A stretch of 16,448 bases of DNA, from contig JBDRGF010000155.1 of NCBI GenBank assembly GCA_043818055.1, positions 1-16,448 of the forward strand, read 5' to 3'. Positions within the stretch are counted from its first letter, which is position 1. Every line of letters starts with the position of its first letter. Shown one piece after another: positions 1 through 16,448 of this stretch. This DNA comes from Pseudomonadota bacterium. GTDB lineage: Bacteria; UBA10199; 2-02-FULL-44-16; JBDRGF01. The notes under the pieces were generated by a model, which saw nothing but the letters and a program-made list of their open reading frames with translations, was not told where the DNA came from and did no database searches. The position numbers and the translations under genes were made by a program.

Positions 1-1511
1 TTCTCCAGGATGGATGTAGTCGCGTATTTCTTTTTTAAATAATCAAAGACAGCGCTTCTGTTCATGGTGATCAGCGCAACCAGATATTTTCTGCCGTCGC
101 CATAGATAAAAGCCTGTTCTATAAACCTGTTTCTGGTGAGCATCACTTCGAGATATGAAGGCACGATATTTTTTCCTGCGGCTGTCACGAAAACATCCTT
201 CTTTCTTCCCTCGATCTTCAGAAAGCCATTCCACATAAACGAACCGAGATCGCCTGTATGATACCAGCCCTCATCATCAAAGCTGTCGCGTTTGAATTTT
301 CCGTCATTCCAATATCCCGAAAAGACCATTGGTCCTTTGATCAATATCTCATGATCCGGGGCGATTTTAATTTCGGCACCCTCTACTGGTTTTCCAACGC
401 TACCAAGATGAAAATCGTCGGGGCGGTTCACACTTACAGCTGCGAATGTTTCGGTGAGACCATATCCCTCGAATACAGGCAGTCCAACGATATGGAAAAA
501 TTCGGCAATCTCAGGATCAAGAGTTGCGCCACCGCATATTATCGCCTCGAGATTTCCTCCCAGACGTGACCTCAGTTTTTTGAAAAGTAGATTCTGCGCC
601 AATAGATTTTCGAGATAAATTCTCGCGCCGGAGCGGCTCCCGCCCCTCAATAGTTCAAAATGTTCTCTTCCTATCTTTAACGAAAAATCTATCAGTTTTT
701 GAATGATGATATGCTGAGAGGCCCTCCATTCAAAGACCCTCTCATATATCTTCTCGAGCATTCTCGGAACGACGCAGGAAAAATGTGGCTGCAATACCAG
801 ATAATCGGAGGCCAGCTGGTCGATGCCGCGATTAAAAGCCAGGCGACATCCTTGTGAGAGCTGATAGAATTCAAGAAGTCTCCCCAGCACATGCGATAAG
901 GGAATGCATAACAGGCCGGTCTTTTCGGCGCTAAAATTATAGACCGACTTCACCGCATCGATCTCGGATGATATGTTCCTGTGAGTCAGCACGACTCCAC
1001 GAGGCTCTCCCGTGGTGCCGCTCGTGTAAACTATAGTCGCAATATCTTCCGGGAAAATTTCGGGAAGTGAAGTTTTCTCTTCACATAGAAGTTTTTCGTA
1101 AAATAACGCGTTATCTGATTTTCCCTCTTTGAACATGACAACGCGATGATTCGACGAAATTCTCCTCAAAATTTTATCATCCTCCGCAAAGATGAGCTTG
1201 GCGCCTGAATCCCTGATGATAGACTCTATGTTCGCATTGGAGAGATGTGGATAGACAGGAACCGTGACGCACCCTATGGAAAGAATCGCAAGATCGGCCA
1301 CTACCCAATGATGGGAATTGGGAGCAACGATACAAACTCTATCCCCTTTCTTCAATCCTTGCCTGGTCAAACCATAGGAAAGAGCTTTGACCTTATCTGC
1401 CACCTGTTGCCAGCTTGAGGTAATCCATTTTCCTTCACTCCAGTACTTCCAGCATGGAGCGTCAGCAAGATGAGATGCATTTTTAAAAAATTGCTCAGTA
1501 ATCGATCTCAT
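1..1511 (-). CDS. Long-chain fatty acid--CoA ligase / AMP-dependent synthetase (FadD15-like), 3' end off window
   Basis: Not in the ORF track because no stop falls in the window. Manual translation from ATG at 1511 (MRSITEQFFKNASHLADAPCWKYW...) is open to position 3 and contains the ANL motifs IVYTSGTTGEPRGVVLTH, EGYGLTET, WYHTGDLG and GRKKDVFVTAAGKNI. Starts 3 nt after the yraN stop. Confidence 0.92.
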   Translation of the reverse strand, partial: MRSITEQFFKNASHLADAPCWKYWSEGKWITSSWQQVADKVKALSYGLTRQGLKKGDRVCIVAPNSHHWVVADLAILSIGCVTVPVYPHLSNANIESIIRDSGAKLIFAEDDKILRRISSNHRVVMFKEGKSDNALFYEKLLCEEKTSLPEIFPEDIATIVYTSGTTGEPRGVVLTHRNISSEIDAVKSVYNFSAEKTGLLCIPLSHVLGRLLEFYQLSQGCRLAFNRGIDQLASDYLVLQPHFSCVVPRMLEKIYERVFEWRASQHIIIQKLIDFSLKIGREHFELLRGGSRSGARIYLENLLAQNLLFKKLRSRLGGNLEAIICGGATLDPEIAEFFHIVGLPVFEGYGLTETFAAVSVNRPDDFHLGSVGKPVEGAEIKIAPDHEILIKGPMVFSGYWNDGKFKRDSFDDEGWYHTGDLGSFMWNGFLKIEGRKKDVFVTAAGKNIVPSYLEVMLTRNRFIEQAFIYGDGRKYLVALITMNRSAVFDYLKKKYATTSILE

Positions 1512-1514
1512 ATG

Positions 1515-1970
1515 TCAATCTATAGCGCAAAATACCCCGACTAGCAACTCAACTTGAGGATTATTTTCGGCGTCAAAGATGACAGATATCGCACCAAAAT
1601 CTGTGCGAGGCCACTCCTTATTCCTGAAGTTCCTACTCATATACCAGCTGGCAACGCGCCTTATCCTCTCCTGTTTCTTACGGTCTATTCTCTCAAGGGG
1701 ATCAAATTTATTGGTATATGAACTCTTCACTTCAAAAAAGATGATGGTTTTGTCCTTTTTGGCTATGATATCGATCTCACCCAGCGGAGTTGTATAATTT
1801 CGCTCCAATAGCGCATATCCACCCTTCCTGAGATAGGACGAGGCTATCTCCTCTGAATAAGCGCCCGACTCCCTGGAAGATTTTAGTTGCGCCTCACCTT
1901 TAGTTGTGTTACGGGCTTTTGTTCCAAACCATGATTTCAGGAGGTTTTTTATGTCTCGCAAATGTTCCAT
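1515..1970 (-). CDS. yraN: YraN family (UPF0102) PD-(D/E)xK putative endonuclease; start uncertain
   Basis: Signature GAYSEEIASSYL-x3-GY-x-LLERNY-x3-LGEIDIIA...FFEVKS. The ATG at 1970 lies inside antisense rpmB and has no clear SD. Confidence 0.88.
   Translation of the reverse strand: MEHLRDIKNLLKSWFGTKARNTTKGEAQLKSSRESGAYSEEIASSYLRKGGYALLERNYTTPLGEIDIIAKKDKTIIFFEVKSSYTNKFDPLERIDRKKQERIRRVASWYMSRNFRNKEWPRTDFGAISVIFDAENNPQVELLVGVFCAID
1887..1915 (+). promoter_or_regulatory. Possible sigma70-type promoter for rpmB inside the yraN coding region
   Basis: TTGCGC-17 nt-TACGGG with an extended -10 TG (1907-1908), about 35 nt upstream of the rpmB ATG. Weak match. Confidence 0.25.
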
Positions 1971-2151
1971 ATGTGATAAAACAAGGCGAATGGGAAAAAA
2001 AGTCTCTCATTCTAACAACAGGTCTCCCAAGGTCTCTAATGCGAATCTGCAATCTGTTAGAACCAATAAGGGGAAAAAGCTTGTTTGCACAAGATGCATC
2101 AGAAGTGGCAAAGTAATAAAACATGTTGCTACCCGTGCGTCTGTCTCCTGA
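1951..2151 (+). CDS. rpmB: 50S ribosomal protein L28, zinc-binding (C+) form
   Basis: MSRKCSICDK...GKKVSHSNNRS...ANLQ...VCTRCIRSGKV, with two CxxC pairs. SD GGAGG at 1940-1944 supports ATG 1951 over the ORF-track start at 1906. Confidence 0.95.
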   Translation: MSRKCSICDKTRRMGKKVSHSNNRSPKVSNANLQSVRTNKGKKLVCTRCIRSGKVIKHVATRASVS

Positions 2152-4273
2152 CTGATATAATTCCCTTCAGACTCTCTAAAGCATGGGTGATCTTGCGCAA
2201 GTGAGATACATCCTTCACCTCAACTTCGAACTTTCCGTTAGCAGTTCCGTCATCATTCGCATGTACTTCTGCAGATGTGATGTTTCCTTCAGCATCAGAT
2301 ATTGCTTCACTCATAAGGGCCAGCTGTCCTGACTTATTGACGGTGACTACTATGAGGGTAGCTGTTGTGACACGCCCCTCATCGACATCCCATTCCACAT
2401 CTATCTTTCTGGCTGGGTCCATGCCGATCACGCGCGCGCAATCAAAACGATGCACCGTAACACCCTTGCCTCTTGTGACAAAACCTACAATCGCATCCCC
2501 CGGAATTGGCTGACAGCATTTGGCAAAGGAAATCTGCACATCGGTGAGACCGCCCACTCTGACTAATCCCTTGGGGCGCCTAAATTTACTGACGATGCGC
2601 TGTAATACCGATTCCTTCTTCTCTTTAATTTCCTCTTCATCGAAACCAAGCAGGCCGATGATCTTCTTTGTCGAAAGCTTTCCGTATGCTATAGCTGTAA
2701 AAACACCCTCTTCGGAATGATATCCGCTCTTCTTTACAAAATCCCGAAAGATCTCGTTCTTCGCAATCTCTTTATACGTCATCTTGAACTTACTTAATGA
2801 TTTTTCCAGGAGCTCCTTACCCACTGTCGCACTCTGATCGACTTCGAGCTTTCTAAGATGCTGTCTGATCTTGGTCTTCGCCCTGCTCGTCTTGACAAAG
2901 CTCATCCAGTCCTTGTGAGGCGTGCCATGTTTCTGCGTTATCACTTCAACTGTATCTCCGCTTCTAAGCTGATATCTCAGAGGAACTATTTTTCCATTCA
3001 CCTTCGCACCGACACAGGTGTTCCCGACATCAGTATGAATCGAATAAGCAAAATCAAGAGGTGTGCTACCGCGGGGAAGCTCTTTCAAAAGTCCCTTGGG
3101 GGTAAAGACGTAAACATCGTCGGCAAAGAGATCGAGCTTGATCGTATCCATGAACTCCGCAGGATCGGAGAGTTCCTTCTGCCATTCGAGGAGGCGGCGC
3201 AGCCATTTGAACTTCAACTCATCCTTATCTTCAATCTGCCCACCATCCTTGTACTTCCAGTGCGCGGCGATTCCATGCTCGGCGATCACATGCATCTCAT
3301 GTGTTCTTATCTGAAATTCGATCCTCTCACCATGGAGGCCTATTACAGTCGTGTGAAGCGACTGATAGTTATTGGCCTTGGACATCGCTATGTAATCTTT
3401 GAATCTGCCGGGAACCGGGCGCCACAGCGCATGGATGATACCGAGGGCTTCATAACACTTCGGAATATCATCTACTATGAGCCTGAAGGCCACTATGTCG
3501 TGAACTTCATCGAAGGGAATATTCTGCGCCTGCATCTTTCGCCAGACGCTGTAATAATGTTTAAGCCTGCCGTAGAACTTAAATTCAACATTGTGAGATT
3601 TCATCTCCTCTTCGACTATTTTGTGTATCTCCTTTATATATTTCTCGCGAGTGGCTTTGCGCTTCTGACAACCCTCATCTATCTTCTGGTAAATGGTCGG
3701 CTTTAGATGTTTGAATGAGAGATCCTCGAGCTCGATCTTCATCTCCTGAATTCCAAGCCGGTTGGCGATTGGGGCATAGATATCGCGCGTCTCTCTTGCT
3801 GTCGCTATCCTACTCCGCTCGGACATGTACTCAAGCGTCCTCATGTTGTGTAATCTGTCTGCGAGCTTCACGAGGATGACCCTGATATCCTGGGACATCG
3901 CCATGATCATCTTCCGAAAATTCTCGGCCTGTTCTTCCTCTCTCGAGCTGAAATGTATCTTCGAGAGCTTGGTCACGCCATCGACGAGAAGTTTGACCTC
4001 TGTGCCGAAAAGCTGTTCGACCTCCTCGAGGGTCGCGACCGTATCCTCGACTGTATCATGCAAAAGAGCAGTGACGATCGAAGGCACATCGAGCTGCATG
4101 CGTGCCAGAATTGCCGCTACTTCCAGCGGGTGGATCAGATAGGGTTCACCCGATCGACGCGTCTGTCCCTGATGGACCTTGGCCGAAAAAACGTAGGCCT
4201 TCTTGATCTCATCGAGATCGGCTTTTTTGTTGTAGCTGGAGACTATGTCGAGTATTTCACTAAGCCTTATCAT
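2129..4273 (-). CDS. spoT: Bifunctional (p)ppGpp synthetase/hydrolase (long RSH, Rel/SpoT)
   Basis: Intact hydrolase motifs (RRSGEPY, HDTVED, ADRLHNMRT), synthetase motifs (GRLK, YQSLHT, EFQIRT), TGS (VFTPKG...DFAYSIHT), ZFD (CCQPIPGD...HRFDC) and a C-terminal ACT domain. Confidence 0.96.
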   Translation of the reverse strand: MIRLSEILDIVSSYNKKADLDEIKKAYVFSAKVHQGQTRRSGEPYLIHPLEVAAILARMQLDVPSIVTALLHDTVEDTVATLEEVEQLFGTEVKLLVDGVTKLSKIHFSSREEEQAENFRKMIMAMSQDIRVILVKLADRLHNMRTLEYMSERSRIATARETRDIYAPIANRLGIQEMKIELEDLSFKHLKPTIYQKIDEGCQKRKATREKYIKEIHKIVEEEMKSHNVEFKFYGRLKHYYSVWRKMQAQNIPFDEVHDIVAFRLIVDDIPKCYEALGIIHALWRPVPGRFKDYIAMSKANNYQSLHTTVIGLHGERIEFQIRTHEMHVIAEHGIAAHWKYKDGGQIEDKDELKFKWLRRLLEWQKELSDPAEFMDTIKLDLFADDVYVFTPKGLLKELPRGSTPLDFAYSIHTDVGNTCVGAKVNGKIVPLRYQLRSGDTVEVITQKHGTPHKDWMSFVKTSRAKTKIRQHLRKLEVDQSATVGKELLEKSLSKFKMTYKEIAKNEIFRDFVKKSGYHSEEGVFTAIAYGKLSTKKIIGLLGFDEEEIKEKKESVLQRIVSKFRRPKGLVRVGGLTDVQISFAKCCQPIPGDAIVGFVTRGKGVTVHRFDCARVIGMDPARKIDVEWDVDEGRVTTATLIVVTVNKSGQLALMSEAISDAEGNITSAEVHANDDGTANGKFEVEVKDVSHLRKITHALESLKGIISVRRQTHG

Positions 4274-4839
4274 CTTTTATGTGTCCAGTTTTCATCTATG
4301 ATTGCGATGACCTTAGCCACAGCATTTTCAACTTCATCATTGATGACTTTATAATCGTATCTGTCCTGAAATTCCAGCTCATCTTTAGCACTCTTTAATC
4401 TGATTTCCACATCCTTTTTTGAATCGGTATTTCTATCCAATAACCGTCTTTTCAACTCCTCAAAACTTGGAGGCAAAAGAAATATCAAAACGGTCTCAGG
4501 ATACTTCTCCCTGATAGCAAGACCGCCCTGTATATCAACATCTAGTATTAGAGCATCTCCACAAGCCAGGGCAGAATCGATCTGATTCCGTGGCGTTCCT
4601 TTATATTGACCATAGACGAGAGCCCATTCGGCAAAACCGTCATCATCTATCATCTTTTTGAATTGATCGACACTCACGAAGTAATAATCTTTTCCATCAA
4701 CCTCGCCTTTGCGGGGTTCACGCGTCGTGTATGAAATTGAAACTTTGATATCCTGTCGCTCACGCAACAACTGAGATACAACCGTAGATTTTCCGGAACC
4801 GGATGGGGCTGAGATGACAAAAAGTTTACCTTTGTTCAT
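4270..4839 (-). CDS. gmk: Guanylate kinase
   Basis: P-loop SAPSGSGKST, SYTTREPRKGEVDGKDYYFVS, LDVDIQG, FLLPPS. 4-nt ATGA overlap with rel/spoT. Confidence 0.97.
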   Translation of the reverse strand: MNKGKLFVISAPSGSGKSTVVSQLLRERQDIKVSISYTTREPRKGEVDGKDYYFVSVDQFKKMIDDDGFAEWALVYGQYKGTPRNQIDSALACGDALILDVDIQGGLAIREKYPETVLIFLLPPSFEELKRRLLDRNTDSKKDVEIRLKSAKDELEFQDRYDYKVINDEVENAVAKVIAIIDENWTHKR

Positions 4840-4842
4840 ATC

Positions 4843-5685
4843 CTATTCCAGGTTTTGAACTTGTTCTCTTAAGCGTTCAAGCTCCGATTTTGACTCGACA
4901 ACAAGGTGTGAAATCAGAGCTTCACATGCCTTTGAACCGATAGTATTTAATTCTCTGTTCATCTCCTGAAGCAGAAAGTCGAGTTTCCTTCCGACAGGTT
5001 CTTTTAAATTGATTAGGGATGTGTACTGGGAAATGTGGCTCATGAGCCTCTCCAGCTCCTCAGTTATATCCTGTCTGGAGAATTCCTCACAACGATCGGA
5101 TTCCCCAGCCAACTTCGCATTGGCTGCCTTTTTGTATAATATCTTCTGTTTAGACATGCTCGTTTTTCTAATTTTCCTAACCGCTGCTGACAATGTTTTC
5201 AAATGTTTTTTCTGCTCTTTTATTATATATCGTCCCTCTTTCAGGCGCATGCCATCTACGCTCAACAGGGTTTGATCGACAAGCTTTTTGATCTGAGGAA
5301 GCATGGGTGCGAGAGAACCGGAGTTGTCCTCCTTTATTATAAAATCGTCGTAATTGGCCTTCTCCAGAGGATCGTCGAGCGGAGGAAGATCCAGTTCTTT
5401 CCGAAATTTTTTAATCGCTTTTATGTAACGCTGGGCGAGGTCTTTATTCACCGTAAGATCTGGATCTCCAAATACCGGCCTTAGCTCGCGAACAAAAACA
5501 TCTACCCTGCCACGAAAAACCCTCTCCCTGATCCATCCTCTCAGATGGGACTCAAGAGGGCTGAGTGAATTTGAAAGTTTAATATTTACATCGCAATACC
5601 GATGATTGAGGGTTTTTACTTCAACGGATATTCTACCCTTACCGACTACACCACTGCATGATCCATAACCTGTCATAGAACGCAT
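4843..5685 (-). CDS. yicC: YicC/YloC family endoribonuclease
   Basis: N-terminal MRSMTGYG, LNHRY and RGRVD; C-terminal DITEELERL, GRKLDFLLQEMNRELNTIGSK and REQVQNLE. Canonical position upstream of gmk. Confidence 0.94.
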   Translation of the reverse strand: MRSMTGYGSCSGVVGKGRISVEVKTLNHRYCDVNIKLSNSLSPLESHLRGWIRERVFRGRVDVFVRELRPVFGDPDLTVNKDLAQRYIKAIKKFRKELDLPPLDDPLEKANYDDFIIKEDNSGSLAPMLPQIKKLVDQTLLSVDGMRLKEGRYIIKEQKKHLKTLSAAVRKIRKTSMSKQKILYKKAANAKLAGESDRCEEFSRQDITEELERLMSHISQYTSLINLKEPVGRKLDFLLQEMNRELNTIGSKACEALISHLVVESKSELERLREQVQNLE

Positions 5686-5686
5686 A

Positions 5687-6343
5687 TTAATTTCCCTCTC
5701 TCATTAGTTTAGTCTCTCCAATTTCAATCACATCACCTATTTCCAGTATCTTCGATTCAACCTCTTTGCCGTTCACAAAAGTCCCGTTTCTGCTGACAAG
5801 ATCGAGCACACCCACTGTTTCTCCATCATAGAATATCATAACATGAAGGCGCGAAACGTTAAGATCAGTCAAGACAACATCTGACGCCCTTCGAAAACTT
5901 CCAAACTCTTTCTCCTTAGGATCTCTATCCTCACCCTTTTTCATCTTCCTGAACTGTTGCGATATGTAATTGGTGATCAGCCTTTTAGTATTGTCGTCGA
6001 TGGAGAGTGCGAAATCGACGGAGAAAACGCTCGTCTTTTCAGGATCGGAAGATGATCTGCCCATTCCCCTGCATATTCCTGCCTCGACTGAAAAGGTGAG
6101 TCCTTTGTCCGGTCCCTCTATTACTCTAAAAAGAGAGGGTGTTGCCAAAACGCCAACACCCTCTGATGATACATTTCCAAGATCCAAAGCCTCGTCCATA
6201 GTCATTATCGGAACGTTATCCCTGATTGGGAATTTCAACTGACAGCTAGCACACATCAGGCTTCGATCTTCATCAACCAATTGTATAGCTCGCTTACATT
6301 TTGGACAGACTAAAGCTTCAAAGAGCCTCTTCGCCAGAGCCAT
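5687..6343 (-). CDS. Trm112/YcaR-like zinc-ribbon fused to an FHA domain containing a large insertion
   Basis: aa 1-55 LVCPKCK...LMCASCQLKFPIRDNVPIMTMDEA match the Trm112p/YcaR pattern. FHA motifs: G95-R96, DxxVSRxH (160-167), SRNGTFVNG (184-192) and L-x-x-GD-x-I-x-IG. Abuts the skp stop (TAAATG) and the yicC start. Confidence 0.85.
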   Translation of the reverse strand: MALAKRLFEALVCPKCKRAIQLVDEDRSLMCASCQLKFPIRDNVPIMTMDEALDLGNVSSEGVGVLATPSLFRVIEGPDKGLTFSVEAGICRGMGRSSSDPEKTSVFSVDFALSIDDNTKRLITNYISQQFRKMKKGEDRDPKEKEFGSFRRASDVVLTDLNVSRLHVMIFYDGETVGVLDLVSRNGTFVNGKEVESKILEIGDVIEIGETKLMREGN

Positions 6344-6904
6344 TTACTTCTTTCCCTTTTTTGAATTGAAATCCTTGATCACGCGATCAGTCAGATCACT
6401 CCCAGCCGGGGCATAAAGAACTACGTCACGAGAAGTTTCCAGTATCATAGTATAGTTATCCTGGCCGCCAATCCCCTGAACCAAAGCACGTAATCTTTCG
6501 ACGATCCCTTGAGTCAATTCCATCTCCTTCTTAGCAACATCCTGCTGGAATTGTCCCATCTGCTGCTGAACCTCCATGAACTTACGCCTGAATTCCTCTT
6601 CCTTCTCCTTCAAAGCATCGGGAGAGAGCACCAGCCTCTTCTTCTCAAGTTCGGTTTTCATATCCTTGAGTTCCTGTTCATAAGCAGCGAGTTTTTGCTT
6701 TTTTACATTTACTTCTACCTCTAACGCTTTTTTGGCCTTTTTTCCCTCTTCCACTTCATTCAGGGCACGATTGATGTCGACATAGCCAAACTTCATGTCG
6801 GAGCAACAATTGCCAGAGGCCTTCGTCGCCGCCTGAGCATTTGAAACTGAGTAGCCGACCAAGAACATCATGACCACTAACACAGACACTTTAAAAATCT
6901 TCAT
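6344..6904 (-). CDS. skp: OmpH/Skp periplasmic chaperone
   Basis: Signal peptide MKIFKVSVLVVMMFLVGYSVSNAQA, KFGYVDINRAL, long coiled coil and a C-terminal VLYA...DLTDRVIK. Downstream of bamA. SD GGAGG supports ATG 6904 over 6991. Confidence 0.9.
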   Translation of the reverse strand: MKIFKVSVLVVMMFLVGYSVSNAQAATKASGNCCSDMKFGYVDINRALNEVEEGKKAKKALEVEVNVKKQKLAAYEQELKDMKTELEKKRLVLSPDALKEKEEEFRRKFMEVQQQMGQFQQDVAKKEMELTQGIVERLRALVQGIGGQDNYTMILETSRDVVLYAPAGSDLTDRVIKDFNSKKGKK

Positions 6905-7001
6905 ATCTTCCTCCCTGCCATCTAGGCATAAAATTATATTTAGAACCCTATATAGTTGATTTCCTATATTATATTTGAAAGAGCATAACAAGCATTTTTG
7001 T

Positions 7002-9308
7002 TTAAAATAAGCTTCCCATGCCGAAGTTGAATATTACGCTCTTGTCGCTGGGTCCTTTGATAATCGGAATACCCCATTCGAAACGAAGAGGTCCCATAGG
7101 TGAATGCCATCTCAAACCGAAACCATAATCGGCCTTTAGGTTTGTGATGGAGATGTTCTGATTCTCGGCAAAGGCGTTTCCAGCATCGAAGAAGGCTACA
7201 AGTGCGACTCCGCCTTTCGGAAATACGAGATATTCAAATTCGGTCACAAATAGTATCTGTTTATCTCCACCGTAGGTAACATCTTTCTCACCGGAGAAAG
7301 GCGTAGCTGGAAGCCTGATCCTCGGTCCGACCGTGTTCCAGTCGTAACCTCTCATGGAGTTCACACCTCCAAGAAAATAGCGCTCGTAGAGTGGAACGGG
7401 ATCGTTGTTCAAACTCTTGACGTATCCTGACCTTCCATATTGCTTGAATATCAAACTCTTATAGACCGGATAATAGAACTGTCCCAGGACATCAAGCCGA
7501 TAGAAATCGTTGTTGCCACCCAATTTGCTGCCTGAGACTTCGTTTGTTACCTGACCGTAGAACCCTTTTGTCGGCATTATCCTGTTGTCACGCCTGTCGT
7601 ACTGGATATCGAAATTGATTGCGGAGGTGAAGCCCTTCTCCTTCTGTTTCAATCTCTGCGGAATGAATGGGCTTAAGTCGCTCACCTTCACATGCTCAGC
7701 AGTATATCCCAACAGGGCTGTCCAGTACTCAAATATCTTATGACCAAATGTCACACTACCGCCATATGCTTCGCGCTTGTAGTCAGGATAGTGATATGCG
7801 GTACGGTATGCGGAGCCGCCCAGTATCCACTCGGAATCGAGGAAGTAGTTATCCTGAAGGCTTAAAAAGAAATTCTGTCGTTTCTTTGAAATTTCACCTG
7901 AGATCGAGCCGCTTATTCCAAATCCGAAGAAATTCTGTTTCGACACCGATGCGCTGAATATGAAGCTTTCAACCGACGAAAATGCCGCGCTGATATTGAA
8001 GGATCCTGTCGGCCTTTCAGTAACAGTAACATCGAGGTTGACAGTATCATCACTTGTGCCTCTGGGAGTTGCAAAATTGATATCAGAAAAATATCCCAAA
8101 GCGTTGAGCTTTTCGCGGCTCTTTCTCAAACCCTTCAGGCTGTATCTGTCATCTTCATAGACTTTAAGTTCACGACGAATCACTTTATCCCTCGTCGTAG
8201 TGTTTCCTTTAATATTTATCTTTTCAATTGTGATGCGGTCACCCTTCTCTATCACATATGTTACATCGACAGTGAGTTTTTCATCATCCGGCGTCTGGTG
8301 CGGAATGATGTTTGCGAACGCATATCCCTGATCTCCATAGAGCTCGCCTAAATCCTGCAAATCGATGTCGATGTTCATCCTGTTGTAAACATCACCCTCT
8401 TTAGATTTCAAAAGCGATTTCAGTTGATCCTTCGTGGTCAGGACATCCCCTTCGATATTTATTTTGCCAAAATTATATTTCTTTCCTTCATGGATATCGA
8501 ATGTGAGGAAGATGTATCTCTTATCCTTTGAAATATATGTCCTCGGAGGAGAGACGCGCGCTCTATAGTAACCGCTATTAAGATAGAAATACGTCAGCAT
8601 CCCCACATCCACCTTGATCTTATCTTCATCAAAAGAACCCGACTTGGTTAAAAATGAGAAAAAGCCCTTTTTCTTCGTCTTGATCTGATCGCGGAGTTTG
8701 TCGTCACTGAAGACATGGTTTCCAAGAAACATCACCCGCCTTACAAAGGCCTTGAGATTTTCACGGATGCTGAAGACGAGCTTCGCTTCACCCGATTCGT
8801 TGTTGCCGATGTAATAACTTACCTCGACAAGATAGTAACCCTTCTTGATATACGCCTTTTTGATATTATCTATAGCTGTGGCCAGCTCCTTTGAGTTCAA
8901 AGGTTGATAGAGTGTGATATTGACATCCTCTTCGAGCTTATCATCTTTGATCTTTCTGTTTCCTTCGAAATCGACTTCGGAGATCAGCGGCTTTTCAGTA
9001 AATGAATATATCACCTTCACGCCGCCCGCAACCTGAGTGCTCTCAATTCGAATATCCAAAAACTGACCCAGGGCATAGAGTGCCTTCATATCCTCACGAA
9101 CGATTGTAGAGTTTAGCAAGAAACCTGTGCGCGTTTTTATGGTAGCGCTGATCGTCTCTGTCGGCACCCTCTGATTGCCGGTGATTTCAATCTTCTTGAC
9201 CATCGGCGAAAGAGCATGAGCCGATTGCGGCAAGATCAGAAAGAAGAGTGCGAACACAAAAAAGAAGAAACACGATAATGTTTTTTTATTATAAGAACTA
9301 TTATTCAT
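7002..9308 (-). CDS. bamA: Outer membrane protein assembly factor BamA (Omp85); alternative start at 9323
   Basis: Signal peptide ending AHA, repeated POTRA motifs (ITGNQRV, FEGNRKI, FLGNHVF, IKGNTTTRDKVIRRE), SMRGY (VRGF/Y-like loop 6), WHSPMGPLRF and a terminal Phe. Confidence 0.96.
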   Translation of the reverse strand: MNNSSYNKKTLSCFFFFVFALFFLILPQSAHALSPMVKKIEITGNQRVPTETISATIKTRTGFLLNSTIVREDMKALYALGQFLDIRIESTQVAGGVKVIYSFTEKPLISEVDFEGNRKIKDDKLEEDVNITLYQPLNSKELATAIDNIKKAYIKKGYYLVEVSYYIGNNESGEAKLVFSIRENLKAFVRRVMFLGNHVFSDDKLRDQIKTKKKGFFSFLTKSGSFDEDKIKVDVGMLTYFYLNSGYYRARVSPPRTYISKDKRYIFLTFDIHEGKKYNFGKINIEGDVLTTKDQLKSLLKSKEGDVYNRMNIDIDLQDLGELYGDQGYAFANIIPHQTPDDEKLTVDVTYVIEKGDRITIEKINIKGNTTTRDKVIRRELKVYEDDRYSLKGLRKSREKLNALGYFSDINFATPRGTSDDTVNLDVTVTERPTGSFNISAAFSSVESFIFSASVSKQNFFGFGISGSISGEISKKRQNFFLSLQDNYFLDSEWILGGSAYRTAYHYPDYKREAYGGSVTFGHKIFEYWTALLGYTAEHVKVSDLSPFIPQRLKQKEKGFTSAINFDIQYDRRDNRIMPTKGFYGQVTNEVSGSKLGGNNDFYRLDVLGQFYYPVYKSLIFKQYGRSGYVKSLNNDPVPLYERYFLGGVNSMRGYDWNTVGPRIRLPATPFSGEKDVTYGGDKQILFVTEFEYLVFPKGGVALVAFFDAGNAFAENQNISITNLKADYGFGLRWHSPMGPLRFEWGIPIIKGPSDKSVIFNFGMGSLF

Positions 9309-9326
9309 GTATTTTGTCCCCATATC

Positions 9327-9401
9327 CCTCCCCTTTATAAGGGGAGGTTAGGAGGGGTAAGTAACATCTACCTCCCCCACCCCCTCCTTATGAAGGAGGG
9401 G
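9327..9401. repeat. Inverted doublet of GC-rich REP-like palindromes
   Basis: CCTCCCCTT-TAT-AAGGGGAGG (9327-9347) and CCCCTCCTT-ATG-AAGGAGGGG (9381-9401), each a perfect 9-bp stem. Related G-rich tails (GGTTAGGAGGGGTA and, on the reverse strand, GGTGGGGGAGGTA) face each other. Confidence 0.75.
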
Positions 9402-9411
9402 AGTAAAGCTA

Positions 9412-10080
9412 TTACATATCAAGCCTTTTATTTCTCAAATAGTAGAGCTTCGGCAAGCTCTTGAGCAACTCCTGGTTATGACTGACTATCACAAGGGCTG
9501 TCTTGTGCTCCTCATTCAGCCGTCTTAAATATTTTAATATCTGATTCCCCATCTCCTCGTCGAGATTTCCGGTCGGTTCATCTGCCAGAATCATCTCTGG
9601 CCTCATGACCGCGGCCCTGGCTATCGCAACCCTCTGCTGTTCACCGCCTGAAAGGGTCATCGGAAAGTGTTTCACTCTATCTTTCAATCCGACATCGCTC
9701 AAAGCTTCAAGCGCCCTCGATCCTGCCTCTGATCTCTTCATTCCACTGATCAGACATGGCATCATCACATTTTCAAGCGCACTAAATTCCTTCATAAGAT
9801 GATAGAACTGAAAAACAAAGCCAACTTTTTTATTTCTGAATTCTGATAGTTTATCATCCTTAAGCTTACTAAGATCCGTCCCGTCACAGGTGACGTTACC
9901 GTTCGTCGCGCTGTCAAGTCCACCCAAAATATGCAACAGTGTCGATTTTCCACTCCCAGAGACACCACATATACCAACAATTTCAGCATCAGAGAGTTCA
10001 AAATCAAGACCCGATAACACCTCAACAGGTAGAGTTGAGTCGTAATATGTCTTACTGACCTTTCTTGCAATCAATTTCAT
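9412..10080 (-). CDS. lolD: Lipoprotein-releasing ABC transporter ATP-binding protein
   Basis: Walker A GVSGSGKST, GFVFQFYHL, signature LSGGEQQRVAIARA and ILADEPTGNLD. Adjacent to two LolC/E-type permeases. Confidence 0.92.
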   Translation of the reverse strand: MKLIARKVSKTYYDSTLPVEVLSGLDFELSDAEIVGICGVSGSGKSTLLHILGGLDSATNGNVTCDGTDLSKLKDDKLSEFRNKKVGFVFQFYHLMKEFSALENVMMPCLISGMKRSEAGSRALEALSDVGLKDRVKHFPMTLSGGEQQRVAIARAAVMRPEMILADEPTGNLDEEMGNQILKYLRRLNEEHKTALVIVSHNQELLKSLPKLYYLRNKRLDM

Positions 10081-10119
10081 CAGATTTAAACCTCTTTTTT
10101 TAAGTTACAAAACAAACCC

Positions 10120-10266
10120 CTGGATTCCCGCATGTGAGACCGTTGCCAAATTACAATTATAATTTGTAGGGGCAGGTTTTAAACCTGCCCTTGTTCTTTT
10201 TTGGGCGGGTTTGAAACCCACCCCTACAAAATCCCAATATACAATTGGAACTTCTGCGGGAATAAC
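10120..10266. repeat. Nested repeat: split CTGGATTCCCGC...GCGGGAATAAC palindrome enclosing a GTAG-type REP doublet (REPIN-like)
   Basis: Outer arms ATTCCCGCA (10124-10132) and TGCGGGAAT (10255-10263) are a perfect inverted repeat. Inner TTTGTAGGGGCAGGTTTTAAACCTGCCC (10163-10190) and GGGCGGGTTTGAAACCCACCCCTACAAA (10203-10230) are inverted at 24/28 positions. Confidence 0.78.
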
Positions 10267-10282
10267 AAAAGCCTAAATATCC

Positions 10283-11599
10283 TCATTTTTCCTGCAGCGC
10301 CTTGCATACATCTATTCTTCCCTCCTGTTTAGCCGCTGCCCACGAGGTCACAAAACATACCAACAGAGAGAAGAAGGATACTAATAAAATTATCATTGGG
10401 GATATGCTGATAGGCAGCTTATCCAAGAAATAAATTTCTTCATCGAGATGAAAGGGAATCAATCGCTTCATAACGAACGCGATCAAAACACTTAAAGCTG
10501 CACCCAAAGATGTACCGAGAATCCCCACCTTAACACCGCTGAACAAAAACAGATGCCTCACCATATCAGATGGCATACCCAAACTTTTAAAAAGAGCTAT
10601 GTCGTAACGACGATGAAGAATCATCAACATGGTGAGAGCAATTATATTGAACGCGGCTACCACTACCAGAAGTCCCATGATAATAGCAAAAACTTTTTTT
10701 TCCATGCCTATGGCTTCGAAGAGTTCCGAATTTACCTCTTCCCAGGTAAGTGCCCTGTATTCATTATCTGTCGAGCGTTCGAAGTCGAAAGCGATCGCTT
10801 TTGCCTTGTCGGGATCATCGAGCATCACCTCGAGGCCGGTCACATCCCCCTTCGAAATGTCGAAAAGTTTTCTTAAGGCATCCATATCCATCAACACAAA
10901 CTGTGAATCAAAATCGTACAACCCGGTTTCAAAAACACCATCCACATCTATGCTGATCGTTTTTTCTTCGCCCTTCTTCGTAGGAAAGATAAATTTGATC
11001 GTCGATGGGCTCCCAAGTTTTTTGAAGAGCGGCCGCCCTACCATCACGCCAACTTTCAACTGAGAACCGTTATTCGTTTCGAACTTCACAGGCCTCTCTT
11101 TGCGCCATTCATCGAGATCGACTCCCTTAAGTATGGTGCCCACAATTTCACCACCTGCAATCGCGAGCCCCTCACGATAGATAAATGGCGACACACCGAC
11201 GACACCTTTTTTCCTTTGTGAGAGCATTTTTTTCACAATGTCGTTATTGCCAAAGGCCCGATCGATCAGTGGAGCGAGTTTCATATATAATGATAGCAGA
11301 ACTCTGTTGTGATTTTGAAACGCTTTATCCTCGTCATCGTATCTGTATCTATTGATGATTTGCTCAATTTCGCCCTGATTGAAATAGCTCCCCGATCCGA
11401 ATATCGCAATGTGAGCGTTGAAACCGAGAAGCGCCCTCTTGTATTCCTTCTCGAAGCCGGATGAAATACACATGGAGAGTGTGAGCGTTGTGATAGCTAA
11501 AACTATCCCGATGACTGTCAGTATTTTAACAGCCCTGATCGAGCTCGGCGTGAACTTTCGCGTCGTGAATCTCGAAGATATGTATGAAGAGATACCCAT
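10283..11599 (-). CDS. Lipoprotein-releasing ABC transporter permease (LolC/E family), copy 2
   Basis: TM1 followed by SGFEKEYKRALLGFNAHI, GVFETGLYDFDSQF, TWEEVNSELFEAIGMEK, DIALFKSLG and IYFLDKLP. TGATG coupling to the upstream permease; GTG 11602 is an alternative start. Confidence 0.9.
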   Translation of the reverse strand: MGISSYISSRFTTRKFTPSSIRAVKILTVIGIVLAITTLTLSMCISSGFEKEYKRALLGFNAHIAIFGSGSYFNQGEIEQIINRYRYDDEDKAFQNHNRVLLSLYMKLAPLIDRAFGNNDIVKKMLSQRKKGVVGVSPFIYREGLAIAGGEIVGTILKGVDLDEWRKERPVKFETNNGSQLKVGVMVGRPLFKKLGSPSTIKFIFPTKKGEEKTISIDVDGVFETGLYDFDSQFVLMDMDALRKLFDISKGDVTGLEVMLDDPDKAKAIAFDFERSTDNEYRALTWEEVNSELFEAIGMEKKVFAIIMGLLVVVAAFNIIALTMLMILHRRYDIALFKSLGMPSDMVRHLFLFSGVKVGILGTSLGAALSVLIAFVMKRLIPFHLDEEIYFLDKLPISISPMIILLVSFFSLLVCFVTSWAAAKQEGRIDVCKALQEK

Positions 11600-12813
11600 C
11601 ACTCATACCTCAACACTTCTGCTGCTGCCCTTTTACCAACAAGTTGTGTGGGCCAATACGATGAGACAAAAGCTATAAGAACTCCTACTAAACCCAGCAT
11701 CAACGATGTCTGAATTGAAAAATCGACCGGCAGATAATCCAGGTAGTAAGTAGATGGCAGACTGATCGGCCAACGTTTAAGCAATGTGCAGATGACAAAC
11801 GCGGAACAAAGGCCGATCGAACTCCCGATCACGCCGATGATTAGTCCCTGATACAAAAAGATCCTCCTTACCAGATCTTTCTTAAATCCGAGCACCTGCA
11901 TGAGCGCCACATCTTTTTGTCGGGAAGCGGACATCATCAACACGATTCCCATTATGGAGAAGGATGAGATCAATATCACCATGATGAGCACCGCCGTCAT
12001 AGCGTATCTCTCGAGCTTCAATGCTGAGAATAATTTATTATTTCTCTCCTGCCACGTCGAAATTTCAAAACCGGAGAGTTTCTCTGTCAGATGTTTTTTT
12101 ACCTTAAGCGCGTCATTGATGTCGCCTAGCTCAATCAGATATCCCCTTCTCACCTGTTCGCCGAGCAGGCTCACGGCATCCTTCATCGGCAAAAAGATGT
12201 ACTGGTTGTCGTATTGATAGACGCCAGTGCGAAAAAGTCCTGCTACAGCGTATTTTTTCTTATTCGGTATTAGCTCGCCCGTCGGGCTGAGCTTGGCTAG
12301 TGGCGCTATCAGCTCAAAGCTATCCTGAAAATCGGGATGCAAAAGCAAATTTTGGCTGATATCCTTACCTATATACGCCCCTGAAAAATTTTGTTCTTCC
12401 TTAGGTGAATAAAACCAGATCCTCTTTCCCTCGCTGAATTTTTCGAGATCGATCCCCCTCACCTTCACACCCTGAGCCATCACATCTTCATTTAAATTGG
12501 CCTTGATGATAACCTCGCCCTCGACGAAGGGCAAAATCAATTTTGGTGAAAATGGAGCGACGAGCTTATCGACCTCTTCAGATGGGATGGGAGTTTTATC
12601 ACCGGCTGAGGTCTCGATGATGATATGAGAATCGAACCCCAGCAATCTTCTGATAAGCTCCTGATTAAAACCGCGCATGACTGACAGAACTGTAATGAGA
12701 ACCGCCACGCCGATTGCAACTCCGGCGATCGCGTTCAAAGTCAGAAGAGGCACGAATCGCACCCTTCTTCGTTTGAGAAAATACCTATTTGCGATCCAAA
12801 TTGATAAGGACAT
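11599..12813 (-). CDS. Lipoprotein-releasing ABC transporter permease (LolC/E family), copy 1
   Basis: IANRYF, GVAIGVAVLITVLSVMRGF, GLFRTGVYQYD, TWQERNNKLFSALKLER, YYLDYLP and AAEVLRYE. Start set at MSLSIW because the 20 upstream codons in the ORF track come from a heptamer repeat. Confidence 0.92.
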   Translation of the reverse strand: MSLSIWIANRYFLKRRRVRFVPLLTLNAIAGVAIGVAVLITVLSVMRGFNQELIRRLLGFDSHIIIETSAGDKTPIPSEEVDKLVAPFSPKLILPFVEGEVIIKANLNEDVMAQGVKVRGIDLEKFSEGKRIWFYSPKEEQNFSGAYIGKDISQNLLLHPDFQDSFELIAPLAKLSPTGELIPNKKKYAVAGLFRTGVYQYDNQYIFLPMKDAVSLLGEQVRRGYLIELGDINDALKVKKHLTEKLSGFEISTWQERNNKLFSALKLERYAMTAVLIMVILISSFSIMGIVLMMSASRQKDVALMQVLGFKKDLVRRIFLYQGLIIGVIGSSIGLCSAFVICTLLKRWPISLPSTYYLDYLPVDFSIQTSLMLGLVGVLIAFVSSYWPTQLVGKRAAAEVLRYE

Positions 12814-12900
12814 AAAAGCGTGAAGCGTCCACCCGTGAAGCGTGAAACGTAAAAACATTTTTTTGCGCTTCACGCTTCACGAACGACGCTTCACGTTTTT
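12814..12900. repeat. Inverted array of 7-bp tandem repeats (TGAAGCG / CGCTTCA)
   Basis: Left arm AAAAGCG TGAAGCG TCCACCCG TGAAGCG TGAAACG; right arm CGCTTCA CGCTTCA CGAACGA CGCTTCA CGTTTTT. Fills the whole lysS-permease gap and can fold into a long hairpin. Confidence 0.85.
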
Positions 12901-14388
12901 TCATCCTTGAGTTCTTAATTGTGGGAAGAGAATTACATCGCGAATAGATGCGGAATTTGTTAGTAACATCACCAGGCGATCAATCCCCACTCCCTCACCT
13001 GCGGCAGGCGGCATGCCATATTCGAGCGCCCTGATATAATCGGAATCGAAATGCATCGCCTCGTCATCACCCTTATTGAGCGCTTCCACCTGCTTTTTAA
13101 AACGATCCGCCTGATCATCGGGGTCGTTGAGTTCTGAAAAGGCATTTGCCATCTCACGACCGTAGATGAAGAGCTCGAACCTGTCGGTCACCGAAGGATC
13201 CTCCTCGTTTCGACGCGATAGAGGTGAAACTTCAACCGGGTATTGAGTGATAAAAGTCGGCTGAATCAGTTTCGGCTCCACAAGTATCTCAAATATTTCA
13301 GTCAAAATCGCGGCTAGCCCCTCCTTCTCGCTCTTGAGCTTATCTCCAAGACCCTTGGCAAATTTAAGAGCCTCATCCCTCGATTCCAGAACTTTTTTAT
13401 CGACCCCGCCTATTTCAACCAGGGAGTCCTTCAACGTGTATCGTTTGAATGGAGAGCCGAAATCGATCTCGGTCCCCTGATAATCAAATTTCTCCGCTCC
13501 CAGCACTTTTTTCGCAACGGTCGAAAACATCTCTTCGGTAAACTTCATCAGATCTTCGTACGTGGCATAACTCATGTAGAATTCCATCATCGTGAACTCA
13601 GGGTTGTGCTGGATCGAAATCCCCTCATTTCTGAAGTTACGATTGATCTCGAAGACCCGCTCCAACCCACCGACGACCAGGCGTTTGAGATATAGCTCAG
13701 GAGCCACGCGCATGTAGAGATCCATATGAAGGGTATTGTGATGTGTGACGAATGGCTTGGCCGTAGCTCCTCCCGGAATGGGATGCATCATCGGCGTTTC
13801 GACCTCCAAAAAGTCCTTTTCCAACATGAAATTTCGGATCTCCCTGATTATCAACGATCGCTTTACGAAGGTCTCCTTGACTGCGTCATTGACGATCAGA
13901 TCGACATATCTCTGCCTGTATCTGGTCTCGACATCTGTCAGACCGTGCCACTTTTCAGGTAGCGGTCTTAGAGACTTTGTCGTCAAAAGGATCTTGGCTG
14001 CATTGAGGGTCAATTCATCGGTCTTCGTCCTAAAAAGGTTCCCTTCTGCGTACACAAAATCACCTACATCGAGTTTCTTGTAGAGCTCAAACTGTTCATC
14101 TCCAAGTCGTTGTTTTTGAATAAATATTTGAACTTTACCGGTATAATCCTTCACCTGAAGAAATGCGGCTTTTCCAAACGAGCGGATCGCCATGATCCTG
14201 CCTGAGACTGAAAATGTTTTATCAAGCGTTTCGAGCTTTTCCTTGTCCCATGACTCATATTCTTTCAGAATTTCAGCAGCATTATTTTTAGGAGAGATGC
14301 CATTTGGAAACGGATTGATCCCCTGAGATTTTAACGCCTCAACCTTCTCACGCCTGGCCTGAATATATTGATTTTCACTCTCGCTCAT
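12901..14388 (-). CDS. lysS: Lysine--tRNA ligase, class II
   Basis: OB-fold (SGRIMAIRSFGKAAF), PLPEKWHGLTDVETRYRQRYVDL, FLEVETPMM, FRNEGISIQHNPEFT and motif 3 GEGVGIDRLVMLLT. SD GGAGG upstream. Confidence 0.98.
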   Translation of the reverse strand: MSESENQYIQARREKVEALKSQGINPFPNGISPKNNAAEILKEYESWDKEKLETLDKTFSVSGRIMAIRSFGKAAFLQVKDYTGKVQIFIQKQRLGDEQFELYKKLDVGDFVYAEGNLFRTKTDELTLNAAKILLTTKSLRPLPEKWHGLTDVETRYRQRYVDLIVNDAVKETFVKRSLIIREIRNFMLEKDFLEVETPMMHPIPGGATAKPFVTHHNTLHMDLYMRVAPELYLKRLVVGGLERVFEINRNFRNEGISIQHNPEFTMMEFYMSYATYEDLMKFTEEMFSTVAKKVLGAEKFDYQGTEIDFGSPFKRYTLKDSLVEIGGVDKKVLESRDEALKFAKGLGDKLKSEKEGLAAILTEIFEILVEPKLIQPTFITQYPVEVSPLSRRNEEDPSVTDRFELFIYGREMANAFSELNDPDDQADRFKKQVEALNKGDDEAMHFDSDYIRALEYGMPPAAGEGVGIDRLVMLLTNSASIRDVILFPQLRTQG

Positions 14389-14397
14389 CTTTCCTCC

Positions 14398-14456
14398 GAA
14401 AATTATAAATGATTATAAATTTCGCTAGGTTTTATATCAGGGGTATTTGAAGTCAA
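14398..14456 (-). promoter_or_regulatory. Candidate sigma70 promoter of the lysS operon plus an AT-rich dyad (possible operator)
   Basis: Minus strand TTGACT-16 nt-TAAAAC, followed by the imperfect 26-bp palindrome GAAATTTATAATCATTTATAATTTTC (14398-14423) immediately before the SD. Confidence 0.4.
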
Positions 14457-14546
14457 GGGGAATAACTCTCTCCTTTGGACACAAGTCTGGGATATTGTAA
14501 AAAAAACTCCTCTGGCACAGTTGTTTTTTTGGGATGCAAAGAAATA

Positions 14547-15671
14547 CTATCTCTTTGCAACTGCTCTTACAATTTTTGTCTTGGTTTTGACATCGATAGA
14601 GAGAGGATGATTGTAAATCCTAAACGGTGCTAGGCTAAACTGTATGCGTGTAATGTTTAAATTTCTCTTTGCAGTAACCTCTGTTCTGACTAAAAAATGA
14701 AATGTAACAGGTCTATGTCGAAGGCCAGGCTCATTCAGATTGGCAAAGGGCAATACGCATAATTTGTGTAATCTGGCCGCGTTGTTTTTTATGATAGGGT
14801 GTGAGTTCATCCTTCGAAATCCTCTATGAAAAACTAATTTGGTCTTCAGTTGATGTTTTACATGTCTTCCCACGCGTCTTATTTTTATTCTAATATATAC
14901 ATATCCAACCCAATGCATTCCTAATACGATGTGTTTGGCTAAGTGTGTCTTGACATGAAGTGCCATTCGTCTGGATAAACAACTCTTCATATTTCTCTCA
15001 AGCGCAACAATGTAACTTATGCATGCTGATGTGGTACAAATTTTACTGGGATTGAAAGATCTCTTTGAAAATCCGCTCAGTCTTTGTCTTTCCTCTTGTT
15101 CGTATTCTCTTCTTGTTTTAAACAGCTTTAATTTAAAACCTCTCAGTTTGAAGAAGTTTTCTCTCTTCTCTTTCAAATGATCCTGGAAGAGTTTTTCTCC
15201 ATCAATTCTAAACGTTATCTTTAGTTTTAGTCGATTCAAATCATTTATTGTGGGAAATAGATTGATTAGGCGCGAGAGCCTTCTTGGCTTCATTCTCTTC
15301 ATCCGAGGACGCGCTATCTTTGCCCGTTTTTTCTCTTTAACGGGCGAAGAATGGGGGTAGTCTGGAATAGGACAAGGCTTTTTTTTAACTCTACTCTTAC
15401 TGCATTTACAATATCGAAAAAATGATGAGAGAAAATTCTTTAGGTGGGTCAAGGAGTGAAAGTTCTGGAGCCTAATTTCATTAGGGGTGAGTCTCGCGAG
15501 TGATTCCTGAACCCTAGCTCTCTGAAATTCTTGCTTGGAGATGCAACTATCCGATCCTGCAATCCTTCTCAAGCGCTTGAGATTTAATTCAACTCTCTGA
15601 TCGTGTTCTTTATAACCGCATTTTAAGGATTTTAATATGAAGGGAATACAGGTTTTTTTCAACTTTACCAC
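14547..15671 (-). CDS. Hypothetical, highly basic protein (374 aa)
   Basis: Long ORF in AT-richer DNA; GTG start with AGGAGG SD (15677-15682). By hand count about 90 K+R versus about 23 D+E, and 10 Cys. No family recognised. Confidence 0.75.
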   Translation of the reverse strand: MVKLKKTCIPFILKSLKCGYKEHDQRVELNLKRLRRIAGSDSCISKQEFQRARVQESLARLTPNEIRLQNFHSLTHLKNFLSSFFRYCKCSKSRVKKKPCPIPDYPHSSPVKEKKRAKIARPRMKRMKPRRLSRLINLFPTINDLNRLKLKITFRIDGEKLFQDHLKEKRENFFKLRGFKLKLFKTRREYEQEERQRLSGFSKRSFNPSKICTTSACISYIVALERNMKSCLSRRMALHVKTHLAKHIVLGMHWVGYVYIRIKIRRVGRHVKHQLKTKLVFHRGFRRMNSHPIIKNNAARLHKLCVLPFANLNEPGLRHRPVTFHFLVRTEVTAKRNLNITRIQFSLAPFRIYNHPLSIDVKTKTKIVRAVAKR

Positions 15672-15689
15672 TAACGCCTCCTACTTATA

Positions 15690-15716
15690 TTATCGGACGC
15701 AATTGGGAAAAGTTGT
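15690..15716 (-). promoter_or_regulatory. sigma28 (FliA/WhiG)-like promoter
   Basis: Minus strand ACAACTTT-11 nt-TCCGATAA versus consensus TAAAGTTT-N11-GCCGATAA, directly upstream of the SD of the orphan ORF. Confidence 0.55.
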
Positions 15717-15728
15717 GTGTTATTTATA

Positions 15729-16106
15729 CCACAATCCGACACTTTAAAAAAAGATGAAGGGTTTTCGTTATTTGGAGGCTGATTTTTTTCGAAAAAAACA
15801 GGTTTTTTTCCTCCAAATTCCTTTTTCGTGTTTTTTCTTCCTCTGTCAGCCGGATGTTACTCAAAAACCGGCTGATATCACTCTCTCAGAAAACACCCGC
15901 CCGTTGAGTGTTTCCATCTCCTTCTTTGAGTTCTGTTTTTTTCCTCTTTTTCTTTCATCTATTGTTTACTACGGCACTACCAATGCGAAGATCTTCTCCC
16001 GTGCTTCCTTATGTATCCAGAATGATGGATGACCACGACTCAGTTTTAATATCACACTTCTTGCCGTCTTCACTACCTTTCCCGCTATACACAAAAGCTT
16101 AAACCT
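15729..16106 (-). mobile_element. 3' remnant of an IS1380-family insertion sequence (transposase C-terminus, trailer and right IR)
   Basis: Transposase fragment, a 240-bp non-coding trailer, then CCACAATCCGACA (15729-15741), which matches the terminus at 16308 at 11/13 positions and begins with CC as IS1380 ends do. Confidence 0.72.
15969..16106 (-). pseudogene. IS1380-family transposase C-terminal fragment (45 aa)
   Basis: RFKLLCIAGKVVKTARSVILKLSRGHPSFWIHKEAREKIFALVVP*, matching the IS1380 C-terminal pattern R-x2-L-x3-AG(K/R)-V-x3-AR-x3-L-x-L-x3-HP. In-frame TGA two codons upstream; no start codon. Confidence 0.75.
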
Positions 16107-16295
16107 GCCTCATGCCTTACGGCCATACTCCTCGCGAAGTACAGCTGCCTTCTCAATCATCTCTTATGATCGAGCCCCGTGCCTATCAAGCTCCGGTTTT
16201 GGCTTCTCTGATCGTAAGATTAGACCAGGGATGGTCTCTTTAACCTTATAACCATCGGGAATTCTTGCCCTTTTCCCTCCTTTCTCCTATGTTAA
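16104..16295 (-). ncRNA. Structured non-coding segment, putative truncated IS110-family left end (bridge-RNA-like region)
   Basis: No ORF. Minus-strand hairpins TACTTC-GCGA-GGAGTA and GCC-GTAA-GGC (GNRA loops), AGACCA-TCCC-TGGTCT, and a long stem TCTTACGATC/GATCATAAGA. The IS110 assignment is recalled motif resemblance, not a search result. Confidence 0.45.
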
Positions 16296-16307
16296 AAGAA
16301 ATGTGCC

Positions 16308-16448
16308 CCTTAATCCGACAGCGAAAAAAGAGAGAAGCGAGTAAGAGCATGAAAGATATGAGAAAGCACAAGTAAGGGTGATGAAAAGGATTCACCGGAT
16401 GGGTGAAAGATTAGGGGAGTTTAAGGACTTCACCAGAAATTGTTCAGG
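16308..16448 (+). mobile_element. Left end of a second IS1380-like element; probable transposase start at 16399 running off the window
   Basis: Terminus CCTTAATCCGACA (16308-16320). Hairpin TTCACC-GGATG-GGTGAA (16391-16407) overlaps an ATG giving MGERLGEFKDFTRNCS..., open to the edge and resembling MGE-type IS1380 transposase N-termini. Confidence 0.55.

Follow-up and report, generated by a model that had tools for sequence, protein, structure and literature searches.

A Trm112-FHA fusion protein of the UBA10199 phylum: a possible phosphothreonine self-switch on a candidate methyltransferase-binding module in an apparently LPS-less lineage

The function of bacterial Trm112/YcaR proteins is described as an open question in the accessible part of PMC5372719, which reports a beta3-beta4 zipper held by main-chain bonds for Trm112-methyltransferase complexes, treats bacterial PrmC as active alone and, within that part, mentions Trm112 fusions only to methyltransferases. 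One validated bacterial partner is UbiE, a methyltransferase that E. coli YcaR binds by co-immunoprecipitation (excerpt of PMC11445079). FHA domains, in turn, may be governed by a phospho-ligand carried on the same protein: GarA has its Thr motif, ETTS, in an N-terminal tail (available part of PMC12321487), and in DgcB (tail-FHA-GGDEF) a self phospho-ligand controls the attached module, the pattern common to DgcB, GarA and OdhI being Glu at -2, Ser at +1 and hydrophobic residues at +2 and +3 (PMC6733907, as far as accessible). Both kinds of module are joined in a single protein of the UBA10199 phylum, and the features of its locus within the window (i.e., the whole stretch of 16,448 nucleotides that was analysed) are the following.

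2129..4839, minus strand: gmk (4270-4839) and rel (2129-4273), from Pfam and synteny
4843..5685, minus strand: yicC endoribonuclease gene, downstream neighbour (TIGR00255)
5687..6343, minus strand: Trm112-FHA fusion gene (P0001), 218 aa, with an orthologue in 87/93 genomes of the phylum
6173..6343, minus strand: Trm112/YcaR zinc knuckle, aa 1-57 (C13, C16, C31, C34), from Pfam, PDB matches and the predicted interface
6146..6172, minus strand: linker, aa 58-66, variable and of low confidence (pLDDT <50 at 57-65; poor conservation)
5690..6145, minus strand: FHA domain, aa 67-218, interrupted by an insert (fold alignment to GarA; Foldseek)
6056..6061, minus strand: G95-R96, phosphate-binding GR motif (R96 in 103/103)
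5891..6055, minus strand: insert of ~55 aa in the beta3-beta4 loop, aa 97-151, made up of Thr loop, helix 117-136 and variable loop
6023..6043, minus strand: P101-E-K-T104-S-V-F107, candidate self phospho-ligand (T104 codon 6032-6034)
5843..5854, minus strand: S164-R-L-H167 FHA motif (S164 and H167 in 103/103)
5780..5788, minus strand: N186-G-T188 FHA motif (N in 100/103, G in 103/103, T in 103/103)
6343..6344, no strand: skp/fusion junction, putative site of a lost lipid A/inner-core gene block (gene order in L118, L119, L120 and L125, with absence searches)
6344..6991, minus strand: skp (OmpH), upstream neighbour (PF03938)
7002..14388, minus strand: lysS-lolE-lolE-lolD-bamA, kept from the front part of the ancestral envelope operon (Pfam, synteny)

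The fusion is real and lies on the minus strand (5687-6343), the plus-strand reading being full of stops. Pfam places Trm112p (PF03966) at aa 5-42 with 30.5 bits against a gathering cut-off of 22 and FHA (PF00498) at aa 152-209 with 52.9 bits against 20.7, which bears out the zinc ribbon joined to an FHA domain that the preliminary description had read from the letters alone; its numbering of R96 and S164, its intact pThr-binding motifs (R96, S164, H167 and G187 in 103/103 aligned sequences, N186 in 100/103) and its abutting neighbours (0 nt to skp, 1 nt to yicC) are also correct. Fold searches were run with aa 65-218, the Trm112 part being judged by sequence: among PDB entries, seven small solved proteins of UPF0434/Trm112 type match aa 1-57 (E 1.6e-8 to 7.6e-5), and the knuckle cysteines, set in two CxxC-type motifs, are kept (C13 in 91/91, C16 in 89/91, C31 in 93/93 and C34 in 91/93). 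At 218 aa rather than the ~60 aa of a stand-alone protein, the fusion misses the cut-off of the YcaR equivalog NF008806 (29.5 vs 126 bits), below which a stand-alone Trm112 protein of Desulfobacterota type also falls, at 38.5 bits. An assembly artefact, the doubt that had been raised beforehand, was ruled out: both Pfam domains occur in 34 of 42 protein matches, the gene is full-length in one frame in 79/93 genomes, and one metatranscriptome contig (5646-6196), which by itself does not show transcription, spans the inter-domain linker; no joints or indels are listed in four sequencing runs, those with small shares having been left out.

No paper describing the Trm112 + FHA architecture was found in a literature search that left most subscription journals and supplements outside, and the papers on Trm112 with forkhead were all eukaryotic, judged by title; automatic annotations already list both domains in the fusion proteins. 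Among 120 listed of 134 longer fused forms (402-2000 aa) PF03966 was found in none, a weak result with just 7994 candidates scored. Sulfolobus ArnA is alike in having an N-terminal zinc-binding domain and a C-terminal FHA domain (PMC6509490, in its available part). The actinobacterial zinc-ribbon + FHA clusters of the Atlas carry Zn_Ribbon_1 (PF13240) in place of Trm112p; the alignment with them spans only ~100 FHA residues and leaves out the insert.

A profile search (E at most 5.4e-39) recovered an orthologue of the fusion in 87 of the 93 UBA10199-phylum genomes, full-length in one frame in 79, and the six genomes without one are 60-83% complete. PF03966 scores above its cut-off in 79/93 genomes. 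Among the eight partial cases, the Trm112 domain is genuinely missing in two (G030 and G071), one (G063) is in two frames, one (G090) ends at a contig edge and four (G017, G042, G053 and G072) have coordinates that suggest a broken contig. The two-frame gene (L284) is split inside the insert in a single-contig genome, through either a sequencing error or a real split. In family f17 the fused Trm112 has diverged past Pfam detection (0/5). In G090 and G091 it is the beta4 strand of the fused Trm112 that has diverged; at their loci (L283 and L282), as in L220, the fusion is immediately preceded by an extra stand-alone trm112. Synteny in relatives, suggested earlier as a check, proved near-invariant wherever enough flank was present, with skp upstream in 33/33 genome and 14/14 metagenome loci (a small trm112 sits between skp and the fusion in L050 and L220) and yicC downstream in 33/34 and 12/12, respectively. 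In a tree of 68 rows, the outgroup branches of which are long, FHA domains with the insert form one clade (100/99), and the fused or at-locus forms a subclade (98/91) holding both Trm112-less genes, a topology consistent with a single fusion followed by later Trm112 loss. Both Trm112-less FHA genes keep their Thr. Separate proteins of 317-366 aa, with an N-terminal Trm112 domain and a rest that reads by eye as methyltransferase-like, are present in G030 (L290), G070 (L291) and G018 (L292), the first being one of the genomes without Trm112 in the FHA gene.

The structural FHA domain comprises aa 67-218, and it is because the ~55-aa insert parts GR from SRxH that the Pfam match starts only at aa 152 (the distance from R96 to D155 has a median of 57 in fused proteins). 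In the AlphaFold model of the fusion (mean pLDDT 80, pTM 0.62) this domain superposes on GarA 6i2q_B with a VIA Z of 13.4 and an rmsd of 1.6 Å (96/97 residues aligned, model range 67-217), and across GarA, OdhI, DgcB and other FHAs ~96 residues are matched at Z 12.6-13.6 and rmsd 1.5-1.9 Å (best Z 13.6: 1.5 Å over 97; DgcB 12.6-12.7). The insert consists of a low-confidence loop (102-111), the helix 117-136 and a variable loop, and taken alone (aa 88-134) it had no match among PDB sequences at E 10. L115, D116 and Y126 of the insert are conserved as well, and a second Arg, R152, is invariant. Thr is found at R+8 (Thr104 in the window protein) in 122 of 137 fused proteins and within R+7..R+11 in 134, such a Thr being followed by a hydrophobic residue at +3 in 124; the stand-alone relatives have Thr at R+7 with hydrophobic +3 in 25/25, all counts being drawn from 191 scored sequences after five more with non-matching patterns were dropped. 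The other 13 of the 137 lack this combination and include a divergent group without the Thr, and positions -2 (N/E) and +1 (A/T/Q/S) vary across the fused family. The Thr loop is flexible (pLDDT <50) in both AlphaFold models, i.e., those of the fusion and of a stand-alone relative. The sequence marks of a self-ligand FHA switch (a conserved Thr, hydrophobic +2/+3 and a flexible segment of the same chain) are present in 124/137 and 25/25 proteins.

The actinobacterial GarA and OdhI are the top PDB sequence matches, are among the closest folds and have a similar Thr motif, whereas that of the fusion lies inside the FHA beta3-beta4 loop, eight residues past R96, and not in an N-terminal tail; the NCBIfam OdhI model scores 41.5 bits against a cut-off of 200, and nothing in the fusion gives evidence of 2-oxoglutarate dehydrogenase binding. 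The likeness to Bdellovibrio DgcB extends to the motif, its E12-K13-pT14-S15-I16-V17 (PMC6733907, accessible part) being near-identical to E102-K-T104-S-V-F, which also fits the common DgcB/GarA/OdhI pattern, but the fusion has no GGDEF by Pfam, its attached module is a protein-binding zinc knuckle and its motif is internal. We take the protein to be neither YcaR proper nor GarA/OdhI or DgcB, and by analogy it likely works like the GarA/OdhI/DgcB switches. On these grounds Thr104 is somewhat probably a phosphorylated self-ligand of the FHA domain, and the earlier interpretation is incomplete, since the likely ligand is the protein's own inserted Thr104. Binding in cis may be strained because Thr104 stands just eight residues past R96. 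Kinases are plentiful in the genome: its 2.9 Mb give 28 Pkinase matches (26 above cut-off on their own), along with 15 matches to FHA. Some of the kinases occur in adjacent pairs (C2, C42, C64, C99, C104 and C147), and near 5788-7871 of G000:C88 (L096, L089) there is a DgcB-like FHA protein with a GGDEF-like C-terminus (by eye, GGEEF) and a Thr-containing N-terminal tail, close to a Ser/Thr kinase.

The same insert characterises a stand-alone family of ~145-150 aa, first seen in the ESM Atlas and recovered as P0381-P0404, which shares with the fusion the split FHA, C-x3-GR, the Thr loop, the insert helix and the clade and differs in having no Trm112 domain and another neighbourhood. Where named, its members are labelled 'Myxococcota bacterium' (NCBI), and their records hold no functional name; in L200, L202 and L204 the gene stands tail-to-tail with a DUF4388 gene. 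The insert-FHA was found in 0/201 core Myxococcota genomes at E 1e-25, a search with at most 19 candidates scored per listed genome and no positive control, and of five Desulfobacterota-type genomes two gave matches, which were to halves of ordinary FHA domains only.

As a partner for the zinc knuckle we consider a 258-aa methyltransferase-fold protein encoded on the minus strand of another contig (G000:C58:916-1689), picked from 21 Methyltransf_11 matches in the same genome, 17 of which were scanned; its spread alone was followed. Its gene lies in a cluster of pepA / methyltransferase / RidA-like / response-regulator genes, the names pepA and RidA-like being a reading of translations, not a family scan. 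Methyltransf_11 matches 28 of 31 C58-type members, and their SAM motif is variable. The ESMFold2 complex of aa 1-57 with the C58 protein scored 0.80, compared with 0.00 for the best of three controls, all of them unrelated proteins and none drawn from the ~20 further methyltransferases that the genome encodes; at least 94% of contacts are shared between runs, and the partner has a pLDDT of at least 87. The score mark is reached by 116/157 solved complexes and 2/215 mismatched pairs, counts that hold roughly with own alignments. In the predicted interface Trm112 aa 44-48 zip onto beta3 of the methyltransferase (aa 122-124), the same beta4(Trm112)-beta3(MTase) arrangement as in eukaryotic and archaeal Trm112 complexes, from which the fusion would differ in its candidate partner, a member of Methyltransf_11 that is uncharacterised and whose SAM motif varies. 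As the zipper rests on main-chain bonds, any class I methyltransferase might pass, and the complex score may reflect likeness to solved Trm112-methyltransferase complexes, of which we take 6f5z to be an archaeal one.

By a one-protein search, the C58-type methyltransferase is present in 43 of 65 genomes that are at least 90% complete. A profile re-test took in 15 of the 22 misses and gave a long match in 12 (E 2e-19 to 1e-54), ten of these with the RidA-like neighbour; in the remaining three (G030, G071 and G081) it returned generic matches only. Two of them, G030 and G071 (92% and 95% complete), are the very genomes without a Trm112 domain in the FHA gene, and the third, G081 (96% complete), has a full fusion and is either a counter-example or an assembly gap. 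The co-distribution gives a Fisher p of 0.002, which rises to 0.035 when both losses are treated as a single event, in a test that is partly post hoc (it was run after the misses had been seen), treats kin that are not independent, rests its co-loss on two genomes and counts G072 as fused although its Trm112 part was not found. The Trm112 domain probably binds a class I methyltransferase, and that this would be the C58-type protein is somewhat probable. UbiE/MenG was rejected as the partner, none scoring above cut-off in the genome (best 64.6 vs 158 bits, the best match being ArsM), a difference from the E. coli YcaR-UbiE pair. Another reading would have Thr104 as a structural residue that packs the insert and Trm112 bound to a different methyltransferase, e.g., PrmC, or to none. 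Conservation of other insert residues (L115, D116 and Y126), the presence of PrmC in the genome and the f17 proteins, with their fused Trm112 below Pfam detection, can be cited for it; yet the Thr persists in both lineages although it sits where the two models are least confident and length varies most, bacterial PrmC acts alone (PMC5372719, accessible part) and two re-tested f17 genomes still have the C58-type methyltransferase, and we consider this reading very improbable.

The neighbourhood of the gene appears to be inherited. Trm112p is present, mostly as short open frames, in 40 of 41 sampled genomes of the phylum of a Syntrophobacterales MAG, which is taken to be Desulfobacterota. Twenty loci of this type were read, selected so that contigs were long and frames short; lpxK was near the stand-alone trm112 in 14 of them and yicC downstream of it in two. 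The gene order bamA-skp-lipid A block-trm112 occurs in L118, L119, L120 and L125, and in L132 without a skp call; the block is fullest in L118 and L119, which are close kin (lpxD-fabZ-lpxA-lpxI-dehydrogenase-lpxB-msbA-waaA-lpxK-lpxL-gmhB). In the UBA10199 phylum, searches in which control genomes were positive found LpxC in 0/93 genomes, LpxK above cut-off in 0/93 (best noted: 19 bits in G015), LpxB above cut-off in 1/93 (23.2 bits, weak; 20-23 bits in three genomes), the Kdo transferase domain in 0/65 and LptF/G in 1/52 (G024, 27.9 bits, at the cut-off); the weak LpxK, LpxB and LptF/G matches were not counted as orthologues. The genome of the window gave no match for LptD, the KdsB family, LpxA, LpxI, LpxL, FabZ or HldE; it does encode a GmhB-like protein and, at 32% identity, an ABC transporter resembling MsbA. 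FabZ was absent from it by tblastn with one query, and fatty-acid synthesis may be reduced. The loci read keep bamA, skp and lolDE (6344-14388 in the window), lipid A, Kdo transferase and LptF/G genes not being found bar three weak matches, and the phylum is apparently an LPS-less diderm. Judged by title, none of the listed papers on UBA10199 deals with the fusion protein or the envelope, and supplements of envelope surveys may already list the phylum as LPS-less.

A deletion of the genes that once separated skp from trm112 is highly probable and would explain the contact with skp. Given such a deletion, co-location with envelope genes is no evidence of shared function, and retention of YcaR argues for a job independent of lipid A. 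The fusion resembles YcaR/UPF0434 (PF03966) in its zinc-knuckle sequence, in its place, since in Desulfobacterota-type genomes trm112 closes the lipid A operon, and in predicted class I methyltransferase binding; it differs in being joined to FHA instead of standing alone, and in having been kept although lipid A genes are not found. The preliminary description had proposed an adaptor placing a Trm112 partner under Ser/Thr kinase control, co-expressed with envelope biogenesis, YicC and the stringent-response enzyme. Its adaptor part stands, with a Trm112-type module, an intact FHA, a kinase-rich genome and a predicted methyltransferase partner; the implied functional tie to envelope biogenesis, YicC and Rel is unsupported, as skp contact is best explained by the disappearance of the lipid A genes and the gene of the candidate partner lies on a different contig. 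An FHA domain that reads pThr on other proteins (kinases, Rel, YicC or envelope factors), tying the Trm112 partner to envelope or stringent control and leaving Thr104 secondary, would fit the near-invariant, tightly spaced synteny with skp and yicC-gmk-rel, the 28 kinase and 15 FHA matches and the invariant R152, which could extend the binding surface. It is nonetheless improbable, for the neighbourhood is inherited, trm112 being already in the operon as a stand-alone gene in Desulfobacterota-type genomes, and the stand-alone insert-FHA keeps its Thr loop in places away from skp and yicC-gmk-rel genes. A promoter scan of 4200-7600 gave nothing usable (5 vs 5.3 in shuffles; terminators 5 vs 2.6 +/- 1.4). 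The small genes rpoZ and DUF370 belong to the yicC-gmk-rel operon in other bacteria, and the run at 4270-4843 has no space for them. At 14547-15671 (minus strand) there is a basic ORF of 374 aa, possibly not a gene, with no Pfam or NCBIfam match and none in 37 related loci.

The best explanation, to which we give about an even chance, is that the protein is a methyltransferase-activator module under a self-phosphothreonine switch. In this mechanism the Trm112 knuckle would bind, and likely stabilise or activate, a lineage-specific class I methyltransferase-fold protein; a Ser/Thr kinase would phosphorylate the inserted Thr104; pThr104 would shut the pocket of the FHA domain, in cis or in trans, in the manner of GarA/OdhI and DgcB, so turning the interactions of the protein on or off; and this state would control access to, or localisation of, the Trm112-methyltransferase complex. 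Historically, ycaR/trm112 would have stood at the end of a skp-lpx operon, the lpx block would have been deleted and a pre-existing insert-type FHA fused onto ycaR. The regulatory coupling is the weakest step, because the FHA module also occurs on its own, at the locus itself in G030 and G071 and elsewhere in the stand-alone family, and control of the methyltransferase complex by the FHA switch is a tentative proposal that we rate below even. The two modules could instead have been joined by an accident of gene order, Trm112 chaperoning its methyltransferase and the insert-FHA self-switch acting, uncoupled, on another target. The stand-alone family in another lineage and neighbourhood, the Trm112-less FHA genes that persist at the locus with their Thr, the variable linker with the pTM of 0.62 and the extra trm112 just upstream in G090, G091 and L220 all favour such an uncoupled fusion; against it, full-length retention in 79/93 genomes across the phylum suggests selection on the joined form, and we regard it as unlikely. 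Returning to the self-switch, the complete account, i.e., a phylum that dropped LPS, kept an orphan ycaR and gates a Trm112-methyltransferase complex through a new FHA subtype with a built-in phospho-ligand, is doubtful as a whole.

The UBA10199 lineage separates YcaR from lipid A synthesis, in that the domain is kept and lpx genes are not found, and the evolution of the outer membrane is concerned too, as the phylum has Bam and Lol genes while lipid A and Lpt genes are not detectable in it. The C58 protein is a specific candidate for a Trm112 partner, backed by structure prediction and the co-loss pattern, and the internal Thr loop, if true, would give the self-switch known from GarA and DgcB a new topology. 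Should the mechanism hold, it would provide kinase control of a Trm112 activator, together with a named bacterial Trm112 partner that is lost along with the domain.
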